DNA from: Octopus vulgaris
Taxonomy: Eukaryota
Direction of reading: 5' to 3'
Assembly (NCBI GenBank): GCA_951406725.2
Contig: OX597820.1
Coordinates: 10,664,001 to 10,728,000 of the forward strand
Length of the DNA stretch: 64,000 nt
The stretch's first letter is position 1; every line of letters begins with the position of its first letter. The notes beneath the pieces were generated by a model, which worked only from the letters and a program-made list of their open reading frames with translations, was not told the DNA's origin and did not search any database. Shown here piece by piece: positions 1-64,000 of this stretch. Made by a program: the position numbers and the translations under genes.

Positions 1-89
1 TTTGGCTGCTTTGCGTCATATACTCTCGGGTCATTACCGAACATTTATGTCCCCGAGAAAAGACAGACACGGAAACTAGATTGAGAATA

Positions 90-320
90 TATTTCTTTAT
101 TGCCCACAAGGGGCTAAACATAGAGGGGACAAACAAGGACAGACAAAGGGATTAAGTCGATTACATCAACCCCAGTGCAAAACTGGTACTTTATTTATCG
201 ACCCCGAAAGGATGAAAGGTAAAGTCGACCTCGGCGGAATTTGAACTCAGAACGTAACGACAGACGAAATACCGCTAAGCATTTCACCCAACGCGCTAAC
301 GTGTCTGCCAGCTCGCCGCC
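90..320 (-). mobile_element. tRNA-derived SINE family A, full length
   Basis: Head GGCGGCGAGCTGGCAGA with B-box-like GAGTTCAAATTCC; core CCTTTCATCCTTTCGGGGTCGATAAA; 13-bp TSD TAGATTGAGAATA at 77-89 and 321-333; more than 10 related copies in the window. Confidence 0.9.
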
Positions 321-1084
321 TAGATTGAGAATAGCAAGTTTCTTTCCTTTTTACCTACCTCTTTTATTCTGAGGATCGAACGCTGGATCTGGAACATAAC
401 TGAACCACTACCTGCTAGTCTTTCTATTAAATTTTCTAGAAATTCTGAAATAGCAAAAGAACTAAAGGTTAGGGGTGTTGTTAATCAAGATCAGACTTTG
501 TATTTGGATGTAGCTTTTAATGTAGGTGTTCGTTTACTCCACATGAGCAAAAAGTGTACAATTTTTTTTCAGAGATACCATGTTTCCGTACCCCATGAGT
601 GGATGTTTTCGTGGTTTCTATTTATAAAGGCGGTTCGTGTTTGTTGTGAACTTAATAAGTTGCATCGGGGTGATGCCTATATTGCAAGGTTAAGAAAAAG
701 GTAATGATAATATCATCTGACGGACAGGTGTGTGTTTGCATGTGTTTTTAGTCATGTGCAGCAGGTATTGATAATTGAGAACGTACAAAAAGGAAAAAAA
801 TTGAAGATGCAACTAAACTCATGTGCATGAAATTTGGTACAATGTAAACTGACAGCGAATCAAGTTGACATGTAACGATGGAGTGACCTAAGAGAACTCT
901 TACAACTTATATCATGAGAAGTCTTACAATCTATATCATGAGAAACAAATGAATAGCTGCATTGATGCTATACGGCGTGATTTTTGTCAAAACGTGCGAA
1001 TTTTAGAGCGATGAATTATAATCTATATACACGAAGAATACATTAGGAAAGGAATGCTTGAGAAGATCATTAACCATGAAACAC

Positions 1085-1502
1085 TTACTCTTTTACTCTT
1101 TTACTCTTTTACTCTTTTACTTGTTTCAGTCATTTGACTGCGGCCATGCTGGAGCACCGCCTTTAGTCGAGAAAATCGACCCCGGGACTTATTCTTTGTA
1201 AGCCCAGTACTTATTCTATCGGTCTCTTTTTGCCGAACCGCTAAGTGACGGGGACGTAAACACACCAGCATCGGTTGTCAAGCAATGCTAGGGGGACAAA
1301 CACACAAACATATACACACACACCCATATATATATACATAGATACGACGGGCTTCTTTCAGTTTCCGTCTACCAAATCCACTCACAAGGCATTGGTCGGC
1401 CCGAGGCTATAGTAGAAGACACTTGCCCAAGATGCCACGCAGTGGGTCTGAACCCGGAACCATGTGGCTGGTTAGCAAGCTAATTACCACACAGCCACTC
1501 CT
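1085..1502 (-). mobile_element. tRNA-derived SINE family B (internal TA/CA microsatellite, (AGTAAAAG)n tail)
   Basis: Head GGAGTGGCTGTGTGGTAA...GGTTCAG; CORE-like TCTTGGGCAAGTGTCTT; many near-identical copies. Confidence 0.9.
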
Positions 1503-2143
1503 ATGTTAAAAAGCGGAAAAAAAGTGGCCTGATTTTGTAACAGGACGGCTCTGATTCATAAGAATGTAATGTAATGGACGACAAACGAGACAGTGGTTGA
1601 ACGGTATTAAAAAATGGAGAAGAAATAGAAATGTGGAAAAGTTGAGGTTTCTTGATGACTGTTACAGTTGGAAGGAGAGATCTATGTCTTTTGTTAGGAA
1701 ATTATGGCCTCCTTGGGTAATATAAATTGATTGGTTGGTGGAAGCCAGATATATGTCAATTTCATAGTCACCATTTAATCTAGAATCTTAATATATAGTA
1801 ATATGCCTGCGGTTCGTAAGAGTATGGACGAAGCATTTCCATTCCTTTGCTATAATTTCTCTGACCAGTGTCAGCATAACTTCATTCTATACTGTAACAT
1901 GTAATTTTGCTCTCGCATAATGGACATGTCTGCATCGGCGCAAGGATTTTCGTAATGTATTCAGTTGTATATAATACCAAACGAAAGTCTGAGAACAAGC
2001 AATTGATAAAATCTGACTGAAACTTGGACCTACAAGGATTTACATGGAATTCAAAACAAAAATTAACTCTTGGGCGATTTCATTCGAAACGCAGCTTTTC
2101 AACACAAACATATATTCATACATACATACATATACACACATAA

Positions 2144-2231
<88 letters not shown>

Positions 2232-2234
<3 letters not shown>

Positions 2235-3342
2235 CAAAAGTTAGAAGGGAAAAACTGGGCGAGAACATAACGGATAGAAAAGAGAGACAAAGAACACGAT
2301 ACAAGGAACATTCGCAGCTGATTTTCTCATCGGTTGGTTTCCGAGACATCTTAGTGGTTTCACGCTATTTAAAATCAAGGCCATTTTTATTAACGGGAGC
2401 GCCAGAGCATAAGATACAGGAAAAGCTTAACGAACGTGTACGAGGACAATGTGTGTGTGTATAATAAGAAATGACAAGATATAACAGACCAGGAATAGTT
2501 CATATACAATAGAAAATGCCTTAAGGCTGTACAATTGGTGTACAATATGAGGCATAATTATACGTAGACAGTAGTAAAGCATTACAATACAAACAGAAAA
2601 GAATCTATTCGACTATCAAGACAGACGTAGTGAGGTAGCGCAAAGAAATGGAAAAATACCTTGACAGACAAAACATAAAGCGTGTCTGGTTTGGCCAGTA
2701 GCAGGCCGAAAAAGGACGACGCACCTTGACAGGACACCAGTCACATTGTAGGAGAGAGAAAGAGTGGTGGAGGGATTAAGGAATGAGAGAGGTGAGAGAG
2801 ACAGAGCAGTAACAGAGAGAAAAGTAGGAGGGACTGGGTATAAGGGAGACAATTAACGAGGAGAGAGAACATACAAAAGAGATGGAAGTAAGAGCTAAGC
2901 GTCGCACTACAAATATTGAGGGAATATTTTTACAGTTAACTAAAGAAATGGGGGTGAATTGCGTGGCAATGAATATTCAAAAGTTGGACAGAGAAAGAAA
3001 AAATAGACGAAAACAGGGCGAAAACGTAACCGGCAATAAAGAGAGACAAAAACACGATGCAAGGAACAATAACAGCTGATTTTCTCATCAGTTGATTTCC
3101 TAGACAACTTAGTTGTTTCACGCTATTTCAAAACAAGACCACTGTTATCAGCGGGAGCGCCAGAGCATAGAGCTACAGGAATAGGCTGATGACTGTGTGC
3201 GAGGACAGGCAAAATATAACATTCCATGTACAATAAGAAATAATGGCAAGATACAAGAGTGGGGGGATAACGAAAAGAAAAACTATATAATGAGAAGTAT
3301 ATAACTATATGTATATTAAATAAAACCTTATAGACTAGGAAA
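2232..3342. mobile_element. Old non-coding element with ~200-bp diverged direct repeats (about 2245-2448 and 3007-3207), bounded by (TA)n on both sides
   Basis: Two alignable blocks about 760 bp apart; hammerhead-like core motifs on the minus strand of each. Confidence 0.5.
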
Positions 3343-3344
3343 TA

Positions 3345-3375
<31 letters not shown>

Positions 3376-3592
3376 AATTTGAAATGTAAAAAGAAATTTA
3401 ATGTTTAAATTATATATAATGCTAGATATCACTTATATGAACTAAAGGTGTGTTTCTGCCAATGTTTACATCGGTATGGACGCTCTATAACCGTGTTTAC
3501 AAGGGGATTTTTAGAAAAAAAGGATAAAAAATACTTCAGAATTACAGAGAAGACAGAATTCCTTGCCTTTGTCATAAGGGAAAAATACACAG

Positions 3593-3636
<44 letters not shown>

Positions 3637-3682
3637 CTCTCTCTCTCTCTCTCTCTATCTATATATATATATATCTATCTCT

Positions 3683-3721
<39 letters not shown>

Positions 3722-3723
<2 letters not shown>

Positions 3724-4133
3724 TCTTTTACTCTTTTACTTATTTCAATCATTTGACTGCGGCCATGCGGGAGCACCGCCTTTAATCGAGCAACTCGACC
3801 CCGGAACTTATTCTTTTGTAAGCCCAGTACTCATTCTATCGGTCTCTTTTGCCGAGCCGCTAAGTAACGGGGACATAAACACACAAGCATCGGTTGTCAA
3901 GCAATTCTAGGGTAACAAACACAGACACACAAACACACACACACGCATATATATATATATACATATATACGACGGGCTTCTTTCAGTTTCCGTCTACCAA
4001 ATCCACTCACAAGGCTTTGGTCGGCCCTTGGCTATACTAGAAGATACTTGCCCAAGGTGCCACGCAGTGGGACTGAACCTGGAACCATGTGGTTGGTAAA
4101 CAAGCTACTTACCACACAGCCACTCCTGCGCCT
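3722..4133 (-). mobile_element. SINE family B
   Basis: Full-length match to 1085-1502. Confidence 0.9.
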
Positions 4134-4143
4134 ATATATATAT

Positions 4144-4203
<60 letters not shown>

Positions 4204-4900
4204 CGAAAGGCTCCGTTAGGCGATTCGAAACTTCAAGTAGCACGAAATCCGAATCAAACAGTTTTGAACAATACTTTTAACTCCCAATGAACGTATTGAG
4301 TCCCCTTTCTTTAGTTCGTTCACTCATTCATATATATATATATATATATATATATGTGCTTAGTATGTGTGTGGGGGTTTGGATGGGTTTATAAGTGTAT
4401 CTATATGTATATTATTACACATGTGTTTCTGGGATAGTGTCTGTAAGTGAGGTACCTCTGTTTAGTTACATGCCTTTGCCTGTTAACGCATGCGCATGAA
4501 TCTCACAGAAAATGTGGCTTTACTTTATTAATCGATACAATTTTATAGCAATAAATTTCTTAAGACAACAATTTAGCAGAAGGAAAATAACCAGTCACGT
4601 ATCAAATTAAAATCAATATATCATTTTTCGGTGTTTTTTCATGTCATTTGGATTATGTTTTTTCCTTGTTCAAATCTTATTTTTTAATGTTTTGTTGCTG
4701 TTATCATTGCTGTTGTTTCTTTTTTTTTACTGCTCATCGATCAGGGCAATGTTTGTTAGCCCAATGCAATTATATCATCATTGCGATGATTATAGTTCAG
4801 TAGAGAGAAATGATTAACAGAGCGATTGCTAAGGCAAACGTAGGAAGGAGCATAGCAGCAGTAGCAACAAGAGCACCAGAAACAACAGCCACGCTGGCTT

Positions 4901-4936
4901 GCAACAACTATAATAATAATAATAATAATAATAATG

Positions 4937-4973
<37 letters not shown>

Positions 4974-5086
4974 TAATAATAACAACAACGACAACAACAA
5001 TAACAATAATAATAATATTAATGATGATGATTATGATGATTATGATGATGATACTAATAATGATGATGATGATGATGATGATGATG

Positions 5087-5150
<64 letters not shown>
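4901..5150. repeat. (AAT)n/(AAC)n/(GAT)n compound microsatellite
   Basis: Direct reading. Confidence 0.95.
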
Positions 5151-5151
<1 letters not shown>

Positions 5152-5380
5152 GTGCAAAACATCGTGTTAACTGAAGCGACTCATGTACTGGGAAGAGCAT
5201 TATCGCTGTGAAAACAACATCTATTCATGAATTTATTTATTTATTAATTTTTTTAATACATATTTTACCTGTGAATTTGCGAATGCATACAATGAGCTTC
5301 TCTGCCTTAGGTGTATGGAAAACACTCGGCGAGAAACGGAAGAAAATTTGAAGAAAGAAGGTAAAAAAATAATAATAATA

Positions 5381-6166
5381 AATGGCAAGAAAACCCTTGC
5401 AATGGCAAATACGCAAAGAGAGCGAATAATGCAGATGTTGACAAAGACCTTACCCATCAATGGCTAATAGTTCCTGGTTTAAAATAAAAAACAGAAGGGT
5501 TTATCGTAGAGCCCAAGATCAATGCCTACCTATAAGGAACTACCAAGCCAACATATTTAAGCACGGCAACTCCACAATATGTCGTCTTTGTCAACAACAA
5601 AATGAAACCATTGATCATTTTGTCTCCAAGTGCAGTCTTCTTGCGCCTACAGATAGATGCAAATAGGCCAGACATCATAGTAAAAGACTTCAGACAAAAA
5701 GAACGACTCACATTGATATGACTATCCCAATCGATATTAACGCATCTGTCAAGACCTACCAAAAACTGAGCAAGCATAAAGATCTTGAAATAGAAATCAG
5801 CAAAATGTGGAACCTGAAGACTAAAACAATACCTGTTGTCATAGGTACCCTAGGAATGATAGCAAAAGGGTCTGATTGCAACCTAGCTCAAATACCAGGA
5901 AACCCCAAGATGGCAGAAATTGAAAAGATAGAGCCCATGAGAACTGCCCATATACTACATAAAATACTGTCAGAGTAATCTCAAATTTTAAAACAAACTC
6001 ATCATTTTTTAATGTTTTCTGAAACATTCTCTAGAACAATACTATGTACAAAACATAATATATGGCACTTTAACCATAACACCTACATGAACTTCTAATT
6101 TGTTGTCTCTTGAGGTCTCTGGGTGAGACTTGGAGCCAACTTGTACAAATGCAAAGCAAAAGTCAA

Positions 6167-6168
<2 letters not shown>
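5381..6168 (+). mobile_element. Degenerate 5'-truncated R4/Dong-like LINE (zinc knuckle, REL endonuclease, 3'UTR)
   Basis: AQDQCLPIRNYQ, CRLCQQQNETIDHFVSKC, RPD and KHKDLEIEISKMW motifs with frameshifts; same subfamily as 24438-26205; (AAT)n at both ends. Confidence 0.9.
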
Positions 6169-6233
<65 letters not shown>

Positions 6234-6237
<4 letters not shown>

Positions 6238-6554
6238 GGAGAAGCTCTCAAAATACAAAGACCTGGAAATAGAGGTAACTAGAATGTGGAATCTGAAAAC
6301 AGAAACAATTCCTATCATAGTAGGTGCATTAGGCATGATAAAAAAATATTCAGACAAATACATAACAAAAACACCAGGACTTACAAACACATATAACATA
6401 CAGAAAATTGCACTACTAGGCACTGCACACATCCTACGCAGAACACTTTCCATACAATAACCATCAGAGCATCACAACAAATCACAGCACATACCCAAGG
6501 CACACAGAGCTGTGCTCGGTAGTGAAGTGAAAGCACGCTATAAAAATAAAACTA

Positions 6555-6558
<4 letters not shown>
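6234..6558 (+). mobile_element. R4/Dong-like LINE 3' end, subfamily 2
   Basis: MEKLSKYKDLEIEVTRMWNLKTETIPIIVGALG...QKIALLGTAHILRRTL*; (AAT)n on both sides. Confidence 0.9.
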
Positions 6559-6630
<72 letters not shown>

Positions 6631-6632
<2 letters not shown>

Positions 6633-7088
6633 CTGGGATATGCCGATACACACAGATAGATAAATTAAGGCCAACAGACCAGATATAGTTGTCAGAGATC
6701 ATGAAGAAGAAAAATGCTTTCTAATTGATGTATCAATACCGGCAGATGACAACGTGTCTCTAAAAGAAATGGAGAAACTCTCAAAATACAAAGACCTGGA
6801 AATAGAGGTAACTAGAATGTGGAACCTGAAAACAGAAACAATTCCTATCATAATAGGTGCATTAGGCATGATAAAAAAAATATTCAGACAAATACATAAC
6901 AAAAACACCAGGACTTACAAACACATATAACATACAGAAAATTGCACTACTAGGCACTGCACACATCCTACACAGAACACTTTCCATACAATAACCATCA
7001 GAGCATCACAACAAATCACAGCACATACCCAAGGCACACAGAGCTGCGCTCGGTAGTGAAGTGAAAGCACGCTATAAAAATAAAACTA

Positions 7089-7092
<4 letters not shown>
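6631..7092 (+). mobile_element. R4/Dong-like LINE 3' end, subfamily 2
   Basis: LWDMPIHTDR, ANRPDIV and KYKDLE REL motifs; (AAT)n flanks. Confidence 0.9.
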
Positions 7093-7169
<77 letters not shown>

Positions 7170-7630
7170 CTCTGGGATATGCCGATACACACAGATAGAT
7201 AAATTAAGGCCAACAGACCAGATATAGTTGTCAGAGATCATGAAGAAGAAAAATGCTTTCTAATTGATGTATCAATACCGGCAGATGACAACGTGTCTCT
7301 AAAAGAAATGGAGAAACTCTCAAAATACAAAGACCTGGAAATAGAGGTAACTAGAATGTGGAACCTGAAAACAGAAACAATTCCTATCATAATAGGTGCA
7401 TTAGGCATGATAAAAAAAATATTCAGACAAATACATAACAAAAACACCAGGACTTACAAACACATATAACATACAGAAAATTGCACTACTAGGCACTGCA
7501 CACATCCTACACAGAACACTTTCCATACAATAACCATCAGAGCATCACAACAAATCACAGCACATACCCAAGGCACACAGAGCTGCGCTCGGTAGTGAAG
7601 TGAAAGCACGCTATAAAAATAAAACTACTT
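7170..7630 (+). mobile_element. Tandem duplicate of 6631-7092
   Basis: Near-identical at a 539-bp offset, including the shared lesions. Confidence 0.9.
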
Positions 7631-7744
7631 AATAATAATAATAATAATAATAATCCATTCTGCTAGAGGCACAAGGCCTGAATTCCTCTATTTACATAAT
7701 ATTGAGGTCTCTTTCATTCTTTTGTTGTCTCACCATTTCTATCA

Positions 7745-7776
<32 letters not shown>

Positions 7777-8158
7777 CTAGCATTATCGCCCGGCGTTGCT
7801 CGGGTTTGTAAGGGAAATAACTATATAAGCATTTTTAGAGATGTAAAGTATAATAGCCATCTCAATATGGCTAACCACAAAGGGGGGGGGGGTTACTGTA
7901 GCTTTTTATGTTCTGAGATTTAATAATAAATTTTTAGAGAGTTACTTCCCTTATATATGCCAAAAATGCATTAAAAATGGGAAAAATTGATGGTAAATTG
8001 TTTTTTAAATCGTAGACTCATCGTAGACGCGCACTAATACCCAGAAGGGCTCAATATGAATCACGACTATAAGATACCCGGTTTTGGTTAAACTGCACCG
8101 CAAAATGTGGGAGTAGTTAGGAATCTAAATCGTAGGAGACAGAGAGCACACGACCTCA

Positions 8159-8170
<12 letters not shown>
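7777..8170 (-). mobile_element. Non-autonomous Helitron
   Basis: 3' CTAG preceded by the subterminal hairpin CCCGAGCAACGCCGGG; homologous to 35005-35403; 5' end merges into (TA)n. Confidence 0.75.
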
Positions 8171-8203
<33 letters not shown>

Positions 8204-8830
8204 GCACATGCATATATATATATACACAGAATAACAGTTTGTTTCTTAGAGACGCAAGAAGCTATTAATACCTCGTGTCTTTATGCTGTCTACGTAAAAT
8301 TATAGTTATCACTCCCTCTATATACTCGTGGGCACTGAAATATCACAGGAAAGCGCACACACAACATATTTATTCAAATATAGAAATATAAATATATTCA
8401 GGCTTAAAGCAATGCTACATAAACATATATAGAAAAATGGTAAAGAACTAAGAAGGGATGGTTGGCATAATATCTTGAGAACGGTCCCTATAGATACAGT
8501 GTCAAACTTAACTCTCTTGATGAAAATTTTCGAAAGAAACAACTATGTCAAATAAACTTTGAAAACTATGAAAGAACATATTAGACATTAAAGAAATGGA
8601 ACCTAGTTCACATGTTTTATCAAAGTAAATATTGTTTCTTACCACAAAAGATATCATGTAAGTTTATTATTCATTGTCCTCGAAAGGACCGCTATAATTC
8701 ATAAATGTTGGTTTTCCCCCAATGTGCTTGCTCTGCAGTACACGTATTTTGACCGCCTAACAAAAATTTTAAAATAAGCTGGGCTTCATATATAATATGA
8801 TTGTGTGTGTTGAAGTATATGTATATGTAC

Positions 8831-8900
<70 letters not shown>

Positions 8901-8904
<4 letters not shown>

Positions 8905-9018
8905 GAAAGAATGGAGTCGAACGAAGATGTTAACAAAATTCCTTTACTCTCGACATATGTTTCGGTTAAACGAATTTTCCATGCTGACGATAGACATAGG
9001 ATAATTCATTCACCTACT
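8901..9018 (-). mobile_element. Internally deleted relative of the 17837-18128 hammerhead element
   Basis: Shares ATGGAGYCGAACGAAGAT...ACAAAATTCCTTT and GATAATTCATT; keeps only the GAAAC-AUAU-GUC half of the ribozyme; (TA)n flanks. Confidence 0.55.
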
Positions 9019-9030
9019 TATATATATATA

Positions 9031-9195
9031 ACGGGAAGCTTTATGAAAATAAACAAAAGACGAAGGCAGGTGGAATACAAACAAACAATTGTATTAGTAT
9101 GGCGCTCAGGAATATAAATAAAACAAGTCTTTTACGTTTCGAGCCTACGCTCTTCAACAGAAAGATACACAGAAAAGAAACACGGAAAGAAACAA
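9031..9195 (-). mobile_element. Short hammerhead-bearing element, family H1
   Basis: Homologous to 21037-21220 and 59313-59515; TA-repeat flanks. Confidence 0.7.
9128..9165 (-). ncRNA. Minimal type I hammerhead-like motif (A6U core variant)
   Basis: UCUUU-CUGUUGA-A-GAGC(GUAG)GCUC-GAAAC-GUA-AAAGA. Confidence 0.6.
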
Positions 9196-9450
9196 TATGT
9201 ATATATATTACTCAAAGGAATTCCAACTCTGTTTTTTATATTTTATTTATATTCTTACAATATTAATATACTGCTAGTAGAATATACAGTATATAGTAAG
9301 AAAGAAATGAAATGAAGTATTGATTGTCTTATTGAACAAATGAAATATGAAAGTTAAATATTAAATGTCTATTCTCATTGGACTAGTATACTTTCATCAG
9401 GTTCACATTGTGACAGGAACGCTTCGACTGAAGATTCAGAAAAATTATAT

Positions 9451-9670
9451 TACATACATATAAGAGGGATGACCACTAACTGGACATCCATATGCTAGAA
9501 GTCGACCCCTATGGTCTTACCACTGAGAAGGGGATGTTCTCAAGAAAGCGAGCAAGACGTTCTGGCGTTTGCTAAATTTTTATAACATTCCTTTCTTAGT
9601 GGTAAGACCATAGGGGGTCGACTTCTAGCATATGGATGTCCACTTAGCAGTCATCCCCCTTACATGTATG

Positions 9671-9672
<2 letters not shown>
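9451..9672. mobile_element. Fold-back MITE-like element with ~88-bp inverted arms
   Basis: 9451-9538 is the near-perfect reverse complement of 9584-9672. Confidence 0.8.
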
Positions 9673-9703
<31 letters not shown>

Positions 9704-9752
9704 CGAGAGAGACAGAGTGACAGAGAGAGAGAGAGTGTGAGAGGGTATACTA

Positions 9753-9858
9753 GCAGAAACGATGTGTTAACGACAAACAAGATGAAGACAAATATCCGTC
9801 AAATGTAAATAATGTAAATAATGTACATAATTCCTCATCTCTTAAATATAGAACTGTA
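9753..9858 (+). mobile_element. 3' fragment of the tRNA-head/hammerhead element seen at 53812-54076
   Basis: GAAACGATGTGTTAACGACAAACAAGATGAAGACAAATATCCGTCAAATGTAAATAATGTA matches 54010-54076. Confidence 0.7.
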
Positions 9859-10597
9859 TTTCAATATTCATGTCATAAATTTTCTTCTAAAGAAAATTTT
9901 TTCCAGAGAGTTCCAACGAAACTTGTAAAAAAAAAAACCAACCTAAAACAGTATTGTTTTCATTACGTGTCAAATTGCAATTTCTTTCAAGCTTGGGAAT
10001 ACAGAATGACCCAAAGAATATTCCATAAACTATAGACGCAATGATAGGTTAACATGCCCTCCAGAGCAACTTTAATTGTTTTCCCCCTAGACGACTCTTC
10101 ACTCAGAGATTAGATTAGATTTCTCAAGATATCTTCCGTTTAATAGCCAGATATATTATCTTGTGCAAAATATGCCACTTTCAAGAATAGCTTCTCTTTA
10201 TATGTCTATTATTGTCAGCTATATTTTTCCCTTAAAAAAAATCAATATATCCTTTGCTTTACCTATATTTCTACTAATGCTTTAGCTGACTCTGAAAATA
10301 CTACGGTAAGTAATATTTAGTAATGCAGACGAGTGTTGATAATAGAGTTAAACTGTCGCCTTGGGGCAGACGTCGACTCCTATTTTGTCATTCGATTTCA
10401 TTGATGCCCCCGGGACTTAGACATACTATCAAGATAACAGCTTCCACTTAATCCATATATGTCTTTTTCTTAGAGAAATCAATAAACTGTTACTCTGCGA
10501 TATTTACAACCAAGTTCCACCAAATGACTTAATATAAGGACTTAACTTAATGTCTATTATTGTAGCGCTGTCTCGCTGTCTTATTGGAAAATTGTAT

Positions 10598-11007
10598 GGA
10601 GTGGCTGTGAGGTAAGTAGCTTGCTAACCAGCCACATGGTTCCGGGTTCAGTCCCACTGCGTGGCATCTTGGGCATGTGTCTTCTGCTACAGCCCCGGGC
10701 CGACCAATGCCTTGTGAGTGGATTTGGTAGACGGAAACTGAAAGAAGCCTGTCGTATATATGTATATATATATATATGGGTGTGTGTGTATGTTTGTGTG
10801 TCTGTGTTTGTCCCCCTAGCATTGCTTGACAACCGATGCTGGTGTGTTTACGTCCCTGTCACCTAGCGGTTCGGCAAAAGAAACCGATAGAATAAGTACA
10901 GGGCTTACAAAGAATAAGTTCCGGGGTCGATTTGCTCGACTAAAGGCGGTGCTCCAGCATGGCCGCAGTCAAATGACTGAAACAAGTAAAAGAGTAAAGA
11001 GTAGAGT
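10598..11007 (+). mobile_element. SINE family B
   Basis: Near full-length match. Confidence 0.9.
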
Positions 11008-11279
11008 ATATGTATTTTTGTAGCGTTGTCTTAATGGAAAACGGTATGTGTGTATGCGTTTGTGTATGTGTTTTAGTTTCAGCCGTCATGCAACAATAAT
11101 ACCATGTAATATAAACTTTCGATAAGAAAAAAGTAGACTTCGAAAATAGAACCACGGTTTATAGTCTGAACGCAGTTGTATTTATTGTTTGATTTGTAGA
11201 GAAGGCATCTGCATATATGGCCCGATTCTTTGGAGTTCAGCTTCAGTAAGACTGCTCTTACTGAATAAGTATTTGTTTG

Positions 11280-11553
11280 TTTCTTCTTTCTCGAGCCATG
11301 CCTGGCTCATAAGGGCCGGTTTCCTTGGCGTATAGGTTCCCCTCCTGGACAGTACACCGGTCCGTCGTCGCAAGTGAGCTGCAACAGTGAGAGAAAGTTG
11401 TGGCGAAAGGGTCAGCACAGGTTCGCCATTACCTTCTGCCGGAGCCGCGTGGAGATTAGGTGTTTCGCTCATAAACATTGCCCGGTTGAGATTCGAACCC
11501 CCGATCCCTCGACCGCGAGTCCGCTGCTCTAACCACTAGGCCATGTGCCTCCA
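11280..11553 (-). mobile_element. tRNA-derived SINE family C, variant tail
   Basis: Head GGAGGCACATGGCCTAGTGGTTAGAGCAGCGGAC...GGTTCGAATC with A and B boxes. Confidence 0.8.
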
Positions 11554-11876
11554 CTCAGTGAAGAAGTGATTATGGCATAATTATGTATTAGCTTCGCCCA
11601 AATGTTTTATCTTGTACCTATGCAAGAAAGAAATATAAAGTGGTAATTCATACGAAAAGATATTTTTTCAATAATTTAGTGGAAAAGTGGTGTTAATTCG
11701 ATATAAGCAGAAAGAACAGAATTGAACTGTTTAATCTTAAGCGGTTCTAGAATTTCTTTGGGTCTAATATACATCAATGTTTCAGTTCACCAAATCCTCG
11801 ACACATTTTATATGAACTGAGGCATTAAAACTCGTGGAAAATAAACGAAACGAAAATTCTATTTCCCTGTAATAAT

Positions 11877-12268
11877 GGATGGATGGAAGCACTCCGTCGG
11901 TTACGACGACGAGGGCTCCAGTTTATCCGATCAACGGAACAGCCTGCTCGTGAAATTAACGCGTAAGTAGCTGAGCACTCCACAGACACGTGTACCCTTA
12001 ACGCAGTTCTCGGGGATATTCAGCGTGACACAGAGAGTGACAAGGCCGGCCCTTTGAAATACAGGTACAACAGAAACAGGAAGTAAGAGTGAGAGAAAGT
12101 TGTGGTGAAAGAGTACAGCAGGGATCACCACCATCCCCTGCCGGAGCCACGTGGAGCTTTTTTAGGTGTTTTCGCTCAATAAACACTCACAACGCCCGGT
12201 CTGGGAATCGAAACCGCGATCTTATGACCGCGAGTCCGCTGCCCTAACCACTGGGCCATTGCGCCTCC
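11877..12268 (-). mobile_element. tRNA-derived SINE family C
   Basis: Head GGAGGCGCAATGGCCCAGTGGTTAGGGC...GTTTCGATTCC; (TCCA)n tail; tail fragments also at 30343-30412 and 63884-64000. Confidence 0.85.
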
Positions 12269-12759
12269 CCCTCCAATAATAGAAGTTATATCAATTGCTA
12301 AAACGAAGCATTATTGTGCAATCGAAGCGGGTAATGAACTAGTTGGACGCTTCTGGTAATCTAATTTATTGACTTGATTTTTATTCCCAATCACACACGT
12401 GTTGTTCGTTTGGGAATAGAATGAGTTGATGCTCATAGTCGGAAGTAATGTTTGATCATGAGAGGAGTGGAGTAAAAGAAAACTCTGTTGCTTCCAGTTA
12501 AATATTTTTGCCTCACATCCTTCAGTGTTTCGAAAATGTTAAATTACTTCTAATGTCGGTATCACTTTAAATCTCACACAAGACAATAAAATATGAACTA
12601 AAGATACACTGAGCAAATTCAATCATCCAATGTTTTCCTCTATAATAGGAAAAAAAAACATATATTTGATATTTTGTGAGGTGAGTTAGTGATGTAGTTC
12701 TTTTAATGCACTTAAAATCGGTCCTAACCATTGCTGTTACAGAAGTATCATGAAGCAAA

Positions 12760-13500
12760 GGCGGTGAGCTGGCAGAAACGTTAGCACGCCGGGCGAGACG
12801 CGCAGCTGTATTTCGTCTGCCGTTACGTTCTGAGTTCAAATTCCGCCGAGGTCGACTTTGCCTTTCATCGTTTCGGGGTCGATAAATTAAGTACCAGTTA
12901 CGCACTGGGGCCGATGTAATCGACTTAATACCTGTGTCTGTCCTTGTTTGTTTCCTCTGTGTTTAGCCCCCGGAGGGTAATAAATAAATAGGTATTTCGT
13001 CTACTGCTACGTTCTGAGTTCAAATTCCGCCGAGGTTGACTTTGCCTTTCATCTTTTCGATGTCGATAAATTAAGTACCAGTTATGCACTGGGGTGGATA
13101 TAATCGACTTAATGCGTCTGTCTGTCCTTGTTTGTCTCCTCTGTATTTAACCCCTTGTGGGTAGTAAAGAAATAGGTATTTCGTCTGCCGCTACGTTCTG
13201 AGTTCAAATTCCGCCGAGGTTGACTTTGCCTTTCATCCTTTCGGGGTCGATAAATTAAGTACCAGTTACGCACTGGGGTCGATGTAATCGACTTAATCCG
13301 TTTGTCTGTCCTTGTTTGTCCCCTTTGTGTTTAGCCCCTTGTGGGTAGGAAAGAAATAGGTATTTCGTCTGCCGTTACGTTCTGAGTTCAAATTCCTCCG
13401 AAGGGTCGATAAATTCTGTACCAGTTGTGTACTGGTGTCGATCTGATCGACTGGCCTCTTCCCCCAAAATTTCAGGTTTTGTGCCTAGAATAGAAAAGAA
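12760..13500 (+). mobile_element. SINE family A multimer (one head, ~184-bp body repeated three times plus an older-type tail)
   Basis: GTATTTCGTCT junctions recur at about 12808, 12992, 13177 and 13360. Confidence 0.85.
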
Positions 13501-14189
13501 AATGCAGGCGTGATGCAATCATTTTTCTTCTTCCCTGTAAACCACACAGTGTGTGGTACACGTTACTTACGAATCTTAAACGTACAAATTGGTGCGATGA
13601 CTATATTTATCGGAAAGGAATTACAGTCTCTCAGCTCATACCTACTTGTCATCAACATAGTCAGATTTGAACTCTGATGCAAGAATGATCGAACACTGAT
13701 AAAATAAATAAGAGCAGGACTGTCTATTTTTAACATTTTCAAGAAAAGAAATAAATACAGTAGAGTTAAATGCTGTCATTAGAAAAAAAAAACTATCAGA
13801 GATTAGCCACAGAATTTCTTGGTCGAGTGAGCAAAATAACTATGGATATTACGCTTTTGAATGATTAGGCTTCTTCAGAGAGCAGTGTACATGATTCTTT
13901 ATTGCTTGCTAGCACTGAAGCTTACAACATACATTTACATCAATGAGATTATTGATAATTTAATTATAAATGGACGCTGACCATATATGTAAATAATAAA
14001 ACGGTGTACCATTATCATTGTATTATTACAGTTGTTTCTAATATTAGAATTAACCACAATTTAGTCATTTTACAAATTGCTTTTCTTCATAGTAATATTC
14101 GTAACAGAAACTCGTTGTATGGCAGCGTTCGCTATTATGTTGACATTAATTGTCGCCTCTAGAGCACCAGCGTGTAATGGGAGAGAATG

Positions 14190-14735
14190 TACTTACTTGT
14201 ACTTGTGACGGCGTTCACCCAGGGCGGGTTGAGCCGCCGTTTTCTCTGTTCCTTACGGCATCACGAACCATAGCAGCCCACACTCAACGGTCCTGTGAGA
14301 GGTCACTGGAGACAGCGAGCCATTCGCGGTTCCATCTGCACAGAACGACCACCTGTGGACCTGACAGTTCGGAGAGGTGTTCCTTTATCGTCGTTGCCCA
14401 GGTCTTCAACTGCCGGCCCCTGCGTTTGAGCCAATTGGGAAGTGCAGGTGGGAGGAGGACATCGCGAATCAGCTCAGTCTCTGGACACCCGGCCGCATGA
14501 CCGAACCACCTTAAGCGCTGTTGTAAAAGCACCGAAGGGAGGGGCCGGAGATTCAGGCGACGACGAAGACCGGCTGTAGGAACCCGATCAATGCGTCGGC
14601 AGCGAAGAATGCGGCGGAGACAGTCATTGTCGAACACCTCCAGCCTTCACTGATCAACTACCCTCATAGGCCATGTTTCACAACCATAGAGGAGGATAGC
14701 ACGAACGACGGCCTGGTAGATTCTCCCTTTGGTCA
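14190..14735 (-). mobile_element. RTE-clade LINE 3' end
   Basis: FDNDCLRRIL, QQRLRWFGHAA and RRGRQLKTW motifs; (CAAGTA)n-like tail. Confidence 0.85.
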
Positions 14736-14914
14736 CCGCTGGAGGCGCACGAATGCGTCAAAATAGAAAACCTAAAAATTAAAACGTTTGGATTCGCCTT
14801 CCATTGTTGTCCATACAATTAATGCGTGTCCTAATCACTTTATTTAACGACTCCGTAATAATTTATTGCATTGGAAAACTTCTAAATATTAAAACCCAAT
14901 TTTAAGACTTACGC

Positions 14915-15415
<501 letters not shown>

Positions 15416-17778
15416 ATCTCCTGAACCTACACACTTTATAGTTTTAATTCTCTCTTTTGTCTGCTCATAAAAATCGCATAATTGAAATGTTTTTTATCGT
15501 TCAAACCGGGCATATCTACTACATTAATTCTATCAGTTTTATAATCAAACCGGCTAGATGTGGCCTCTCATATCTATTCTATAATGTCATCCTAAAAATA
15601 AAAAAAATCAGCATCATAATTTCGAAGCGACAAGATAATATTTGATTAATTCCAAACCATATGAATATAATGGAATCTACATTTGACAGAGTAAACTTAA
15701 TTCTAAAGAGTTACGAATTTTTTTAGTAATATCAGCCAATTCATTTGAGCAATATGGAAAATATCTTTAAAATATGAACTCGTACGTTTGGATAAGTGAG
15801 CTAAGTTTATTGTAATTGGCTCTGTAATATAACTGTCATTAACGTTTGCAGTTTATACAACCGTATGTTAAACATTATAGTTATATTACAATGAAACTTA
15901 ACTAAACGCTTCAGTTATAACTAGAATATGTTCGATGGTTGAAAGGTGAACGTATAAATTGTATGAATTCGTAAAACTGAAAAGCATTCGTATGCATAAT
16001 TTAATAGCAGTTCAGTGCTTTATACTTAGAATTCAGAAATCGTTTCGAAGTCAAGTTGTTTTACTTGATTCAAGATTTGATAAGATATTTACAGTAATTG
16101 CAATGACTAATGGATACTTTTGTTCCGGAATTCTAAAGTACACACAGGTTATCTTACGATATTCTCCGATAGAAAATTTTCTGCGGTAAATTAATTAGAT
16201 ATAACATAGGATCTTTCGGAAGAATACTTTTGATTGAGTGAAATAATGATTAACCAAAATCAATATGGCCTCGTATAAAGGTATATGAGCGAGAGAAGCT
16301 TCGTTTCTCATGGAGTTAGGTTCAAGTCAATGCACGGCAAGAAACCGAACTTCATTTCTACAATGAGCAAAGTTTTTGAGTTTGTATAAGATTAGAAAAT
16401 TTAAGAGCCAATGTTACGAGATATTTCATTCTAAATCTGTTTCACCCAAACAAGTTACTATGTTTATTATGATAGTTGGCTGCACAGCACTGTCGGATAT
16501 TCATTATATGCCTCAAAGTGTTACGCAATCTCTGAAGATTTGATAATGTAATGTGACTATAAAGATTATTTTTGTATATCGGATGTTAGAGAAATACGTG
16601 TAAGATCATGTAACTAAACACATTATGAATAAGCTCTTGTCTATTAATTTCTCTATATTCCCTCTGTAACCATTCTAGCTTTGAAAACCAAACAAAGGAA
16701 ACTTGCATTATAATAATAGAATTCTTTGTTTCTTTCTCTTATGTATATGAATGCACATGGAATTCTTAATTCTGGTTATTTTTAGGCAATTGAATTTTAA
16801 AACACACACTGTACATATATATGCACATATACATACATACACTCGTATATATACATACATACATATGTATGTGTGTGTGCTTGCATATATATTACCCATT
16901 CCCATATATGAGGAGCTTATACCTTCAACAAGTAAATATTATATTTTGAATACGAAAAACCCAGCGCCTGTCACTCGGTAGTGTAATAAAAACATATCTG
17001 GTCAACGTAAACGACATTAAATATGCTAGTGTATATATTATGTGGGCATTAATAGGAGGATCACCGATAGTATTTTTAAGTACAAAGAATTAATAATGTG
17101 GACATGAGGATGGACGTGAATATTTTGGTATGCATCTTGTTTGTGGTGTCTATCCAGTCTGTAACGAATCTCTAGTAATTAGTTTGAATAACGCTGAGAT
17201 TAGACTCAGCTGTAACGCTAATCCACGAGTGTTTAGTCATCGTAAAGGCGCCTCCTTCATGCTAAACAGAATATGGCGAAATAGTTAGAATGGTCGTTAA
17301 TATAAATTGAAGGAGACAGACGAGCATATCTAACAAATAAATTTTTTTTTTTCGTCTGTTTCCTTCCACAACGAATCTGTCTCAATGAATCATATTCTCA
17401 GCATAATTCAATATTGCGTTCTAAGAGCATATCAATGCTCAAATCGTCCTTCCTTCCGCCATGTCAACATTTATTTAAGCATAAAAGATACAAAGATCTG
17501 AAATTAAAAACTTTCCAAAGTCTGGTAACTGAGACGTTAGCCGGCTATTTTCGAGTTTATTTATAGCATGAAAACCGCGTATTGAATTCTGTTAATAGAA
17601 AGCATAGAGATTCTTACGTCCTTGTCGTGACATACAAGTTAAGCCGAAGTTCTTTCATGTCTACAAATCTACACTGACAAATAAACACACAAATATATGT
17701 GGAAAAACTGGTACTCGAATACCGGAGGTGGAGTAATATGACTTCTTTTAATTTGCAACTTTAATAAAAGAAATGTGC

Positions 17779-17836
<58 letters not shown>

Positions 17837-17839
<3 letters not shown>

Positions 17840-18125
17840 GTGAAGGGAAGAAATGGAGCCGAACGAAGATTCTACAAAATTCCTTTTTATTATTTTCTTT
17901 CTACACATGTTTCAAAGGCTGCAAATTCCCAAATTCGGATTGAATAAGGAGACCATTCTGCAGCTTTCTCTTCAGGAAAAACCAGGAATTTAAAATCTCA
18001 AAACAAATGCGCAGCAAGCTTTTCGAACAAAACGCTCCCTAGGAGCCCATGGTAAAAATGGCACAAAACTGTATCGGTTAAATTTTGAATAATCCGTAAC
18101 AAGATAATTCATTTATCCATTTCAT

Positions 18126-18128
<3 letters not shown>
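17837..18128 (-). mobile_element. Hammerhead-bearing non-coding element H2 inserted in (TA)n
   Basis: ~290-bp block with pure (TA)n on both sides; relative at 8901-9018. Confidence 0.7.
17896..17981 (-). ncRNA. Type I hammerhead ribozyme candidate with long stem II
   Basis: UUUUUC-CUGAAGA-GAAAGCUGCAGA...UUUGCAGCCUUU-GAAAC-AUGU-GUA-GAAAGA; intact core. Confidence 0.7.
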
Positions 18129-18178
<50 letters not shown>

Positions 18179-18309
18179 ATATATCTGGGTGTGTGCGTAA
18201 ACGTGTATGTACACGTGCAAGCAACATTCATGAGTCTATATGTGTGTACATAAACATAGGTATATATGTACGTATGTATGAATGTCTCTATCTATTTATC
18301 TATCTATCT

Positions 18310-18712
18310 TATTTCTTTATTACCCATTAGGGGATAAACATAGAGGGGACAAACAAGGACAAACAGAGGAATTAAGTGAATTACATCGACCCCAATGCGC
18401 AATTGGTACTTAATTTATCGACCCCGAAAGGATGAAAGGCAAAGTCGACCTCGGCGGAATTTGAACTCAGAACAAAATACCTATTTCTTTACTACCCAAA
18501 AGGGGCTAAACACAGAGGGGACAAGCAAGGACAGACAAACGAATTAAGTCGATTACATCGGCCCCAGTGCGTATCTGGTACTTAATTTATCGACACCGAA
18601 AGGATGAAAGGCAAAGTCGACCTCAGCGGAGTTTGAACTCAGAACGTAACGGCGGACGAAATACGGCTACGCATTTCGCCCGGCGTGCTAACGTTTCTAC
18701 CAGCTCGCCGCC
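18310..18712 (-). mobile_element. SINE family A dimer
   Basis: One head and two bodies. Confidence 0.85.
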
Positions 18713-18723
18713 TTTCTATTGCG

Positions 18724-18800
<77 letters not shown>

Positions 18801-20696
18801 CATATGTACGTATGTGAGCTTGCACGTGCGTGCAATTGTATGTGTGTTGGTAAAAATCGAAATGGAATGAGGAAAACTAACGAAAAGCAATAAAAGTTTA
18901 CTGGAAAAAAGCAACTAAACCTGGAACAACTCTTTTCAGCCATGGGAGCAGAATCATTGTTGTTTCGATGCGTTTAAAGTCTAACGGCTTTAATTTCATG
19001 GGACTACTCCTCTGATGACACCAGTAGTAGTGATTAAATGATGCATGTGCACCTTCGTGTTTGTTCCACCTTCACCACTGCAGAACCGCAGACGGTTTGT
19101 TTATATTCCGGCAACATTATCGATTAGACTAAAGAGACTGATTGTTCCAGAGTAATGGGATCGATTTGTTTGACTAAACTCTTCAATGCAGTCTCCCAAT
19201 ATAACTGGAGTTGAAAGGCTGAAACAAGTAAAAGATAAATAAAAACTTATATAAAAGATACGAATAGGAAAGTATTTTGATATTTGTGTACATATTAAGG
19301 CGGTGCTCCAGCATGGTCGCACTCAAATGACTGAAACAAGTAAAAGAATATGGATGCAATACTTATTTTCATAGATGCCTTCGTATAATGGCGTATACGG
19401 TATTGTCTTGATTGAACTCCCTTCTCACATTACTGCGAGTACGCGGAGATCTGTATGTAGTGATTCAGTCAGTTGTAGACAAATCTTCCTAATTCGCGTT
19501 TTTGATTTAAAATTGAAGGATATATTCGACACAATACTGGCGAGATACTCATAGAACAGATTTGGCTAAAGATCAATTCGATCTAAGTTAATATGGCTAT
19601 ATACAGCGAAATGTATTTATATCATTGCAAGCCAAATTTTAAATATTTTCTCATCTTGACACATACATGTGCAGTTCATGCCTGATCTGTAGTCTGTAAG
19701 TTCTTCATATTGTTCAGAGAATAACAAAACCTCATCTAGTGTCCTCGTGCACTATTTCTTTAAAATTTACTTCAGATCAATACATTCCAGTATTGAATAA
19801 AAATTCCATTGTATATTTTACACAAAGAAAATGAATATGAGCAGCCGGTAGATGTCGAACTATTATCTTTTTTTCGACGTATCATTTGTAATGAACACTT
19901 CCACATTAGATTTTGCACACAATTTGCTGAATCAGAAAAATTTTTTTTTTTTAAATGTATAATTATAAATCGAAACAACTTCTAAGTATTTCTTTCAAAC
20001 ATTTTCTACAACCGATATTATATCTTCAGCGTCTGTTTCTAACTCATTACTCATCATTACACTTGAGCGAATACGTAATGAAAAACTTACCACTTTCTAG
20101 ACCTCGATAACATTTACTTTGCGCTTCGATGACAGCCAAATGAAAACTTAATTCTGAAATATATTAATGCAGCTCGAATTCCATCTATATTTTAAATGAT
20201 TATTTTAACATTTCCTGGTTATTTATATTGTCTTCTTCCATTTCTTCCTTCTTATCTTCCTTTGTTTCATTATCATTCATATTTCGTTATATTTTTAAAA
20301 AATCATTTAATATTATTTTCTATTTCCCGTTGTTGCTGATAATGTATTTTTTTATCACAGCCTTACGTTTCTTTATATTTATATATGTTTTTTGTTTCCA
20401 TAAGACTTTATTTATTTCATATATCTTGCACTCCTTTCTCTCTTGGTATCATTATTTTTACATTGCTTCTGCTTTCCGATCTATTATTTTATTTTATCTT
20501 TCTTTACTGCAGTCAACCTTAATTTTCATCTTTCTATTATTTCTTCTCCTTCCTATCCAAATGTTTTCTTTTCAGCTTTATCACTTCGTTTTATTTTATC
20601 TTTATTCCTGTATTTTTATTTTTATTTTCTTTATATTTCTATCATCCCATCCTTTGTTTCTTCCCAATTTATCTCGAATTTATATTGCTTTTTTAC

Positions 20697-20728
<32 letters not shown>

Positions 20729-20981
20729 TCAATCTAATGATTTTTCATTCTAGAATTAGATTCTTTGCTAATCTAATACTCGATGCTCCAAGACGTGAAC
20801 AAGTCTATTACATCTTACTACATACTTTCCTGAAGCAATTACAAATTGATGTATATTTTATGAGGATATATGCCTGTATTCATATGGGTATAATTATCTA
20901 TATATAATAATGACCGCCATAAAGGCTAGTTGGTTGGTTTGTTGGCTGGTTGGTTGATTTCTCCAGATACGCTTTAGATCA

Positions 20982-21013
<32 letters not shown>

Positions 21014-21036
21014 CATATGTGTGTGTGTGTGTGTAT

Positions 21037-21220
21037 AGTTGAAATTTACAAGAAAACAAAAGACGAAGACAGGTATATAAACAAAAGCAGGTGTATTAGT
21101 TTAACGCTCAGGAAAGTGAGAAAGTCTTTTACATTTCGAGCCTACGCTCTTCATCAGAAAGGAACACGATAAAACAAACAGAGAGAGAATAAAAAAACTT
21201 GTAGATTTAGCGGTCAATCG
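21037..21220 (-). mobile_element. Hammerhead-bearing element H1
   Basis: Homologous to the copies at 9031 and 59313; flanked by (TG/TA)n and (GA)n. Confidence 0.7.
21126..21161 (-). ncRNA. Minimal type I hammerhead ribozyme candidate
   Basis: CUUU-CUGAUGA-A-GAGC(GUAG)GCUC-GAAAU-GUA-AAAG. Confidence 0.65.
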
Positions 21221-21541
21221 AGAGTGAGAGAGCAAATGCTATTTATTCAGGAGTCTATTATTTAATGTCTACATTTTTGAAACTATGAAGTATGATATAA
21301 CAAAGATTTGACTGCTATTTTTAGCAGTTAGAATGACCATGTAGAAGTTAACATCACTGACTCGATTTGTTCTATTAACAACATAATTTACAGAAAGAAC
21401 GTTTATCATTAAATGTATGAAAGATCAAATAACAGAGAGAAGAAAATTACATCCCTACGGAAACAAAGAGAAATAAAAAGGTTTGGGATGGAGGTGGGAG
21501 ATATGAAGCAAATACTAAAGAGACAATCTTTGAATCATCTA

Positions 21542-22352
21542 CGATGTCTGATCAATGAATATTCAGACTGTTGCCTTAGTAACGAAGCTAAAGCACACAG
21601 ATAAAGCCGCTAGGTACACATTGACCTTGAAGTCTGTTGTGAATGCGCACTAAGTTTTGATATTCTAACTCATTTCTACTGTTTACATCAGTGTTTGGAA
21701 GGAAGGTGTGTAGCGTGTGAGAAAGTTGTCATGACGACACCTGATCAGAAGGCTACGGAAAGTTGCACAAAAGTGTACGAGCGGTTCAGATGTTTCCAAG
21801 ATGGCCGATATTGACGAACGTTCTGGGCCACCCGCAACTAGCAGAACTAAGAAAAACATCGCAGATGTGCGTGCAACTGTGAGGGGAAATCGTCGAAGCA
21901 CCATCCGTGAGTTATTAGAGGATGTGTAGATTAGTTATGGTTCAGTTCAGTCCATTATCACTGAAGATTTGGATATGAGACGGGTGTGCCAAAACTGCTT
22001 TCAGCCGACCAAAAAGACACTCGGGTTTCAGTTGCATTAGATCTCCTTGACTCTGTCGATAACGATGAAAACTTTGTGAAAGCTTTGCATAAGGCTCTGA
22101 GCAGGTGTCACCAAGTGTTTCGCAAAATCATACGGTACACACCTTCGTTCATACGCTACAAAAAACATCATGCACTACAAAAAAGTGATACTCTGCACGC
22201 CTTCGTTCCAACCAGTGCTGTAAACAGAGGAAGTGAGTTAAAACGAGCGTGCACAGCAGAGTTGAAGGTCAATCTGTGCCAAGCTAAAGCAATCTGCTTG
22301 CTTTAGCTTCGTTACTATGGCAACATTCCTGATACCTATTGATCAGATCACG
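21542..22352 (+). mobile_element. Internally deleted mariner element
   Basis: ~55-bp imperfect TIRs, TA TSD, HTH-region remnants (DERSGPPATS...NRRSTIREL...IITEDLDMRRV). Confidence 0.8.
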
Positions 22353-22593
22353 TATAAAAAGATAATTAGCCATCCCTGTGATGATATTTTTATAGAGTGA
22401 CCTATGCTGTTGTTGAGAGGAAAAAGGAAAAGTAACGTCTTCATTTTAGTTAAAGAAGATATCGCAGAGTGAGGACGACGTTGAATTTGAAATGTGCTTT
22501 GAGTATCCAGAATGAACCTGGGACTAAATACGGGGAGTTATTTGTTGTGCGTTATGAAAATTGCACAAAGTTAGTGAAGAAATATGCAAAAAT

Positions 22594-22866
22594 GCAGGCG
22601 TGACTGTGTGGTAAGAAGTTTGTTTCCTAACTACAGAGTTCCCAGTTCAATCTCACTGCATGAAACCTTGGACAAGTGTCTTCGACTATAGCTAAGTTCT
22701 CTTAGCTACTCCTTCTACAATAGCCACAAGATGAATCCATCCTCTTCACCCCGAAAGGGTGAAAGGCAATGTCGACCTCGGCGGAATTTGAACTAAGAAC
22801 GTAGCGGCAGACGAAATACCGCAAAGCATTTCGCCTGGCATGGTAACGATTCTCCTAGTTCGCCAT
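22594..22866. mobile_element. SINE B head fragment (+) followed by SINE A 5' fragment (-)
   Basis: Diverged matches to both families. Confidence 0.7.
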
Positions 22867-23141
22867 TTTACAGAAGATAATATATTTTTAAAGGAGAGTT
22901 AGATAGGAAGGTGTGAAATAATAAAGATGTCACGGGTATTTGAATATTCGTTGTATTGTTGTATCAAGCAAGCGAGTGTATGACTAGAAAATGCATTAAA
23001 TTCACAGTTCTGTATCTAGTGACTAGGTGCCATATAAATTCGTTAATTATTTTTTAAACAGCCTTCTTTTTTGTTAAGCCTTTCCAAAGCTATTTGAATT
23101 AACTAGAAAAATATCTTTATAGTTATGTTTTTGGTGTTACT

Positions 23142-23467
23142 AAGGGTAAAGACCCCCTTCGGTCATGAATGACCATGGGATTGCACCTAGAAAGTTACTC
23201 TCCTAGACACAAGTCCGGGCAAGGTTGTTTATGGAAGACCAGCAGTCGCCCATGCATACCAGCCTCCTCTCTCCGCGCCACCAGTGTTATCCAAGGGAAA
23301 GACAAAGGTCGATACAGCTTGGCACCAGTGACGTCGCAACTCATTTCTACAGCTGAGTGAACTGGAACAACGTGAAATAAAGTGCCTTGCTCAAGAACAC
23401 AACACGCAGCCCGGTCCGGGATTCGAGCTCACAACCTCACGATCGTAAGCTCGACGCTCTAACCACA
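23142..23467 (-). mobile_element. tRNA-derived SINE family D, 5'-clipped
   Basis: GTGGTTAGAGCGTCGAGCTTACGATCGTGAGGTTGTGAGCTCGAATCC head; TGTGTTCTTGAGCAAGGCACTTT central motif. Confidence 0.75.
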
Positions 23468-23524
23468 TCATTATTATTATTATGTTTATTATTATTATTA
23501 TCATTATTATTATTATTATCATTG

Positions 23525-24109
23525 CCTTTGCAGAGCTTTTATCGCTGGAGATGTGCTACGGTGTCAGATGTTCACTATCAGTGAACTAAGGTAACACCTC
23601 TTATTTTTCGAGCACCATCCGGAGTATTTGAGCGGTTACAAGCAGTGCCATTTTCTGCAAGTGCAGTCCCTATTTGTTCCACGTACTTTTCGAGATTTTT
23701 GCTCACTGTTCCTAGGGCTCCGACAATTATTTGGTACCACTGCTACCTTTTACATCGACCACAACTGCTTAACTTCCGAAGCTAACCTGTCACATCTCTC
23801 GACTTTTCTTTCTTCCTTATCGCACACCTTGTTGTCAGCTGGGCATGATATTTCTACGATCCAGCATAGTTTGTTTTCTTTCACAATTAACACTATGTCC
23901 GGCTTCCTATTCTCTATGTCATGGGCGCACTAAATCATAAAATCCCATAGGTTCTTTGCATTTCCATTTTCGACGATGCCTTCAGGTTTATGGTCGTACC
24001 AATTTTTTGCTTTCTCAAGTCCATACTTGTTGCAAAGTGTCCAATGTACAAGCCTGACTATATAGTCGTGGAGACATATATCCCTTCTGGGCTAGTGGCG
24101 TACATTGGC

Positions 24110-24110
<1 letters not shown>
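23525..24110 (-). mobile_element. R4/Dong-like LINE 3' end, subfamily 3 (degenerate)
   Basis: CTPLAQK, HD..VRLVHW, WYDHKP, LWDF and NRKPDIV motifs with stops; (TAA)n flanks. Confidence 0.85.
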
Positions 24111-24161
<51 letters not shown>

Positions 24162-24162
24162 G

Positions 24163-24221
<59 letters not shown>

Positions 24222-24223
<2 letters not shown>

Positions 24224-24410
24224 TATGTTTGACTTTTGCTTTACATTTGTACAAGCTAGCTCCAAGTCTCACCCGGTGACCTCAAGAGACAACAAGTTGG
24301 AAGTTCATGCTGGTGTTATGCCTAGGGTGCCATATATTTGGTTTTGTACTTAGTGTTGTACTAATGAATGCCTAAAAAAACCATACGAAAACTATGTTTG
24401 TTTTTATTAT
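24222..24410 (-). mobile_element. Isolated 3'UTR of R4/Dong-like subfamily 1
   Basis: Matches 24438-24650 and 5990-6168. Confidence 0.85.
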
Positions 24411-24437
24411 TATTATTATCATTATTATTATTATTAT

Positions 24438-26204
24438 TCTATGTTTGACTTTTGCTTTATATTTGTACAAGTTGGCTCCAAGTCTCACCCAGAGACCTCA
24501 AGAGACAACAGGGTTGGAAGTTCATGTTGTTGTTATGCCTAGTGTGCCATATATTTGGGGGGTGGCGATGTTGTACTAATGAATGTCTAAAAAAAAAAAG
24601 TTTTTTTTTTTTTTAATTTTTTTTTTAAACCGAAAATTATGTTTGTTTTAAACCTTGAGATTACATAGAGAGTATTTTGCGTAGGATATGAGCAGTTCCC
24701 ATGAGCACTATCTTTTGAACTTCTGCCATTTTTGGGTTTCCTGGTATCTGAGTTAGGTAGCTATCAGCCCCTTTTGCTATCATTCCCAGGGCACCTATGA
24801 CAACAGGTATTGTTTTAGTCTTCAGCTTCCACATTTTGCTGATTTCTATTTCAAGATCTTTATATTTGCTCAGTTTTTGGTAGGTCTTGACAGATACGTT
24901 TATATCGATTGGGACAGTCATATCAATGAGGAGGCATGTTCTTTGTTTGAAGTTTTTCAATATGATGTCTGGCCTATTTGCATCTATCTTCCTGTCAGTT
25001 TGAATGGTGAAGTTCCAGAGGAGTGAGATGTGGTCATTTTCAAGCACTGGGGGTGGTTTGTGTTCCCACCAGTTTTTTTCATGGGGCAAATCCAGGTTTT
25101 TACAGATTACCCAGTGAATATATTGTGCAGCTCTATCGTGCCTGTTGAGATACTCTGTAGGCGCTAGAAGACTGCACTTGGAGACCACATGGTCAATGGT
25201 TTCATTTTGTTGCTTGCATACACGACACGTTGGACTGCTTCTGATCTTTAATATGTTGGCCTGGTAGTTTCTTGTTGGTAGGCATTGATCTTGAGCTGCT
25301 ATGATAAACCCCTCTGTTTCAGATTTTAAGCCAGAGGCCATTAGCCATTGATGGGTCAGGGCTTTGTCGATATCTGCATTATTCGCTCTCTTTGGGTATT
25401 TGCCATAGAGAGGTTTTTCTTGCCATTTATTATTCAGAATATCTAAGGCCGCAGTTTTGGCACGGGTTTTCATGCGCCTAGCTTTTTCTGTGCTTGTTTC
25501 TTGTATATCTATCTCTAATTCCGAAATTGGTTGTATTCGGAGTTCACTTAGATATTCCTTTGCCTGTTTTGTGACTGAGTATGATGCTTTCTTGTTTTCA
25601 TGTTTTGAGACAAGTTTTAGCATCCAGTCCTCAGAGTTTTTCAGGTAGGTGTCTAGGCCAATTGTAGCAATCTTCATTGTTATTGCCAGTTGCAAAAGAC
25701 CACGGCCTCCCTCTTTTCTTGGCAGATATAGTCGCTCTGTATCTGCCTTAGGGTGGTGCATTCTATGCATTGTCAACAGTTTCCTTATTTTTCTGTCGAG
25801 CTGACATATTTCAGTAATTGACCAGTTAACAATATTGAAACTGTAAGTCACGACTGGTATAGCTAATGCATTGATTGCTTCGATCCTGTTTCTTGCATTC
25901 AGCTCTGTCTTGAGTATTGCTCTCACTCTTCGATAGCATTCTCTCCTGATCCTTTCCTTCATCTCTGAATGCCTTATTCCGTTCCCTTCAATTATCCCTA
26001 GGTACTTGTAGCTCTCCGCTGGGTCTAGTTCTTTTATGACATTCTGTTGGTCAAGGTTAACGTTAGATGTTTCTGTCATTTTTCCTTTGATAAAGGTAGC
26101 CTTTGCACATTTATCGAGGCCGAATTGCATTCTGATGTCGTCACTGAATTGTTTGACTATCGCTAGTAAGCCCTTGAGTTGTTGATCAGCCCTTGAGTTG
26201 TTGA

Positions 26205-26205
<1 letters not shown>
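24438..26205 (-). mobile_element. 5'-truncated R4/Dong-like non-LTR retrotransposon (RT C-terminal part, CCHC knuckle, REL endonuclease)
   Basis: Open 489-aa ORF: FGLDKC, YKYLG, RKEGGRGL, AAQDQ, CRVC..ETIDHVVSKC, RHD, NRPD, KLSKY; (TAA)n both sides. Confidence 0.95.
24661..26130 (-). CDS. Partial non-LTR retrotransposon RT/REL protein; truncated just downstream of where the YxDD motif would lie, so non-functional
   Basis: ORF track; frame continues upstream to about 26186 (QQLKGLLAIVKQFSDDIR) and then runs into (TAA)n. Confidence 0.85.
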   Translation of the reverse strand: MQFGLDKCAKATFIKGKMTETSNVNLDQQNVIKELDPAESYKYLGIIEGNGIRHSEMKERIRRECYRRVRAILKTELNARNRIEAINALAIPVVTYSFNIVNWSITEICQLDRKIRKLLTMHRMHHPKADTERLYLPRKEGGRGLLQLAITMKIATIGLDTYLKNSEDWMLKLVSKHENKKASYSVTKQAKEYLSELRIQPISELEIDIQETSTEKARRMKTRAKTAALDILNNKWQEKPLYGKYPKRANNADIDKALTHQWLMASGLKSETEGFIIAAQDQCLPTRNYQANILKIRSSPTCRVCKQQNETIDHVVSKCSLLAPTEYLNRHDRAAQYIHWVICKNLDLPHEKNWWEHKPPPVLENDHISLLWNFTIQTDRKIDANRPDIILKNFKQRTCLLIDMTVPIDINVSVKTYQKLSKYKDLEIEISKMWKLKTKTIPVVIGALGMIAKGADSYLTQIPGNPKMAEVQKIVLMGTAHILRKILSM

Positions 26206-26243
<38 letters not shown>

Positions 26244-27240
26244 CATTATTATTGTTATTATTATTTTCTGTAATTTAGTTCATTCTGCACAACTTTTGCC
26301 TATCGGTTTTGTAATTTTACCTCTTTTCAGGCAGAGAACGGTAGGGTGCAAGGTAGAAAAACAAGAAGAAAGGAAAATAAACGAACGAATTTATCTGACA
26401 GCGCAATATTTTCTTTCTAAATCTGCAATGCGCACAACCTCATACAAAATCTTCGCACAATGACTTGTTGAACATTTACCACCTCACAACAACCTGCATT
26501 AAAACCTTAAGTGCAAATAATAAATAAGTCATCGATTTTCAATTAAGACTATCCTGTGCACAGGAAATACGGAAGGGAAGTCCCGATCAGAAAAAAGTGG
26601 AGGAAAAAAACCAGGTTTCATCAGTCTTGATAACAAAACGTTAAACGCATTAAACATTCATATCGCTGATTAAGCAAACACTCTGGCCTTGTTCGTCATA
26701 ACGAGGATGCACTACTTCCGTTTCTCGTTGTTTTTTTGTATCAGTTGTACTTTAAATCTAATAATCTCTCTTTTTCTATCTCCCAGTTCAACGTTCACCG
26801 TTCCTCCACCACTTCTTTCTCTTTCAGAATGTCGTTACTTTGTCATTACATAGTTCCTTCGTTTAGTTTGCTTTCATTTTAATTTGCTTCTAGTTTTCAA
26901 TCATTTACGACTTATATATTTTATAATTATATTTCACATTCATATTTTATTTTCATTTCCGTTACACTCTCCTTCTCTCTATCTCTCACTTCTTCCTCTC
27001 CCATTCTGTATTTCCCTGCTTTTCCCCTGTCTTTCTATCCTCATTGTTTTCTCTTGAGCTTCTTTTACCTTCCCATTTCTATTTATTATCCTTTTTACTC
27101 CCTCTATTTCCACTTCATCATCCAATTTCTCTCTCTTTATCTTAGCTTCTGTCCTTCACTCTTACTTTCTCTTCCCTCACTTCTGCTTCATTTTATAAAA
27201 AAAATTTCATCATCCATTTTACATTATTTTTCTACCATTA

Positions 27241-27585
27241 GTTCGGCGAGCTGGCAGAATCGTTAGCACGCCGGACGAAATGCCGAGCGGTATTTCGTCT
27301 GCCGTTACGTTCAGAGTTCAAATTCCGCCGAGGTCGAATTTGCCTTTCATCCTTTCGGGGTCGATTAAATAAGTACCAATTACGCACTGGAGTCGATGTA
27401 ATCGACTTAATCCCTTTGTCTGTTCTTGTTTGTCCCTTCTGTGTTTAGCCCCTTGTGTGTGGTAAAGAAATACGTATTTTGTCTGCCGTTACGTTCTGAG
27501 TTCAAATTCCGCCGAGGTCGACTTTGCCTTTCGTCCTTTCGGGGTCGATAAAACTAAGTACCAGTTACGCACTGGGGTCGATATA
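27241..27585 (+). mobile_element. SINE family A with partial second body
   Basis: Sequence match. Confidence 0.85.
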
Positions 27586-27595
27586 CCGATATACT

Positions 27596-27812
27596 GAAAT
27601 ATCTATTTCTTTACTACCCACAAGTGGCTAAACAAAAAGGAGACAAACAAGGACAGACAAAAGGATTAAGTCGATTACATCGCCTCCAGTGCGTAGCTGG
27701 TACTTATTTTGTCGACCCTGAGAGGATGAAAGGCAAAGTCGACCTCGGCGGAATTTGAACTCAGAATGTAACGGCAGAGGAAAAACCACTAAGTGTTTCG
27801 CCAGCGCGTTAA
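27596..27812 (-). mobile_element. SINE family A, inverted and tail-to-tail with the previous copy
   Basis: Sequence match. Confidence 0.85.
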
Positions 27813-27980
27813 CTTCACGATATACAGAGTGATACAAAAGTAAGTATACAGTTATGAAAAAAGAAAACACGTCCAATACTCATTTATTTTGATAAAAAAT
27901 ATTAAAAACTACGATAAAAGTATTATTATGATTAATGACGCTGAAAATGTAATGTTCTAATAATTTTAACGAATTAAGTA

Positions 27981-28545
27981 TTGTGTTGTCCGGAAAGTTC
28001 TTGCCGATTTTTAAAGGAAAGAAAAAGGTCAATAAATACTTGCCATTACATTTTTAATCAACCAAATATGAACCATTTTGTTGCACAATGCGTCTCCATG
28101 TTTCCTTTAACTTGAAGATACCCTCTTCCCAGAATCGAGGTGGTTTCATGGCATATAATTCATCAAGGCATCTTTTTACGCCATCCAAGGAATTGAAATT
28201 TTTACCATTAAGACTATTCTACAGAGACCTGAATAAGGGAAACTCACGAAGGAGCAGTATCTGGTGAATATGGAGGGTGGGGTAACACATCCCAGCCGAG
28301 CTGCAGCAATTTTTTCTGGTTCCCAAAGCATCAAGTGCTGAAAATGAACTTTCTTATCTTCCATTAAAAGGGTTACAGAATTAACACAGATTATAGGAAC
28401 ATAAACCTTCTTCCACGAAAACAAAGCTTAAACTGTGACGTAAATGGAGGTGTATTCAAATCCTATTCTATGGACTCAACCGTGTTCTAAAATAAGTCGA
28501 AAGGTAAGCTACTATAAATCGGCACGAACTTTCCGGACAACCCAA
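27981..28545 (-). mobile_element. Non-autonomous mariner deletion derivative
   Basis: TIR TTGGGTTGTCCGGAAAGTTC, TA TSD, transposase N-terminus (MEDKKVHFQHLML) fused to C-terminus (HPPYSPD). Confidence 0.9.
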
Positions 28546-28569
28546 TAATTAAAACATTGATGTGATACT

Positions 28570-28810
28570 TACTCTACTCTTTACTCTTTTACTCTTTTAG
28601 TTGTTTCAGTCATTTGACTGCGGCCCTGCTGGAGCACCGCCTTTAGTCGAGCAAGTCGACCCCAGGACTTATTCTTTGTAAGCCCAATACTTATTCTATC
28701 GGTCTATTTTGCCGAACCGCTAAGTTACGGGGACGTAAACACACCAGCATCGGTTGTCAAGCAATGCTAGGGGGACAAACACAGACACACTAACATACAC
28801 ACACACACAC

Positions 28811-28899
<89 letters not shown>

Positions 28900-29063
28900 C
28901 AACAGGCTTCTTTCAGTTTCCGTCTACCAAATCCACTCACAAGGCATTGGTCGACCCGGGGCTATAGTAGAAGACACTTGCGCAAGATGCCTCGCAGTGG
29001 GACTGAACTCGGAACCATGTGGTTGGTTAGCAAGCTACTCACCACACAGCCACTCCTGCGCCT
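28570..29063 (-). mobile_element. SINE family B
   Basis: Full-length match. Confidence 0.9.
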
Positions 29064-29477
29064 ATATACGTACTTACTGTATACGTACTTTTTCACACAC
29101 CGACATACCTTGTGTATTAATAACTGCTTCTATATAATTTATTTCTACTTCAACCCCGCCTCAGTTTCGTATTCACACATTCTAACCCCTCCTCTTCATG
29201 TTCGTATCAGTTTATTTTCCCATTTATCCACTCTTCGCTATTCTCCCCTCATTTGTTAGCCAGATCGTTGTAGTTAAAATTAGCAAACTGTGACTTACTC
29301 CAGCAAATGCCTGCATCGAAGATATAATAATTGAACTGGCAAAGTCTTTATAAATCCATTGGATTAGCAACATGAAAATTAACGAACAAAAATGAAGGAA
29401 GTAATTCTTGAAAGAGACGCGGATGAGTTTCTTAAAACTTATTGTTGACTTCAAATCATTGGTTTCTTTTAGACTTT

Positions 29478-29694
29478 AACTCTTTTACTTGCTTCAGTCA
29501 TTTGACTGCGGCTATGCTGCAGCACCGCCTTTAGTCGAAGAAATCGACTTATTCTTTGTAAGCCTAGTACTCATTCTCTCGGTCCTTTTTGCCGATCTGC
29601 TAAGTTACGGGGACGTAAACACACCAGCATCGATTGTCAAGCGATTTTGGGGACAACAAACACAGACACACAAACACACACATACAAACACACA

Positions 29695-29738
<44 letters not shown>

Positions 29739-29956
29739 TGCACACAAACACACGGACACAGACACACATATATATATACATATACATATATACGACGGGC
29801 TTCTTTCAATTTCCGCCTACCGAATCCACTCACAAGAATTTGGTCGGCTCGAGGCTATAGTAAAAGACACTTGCCCAAGGTGCTACGCAGTGGGACTGAA
29901 CGCGGAACCATGTGGTCGGTAAGCAAGCTACTTACCACACAGCCACTCCTGCGCCT
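29478..29956 (-). mobile_element. SINE family B
   Basis: Full-length match. Confidence 0.9.
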
Positions 29957-30417
29957 CTGTAAAATGACACAGTAATTGCTCAATAGGATGGAAATATCCA
30001 CTTCTCGTAATCGACCGGTCTCCAAAAGTTTGGGTAAAGTGCATTACCAAACGTCATCAATAAATGATCCACTAAGTGTAGAAAAATTTTGCTAGCAACT
30101 AAGTGACTCTCAATTACAGAGATATCAATATTGGGCAGGTTTCCAGCAGAAATATAATTAAATGGAGGTGATGAACTCATCGCCATGTCTTCAAAACATT
30201 GCCGGAATAATTTGAGGTCGATTGCGTCTCTGAGGAGTGTAGTAGCCTTATTTCTATAATGAAATGAATATGTGAAGTTTTGAAGGTGATATTTTTCTGC
30301 ATTCGATAGATTTTCTTAACAAACTAATTGTCTTCAACTGTTCTCCGTCGGTTTCGACGATGAGCGCTCCAGTTGATCCCATCAACGGAATTGCCTGCTC
30401 GTGGAATTAACAGACAC

Positions 30418-30702
30418 TGTGGATCCCAAACCTTTTCCGGATGCCGCCTCCTTGGCACTAAGGCCATAATCATAGGGCCTCCTACTCACCTACACAAACA
30501 CAGGCCACTTTCTGAAGCAAATTCAACGCAAGTGCATTTCACAAATAAAACCTAACCTAATAAACCCATTGCTTTGTTGTATACACATCCATCACTCCAT
30601 TTTTGGCCACCTCATTATCGCTTCACTTTTTCTTCAACGCCCCCTCCCATTGGATCTTTCCATCCCTCCTATGGGTCAGTACCGCTCACTTTGGGAACTG
30701 AG
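30418..30702. mobile_element. Possible degenerate hAT-like non-autonomous element
   Basis: Ends CTGTGGATCCCAAACC and CTTTGGGAACTG resemble CAGTGGTTCCCAAA-type TIRs. Confidence 0.4.
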
Positions 30703-31132
30703 AGTTTAAAGTTACAGGGAGCATGAAATAAGACTATGAGCTAGGTCAATGGTATTCTCAAGCCGGCTGTAGATCAGAAGGTCCGAGCTCTGGGAAGAGG
30801 GGTGCTACCGGGAGTAGTTTGAACTGGACACAAAGTGGGGCTTGATCAACTCTGGTTGTGTTACCTGATGTTGAAAGTCCCCAAACACCTAATAACACCA
30901 GGAAACATCACGGATGATGAGTCCAGGTGCGATACCGGATGGTGTATCGAAAATCTCACCTAATATGTGGAAGATGCTTCCGGAAGCATTCTGTAACTCA
31001 GGTCAATGCCTGTGTATGTGTGTGTCTGCGTGTACGCGTGTGTGCTCGCGCGCGCGCGTGAATGTATGTGTGTTTGCGTGTACGTGTGTGTGTTTACGTG
31101 TGAGTGCATATATGTATGTATATATGTATCTA

Positions 31133-31352
31133 CGGCAGAATCGTTAGCACGCCGGGCAAAGTGCTTTGCGGTATTTCGTCTGCCGTTACGTTGTGAGTTC
31201 AAATTCCGCCGAGGCCGACTTTGCCTTTCATCCTCCCGGTGTCGATTAAATAAGTACCAGTTACGCACTGGGGTCGGTGTAATCGACTTAATCCGTTTGT
31301 CTGTCCTTGTTTGTTCTCTCTGTGCTTACCCCCCTGTGGCTAGTAAAGAAAT
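31133..31352 (+). mobile_element. SINE family A
   Basis: Sequence match. Confidence 0.85.
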
Positions 31353-31571
31353 ATATATGTATAAATGAATGTTTGCGTGGATGTATGTATAGAGACGTAA
31401 TGTTTAAGATGCCACACCTCACGGCTAACGCGAAGAACACATTTGTTGGTGTGAAAAATGTTGCCTTCTCTCTCGTAACGAAGTGGCCACACACACCATA
31501 GGGGACATGTATGACAATGCAACAAGAAAATCAAACATCATTTACTACCACAAATGCTACTGCTGCTGCTG

Positions 31572-31607
<36 letters not shown>

Positions 31608-32435
31608 TTACTACTACTACAACTAAGTAGTCAGTGTAGCGGAAGTAGGTGACGTTGGTGGTGGTTGATGCTGTAAATTATGTGACGTTGTAGGTACGTG
31701 AAAGATTGCTAAACCTACTTTCTCACATATCTCATGCTCTTTAAATATTTGAAGAATATTTCCTGACTAAATGGAAATGAATTGAATTAAAATCAACCGA
31801 AGATTGCTTCATCTAATATTTACTTGTAAGGCAGCTTCGTAAACACATCCTCCCTCCTCATTCCTAGCTGTTAGTTTGTACGAATACAATTTGACGCGTA
31901 TGTATGCTTACTGTTGACCAGTGTGTGTTTTTGTGGTTGTGTGCATGTTTACAAGTAATATGTTTGTGTTAACAAGTGTGTATATATTTGTGTTAACAAG
32001 TGTGTATATATTTGTATTTGCGTGTATCCATAGACGTAAGAGGAAGTCCAAAGGTGTATGTGCAGTTAAATATTTATTTGCATTTGATTATTCGAATGTG
32101 TATGTATAAGTGTGCGAGAATGTGTTTATATGTATGTATGTGTGTGCGGTTAATTATACGTGTTTATTATGTTGCGACTAAAAGTCTCGGTGAAGTGGCT
32201 CTGTCAATCGTATCCACACTCTCGATTCATGGTGGAAATATTTACATCATCCCAACAGATGTCGACAACTTTGTTAGACAAGTCAATAAACACTCCAAAT
32301 AATTTCCTTTTCTTAATAATCCGCGAGTGCAGATAATTCAGTTGATAAGCTATCGGACGACCGGCCAAACTATTATACATCACCGGTTCGTATACATTCA
32401 CCGCTGAGGCTCGTTTTCTCTGTCTAGGGTATTTA

Positions 32436-32653
32436 CGATGAGGTGCTGAACAGTTCCTGGCTTTGGGTAAAGGGAAATACAGAAGGATCAGTTATTTATG
32501 GTTCTATTCAACATATTCTCCCTTCACATTCACATACATATCGTAATCGTCCTTCAGTTTTTTCTCAATCCTGTAAAAGAACTCGGAAGGTTATACCTCC
32601 AGTCAGGACTTTCGCGGGACTCTTAACGCCAGGAAATTTTCAGCATCCCCTCG
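32436..32653. mobile_element. Mariner-type MITE, copy 1
   Basis: TIR consensus CGAGGGGxTGCTGAAAAGTTCCTGGC, TA TSD. Confidence 0.8.
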
Positions 32654-32886
32654 TACTCAACAGTAACACAGACAAATGCTTTGTTGTCTTGTACGGCTGA
32701 GTTCGTGTCAGTAACTCATGGGATTTATCAAAAGCAATGGGATACCACACCAATTTATCTTCTTCATAATGAATTGTACTAAAAAGGAAGAGTTCAGGCA
32801 GGTAATTAAACACATTTACAGTGCACGAAACCCTCTTCTCCAACACAATGGGGATTTACATTTGCGCATAAAGTGAAGTATATGTA

Positions 32887-33103
32887 CGAGGGAGTGCTGA
32901 AAAGTCCCTGGCTTTGGGTAAAAGAAAATACAGGAGGATCAGTTAATTATGAATTTATTCAACGTTCCTCTCTCAGATTCACAAACTTATTGTAACACTC
33001 CTTCAGATTTTTTAAACACTGTAAAACAAGTTGGAAGATTGGACCTCCAGCCTGGCAGTTTTACGACACCCTTAAGGCCAAGACTTTTTGAGGGCCTCCC
33101 TCG
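32887..33103. mobile_element. Mariner-type MITE, copy 2
   Basis: Same family and orientation, TA TSD. Confidence 0.8.
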
Positions 33104-33109
33104 TATATA

Positions 33110-33492
33110 TTCTTTTCTATTGTAGGCACAAGACCGGAAATTTTGGGGGGAGGCAGGCAGTGAATTAGATCGACCACAGTACGCAATCAGTACTTGATTT
33201 ATCGACCCTGAAAGGAGGAAAGGCAAAGTCAACCTCGGTAGAATTTGAACACAGAACGTAAAGACAGATGAAATACTGCTAAGCATTTTGCCCGGCGTGC
33301 TATTGTTTGTTATTTCTTTATTGCCCACAATGGGCTAAACATAGGGGGACAAACAAGGACAGACAAAGGGATTAAGTCGATTACATGACTCCAGTGCGTA
33401 ACTGGTACTTAATTTATCAACCTCGAAGGAATGAAAGGCAAAGTCGACCTCGGCAGAATTTGAACACAGACGGTAAAGCCAGACGAAATACC
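33110..33492 (-). mobile_element. Two adjacent SINE A copies (older-tail and younger-tail types)
   Basis: 33110-33305 and 33311-33492. Confidence 0.8.
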
Positions 33493-33499
33493 TAAACAC

Positions 33500-33534
<35 letters not shown>

Positions 33535-33939
33535 AATTAGAAAAAAGCAACTTTTATCAATTCAAAATTAAAAATTAAATTACACCATCTAGAAGATTAC
33601 ATATAATAGAAATATTAAATATAAGATAAAAAATATTCCCTCAAATTATATATATATTATGTGTGTGTGTGTGTGTGTGTGTGTATAAATTCTTTTATTC
33701 TTTTACTTTTTTACATGTTTCAGTTATTTGACTGCGGCCATGCTGGAACACTACTGTATATATGAAAGGTGAGAGTTATATTTTTATCAAGATATAGGTA
33801 TCGTTTGGTATCAATTACCGGTATCGTTTGGTTTTAAGACGATTAAGCATACTTTAAGTAAAAGAGAGAATACATCAAATCTCAATAAATTAAATGAAAT
33901 TAATGTTTAATGATATCAATCTGTAAGTTCACATATTCC

Positions 33940-33998
<59 letters not shown>

Positions 33999-34604
33999 GT
34001 GCAACCACATATGTTCGCACGCGCGTGTATCGCGGTTGTGCTGGTTTGGCAAAGTGATCGACGAGAATCGTTCTTGGCAGTGAAATTATAATAAACATAT
34101 CTTGGGAAATTGATGGTAGTCATTTAAAGCAACACGACAAAAATCTGTTACATTAATCTTTGTTTGATTTTGAAATGAAATGTCACCAGCAAGATGAAGC
34201 ACTTGAAATGTTACACGGTATGATAATGTTTAGAAATAAATGAAGATGATTAAGAACAGGTTTCATATGCTCTTAAATACTTAACATAATTCTTCAACAA
34301 TACAGTTTTATATATACACTTGCATATATATATATATGTGTCTCCCGATCTATGTATGTATCTGTTTATCTATACACACAACCATTCAAATAGACGCTCA
34401 TGCTTTATCTCTCTCACACGCAAAATATATACACGTGTATAGAATACACTTTTATATATTTATACCACACATAAACAGCTGTATGTTCATTTATTTCTTG
34501 ACTTGGTGCAGCTTTTCGTTTGGGGACTTTTAAGAGCATCGCCAGTTGTTTCATGTTGTTTAATTTGTCGTCGTTCTGTTTAAGTATAAATCTCTAAGGA
34601 CAGT

Positions 34605-34778
34605 GCAATGTGAGGCCATGTACCGAGAGTGATAAAAATCAAACATCCAGTTAACGTCATGGTGTTTGGAGAGATCACTATCGATAGCCGATGTTATGCT
34701 TCCATTCAACTTCTCATGCGGTCTCAGACTCAGTACGGAGGCCTACATGAAGTGCCTGGAGGAAGTTATGCTGTCCTT
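34605..34778 (+). mobile_element. Tc1/mariner-superfamily transposase relic
   Basis: Translates to KIKHPVNVMVFGEIT..DVMLPF..AYMKCLEEV with a frameshift. Confidence 0.55.
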
Positions 34779-35004
34779 TAAGATTAATTTTGATTATATC
34801 AATTCCCGCACTTAACTGACTGACTTACAAAAACACAATTCGGGTTTTGGCAGGGCCCCACATCAACTGTTGTCTTTGAGCATCCAATTGCGCTACGAAT
34901 AACCACTGTGGAGGATGCAAATAACCACAATGAGAAAATGAATATAGCAAAGAAATGATCTAAATTTATGTCTATCATAACTTCTTCTAAAACTGTTCTC
35001 TATA

Positions 35005-35403
35005 TCTTTATATATAAAAGTGAGGTCGTGTGCTGTCTGTCTCCTACGATTTAGATTCCTAACTACTCCCACATTTTGCGGTGCAGTTTAATCAAAACCG
35101 GGTATCTTATAGTCGTCATTCATATCGAGCCATTCTGGGTATTAGCGCGCGTCTACGATGAGTCTACGATTTAAAAAAAAAAATTTACCATCAATTTTTC
35201 CCATTTTTAATGCATTTTTGGCATATAAAAGGGAAGTAACTATCTAAAAATGTATTATTAAATCTCAGAACGTAAAAAGCTACAGTAACACCTCCCCCTT
35301 TGTAGTTAGCAATATTGAGATGGCTATTATACTTTACATCTCTAAAAATGCTTATATAGTTATTTCCCTTACAAACCCGAGCAACGCCGGGCGATACTGC
35401 TAG
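35005..35403 (+). mobile_element. Non-autonomous Helitron, complete
   Basis: 5' TC, 3' CTAG, inserted between A and T, subterminal CCCGAGCAACGCCGGG hairpin, no TSD. Confidence 0.85.
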
Positions 35404-36504
35404 TCATATATATATATTGTTGTAAAATTAAAATTCTATTTAAAACCATTGTAGAACCTTTGCATAGCTATTCTTATAAAAAAAAGAAGCTGATTTCATT
35501 AGTGTTGTTCTAGAATATTTAGAACGAATGAACAAAAAGCATCTCTTTCGGAAGTGATATATTATTCTCCAGATCGCATGTGTCATCAAGGAAATAATGA
35601 ATTTGACTCACTGAGAACAACCATATCATATTCTGACCCTGATCCGAACCTCAAGACCTAAGCAAGCATTTACAATAATGATGTATTAATAATATATATT
35701 AACTATTCATGCAACTTGATGTTTGTGTACATAATGTCATCGCATATTATTCTCATAAACAACGATGAAATCCACCGATATTAATATATTATTTTAGGTC
35801 ACAGATTAACCTTTAGTTTCTTTTATAATAATGACCAAACCCACCTATAAATTCACGTAGTTCAATACTATTGAATATTGCAAGTAGCCCCTTGTGGATT
35901 TGTGCCAACCCATAAACAGCGAAGCAGGATGTCTAACAGATAATAGATAACAAAATACCCGAGATAAAAATGCGTGAACAATAATTGTTGACAAATACCC
36001 AGGAGAAATTGCATTAAATGGTTCTCTGAACTTTGTTAGTCTCTAAATATCATTGGTATTTCATTTGTATATTAGTATTTAGAGCTAGTTACGATAATAG
36101 TGGAATAACAAATAGCAGAGTTGATAATGTGTTAACCGTCGTCTCCATAGGTCAACGACATTTATTAGCTTCCTTGGAGGGAAGAGTGAAGAAAGATACT
36201 CATGGGCACCTGCTGCATGTTGGACAAAGAGTTAAGTGAGGGTTGTGGTATGTAATGGAGTGAACCACGGAATCTTTATTTGTTGTTTAGAATGACACAC
36301 ATCGAGACGAGACTATTATCTTAGTGAATAATTCTGATCAGAGAAGGTAGAAGAGACCAACATAAGGCTTAAAATTAATTAAAATTAATGTAATTGCAGT
36401 TAAAGTGATATATTTCAGTATGGCGGAATCTCATCGGAGATGAACATTTTCAACTGGTCCTACCATATTTATATTTATAAAGTTACACAGACACACACAT
36501 GCAT

Positions 36505-36690
36505 ATATGTGTGCGTGTGTGTTTGTTTGTTTGTCCCTAATCGCTTGAAAACCGATGTTCGTTTGTTTACGTCAAAAAACGTAGTAGTTCGGCAAAATAG
36601 CCGAATATAACGCGTATGAGACTGAGGTTGATTTATTCAATTAACATCACAGCACTTTGCTCTAGCATGGCCGCAGTGTAATGTCTGAAG
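36505..36690 (+). mobile_element. Old SINE B 3' half
   Basis: Diverged match. Confidence 0.65.
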
Positions 36691-36783
36691 CAATTAATAT
36701 AGCATAAATCTTCCATTTTAGATCACTCTGCATACAAAATCTAGTTGTATATTTGAATAGCATCTACCTACTTATTCTCCATA

Positions 36784-37172
36784 AGGCGTGGGAGTGGGTG
36801 TGTGGTAAGTAGCTTGCTTATCAACCACATTGTTCCGGATTCAGTTACACTGCGTGGCATCTTGGGCAAGTGTCTTATACTATAGCCTTGTGAGTGGCTT
36901 TGGTAGAAGGAAACTGAAAGAAGCCCGTCATATAAATGTATACATATATATGTGTGTGTGTGTTTGTGTGTCTGTGTTTGTCTCCCCAACATCGCTTGAC
37001 AACCGATGTTGGTGTGTTTACATCCCCGTAACTTAGCGGTTCGGCAAAAGAGACCGATAGGATAAGTACTAGGCTTACAAGGAATAAGTCCTGGGGGTCG
37101 ATTTGCTCGACTAAAGACGGTGCTCCAGCATGGCCGCAGTCAAATGACTGAAACAAGTAAAAGAGTAAAAAT
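36784..37172 (+). mobile_element. SINE family B
   Basis: Full-length match. Confidence 0.9.
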
Positions 37173-38403
37173 GAGTAATAGCAGAGAACAGGCTAAACCA
37201 TCGAGAGTTATGTACCTGAACACTTGCACCGTTCCACATTCAGCTTTCAAAAAACTAACGTCTGTTTGTTACTGCAATACGCCAAATAAACAAAGGATCG
37301 TTTCGTGCAGTAAGTTCACGCGCAGTTTATGCAGGTATATTAAATATACGAACAAGTACTTTCCGATCTGCACGTAACTGAACTCATGCACTTAGTGCTG
37401 GCTTTGAATGTTATCCAAACTTACTCGTATGTAGGTTCGGTTAAGCTATGTTCCATTCACTCTCACACATTCGTTTATAAACAAGAGTTAAACATATAAT
37501 AATCATATTAAACATTGACTTTTACAAGAGAAACAACAGAGTAATGTAGTTATTGAGCTCGTAAGTGTAACAGCAAAATGGTAAAGCTGGTGAGTTTATT
37601 TCATAACACAATTTCACTTAATACCGCACATAGAAATGTTTGGCAGCCATAAATTCTTATTCCTATGTAAGTATTCTCCATTTAAAATTTTCAATGTAGT
37701 GTTTGTTATGTTTCGGTGCAAATCACAAAAGCATCTTATCAAAATATTCAGTAAGTTTCCGTTGCATCTTTTTCAATTTATATTGCTATAGAAACAGCTA
37801 AGCGAATTCAAATATTCACAAATTCGCAGAAAGCATTTATTTTTATTTTTGAATTCTTAGAACGAAAACAATACTTTTATAGAATTGTAAAATCAAAAAT
37901 TAATTATCACCTTATCTTTATCATAACGTTAAATCATGTTATACATAATCAAAGCAGTAGCCGCTGGGAAATGCTTTTCTTGTCTGGAAATAGATCAGCA
38001 ACTCACTAAAAATATCCTGAAAGCCGTCCAAAGCACTGAAGTACTTCAACTCCCCAATGTACTTAGCAAAAGTGGTGGGTGACAAGGACGCGGTAATGAG
38101 TCTTGTAACTAAGCTAAATAGATATTAATGCCTTACAAAATCTCTAACAAATTATCTGACAAATAATAGAATATGGTGCCAGCAGAAAATATTACAATCA
38201 AGCTATAATTTATCAATTATCATCAAGTTTTCTTGCAATAAGTTAGATTCATTTCCAAATTCGAGTGACTTTCATAGACCATGTAGAATAATAGCTTACG
38301 AAAAGTCATTAATGATAGAAACTCTAATGTATATTAATGGTTCTTCTTCACTTTATCAATTATATACAACGAACAAATACTTTAACTTTTTAATTTTGAT
38401 ATA

Positions 38404-38620
38404 AGGTGGCGCAATGGAAAAACTGTTGACACGTCGAGAAATGTTTAACAGCATTTCGTCCGTCTTCACGTTCTGAGTTTAAATTCCACCGATATCGACT
38501 TTGCCTTTCATCCTTTCGGTGTCGATAAAATAAATACTCGTTGAGTACTAAGCTCAATGTAATCGACTTACCTGTTTCCTCAAAATTGTTGGCCTAGTGC
38601 CAAAATTTAAAATCAATAAT
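38404..38620 (+). mobile_element. Old SINE family A
   Basis: Core GACTTTGCCTTTCATCCTTTCGG. Confidence 0.75.
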
Positions 38621-38917
38621 AAGTTTGAGATGAGTACTCAATACGTTGTCAGATTAATTAGCGCAAATGTGTTTTGTTTAATAACAACCAGTGTTAAGCT
38701 TGCTTTCCCTTCTTTTCTTTTAATACCAGTTTATTCCCAATAACAGTTTATTGGTTGGATTGAAATCATCAAAATTTTCTTAAAGACTATTTGAGATATC
38801 TGTAGAATTCATCAAGCCAAGCACATAATTACGCTACTTTATAAAATATATCTTATCAAAATTTTTATTTCTAAACGAATATGTTAAGTGTGTACCTCAC
38901 GCATGGCCTTCCTATAA

Positions 38918-39403
38918 TGACATGCATAAGATCTGGTCATCAAATCTAAGTAGAGACTTCAAACTTGAAATCTTTAAAGCCACAGTCGAACCAATTCTAC
39001 TATATGGCTCAGAAACCTAGACGTTATCAGAGAAGCTTGAGAGGCAGTTGGATGGAACCTACACTCGCCTCCTTATGAGAGCTCAAAATCTCTCGTGGAA
39101 GCGCCATCCAACCAAAATGCAAATATATGGGAAACTATCACCTGTGTCATCTCTTGTGAAAGGTAGGAGAGTCCAGTTTGCTGGACATTGTTGTAGAGCT
39201 GAAAAAGAGGTAATTTCTCCTCTTCTCCTCTGGAAGCCATCTACTCGCAATACCAGAGGGCGCACACTCTCCTACCCTGATGTAATCTTCAGGGATACAG
39301 GCATCCAGCAACAGGACCTCCGTAATGCCATGATGGACCGTGAAGTCTGGCGTAGGATGGTAAATTCCATTGTCTCGACCACGGTCGAACAATGATGATG
39401 ATG
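38918..39403 (+). mobile_element. 5'-truncated RTE LINE
   Basis: PILLYGSET, LDGTYTRLL and RRVQFAGHC motifs; (TGA)n tail; 15-bp TSD ATGGCCTTCCTATAA at 38903-38917 and 39404-39418. Confidence 0.9.
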
Positions 39404-39721
39404 ATGGCCTTCCTATAAGCACTTCACATTTTAATAAGATTCATGGTGTATTAATATGTCCATGATATTGATATCGTATTTATATGATATTTATATGGCT
39501 GAGTCTCAATGGTCAGTCATTAACAGCAACTGCCTTGTTTATTTTCACAAAGCACCTCCACGACAGGAATCCCCATTCCGTCCTATAATAACTACCGCGT
39601 TGTTTAGGCTTACAGCCCGCTGATGTGAATGGAAATATACGAGACCTTAAAAGTGTGGCCGTGTTTGGGTTTTTTTTTGAAGTAGCAAACAAAAACTGAA
39701 ATGGGAGGAAAATATAGAAAA

Positions 39722-40120
39722 CTAGCAGTATCGTCCGGCGTTGCTCGGGTTTGTAAGGGAAATAACTATATAAGCATTTTTAGAGAGTTATAGCCAAAAA
39801 AATAGCAAAAAAATGCATTAAAAATGGAAAAAAAATTATGGTAATTTTTTTTTTAAATCGTTGACTCATCGTAGACATTTTTAGAGAGTTACTTCCCTTA
39901 TATAATAGCGAAAAATGCATTAAAATGGAAAAAAATTATGGTAAATTATTTTTAAAATCGTAGACTCATCGTAGACACGCGCTATTACCAAAGAAGGGCT
40001 CGATATGAATCACGACTATAAGATACCCGGTTTTGGTTAAACTGCACCGCAAAATGTGGGAGTAGTTAGGAATCTAAATCGTAGGAGACAGACACACAAC
40101 CTCTCTTTTATATATAAAGA
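39722..40120 (-). mobile_element. Non-autonomous Helitron with an internal ~100-bp duplication
   Basis: TC...CTAG termini at an A/T site; homologous to 35005-35403. Confidence 0.85.
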
Positions 40121-40870
40121 TATATAATTATGTTTGACCTATTCAAGCAATTCAGGTAGTTTATACAGAGTTAAAAAGAATACTAGTAAGCATAATATTC
40201 CGTCTGTATTCATGATTTCCCTTGATATCTCTAGAAAAATTACAGGTGTAAGATGATGGGGACGATGGTGGTGATAAAGAAAGCATTCATGTTCTTAAGT
40301 TTTCGATAGCAATCGTCAAGATCACTTGTATCATAAACAAAGCGATAAAGCGCTTCACGGTTTTTGCTGCGAAGTATTAACGAGGAAGACAACTTAGTCT
40401 GCGAGTACAGTTTAAATTTATTCCCAAGCTTAATGTTCACGTCGAAACAATAACGGTATTCAAAATGCCTTCCGAATTCAACCCTCGAAAATAAAAACAA
40501 AAAAAAATCGTTATCGATTCAATAACAGAAAAATTCTATTTTAACGAAGAAATCCATATAAATAATAATGCATAGTATAGATTCAAAGACCGATGAAAAA
40601 TGTCCTTACAGACATATCGACATAAATGCACGTAAATTGATAAAAGGAACAAGTTTACTACCTGGTTCACTATGTAGTCATAGATACAAATCTTACGGAT
40701 GTACTTAGATTCTCGCTTCTTATAGAAAAGTTGTGGATAATGAAATAGAAAGCGAAATAAACAACGGCTAGATTTCTGATGGGGTTTAGTTCGGTAATAT
40801 TTTCTTCGAATAAGCACTTAATGCTTGGTGGAAGGTCAGCATTCGCACCATAAACCACTATATAGTACAT

Positions 40871-40877
<7 letters not shown>

Positions 40878-40908
<31 letters not shown>

Positions 40909-40928
40909 TGTGTGTGTATGTGTGTGTG

Positions 40929-40964
<36 letters not shown>

Positions 40965-40984
40965 TGTGTGTGTATGTGTGTGTG

Positions 40985-41025
<41 letters not shown>

Positions 41026-41378
41026 ACATATATATATGTATATATATTCATCTGAATCTAAATTTTGCTTATATGTATATATATATATAAATGTGTGTTT
41101 GTGGATTTGTGAGTGTGTGTGTATGTGTATATGTGAGCGTAGGCGTGCGTGCGTACTTTGTGTGTGTGTGTGTGTGTGTGTGTATCTAGGCACGTGTGTG
41201 GGTGTGTGTATCTAGGCGTGTGTGTGTTTGTGTGCGCGTGTGTGTGTGTGCGCGTGTGTGTGTGTGCGCGTGTGTGTGTGTGCGCGTGTGTGTGTGTGCG
41301 CGTGTGTGTGTGTGCGCGTGTGTGTGTGTGCGCGTGTGTGTGTGCGCGTGTGTGTGTGTGTGTGCGCGTGTGTGTGTG
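40878..41378. repeat. Compound (TA)n/(TG)n with a 14-bp (TG)5CGCG-type minisatellite
   Basis: Direct reading. Confidence 0.9.
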
Positions 41379-42231
41379 ATAAAAAACACGAATGGATTAT
41401 ACGATATTGCTACAATGTTTCGTTAAGACATTTTATTCTCACACACCTTCGTACATGAAGTTATGTTAAGACGTGAAACATCTATAAGATTACGCAATGC
41501 ATTACTATTGATCTCCCAATTCTTCGGGGTAAACCATATGAAGGTCAATAATCGTTATGCTAGCAGATTAGCAAGTTCAATAACATCCAAAGATTCAAAG
41601 TAGGCATATCAACAGTTCGATATGGAAGTGTGCGAGAGTATATCGACCAATGAAAATTGCAGGGAGTTTAGTTAAGCTCTCAGGGATGGATTAGCATCCA
41701 AACCGGGGGTGTCAAGTTAGACAATTCTGGGAAACCAAATATGGTTAGAATAAATAACAGCAACAAAAAACAATTAGAAGAAACTTTGAATGGTATATCG
41801 TATCTTCAACAAGCTTTATTTACACCGACTCCACCTAAAATCAGAGACTAGCAACAAAAATTCATTATCCTTAGAGACTGGTGCCAAATATAATAGTGAT
41901 GCTTTGAAGGAAGATGCATTCATGATTCATGAAATATACAGTGTATACAATCATATTGTGTAGAATAAAACAAAAGCGAATGAGACGTGATTGAAGAAGA
42001 CATATATATAGATAAAATAATTGCTGCTTATTTATATTCTAAAATTAAATACGTACGAATGCTTTCAGTTTAATTCTAAAGAATGAATATACTTGGGTTA
42101 ATTATGAAAGATATAGCTAATTAGTCTAGATGAGATATATGCAGAATTAATTTATAGAGACTTGGTGTTATTAATGCTTTGAATGTACATACGTTGTTGA
42201 AATTACTAATTTGACATCATATTGATTAATG

Positions 42232-42395
42232 ATGTGTTTACGTCGCCGTAACTTAACGGTTCGACAAAGGCAACTGATAGAATAAGTACAAGGCTTACAA
42301 AGAATAAATCGTGGGGGTCGATTTGTTCGACTGAAAGCGGAGCTCCAGTATGGCCGCAGCTAAATGACAAATAAAAGAATAAAAGAACAAAAGAA
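42232..42395 (+). mobile_element. SINE B 3' fragment
   Basis: Sequence match. Confidence 0.75.
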
Positions 42396-42823
42396 TTTCA
42401 TGTGATCTTTTTTCCATATAAAGCTGGTCTCCTACCTTAATCAATGACATAACAAAGGCTATTTATTACAGAAAGTAAAACGAGGCAGAGATTAAATATT
42501 CTAACTTCAGAAAAAAAAATCAAAAAACAAATATGAAACTAGACCAATATAAGAAACACACATTAAAAAAATATTAGACATTCATAAAAGATGAAGTTTT
42601 GATAGACGCGCATCAAATGAAATTCCTGATTGCATACGGAAGATCTTCGAATTACAGAGTCATATTTGAATTTCTAAGAATCGGTATAGAGTGTTTGACG
42701 TGTAATATATTTGAAAGACTCTGGGGAATACTAAATTGACAACATTTCAGTTTAAAAATATATAGGAGTGACGTGGCTGGCATCAAAACCATATCCGTCA
42801 AAATTAATGATGTGATGAGGCAG

Positions 42824-42885
<62 letters not shown>

Positions 42886-42962
42886 CGTGTGCGTGTGTGT
42901 GTGTGTGTGTATATATATATAGGTACATATATATGTGTATGTGTATATGCATATATACTCTT

Positions 42963-43357
42963 TCTTTACTCTTTTACTTGTTTCAGTCATTTTGACTGCG
43001 GCCATGCTGGAGCACCGCCTTTAGTCGAGCAAATCGACCCCGGGACTTATTCTTTGTAAGCCCAGTACTTATTCTATCGGTCTCTTTCGCCGAACCGCTA
43101 AGTAACGGGGACGTAAACACACCAGCATCAGTTGTCAAGCAATGCTAGGGAGACAAACACAGACACAGAAATACATATATATATACATATATACGACAGG
43201 CTTCTTTCAGTTTCCGTCTACCAAATCCACTCACAAAGCATTGGTCAGCCCGGGGCTATAGCAGAAGACACTTGCCCAAGATGCCACGCAATGGGACTGA
43301 ACCCGGAACCATGTGGCTTGTTAGCAAGGTACTTACCACACAGCCACTCCTGCGCCT
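42963..43357 (-). mobile_element. SINE family B
   Basis: Full-length match. Confidence 0.9.
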
Positions 43358-43681
43358 ATATTTACATATATATATGTAAATGTATATGCATATACATTAT
43401 ATATATATGTATATATATGTCTATATATAAAAAATTCAGGGTGAATACTTGATAACTGCAAGCACCTGTATATGCCAGTTAGTGGTGTAGGTGATAGGGT
43501 ATTTTTATCAAAAGAAAAACAGGATGCAAAGGACTTAGCGGTACATAAGGTAATGTGACGTTTATATATATTATGTGTGCGTGTATGTATACATTTATAC
43601 CTACTTATCTCTTTCTCCCTCTCTCACCCTCTCTCTCCTCCACTGTCTCTCTCCCTCACTCGCTCTCTCCCTCTCTCTGTG

Positions 43682-43730
<49 letters not shown>

Positions 43731-43821
43731 AGTGTGTGTGTGTGTATATATATATACATATACGACGGACAAATACATACATATATACATATATACATGT
43801 ATGTATGTATATATATACATA

Positions 43822-43876
<55 letters not shown>

Positions 43877-43877
<1 letters not shown>

Positions 43878-44240
43878 CCGTCTACCAAATCCTTTCACAA
43901 TGCTTTGGTCGCCCCGAGCCTAAAGTAGAAGACCCTTGCCCAAGGTGTCACGCAGTAGGACTGAACCTAGAACCATGTGGTTATGAAGCAAGCTCCTTAC
44001 CCCACACCCACTTCTGCGTTATACGTGTGTTTGTGTGTTTCGAGTCAGTATTTCTCCCCGCCACCGCCTGACATCCGGTGGTGGTTTGTTTAAATTCCCG
44101 CAATTTAGCAAATTCGGAATAAGAGACCGATAGAATAAGCACCAGGCTTTGAAAACGTACTGGAGTCGATTCCATCGAATAAAAGTTCTTGAAGTTGCCC
44201 TAGCATGGCCGCAGTCTAATGCCTGAAAGTAACAAAAAAC
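43877..44240. mobile_element. SINE B 5' half (-) and old SINE B 3' half (+)
   Basis: Diverged matches. Confidence 0.7.
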
Positions 44241-44715
44241 ACAATAAATATACACAAACTTAGAATACACACATAATTCAGCAATAACAGGATTTGAAGG
44301 TCATGAACCGTGACCAGCAATCACTGAACCGTAGCAAAATATGAAAGAGCCAAAGCGAAAGAATTTGCAAACCATCTAAACGACATCAGAGAAACTATTT
44401 TTAATATTAATTTTCAAGCAACGAGTAAACAAATAATCAGGACATGAAATAATCGGATCGAACAAAAATAAATAAATAAACAGGATATTAGTAATAAAAT
44501 ATGGCGCTGGAGGAAATCTTGGAATCTGAAAACGATGGATAAATGAGACTAGAGCGCGCTGGTGCTGTCTTAGTGCAAACAAAGAATTACTAAGCGACAT
44601 TATAACGACCATATTTAGCGCAATAAAAAACACAGAAGACAGAAGGTAATGCTTATTCCCACTTAAAGGGGAAGTTCTGTTAAAATAAATCATACTGCGG
44701 TAGTTATAATAAATA

Positions 44716-45277
44716 TTGGGTTGTCCGGAAAGTCCTTGCCGATTTTTAAAGGAAAGAAAAAGGTCAATAAATACTTGCCATTACATTTTTAATCAACCCA
44801 ATATGAACCATTTTGTTGCACAACGCGTCTCCATCTTTCCTTTAACTTGAAAATACCCTCTTCCCAGAATTGAGGTGGTTTCATGGCAAAGAATTCATCA
44901 AGGTATCTTATGTCATCTAAAGAATTGAAATTTTTACCATTAAGACTAATCTGCAGAGACCTGAATAAGTGGAAATCCGAAGAAGCAATATCTGGTGAAT
45001 ATAGAGGTTGGGGTAACATATCCCAGCCGAGCTGCAGCAATTTTTGTCTGTTTCCGAAAACATCAAGTGCTGAAAATGAACTTTCTTATCTTCCTTTAAA
45101 AGGGTTACAGAATTAACACAGGTTATAGGAATATAAATATTCTTCCACGAAAAGATAGCTTAAACTGTGCTCTAAATGGAAGTGTAGTAAAATCCTATTT
45201 TATGGACTCAACCATGTTCTAAAATCAGTCGAAATGTAAGCTACTAACAATCGGCACGAACTTTCCGGACAACCAAA
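44716..45277 (-). mobile_element. Non-autonomous mariner deletion derivative, same family as 27981-28545
   Basis: Same TIRs, TA TSD, LYSPDIASSDFHLFRSL motif. Confidence 0.9.
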
Positions 45278-45892
45278 TATTTAAAAATAAATACTTTTGT
45301 AACAAAATCTAAGCGTCGGGAAATAATTACTAAAAACGATAGTCAGAGGTACCCTAAAAATTTGCCCAAATAATACATTAGTAGAGAGTACATGGAAAAC
45401 AATAACTACCCCACCTCTCTGACATGAGTATCGCTGTGTTTTGGCCAAACTTGATGCAATATTTGCTTGATGCGTTCGGTGAGAACAAAACTCCGACGAT
45501 CTTGCATTGCACGTCTGCCTTCTAGGAGTAACACGTAAGCACCTTTGTGAGGTGACGCCGCCTACCGGACGAAAAATTTCACGCAGGCGCAAGATAGCAT
45601 CACCTCACACCCAAAGGATTTTACCCAAGCCACATTAGTTTTATATATATATATAATATATATATATACAGATATACATGTGTGTGTATGACGTATGTAT
45701 GTATGTATGTATGTATGTATGTATGTATGTATGTATGTATGTATGTATGTATGTGTGTATGTATGTATGAATGAAAGTAAGTATCTATGTATATATGTTT
45801 ATCTATCTATATATTTACCTATCGATACGTGCGTCTGTTGATATATGCTTATATATTATATCAACATATGCACACACACACATACACATACA

Positions 45893-45927
<35 letters not shown>

Positions 45928-46404
45928 GAATGTAAATAAACATGTAAATACACACTCACATATATAATTAATATGTATTATATGTCGTTGACCGTATATA
46001 TATAGATTATTCCTTGAAAGGAAGCAGTAATACGGCCCATGAAAATTAAACAAATTGCCGTAGGAAATGCTATTAATTTAGTCTTATTGATTGAAATTAA
46101 TTTCTATTATTGATTTATATAAATCTTCTCGAATTAAGTGTTAATTTATCGCGTATTTCTCACAAAAAGCTGTAATTTATTCCAGGCACAATCAATGCTG
46201 TGCAGTGTCTGACGTAGTTTCATCACAATTGTCTATGGGCGAAGTTAAAGCCAATTGTCGATCACTGTATCTTTCTCCAACCAATTTAGACATTGCAATT
46301 AAAAGTATCGAAGTGAATGTCATTCGGCTAAATATTAATAAGTCTAAAACTAGGTTTTATTCCACCCTCAAAATTCTCTGATGATATCTGTAACACTTGT
46401 TTAT

Positions 46405-46633
46405 GGCGACGAGGCGGCAGAATCGTTAGCACGCCGGGCGAATTGCTTAGCGGTATTTCGTCTGCCGCTACATTCTGAGTTCAAATTCCGCCGGGGCCGA
46501 CTTTGCTTTTCATCCTTTCGGGGTCGATTAAATAAGTACCAGTTACATAGGGTCGATATAATCGACTTAATCCGTTTGTCTGTCCTTGTTTGTCCTCTCT
46601 GTGTTTAGCTCCTTGTGGGTAGTAAAGAAATAG
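46405..46633 (+). mobile_element. SINE family A followed by ~150 bp shared with the 3' flank of the copy at 56490
   Basis: Sequence match. Confidence 0.85.
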
Positions 46634-46645
46634 GCATCATGTGTG

Positions 46646-46695
<50 letters not shown>

Positions 46696-46816
46696 CTTTA
46701 TTGTTGTGATTTATAATACTATGATAGTGATAGCAGGAGTGATAACCATGTTTGTTTATGAGAACAGCAGTTATGGAAGCTGTTGATTTATGCAGTAGCA
46801 GCACGATAAAGCTATA

Positions 46817-47077
46817 GTATGTTGTCAACTTAATGTGACAGTCCCATGAAAGGGAAGAATGCTACTGTTATTTAGCCCTAGGAAACACCGTTTCCTGTTG
46901 GACTTGACACATTTCCTGTGTCCTTATGTTTTCAAAAGAGGTGCTTGTCTTCACTTTCAAAACGTAAGGACTTGACAGGAAATGTGTCAAGTCAAACAGG
47001 AAACGGTGTTTCCTAGGGCTAAATAACAGTAGCATTCTTCCCTTTCATGGGACTGCCACATTAAGTTGACAACATAC
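46817..47077. mobile_element. Fold-back MITE-like element, ~115-bp near-perfect inverted arms
   Basis: GTATGTTGTCAACTTAATGTG...CACATTAAGTTGACAACATAC. Confidence 0.85.
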
Positions 47078-48517
47078 CATCACTTTATACTTTTATAATC
47101 AAGTATTGTTAGAAATTCTATTAAGAAGTTATTGAAATGTTTTGTGTATTGTCGAAATGTAACGAATTTGTTGCACATAAATTTCAACAGCAAAATCTTA
47201 TATGGACCCGGAAGAGCCATATAAATCCCGGTTGAGAACCACTGTTCTATGGTGTCGTGAGACCTGCTACGAATAGCTCCCAAATGTCCCTCAAATTTCC
47301 GCTGCCATTTAAGAATAATGACACATTAATGTATATGATCCTAGAAACAATGTGTCTGGAGATAAAACTTGATGGACTCTTAGTTGGACTGCTATTTTGC
47401 TATATGCCCTGCTTGGTAAAATTTGAGCCGAGGCTAAACTAAAACAAACAAAAACAACAGCATGATTAACAATATTGGGTGAAGCCAATGAGACTAAATA
47501 ATTTCTCGACGTGCGCAATTTAACAATTTATCTTATTAAATAATTAATTTTTAATAAGCCTGCTAGCTATTTGCGACATCAGCGTTTGAAAAGAAAATGA
47601 AAATCTATATATTGTAGCAGCGAGATTTGACTGGCATGCGGTCACCCGGTGCTATTAATTGATGCTTTATAATCGACTGAAATTACGTGATTTGGCAATT
47701 CCGGTGCCCATGACATACGAATTTCGTCTACTACGTGGCATACGCTTTCAAATATCAAGCGCCTATCTGAAAGGATCTCTCAAGGCTAATAACGTAGTAT
47801 TCAGTGCTTTAACAAGGCATTCATGTTATGGTGAATATAGAGATTTCTTTTGATAGTAATACTGCTTCCGTTGCTCAAAATTTAAAAAAATGTTCATCGT
47901 ATTCAAGAACTCCATCTTAATATTAATATGACAGAAAGACGACGAGATGTTTATCAGAAGATTAGTTGTCGACAGTTAAAAGACATGTTTTATTTATCAA
48001 CAGAAAATCAACATCAAGGCCAACGACGGACAAAATGGAATACGACGATTCAGGACGTCGTAAACCTCGTCAATCAATTTTCACATAAAAATTCACATAA
48101 AAAGCAAAACATGGGAGACGAGAACAAACATGTAATTCAGAATTGGGCATAAATTCGAGGATTCACTGCTTTCTATCCTTCCACAATTCTTACGAACTTT
48201 CCAAAGTGTATGCATCTATCTGTGAATGTCTCAGTTCAATTGGCTGTTAATAGGTAACCACCGATCCCCTATTGGAAGCAATCTTACAAGTGCTATTATT
48301 TACACCAAGAAAAGCCTCCACTAGGAAAATACTGTAAACCTAAGTTTCTAAATCCCGACTCTCCTGTTTGTTTGTATGTATGGTGTTACAGATTTTTGTA
48401 AAGCTAATAGGCTATGATTTGAAGGAATTTAGTCGCTAATTATAGCAGATGGCTATGTGCTTTGCCTTTTATTCATAAAACTGAATTACTACCATTCCTG
48501 CATAAAAATTGTTCCAA

Positions 48518-48828
48518 ATTTTGGCACAAGGACAGCACTTGACTAGTACTTATTTTATCGACCCACTAAGCATTTCGCCCGGTGTGCTAACGTTTCTTAT
48601 TTCTTTATTGCCCACAAGGCGCTAAACACAGAGGGGACAAACAAGGACAGACAAAGGTATTAAGTCGATTACATCGACCGCAGTGCGTAACTGGTACTTA
48701 ATTTATCGACCCCGAAAGGATGAAAGGCAAAGTCGACCTCGGCGGAATTTGAACTGGGAATGTAACGGCAGACGAAATACTGCTAAGCATTTTGTCCGGC
48801 GTGCTAACTTTTCTGTCAGCTCGCCGCC
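48518..48828 (-). mobile_element. SINE A (48598-48828) adjoining an older deleted SINE A
   Basis: Sequence match. Confidence 0.8.
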
Positions 48829-49225
48829 TTCATGAAGCCAGATGAAGCTGGTTCGGCCCTTTACAACAACCACAACAGCAACAACAACAATAATAACTTT
48901 ACTGTTAACAGCGTGGATGATCTGCTATGTTGGTACCTATTTACGACTGGATAAACAGAGGCATTCACGGTTGTATGCATAGACTTTGGATACTTCGTAA
49001 CGAGTGGGGCGGGGGAAAGTACGATTCACAGATTTCTGGAATTGCAGCCCGAGCATGGACGGCCATAAATATCTGCATCAGTGAACTAATCGCTTTTAGA
49101 GAAAAAGGAGATATGGCACTTGAAATTCTATTAGTTTCTGATATGCAAAATGGTAGGGTGATCATGCTTGGAAGGATTTTGACCATAGTATACTCTTTCA
49201 AGTACAGAGCTAAATCACGAATAAA

Positions 49226-49544
49226 TATCATCATCATCATCATTGTTATAATCGTCGTTATCATCATCGTCATCATCATTGTCATCGTCATTATAAACGT
49301 CGCCATCATCCTCATTACTATCATCATTATTATCATTTTAACCATCGTCGTCTTCGTCGTCATTATCATCATTATCATCACCATCATTACCATCATCATC
49401 ACCATCATCACCACCACCACCACCGCTGCCTCCACCGCCGCCACCACCACCACCATCACCACCACAATCATCATCATCATCATCATTCACCATTGTCATC
49501 CACAACAGCTACGATAGCAATGCCAAGAAGAACAGCATCAGTAT

Positions 49545-49572
<28 letters not shown>
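49226..49572. repeat. (CAT)/(CAC)/(CAG) trinucleotide low-complexity tract
   Basis: Direct reading. Confidence 0.9.
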
Positions 49573-49575
<3 letters not shown>

Positions 49576-49789
49576 AGCAGTAATGGCAGCACATTCCACC
49601 TTCAAAGTAAACTTCACGATATGGCACGAAAAGGGGGACCAATATGTCGGGACTTTAATGTTCCATCTTTACACCTTCAATGCGTTTAAAGACATCGCAA
49701 AGAGCAATGAGGAGAGCATCCACGCGGTCGCACCACCAGCTAGAAACAACAGCAAATTCGGGACGAACACCATCTGATCATGTTGCATC

Positions 49790-50283
49790 TTTCTAATTTT
49801 GGCACGAGGCCAGCAATTTTGAGGTGTGGAGAAGTCTATTACACCAGCCACAATAGTGGACAGGTCATTTATTTTATCGATACTGAAAATTTAACCGAGG
49901 CGGAAGTTAAACTCAGAACATCAAGAACCGGAATATATGCTGTAGATTGTTTTGTCCGTGGCGGTAACCATTCTACCAGCAGGCTGCTTTACCTTTTACT
50001 TTCTCCTTGATCCATCTGCGACCATGCTGGAGCACGGCCTTGGCAGTTTTTCGTTCAATAACAAAAGCCTGCTGCTTTATTTTATCGGTTCATTTTCGCC
50101 AAATCGTTGAGTTACAGTGACAAAAACAAACCAACAGCGGTTGTTAAGTGATGAATTAGGGACAAACACAAACACACACACACACAGCCTGTGGCTCTAG
50201 TAGAAAACACTTGACCACGTTGCCGCGCTGTGGAACTGAACACGAAACCATTGATGGCAAAGCGACCTTCTTCAGCACACAGT
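49790..50283 (-). mobile_element. Old SINE A (49790-49985) and old SINE B (50018-50283)
   Basis: Diverged matches. Confidence 0.6.
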
Positions 50284-50699
50284 AGCTAAAAATCCAATAT
50301 GACTCCCACGTCTCTTACTTCTACACCTCCGACCAAAACAAATGATAAGTCCATTGAAACTACTACAAACACCAGTATCAACATCTGCAACTCTGCTACC
50401 TTACAAAAATAACAACAACAACAATAACAAGTACAATCTCTGCTTTTATGCCCACCAACCGCAACCTACTCTGCAGCATCTATGTCAACATGAAAGTGAT
50501 AACTGTCCGCTCAACTCTGATTAGATATGTAGCAATAATCTAATTATAGACAAGTATCGATCGTTTGTGATTGAACTGTTAAAGAGACATCAAGTCGATT
50601 GATTGGTCTGTAAGTTTAGCCAAAGAAGAAAGTGTATACGCTGTCTGTCATAGCAGAACCTGTGAAAGACGGTAACTTTATACTATTGTTGGAACGGGC

Positions 50700-51775
<1,076 letters not shown>

Positions 51776-52534
51776 TTGTGTATGAGTGCGTGAAGAGAAA
51801 ACGTGAGGGACAATATATAATGTTGCAATTAAAAGAGAAAAGCAAAGAAAACTGCCCCTGTATGTGGAAAGAAGGAAGGGTGCAGGGGAAGAGCGGCGAA
51901 AGAGGTGTTGAGTGTATTTTCTGTGGTCAAACGAGAGTATTGTGGACAGAATCAACAGGCGAGTGAGATGGACAAGAGGGTGAATGAATGGCCGAAATTA
52001 GTAAAAGATTGAAACCACTTTAAAGACGAGGTCTAGAGCAATAAAGTAGAATTGGGTCGTACACTTTATTAGGTTCATGTAAGGTTTGTAATAATCTTTC
52101 TGTGTAACTAATCTTTTTTCTCTCTCTGTATCTCCCTCTCTTTTGTTCTTTTTCTCTCTCTTTATATGTATCTTGCTCTCTCTCTCTCTCTTTCTCTCCC
52201 CATTATCTGTCTTTGACACCAACATATACACGCAAGCATTTTAACTCTTTGAGTACACATATATACATCTACATACAGGTTGTTATAGAAAAGAGAAAAT
52301 CTATCTATATATATATAGGGAGGAGTGAAGTAGGAAGAAGGAGAGAGAGGGAGAGAGACGGGAAAAAAGAGGACGCGAGAGAATGGGGTTAATGCAAATA
52401 CTTTACTGTATAATAACATATCAATCGCATACACACATGAATATGTATATACATACGCACACATAAATATTCACGCACTTACATATATGTGCCTGCATCT
52501 AAGTACATAAATTTATATGTTTATTTATGCACGT

Positions 52535-52623
52535 AAGTATGTATATATATATATATAGAGATACATAGATAGATAGATATAGATATATAGATACATATCT
52601 AGATAGATATGCATGTATGTATG

Positions 52624-52674
<51 letters not shown>

Positions 52675-52802
52675 ATATATATGCATGTATATATGTATGT
52701 ATATATATATATACATATATGTATATATATATGTATATATATACATATATATGTATATATACATATATGCTAGAAGTATTGGTGGTGATGCGCAGATATA
52801 CA

Positions 52803-52854
<52 letters not shown>

Positions 52855-52997
52855 GGTATGTATATATATACATATATGTATATATATATATATGTGTATA
52901 TATATGTACACACACGCACATATATATATATATATATATTGAGAGAGTGAGAGAGTTTGTTTTAATAGAACATCCTCCTTTAATTGGGGATAACTAC

Positions 52998-53040
<43 letters not shown>
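52535..53040. repeat. Compound (TA)n/(TG)n field
   Basis: Direct reading. Confidence 0.9.
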
Positions 53041-53593
53041 ATTACATATGTATATACAATATATCTTTGTGTGCCAGTGTGTGTGCATGTGTGTAAGTGT
53101 ATTTAAGATTGAAAGGATTGAAAATATACATAAAGCTAAACTTAGAAACCTTGTGGCATGACATAGAACACGTCAATTCACTTACGGAACCGTTAAACGG
53201 TTGTAAAAGATTGCAAAGAATGGTACAGAAGAACCAGAAAGAAACTCAGTTTATCGGACAAAAGTGAGTCGAGGATTAAAGTATATCCATCAGGTCAGAA
53301 TTAATAACTGTTTTCAGGCTCAAATCAATTTCTTAATTCAAATCACCCTTTCGGATGATATTCATCTGGCGATACAACGCTAGGTAGAAACATTAAAGTT
53401 AGTGCATATATCCTCGCTTGCCACTGAGATTCTGTCCCCCGCACAAAAAAAAAAAAAAAAACAGTGATAAATGAATTCGCGATAAATAAATCATCTCTAA
53501 ACACTTCGTAAATAAACGAATCACTGTCAGCAAACTCGGCGCCTACAACAGCAAAGCTTCCACTGTCACGTATTTCCTCGATCATCTCCACAT

Positions 53594-53747
53594 TTTACGG
53601 ATATTTGTCCTCAATTTATTTGTGATTATCGCGTTTCAGCTAATCTACCCTCCAACTTTCAACAGGTGTCTTGGCGAAATTCCGAACCTGGGTTCTCATT
53701 CCTAAGGTATTTTTCGATGTTGTCATCATCATCATCATCATTATTGC

Positions 53748-53781
<34 letters not shown>

Positions 53782-53812
53782 GTTATTATTATTATTATTA
53801 TTATTCAGGTCA
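53594..53812 (-). mobile_element. Inverted headless copy of the tRNA/hammerhead element
   Basis: Reverse complement matches about 53876-54060. Confidence 0.8.
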
Positions 53813-53889
53813 TATTGCATAGTGGTTAAGAGCGCGGGCTACTAACCCCAAGATTACGAGTTCGTTTCCAGCCAGTGACCTGAATAGTA

Positions 53890-53926
<37 letters not shown>

Positions 53927-54076
53927 CATAGAAAAATACCTTAGGAATGAGAACACAAGTTCGAAATTTCCCCCAAAACACCTGATGAAGGCTGGACGGT
54001 GTATCAGCCGAAACGTTGTGTTACCAACAAACAACATGAGGGCTAATATCTGTCGAATGTAAATAATGTACATAAT
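53812..54076 (+). mobile_element. SINE-like element E: tRNA-like head, (TAA)n linker, hammerhead-bearing tail
   Basis: TAGTGGTTAAGAGCGCGGG...GAGTTCGTTTCC (A-box- and B-box-like), followed by a tail containing a hammerhead fold. Confidence 0.75.
53977..54022 (+). ncRNA. Minimal type I hammerhead ribozyme candidate
   Basis: AACAC-CUGAUGA-A-GGCUG(10-nt loop)CAGCC-GAAAC-GUU-GUGUU. Confidence 0.7.
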
Positions 54077-55017
54077 GTTCCGTACTTTTCTTGTAGAGAA
54101 TATATTCGTCTGCATTGTTTGGTAGGATCATGTTCCTCCATATTTTTTCTGTTCACTGGTCCCGTGAAGTAGCTAGAACCGTATACAAAAATATACTGAA
54201 TTGCGTCACGTTCATGTAAAGACAAGTAATAGTTAATGCATTCTGGGAAGCTGAAAGTTGTGCGTGGCCTGTGGGGTGCGTTTTTGCGCTACAAGCAGAG
54301 TCTTTGCTTTAGCGTTTTTTCATGTTATCACGGATCAATCCGGGATAAACGTAGCATGGTTCACAATTCAGCGCACCGTGTTATCCCGGATGAGTGTGAA
54401 AGAAACAGTAATAAATGAGGCATGCATTAGTGATTCCTTTAGCTTCGTCTCAGTAAGTACGGCTAAGTCTCTATAATATCTAAGATTAGATATTATAGGC
54501 CATTTCTTGACAAAACCAGGGACACTGAAGGTTGAAATACTCAAATTAGGCTGACATGGGTCTGAACCAAAAGGAAAACAGCTAAAGGTTTGTTATTTTA
54601 GTGATTTTAGCAAGCGGAAATTTACATCTACCCGAAAATAAAGTATATAATCTTTATTTTGTGAATAAAACTAAAATATTGATTTGCATGAAGAGTGTTG
54701 TAGTTCGCTTGAAGCATTGTAGTACAGAATTAGAATAACGAATGAAATGAGAAACAGGAAAGCTTCAAACATTGCAGAAAGTTAAGAAAACAAAAACTTT
54801 TATATTTCAGGCGCAAAGGCCTATCTTCAGAAGAATACACACAAAGAAACTCTTTTTCTTTTTTGCATAGAGCCTACCAGTTTAGATAGCCGGACGGGCT
54901 GTGACACCGTTTTAGTCCGGTGCTTGTGCTAATAGCTTCAGCTTCCTAAATCCAAAATTTTTAGCGCGTGTAAGATAGTTATTGCTATTATTTTTCTCGT
55001 CATATTGCTATGATATT

Positions 55018-55600
55018 TGATGATGATGATGATGATGAGGAGGAGGAGGAGGAGGAGGTGGAGGAGGAAAAAGAGGTGAAGAAGGAGGGGAGGAGGAGGA
55101 TGACGGCGAGGAAAAGGAGGAGAAGGAGAAGGAAGGGTGGAGGAGGAGGATGACGACGATGATGATGGTGATGACAATGATGATGGGGAGGAGGAGTAGG
55201 AAGGGAGGAGGAGGATGACGACAGCGATGATAATGAGGACGACGGGGAAGAGGAGGAGGAGGCAGTGGTGGACGACGACGGTAATGATGGTGATGACAAT
55301 GACGATGAGGAGGGAAAGGAGGAGGAGAAGAGAAGGAGGATGATGACGACGATGATGATGGTGATGACATCGAGGAGGTGAAGGAGCAGAAGGAGGAGGT
55401 GAAGGAGCAGAAGGAGCAGGAGGAGGTACAGGAGCAGGAGAAGGAGGAGGAGGAGGCTGACGACGATGATGATGGTGATGACGATGAAGATGATGATGAG
55501 GAGGAGGATGATGAGAATGACGATGACGATGATGATGATGATGACGACGACGATGAAAACGATGATGATGACGATGATGATGACAATGAAGAGGAGAAAC
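55018..55600. repeat. (GAT)/(GAG)/(GAC) low-complexity purine-rich tract
   Basis: Direct reading. Confidence 0.9.
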
Positions 55601-56429
55601 AGGAGAAGGTGAAATGGGAAGGTGGGGCAACGAGGAGGAAGACAATATGGAAGAAAAGGCGACGGCAGTGACAAAAAGAATATTCTGATAATGACACTTG
55701 GCTGCTGTTTAACCCTAGGTTAACCTAGGTTAATCCCGTAGTCTTGAATATCTTCTGCAATGTTGATTTTTTTGGTTTCCATGCTGGTAGAATGTGGTCT
55801 GTGGGAATTTTAACTACTACTTCTAGCAAACTGAGCTATCACTTAGCGGCTGTTTGCGTTTGCATTGATGCGAAGAAGATGGGTAGGATGGTGGGGAGAA
55901 AGAAGAATGTCTTAATTACGACGATGCTTGATGTTGTCATGACTAGCGCGCGAGAAATGTGGATGATTGTGATGATGCTGAAGTTAATTAGAACGATGAG
56001 AAAGATAATGATCAAATTGTTACTGATAAATATTATTGAATATGAAATTCATCTGAAACGAAGCTCCAATGAATAGTGTTTTGCAAACTGTTAATTTATT
56101 TGTCAGTGTTTTTACTTTGAATTATTTTGTTTTTTAATTTTTAATTCTACTTCTGCTTAATTTCCAATCGTATTTTTGCCAAAAGAAGCACTGAACCGTA
56201 TTATAAAAAAATATCACGTGATCAGTAACGATAGCAATCAACTGATGCGTTAAAACTATTGAAATCAATCCCCCAACACCGCAGTCATGAGAAACATCGA
56301 TGATGTTGCAACGGCAACAATCATTATCACCCTCGACTTCTACAGCTTCCATAACTGCTGTTCTCATAAACAAACATGGTTATCACTCCTGCTATCACTA
56401 TCATAGTATTATAAATCACAACAACAAAG

Positions 56430-56476
<47 letters not shown>

Positions 56477-56489
56477 AGCACGTGATACC

Positions 56490-57095
56490 TATTTCTTTAC
56501 TACCCACAAGGGGCTAAACACAGAGAGGACAAACAAGGACAGGCAAACGGATTAAGTCGATTACATCGACCCCAGTGTGTAACTGGTACTTATCTAATCG
56601 ACCCCGAAAGGATGAAAGTTCAAAGTCGACTTCGGCGGAATTTGAACTCAGAACGTTACGGCAGACGAAATACCTATTTCTTTACTGCCCACAAGAGGCT
56701 ACACACAGAGGGGATAAACAAGGACAGATAAACGGATTAAGTCGATTATATCGACCCCAGTGCGTAACTGGTACTTATTTAATTGACCCCGAAAGCATGA
56801 AAGATAAAGTCTACCTCGGCGGAATTTGAACTCAGAACGTAGCTGCAGGCGAAATACCTATTTCTATTTCTTTATTACCCACAAGGGGCTAAACACAGAG
56901 GGGACAAACAAGGACAGCCAAACGGATTAAGTCGATTACATCGACCCAGTGCGTAACTGGTACTTAATTTATCGACCCCGAAAGGATGAAAGGCAAAGTC
57001 GACCTCGGCGGAAATTGAACTCAGAACATAACGGCAGACGAAATACGGCTACGCATTTCGCCCGACGTGTTAACGTTTCTGCCAGCTCACCGCCT
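56490..57095 (-). mobile_element. SINE family A trimer with 16-bp TSD
   Basis: TACAGCACGTGATACC at 56474-56489 and 57096-57111. Confidence 0.9.
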
Positions 57096-57769
57096 TACAG
57101 CACGTGATACCACAATACAAAAACACTAACATTCCTGAAATGTCCTAATTTCCACAGGTTGACATCATCATCTTCTTCATCAACAAATTCTACTCTTCAC
57201 AATCAATAAGACTGACTTCCCCAAACAAAATAAAACCTCTGTCGTTAAAAGAATTCGCCAAACCATATTTCGTTTCCCTTGTCTTGCTATAGAAGAGAAT
57301 AATAGGCTCACGTGTGCGAAAACAAATATTTCACCACGTGACTAAAAACCATGTTAGCAATTAATTGAATACAATTCTTATGAATTGATTTTATTTTGCT
57401 TTCTTCCTTTCCATTTTCAAAACCATTCATTCGACAAAAATCTAATTAGTTTCATATATTTCAAAAATTTATTAGTTTTTTCTTTTGTTTTTTTAATATA
57501 AAAATTATCTTGCTAATAAAAATTTTGGTTGGTATCGATAGTAACAAATCAAACTAAATGATTCAGGTTACTAAGTTCATTACTACAATCTACTTAGTGC
57601 AATTAATCCTGAAATATTTGTAAAATATTTCAATTAGTAGAATCATAAGTGGATTAAATGTTTTTCAAAAGATTTCTTTTCTAAATGGTGTTATCAATAT
57701 ATGGCACCGCAATCGTAACAGGTGTCGAGTCAACACAGGGAAATATTCATTAACCGTATCGTACCATTG

Positions 57770-57925
57770 GTAATAATTCTTTCTTATGTTTGACGCAAAC
57801 TTAGCAATTTTGAGATGAGGGGGTGTAGCGGATTACGTCGAACCCACCGTACATCTAGTTGCTATTTTATCGACCACGAAGATGAAAGATAAAGCCGACC
57901 TCTGCGGAGTTTGAACTCAGGATGC
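57770..57925 (-). mobile_element. Old SINE A
   Basis: Diverged match. Confidence 0.6.
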
Positions 57926-58376
57926 AAAGCCTGCTCGGTTGAAGGAGGGCGGTGGGGCAATAATCACTAAATACTTGGTTTATAGACGGATCCATCCAAC
58001 ACATGATAGCAGTTGTTCGACATAAACCAGAAATGCCAGGAAGACACTGACCGAGTGCGTGCAGAACGGTTTACTCAATTTGTGGGCACCTTGGACAAGC
58101 TCGTGTGATAGCACATCCGTGCCTGCAGAGCATATGGCGATTTAAATAAGAGTTTTGACTGTTAATTCCAGCAGGTAGACATACTTAGTATTTCATTTGA
58201 TTAATTTTAATCCTTCAGCTATTTTTTCGGGGGCCCGAAATCGCCTGTATTAATTGATTCTGTTTTTACCATTTATAAAATATTACACTAGATAATAACA
58301 AATGATATCTTCTCAAATTAATTTTTTCGTAAATTATTCGTCTCCTGAAATATTTGCTCCGTGTCGAAATACATAC

Positions 58377-58420
<44 letters not shown>

Positions 58421-58422
<2 letters not shown>

Positions 58423-59278
58423 ACAATTGAGGGTAAAATTAATTAATTAATCAATTTCACCAAGTGTTCAGTATGTAAAAGGACCATTTAAGGCGAATTC
58501 AAAATATTACATTATATAATTAGGGCTTAGTAAAATAAATTACTTTGCCACATACTGAACTTAGTAGAAATAGCAGCCAAAAAAATTTTATTAGCATTTC
58601 TACTACTTAAAGAAAATTTCTCTCAGATAATGTTTACTCCAGACAGCCCACGAAGGTTTGGGGGTAAATACAGAAAAATATCACAAGTACATAGATCGTT
58701 TGAGTACGTCAACGTTTCAAGATTAGCCAAATAAAATCAGCATCTCTTTCATCAGCTCAAAATTTCATAATTTGGATTTGGAAACACTAAAAAGAAGGAA
58801 CTTTACCTATCAGCGAACTTGTCGCTTCAGATGAACCACTCCAACTAAACAGTGTCAACAAATTCAAAATGCGCAGGCGTAAAATTCTGCACTCCCCATT
58901 CCACCCACGTGGTCTATCTAGCAAACATTATATTTTAACCGCGAGAACCGAGGCAGTATGACCGAGAGAAATGAATTATAATATCAACAATTGAGGGTAA
59001 AATTAATTAATTAATCAATTTCACCAAGTGTTCAGTATGTAAAAGGACCATTTAAGGCGAATTCAAAATATTACATTATATAATTAGGGCTTAGTAAAAT
59101 AAATTACTTTGCCACATACTGAACTTAGTAGAAATAGCAGCCAAAAAAATTTTCTTAGCATTTCTACTACTTAAAGAAAATTTCTCTCAGATAATGTTTA
59201 CTCCAGACAGCCCACGAAGGTTTGGGGGTAAATACAGAAAAATATCACAAATACATAGATCGTTTGAGTACGTCAACG

Positions 59279-59280
<2 letters not shown>
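58421..59280 (-). mobile_element. Retrozyme- or Penelope-pLTR-like partial tandem element H3 (564-bp period) in (TA)n
   Basis: 58421-58716 and 58985-59280 are near-identical; a hammerhead spans the repeat boundary. Confidence 0.8.
58699..58761 (-). ncRNA. Type I hammerhead ribozyme candidate with intact core
   Basis: UUUGAG-CUGAUGA-AAGA...UCUU-GAAAC-GUUGAC-GUA-CUCAAA. Confidence 0.75.
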
Positions 59281-59312
<32 letters not shown>

Positions 59313-59316
<4 letters not shown>

Positions 59317-59514
59317 GGAGAGTTCACGGAAAAAAAAGACGAAGACAGGTGGTGTAGAAAACAAACAGATGTATTATTATAACGCTCAGGAATTGAAAAA
59401 GTCTTTTACGTTTGGAGCCTATGCTCTTCTACAGAAAGGGGCACCGAAAAAAACAAGAACAGAAACAAGGAGAGAAAATAAACGTGTGTAGTGGCTACCG
59501 ATCTATCATGGCGA

Positions 59515-59515
<1 letters not shown>
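59313..59515 (-). mobile_element. Hammerhead element H1 with mutated core (CUGUAGA...CAAA)
   Basis: Homologous to the copies at 9031 and 21037; (TA)n both sides. Confidence 0.7.
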
Positions 59516-59570
<55 letters not shown>

Positions 59571-59701
59571 CATATATGTATATATATATACGCATATATG
59601 CAAGTGTGTATGAGCGTACGTACGTATATATATATATATATATGGTAAAACAGATTAGTTTATCACAAATTCTTTGTATGTAAACTCCTAACTATATCTC
59701 C

Positions 59702-59776
<75 letters not shown>

Positions 59777-60104
59777 ACCAAAATATGACCTTTTTGAACT
59801 TAGAATTTTTTGTCTGTATATATAGATACTTCCAAACAAACATGATTTTTAATGAAATACAAATATTTTCTCAAGATTTTTCCTTGTAAACTGTTTTAAC
59901 ATTTTTTTTTATTATTATCAAAGAATGTATATATGTATTGTCACTTTTTATGACAACACAACAAAGTTTTTACAAAGCTTTTACATTTTACTTTTGACAA
60001 TCTTTTTCTAAAAAAGTGAAACCGGTCAAGTGAATAAACACCTTTTAAAATTGCATTTACAAACCTTCTTTTATATATATTTTTTCTGGTTCTCGTAGTA
60101 ATTA

Positions 60105-61228
60105 TCAGGTCATCACATTAGTTCTGTCCGAATTTTAAATAAAGAAAACAAGTGATCAAATGTGATATTTAATTGAACTTTAATCATTAATGTACTTTCC
60201 CTGGTTATCTATGACTTCCTTCCATCTATTTACAAGCTTTTTAATCCAATCAATGTAAAACCCTTTTGGTTTCAAAGCGAAGAACTCTAAAATGTCAGTT
60301 TTTACCTCCTCCTTGCTTGCGAAAGTAATGTCCCCCAAATGATTCTTTAAACTACAAAACAAATGGTAGTCTGCAGGAGTAAGGTCGGGAGAATAAGGTA
60401 GATGAGGAATTTTTTTCCCAGCCAAGCTCTTCAATCTTCTCTGATGTGATCTTTGCAGTGTAGGGTGGCGCATTGTCCTAGTGAAACATCACTCCTTTTC
60501 AATTCACAAAAGCGTGTCATTTTTTCTTCAAAGCTTGGTTCAAATGCTCTAAATGCTGACAGTAGACTTGAGCATTGATTGTTGCATTAGGTGGTAACAA
60601 TTCAATGTGAATTACTCCTTTGCAATCCCACCAGATAGAGAGTAGAACCTTATTTCCTATGAAGTTCCCTTCTCGATTGTGGTTGAGCTTTTTCCCTTTT
60701 ATCAAGCCACTGTTTACGACGTTTAACATTACGATAGAAGATCTATTTTCCGTCATCAGTCACAAGTCTATCCAAAAAGGGTGAAATGAGTCCGCGAGAA
60801 TGGAGAGAATAGCAGATAAGCCTCAAGGAGCTTATCATCAAACTCAACTGGACGTCCTGTTCGATCTTCATCTCCAAGGCTGAAATCTCCGCTTCTGAAT
60901 TTTGCAAACCATCTGCAAGTTCTTTCATTCAAGCATTGTTTCCCATAAACTGAGTGTATGTTTCGACTCCCTTCGGCTGCAGAGTTTCCTTTTTGTACCC
61001 AAAAAGCATTATGTGCCTTAAATATTCTTTAGATACTTCCATGTTAGAAAGGGCTTTAATCATAGAAATTTTAATTCTATTATTCTGTAAAATAATATTT
61101 AATTAGCTTATGCATATACACAAATGCATAAAAATAATTTTTAATTCCACTAGACATTCTAAAATACTATTAAATTTCATTCAATTTTAAAAAAGGTAAA
61201 ATAGGACAGAACTTATGGGGTGACCTGA
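60105..61228 (-). mobile_element. Decayed mariner transposon
   Basis: TIRs TCAGGTCAyC.CATwAGTTCTGTCC, TA TSD, remnants LVTDDGK, KVLLSIWWDCKGVIH and HLPYSPDLTPADYHLF. Confidence 0.9.
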
Positions 61229-61585
61229 TATAATAAACGTCATAAAGTTCATACAGGCGAAGCCGTCCTATTTACTTTGCTACTGAAATATCGTTGCTGT
61301 TTTTATGTAACGCTGTATATGGAAATCCAGATTTCGCTTCCTTAAGATTCACACAGCATACACTACATATAATCAAGATATCATAAATATGAGAGGAGAA
61401 TTATGCATTTTCCAGACGCATTAAATTCCCATTAGTTTTCAATCCGACACGTGTTTCGTCTGCATAAACATGTAACGGTGTGAAAGCTAATGTGAATTTA
61501 ATGACAACAATAATATAATAAATATGTTTGGAAGACATGTACTTCTCCATTCTTCATTATCATATACATTTCTATGTATATATGC

Positions 61586-61644
<59 letters not shown>

Positions 61645-61648
<4 letters not shown>

Positions 61649-61725
61649 CTGCTCAAGGTACCACGCTGTGGGACTGAACCGGGAACTATGTGTTTGGGAA
61701 GCAAGCTTCTTACCACACAGCCATA
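61645..61725 (-). mobile_element. SINE B head fragment
   Basis: Sequence match. Confidence 0.7.
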
Positions 61726-61781
61726 TACATGTGTATGTGTGTGTGTGTGCGTATATATTTGAGTATGTATGTATGTAATCG

Positions 61782-61826
<45 letters not shown>

Positions 61827-61960
61827 TGTGTATGCGCGCGTGTGTGTGTGTGTGTGTATAACATATGTATGTTTATGGAATGTGGCAAATTGTTCGAAAC
61901 AAATTTAAAACAACTGCCAATAAAATCTATGATCGTGTAGCTTTCTAAAGAAATATGTGT

Positions 61961-61994
<34 letters not shown>

Positions 61995-63264
61995 AAATAA
62001 GAGTGAAACAGAGAGAGAGAGAGAGAGAGGGAGAGACAGAGAGAGAGACAGAGAGGGAGAGACAGAGAGGGAGAGACAAAGAGAAAGAGAGAGAGAGAGA
62101 ACGTGTGCATGTATCTGTGTTTGTGTTTCAATGAGTATTTGCTTGAATGAGTGTACGTGTGTGTGTATATGTGCGTGTATGTGTCTGTGTACAACGTTCA
62201 TACTGAAGAGACATGTATCCCAGTTTAGACATTGCACTTGACTTACCCTGGGATCGACAACAATGTCCCAGTTCCTATTTCTGTTCATTTCGGGTCAGCA
62301 AGATCAAATCTTCATTCATGGATTGATGCTGCTAGCAAAGCACAAGGAAGATGAAAGGAAAAGAACACGTGATGTTTGATTTTATATATTTTACTTGTGA
62401 TTGGAACAAATTGCTTACATCGACTTCCATAAACACACGCTAAAGAATGAGAAATGAACAGAAAAATGGATGAATAGACAGAAAAGAACCCGAGGAAGAA
62501 GAAAATAACAGATTGAGCAAGAAATAGAGTGAAATTATTCAAAAGCAATCGGTCATATTTTTGGAAACTGAAGCCTTGCATTATGTATTCACTATCTTTA
62601 GCAACGCCATTCAAGCTGGCAGCCGACACAAGAAATTGATTACTTGCATAGAAGATTCTAGCGGCTAATATAATTGTAATAAAATATGAGACCCATTTAG
62701 TTTCTGTAGTAAAATTTTCAAAGAAAATGTAATTTCTATTCTTGAATAAGGAACTGCATAGAAGCAGTATGTTTAATATTCTATTCAAATAGTTTGCCAC
62801 TAGTTTGTGCTTCCTATATCTGAGTTTCACATTTACGTTAAAGCTATTTATGTAGTTTTTATTTCCTCAAACACTATATCGGTATTTTCTACCGAGTATT
62901 TTAGTATTTTAAACATCATTGCTTTTCCATTCGGTTATCTTTGGAGGAGAATGTCTCTGGAAGTGAACACTGACTTGTGTTCGACTTTATTTCCTTTAAC
63001 ATCAAATAAGGAAATATTGAACTCTCTTCATTCACATTTTGTTAGATGTTATTATTACAATGATTATCACGTTGCCACAGTGGTAATTGGAGGGCTTCCA
63101 AGGAATTGACTCGTTAAAATCCTGTTTTGTACTCTGCAGCATTTGCCTACTTCAAGCTATAATCTCATCGGTGGTCAATCCGTAAATCGCATGGTATATT
63201 TTCATATCTATAGAAACAATAAATTCTTAAGAGATATTAATTCCTAGATAGAATATGGGTTTCA

Positions 63265-63460
63265 GTTTGTGGCACACGGCCAGAGGTTTCGAGAGAGATG
63301 TTAAGCTGCTTACATCAACCCTAGTGCTCAACTGGTACTTATTTTATCGATGGCGAAAGGATAAACGGCAAAGTCGTCCTCCCCAGAATTTGAAACTCAG
63401 TGAGTAAACACGGACGAAATGCTCTCGCTGTGCAAATGTTTCTTCCATTCTGCTGCCTTA
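63265..63460 (-). mobile_element. Old SINE A
   Basis: Diverged match. Confidence 0.6.
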
Positions 63461-63883
63461 TATGCACAATGTCACACGTTAATTGAGAGATATGTAATCT
63501 TTAAGGGACATAACGAAATGCATGACGGAATTAGGCTCACATGCTACCATTTCTGCCATTTACCAATGATTTGACGGAGTAACTGATCTTTCTAATTTAC
63601 TCACGTAATCTTTCATAAATTATAGAGTTTACGGTAATAATCACTCTTTCATCTGAACGCTTATTACAATCAGAATGCAAATCCGATCACAGCTTTGTCT
63701 CCAATTAATAACGGATAGATAAAATGAAAAAGATGCAATAAAATCCAATTTTCTTTATCTTTTCTGTAATTTGCTCCTGAAAAGTTTTCTTAAAGCCTTT
63801 TTCTCATCTACCAAGTGTTATTAACTTATAACTATAAATAGCTCATTATTTAAACATTCTTTGTTTATATATATATATATATG

Positions 63884-64000
63884 GCATTCCGTCAGTTACG
63901 ACGAAGAGTTGATCCAAACAATGGAACAACCTGCGCACGAAATTAACGTGCAAGTGGCTGAGCACTCCGCAGGCACGCGTAACCTCAACGTAGTTCTCAG
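63884..64000 (-). mobile_element. SINE C 3' end, runs off the window
   Basis: Matches 11889-12012. Confidence 0.75.

Follow-up and report, generated by a model that had tools for sequence, protein, structure and literature searches.

Positions 58421-59280 of the window, the whole 64,000-nt stretch of Octopus vulgaris DNA that was analyzed, hold 1.52 head-to-tail copies of a non-coding 564-nt unit, with (TA)n on either side. Positions in the unit are given as q, the window position minus 58420; on this scale q falls along the RNA that carries the hammerhead motif, and it would rise as reverse transcription proceeds. The copies form a direct repeat of 300 nt (58417-58716 and 58981-59280, period 564) with 2 mismatches, at 58590 and 58687. 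This length takes in 4 nt (ATAT) common to the flank, and the last ATAT of the flank (58417-58420) also fits the unit's own continuation, a microhomology. An initial annotation of this DNA had described a direct repeat of about 296 bp with about 2 differences, no long open reading frame (ORF), and (TA)n on both sides. These descriptions agree with what is found: the longest stop-free frame in the element is 66 codons, and the (TA)n runs cover 58382-58419 and 59280-59313. The GC content of 58001-60000 is 30%. The features are collected in Table 1.

Table 1. Features of the element at 58421-59280 and of a repeat elsewhere in the window.
Feature	Position	Strand	Basis
(TA)n target, fixed-end side (3' end of the hammerhead strand)	58382..58420	.	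sequence; junction found 570 times genome-wide
Complete 564-nt unit (q1-q564)	58421..58984	-	repeat and genome comparison
Second unit, partial (q1-q296), 5'-truncated	58985..59280	-	unit junction found 226 times genome-wide
Type I hammerhead, predicted cleavage after GUA, 58705/58704	58699..58761	-	descriptor, covariation
Second-hammerhead stub: stem III, cleavage site, and 3' strand of stem I only	59263..59280	-	sequence
Predicted multibranch RNA domain near 3' end	58466..58560	-	fold z -4.1 (58411-58600), covariation
Second fixed start site, q77-q95 (mostly q84, q93), AT-rich	58497..58515	-	inverted arms of other copies begin there
GC-richer segment upstream of hammerhead	58770..58960	-	sequence comparison with sister family B
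(TA)n target, truncated side	59281..59313	.	sequence
SINE-like repeat copies	56480-57096, 18310-18715, 12757-13409 and others		

The hammerhead motif matches exactly as the initial annotation wrote it (58699-58761, minus strand, type I, cleavage at 58705/58704). A hammerhead descriptor finds 2 matches in the window, whereas 30 sequences simulated from a first-order Markov model of the window contain none. The isolated 81-nt motif has a folding energy no better than that of its shuffles (z -0.29), and the Rfam check suggested with the initial annotation returned no hammerhead match at E<=5 or E<=10, only miRNA noise driven by (TA)n. The motif is identified by the descriptor match together with covariation. 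In an alignment of 11 hammerhead rows from the 564-nt family (family A) and two sister families, B and C, 91% of cells pair, compared with 84 +/- 1% in shuffles and at most 45% in slid alignments. Two-sided changes are present in 6 of the 17 pairs across the three families, a covariation that is inflated by related rows and that includes a family C row misaligned at its 3' end. The core is invariant save for position 7 and a U3-A8 swap in family C. Of the 11 aligned hammerheads, 9 have no pairing at the first position of stem II, and none has G10.1-C11.1. On the evidence of this alignment, the core and stems are conserved under selection. Relative to the family majority, the window hammerhead carries two changes that break no pair: 58751, at variable core position 7, and 58744, in the stem II internal loop. 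The family core is CTGACGA; the exact pattern with the window copy's CTGATGA is found at 3 places in the genome.

Stem III of family A is self-complementary (ACGUUGACGU, ACGUUAACGU, ACGUACGU), and that of family B is nearly so. Co-folding predicts that two motifs join through a 10-bp intermolecular helix III, a dimer arrangement that has been set out in PMC4209133. In one published test, only 1 of 9 predicted Xenopus retrozymes was cleaved (10.64898/2026.07.22.740005), and hammerhead mutants left insertion by an Anolis Penelope-like element (PLE) unimpaired in vitro (PMC11167929). As for the truncated end of the window copy, the initial annotation had placed its 5' boundary (59280) within stem III, about 12 nt from the cleavage site. 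The distance of 12 nt stands, but the boundary coincides with A14, in the GAAA of the core, and is thus next to stem III rather than within it. The stub retains the whole of stem III, the cleavage site (59269/59268), and the 3' strand of stem I, and, speculatively, it could be cut within a double-hammerhead fold if transcription from the flank reads into it. Because it contains just one intact hammerhead plus this stub, the window copy is probably a dead-end daughter, not a source.

Other repeats are present in the window. A second, unrelated insertion of about 294 bp (17836-18129) lies between (TA)n runs and contains a hammerhead-like type I motif on the minus strand (about 17896-17981), with a long stem II, a CUGAAGA core, stem III ACAUGUGU, and the triplet GUA. 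Relatives of this insertion are found at loci L002 and L082 and at 8840-8945 of the window, and a similar motif is present in L068; it is probably another hammerhead retroelement family. An abundant SINE-like repeat with tandem units of about 185 nt and a B-box-like GGAATTTGAACTC motif has many copies in the window. In addition, a 537-codon open frame on the minus strand (24661-26274) resembles a fragment of a LINE reverse transcriptase, to judge by a motif.

The 564-nt unit is multicopy. A search of the 2.8-Gb genome with the unit yielded 1602 candidates, and among the 40 that were scored, full units are 97-99% identical, which bears out the earlier description of the element as young. Exact-pattern counts, which are lower bounds and include some segmental duplicates, gave 570 (TA)n/q1 junctions, 506 hammerheads, and 226 internal q564/q1 junctions; reversed-pattern controls gave 0. 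The search for copies that the initial annotation had proposed thus reveals a dispersed family, and the 570 fixed-end junctions, on many contigs and with differing flanks, indicate mobility. For detailed parsing, 114 loci were taken and 11 dropped (8 duplicates, 2 unparsed, and 1 nested double insertion). The remaining 103 consist of the 28 best matches of the unit search and 75 loci from the first 100 junctions listed; these 75 slightly under-represent long copies, a few of which fell into the first set. A further sample comprises 7 loci found by the hammerhead pattern. Contigs from sequencing runs that may be of RNA span the unit and carry the letters of the family majority, but they were set aside as evidence of expression because they reveal neither strand nor ends nor an RNA source.

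It is highly improbable that the locus is a local tandem duplication, a satellite, or an assembly artefact with a chance hammerhead-like motif. The unremarkable folding energy of the isolated motif and the lack of an Rfam match would fit such an origin, as would the finding that some loci are segmental duplicates of one another. However, the copy census, with hundreds of dispersed copies that have one fixed end and 226 identical junctions, refutes it, and the covarying stems and invariant core also argue against it. Furthermore, the two units in the window differ at 2 sites and share a subfamily marker. This marker, at q228, is common to 10 other loci; the window copy also has three near-private changes, at 58744, 58751, and 58767. 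Elsewhere, a short inverted copy (q1-68 plus inverted q91-219) occurs with the same flank at at least 8 places (L036, L038, L039, L127, L139, L144, L145, and L166), and has therefore been multiplied by a larger repeat or by segmental duplication. Two family insertions lie side by side in one (TA)n at L028/L053, L033/L034, L134, and L154, which suggests that the same microsatellite is targeted repeatedly.

Family copies have one end fixed at q1 against (TA)n and a variable opposite end. The forward arm has a median length of 309 nt, exceeds one unit in 11 of 70 cases, and reaches 1928 nt in the longest of the set. An inverted arm is present in 55 of the 75 junction-sampled loci. Over all loci, this arm starts at q77-95 in 62 of 73 cases (42 at q84 and 8 at q93), and 58 of these 62 abut (TA)n. 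The forward arm passes the start of the inverted arm by more than 30 nt in 51 of the 62, so that both arms copy the same stretch. Both start sites, q1 and q77-95, are AT-rich and match the target over a few bases; the second is unused in the window copy. Starts at q81-84 without a q1 start are seen in L202, L206, L209, and L215. In published descriptions, PLE insertions are partial tandems in which the 5' copy is inverted and one of the arms carries a tail (PMC8557442, PMC3846280), and the in vitro account of this pattern has both strands cleaved and extended, with two internal start sites for reverse transcriptase (RT; PMC11167929). The fixed 3' end, 5' truncation, and partial tandem support the earlier proposal of a PLE-type insertion, and the parsed loci display the rest of the PLE signature, the inverted 5' copy with a tail on one arm.

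The two sister families share the architecture of family A and align with it over the whole unit at 55-65% identity. Family B (562 nt, 63% identical) has the triplet GUC/GUU and is found in some cases in (TATC)n; family C (about 545 nt, 57% identical) has the U3-A8 core. Arrays are up to 3.6 units long in family A (3.4-3.6) and 4-5 units in family B. Sister-family loci include L221 (C1 at about 22.62 Mb), L237/L238 (C14), and L171, and further relatives of the 3' domain lie at L068, L106, L149, and L224. Older subfamilies of family A are 77-87% identical. Since families A, B, and C are alike over the full unit and have kept its size, they probably have a long history as small units. Family B also retains CCACCCACGTG (58901-58911) of the GC-richer segment, which is a possible internal promoter; a σ70 promoter scan of the element was set aside as irrelevant to an animal.

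The 3' 170 nt of the unit form a second conserved fold (z -4.1), with two-sided changes in 7 of 35 pairs. The helix that closes this domain (58550-58560 with 58466-58476) covaries across the sister families, and the fold encloses the second start site (q77-q95). The multibranch domain may be the site at which the RT of a helper element binds or lands. Folded as a circle, the cleavage-to-cleavage monomer has a predicted energy of -154.8 kcal/mol, compared with -116.1 +/- 6.2 kcal/mol for 60 shuffles (z -6.2); stem I is absent from this minimum free energy fold.

No ORF is joined to the unit in the 103 parsed loci or the 7 hammerhead-sampled loci, in accord with the earlier claim of a non-autonomous element. 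Every arm that goes beyond q564 returns to q1. Of 100 loci checked, 3 have PLE fragments in the 2.5 kb past the far end, always with a (TA)n run in between; a PLE fragment that adjoins a family copy in L202 is likewise separated by (TA)n and was taken as an independent insertion. Because no parsed arm enters an ORF, the copies are not the broken-off ends of a longer element. The initial annotation had reasoned that the element would be a truncated pseudo-LTR (pLTR) if its copies were always fragments of a long autonomous PLE; this is not what the 103 loci contain.

Two PLEs are candidate helpers. The first (L091-L101) is young and Neptune-like, with a mean divergence of 1.3% among 10 ORFs, and encodes a 781-residue protein with RT and GIY-YIG domains (Pfam). 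A CxxxCxxC motif, a Neptune/Nematis trait (PMC8557442), precedes the nuclease. One end of this PLE is fixed in (TA)n, and its copies include partial tandems and inversions. It also has an extra upstream 479-residue ORF without a clear Pfam family and, at a distance of about 75 nt from the fixed end, a hammerhead-like motif of atypical form, UUGAUAA...GAAACAUG. The second (L258-L263), an element of about 6.2 kb with frames of 884-1008 residues and many identical copies, appears to be a PLE from its 28% similarity to the first. It is very young and has a C-rich coding strand, a 3-kb CA-rich 3' region, and full tandem arrays; all 3 single copies examined have the same terminus in (TA)n, and a minimal CCGACGA...GAAACGUC hammerhead-like motif lies near that end. 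As part of the search for helpers, a homolog search found 570 mostly unnamed proteins and no clade name. Among the fetched loci, neither these PLEs nor four more distant PLE types show any similarity to the unit profile, a comparison limited to the fetched loci of a GIY-YIG survey that scored 150 of 6136 candidates.

The partial nature of this survey leaves some room for the idea that the unit is the pLTR, or an internally deleted by-product, of a close autonomous PLE, with the copies as truncated ends of that PLE. Many retrozyme families of Xenopus match PLE pLTRs, and 24 of 57 are homologous to transposable elements (10.64898/2026.07.22.740005). However, such an origin is improbable here, given that arms beyond q564 return to q1, that 0 of 103 and 0 of 7 loci enter an ORF, that three families have drifted apart to 55-65% identity and are all still about 545-565 nt long, and that the profile has no match in the termini of the fetched PLE loci.

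If the template were a linear monomer cut by the hammerhead, a cDNA begun at q1 would reach no further than q284. Arms end at q278-290 in 4 of 74 passages, compared with 2.75 expected (p 0.30; 5 irregular loci left out), and in 4 of 127 compared with 3.72 expected when all loci are counted. With no excess of arm ends at the cleavage site, the nearness of the window copy's 5' boundary to it, which the initial annotation had noted, is a coincidence. Units diverge by 0.66% within a locus and 1.95% between loci, with the nearest other locus averaging 0.74%. Inherited markers, defined as those carried by at least 4 loci, account for 92 columns at 23 loci, and in 83 of these columns every successive unit has the marker; the 9 split cases never involve the same column in two loci. 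Grouped by rank in 22 loci, units of the same rank differ by 0.61% and units of different rank by 0.72% (Wilcoxon p 0.92), or by 0.64% and 0.63%, respectively, without L030; this test leaves out 16 irregular loci and assumes that both arms start in one unit. Templates that were aged tandem arrays should give a higher divergence between ranks than within them. This is not seen, suggesting that a monomer was read repeatedly. By these sequence comparisons, the template is likely a monomer that was gone over more than one time; its simplest form is a circle, as has been proposed for such copies (PMC4209133, PMC7229834). The earlier claim of more than one round of reverse transcription is supported by the sharing of markers (83/92) but falls short of proof.

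There are exceptions. At L030, both arms copy one unit, A, followed by another of different sequence, B (5 columns), a succession that cannot come from a pure monomer circle. The arms of L129 look like two templates, and L013 and L160 have one odd unit each. Thus, dimeric or mixed templates occur. In addition, since the nearest locus is nearly as close as units within a locus, some copies could derive from young linear multimers of very young parents. These observations bear on a cycle in which the template is linear, either an uncleaved multimeric read-through RNA or monomers joined or crossed by template jumps, with a hammerhead that trims transcripts or is dispensable. The mixed templates of L030 and L129 and the arrays of 3.4-3.6 units in family A and 4-5 units in family B are consistent with such a cycle, and the lack of excess stops at the cleavage site fits uncleaved RNA as well. 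Unprocessed RNA is also reported as the main in vitro substrate of the Anolis PLE (PMC11167929). Nevertheless, a linear template is rather unlikely as the general explanation. A linear-only cycle can neither lengthen copies nor spread a new marker to all units, and yet 83 of 92 markers are in all units, divergence across ranks equals that within them, and split markers never coincide in column between loci. Moreover, at least two complete hammerheads in one orientation are present in only 6 of the 75 junction-sampled loci.

Together, these results favor the interpretation, held with fair assurance, that the unit is a multicopy, non-coding hammerhead repeat inserted in (TA)n, likely a non-autonomous retrozyme that a PLE copies from a monomer RNA, probably a circular one. 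In the proposed mechanism, the few loci with at least two complete hammerheads would be transcribed. The hammerheads are predicted to cut, probably as a pair via the self-complementary stem III, and by analogy with published retrozymes the 564-nt monomer would be closed into a circle. A PLE endonuclease/RT would cut (TA)n, and the freed TA end may prime inside the RNA at an AU-rich site. The two fixed start sites, both observed, would serve different DNA strands, with q1 used for one of them and q84/q93 for its partner. Each cDNA would extend past the cleavage site and the unit junction and stop at random, and such cDNAs would yield the partial tandems and the head-to-head inverted arms, both of which are observed. 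The window copy would have used only the q1 start and stopped after 860 nt.

Judged by every feature of its sequence that was examined, the 564-nt family is an animal non-LTR retrozyme, whose cleavage and circle are predicted. It is new within this known class: no description of it is present in the open literature searched, and it may already bear a name in a repeat library. As in the metazoan non-LTR retrozymes described in PMC7229834 and 10.64898/2026.07.22.740005, the repeat is non-coding, low in GC, and arranged head-to-tail, with one type I hammerhead of the canonical kind per unit, a short self-complementary helix III, a structured predicted circle, and autonomous PLEs in the same genome. 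The weak first helix II pair resembles that of axolotl HHR_Amex2. Units in the same sources are 170-400 nt (invertebrates, PMC7229834) and up to 972 nt (10.64898/2026.07.22.740005), compared with 564 nt here. In contrast to these retrozymes, the octopus copies are mostly dispersed, sub-dimer insertions with inverted arms rather than arrays, and only 6 of 75 loci pass the 'two complete HHRs' rule of the 2026 survey (10.64898/2026.07.22.740005). The fixed ends in (TA)n and the lack of a homologous PLE pLTR in the fetched PLE loci also set apart this family. A plant LTR retrozyme, with a type III hammerhead in LTRs and a 4-bp target site duplication, was rejected, as the motif is type I and the element is a partial tandem in (TA)n.

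With endonuclease PLEs, as presented in PMC8557442, PMC3846280, PMC11167929, and PMC4209133, the family shares the fixed 3' end, random 5' truncation, partial tandems, and inverted 5' copy, as well as the tail on one arm only, AT-rich or microsatellite targets, and a type I hammerhead upstream of the RT start. It differs in having no ORF and in a tail equivalent of 83-92 nt, compared with 30-40 in PLEs. At both start sites here, a few AT bases match the target; the Anolis PLE, by contrast, begins at a site without homology to the cut DNA (PMC11167929). A fixed outer start with a variable inner junction fits priming from both target strands better than the self-priming of PMC3846280. The MRC1-type non-autonomous Chlamys PLEs of Chlamydomonas likewise form pLTRs and multicopy head-to-tail insertions (PMC8557442). 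However, these Chlamys PLEs have no canonical hammerheads, and their 3' sequence is generally common to them and the autonomous partner, whereas this family has a hammerhead and shares no sequence with the PLE loci fetched.

It has been proposed that PLEs copy retrozyme circles (PMC7229834, from 2020), and a 2026 survey states that the mechanism by which retrozymes enter the genome remains to be elucidated (10.64898/2026.07.22.740005). The octopus family is a young, well-sampled, retrozyme-type unit that carries the full PLE insertion signature, and the markers that its units and arms have in common allow the template to be inferred. As a test system, the family provides an RNA of defined length (564 nt), start sites mapped at two positions, (TA)n as the target, and a pair of young PLEs as candidate helpers. 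A bolder view, possible but doubtful, is that there is an old, self-sufficient lineage of RNA circles of about 550 nt, comprising at least three families that are 55-65% identical, with its own promoter, hammerhead, and covarying 3' landing structure. Such a lineage would hijack the enzyme of a PLE unrelated to it in sequence, and one circle would be copied in two passes of RT, with both target strands serving as primers. If this is true, the insertions would be a genomic record of rolling-circle reverse transcription, a step that has been proposed but is unproven for retrozymes and for PLE partial tandems.
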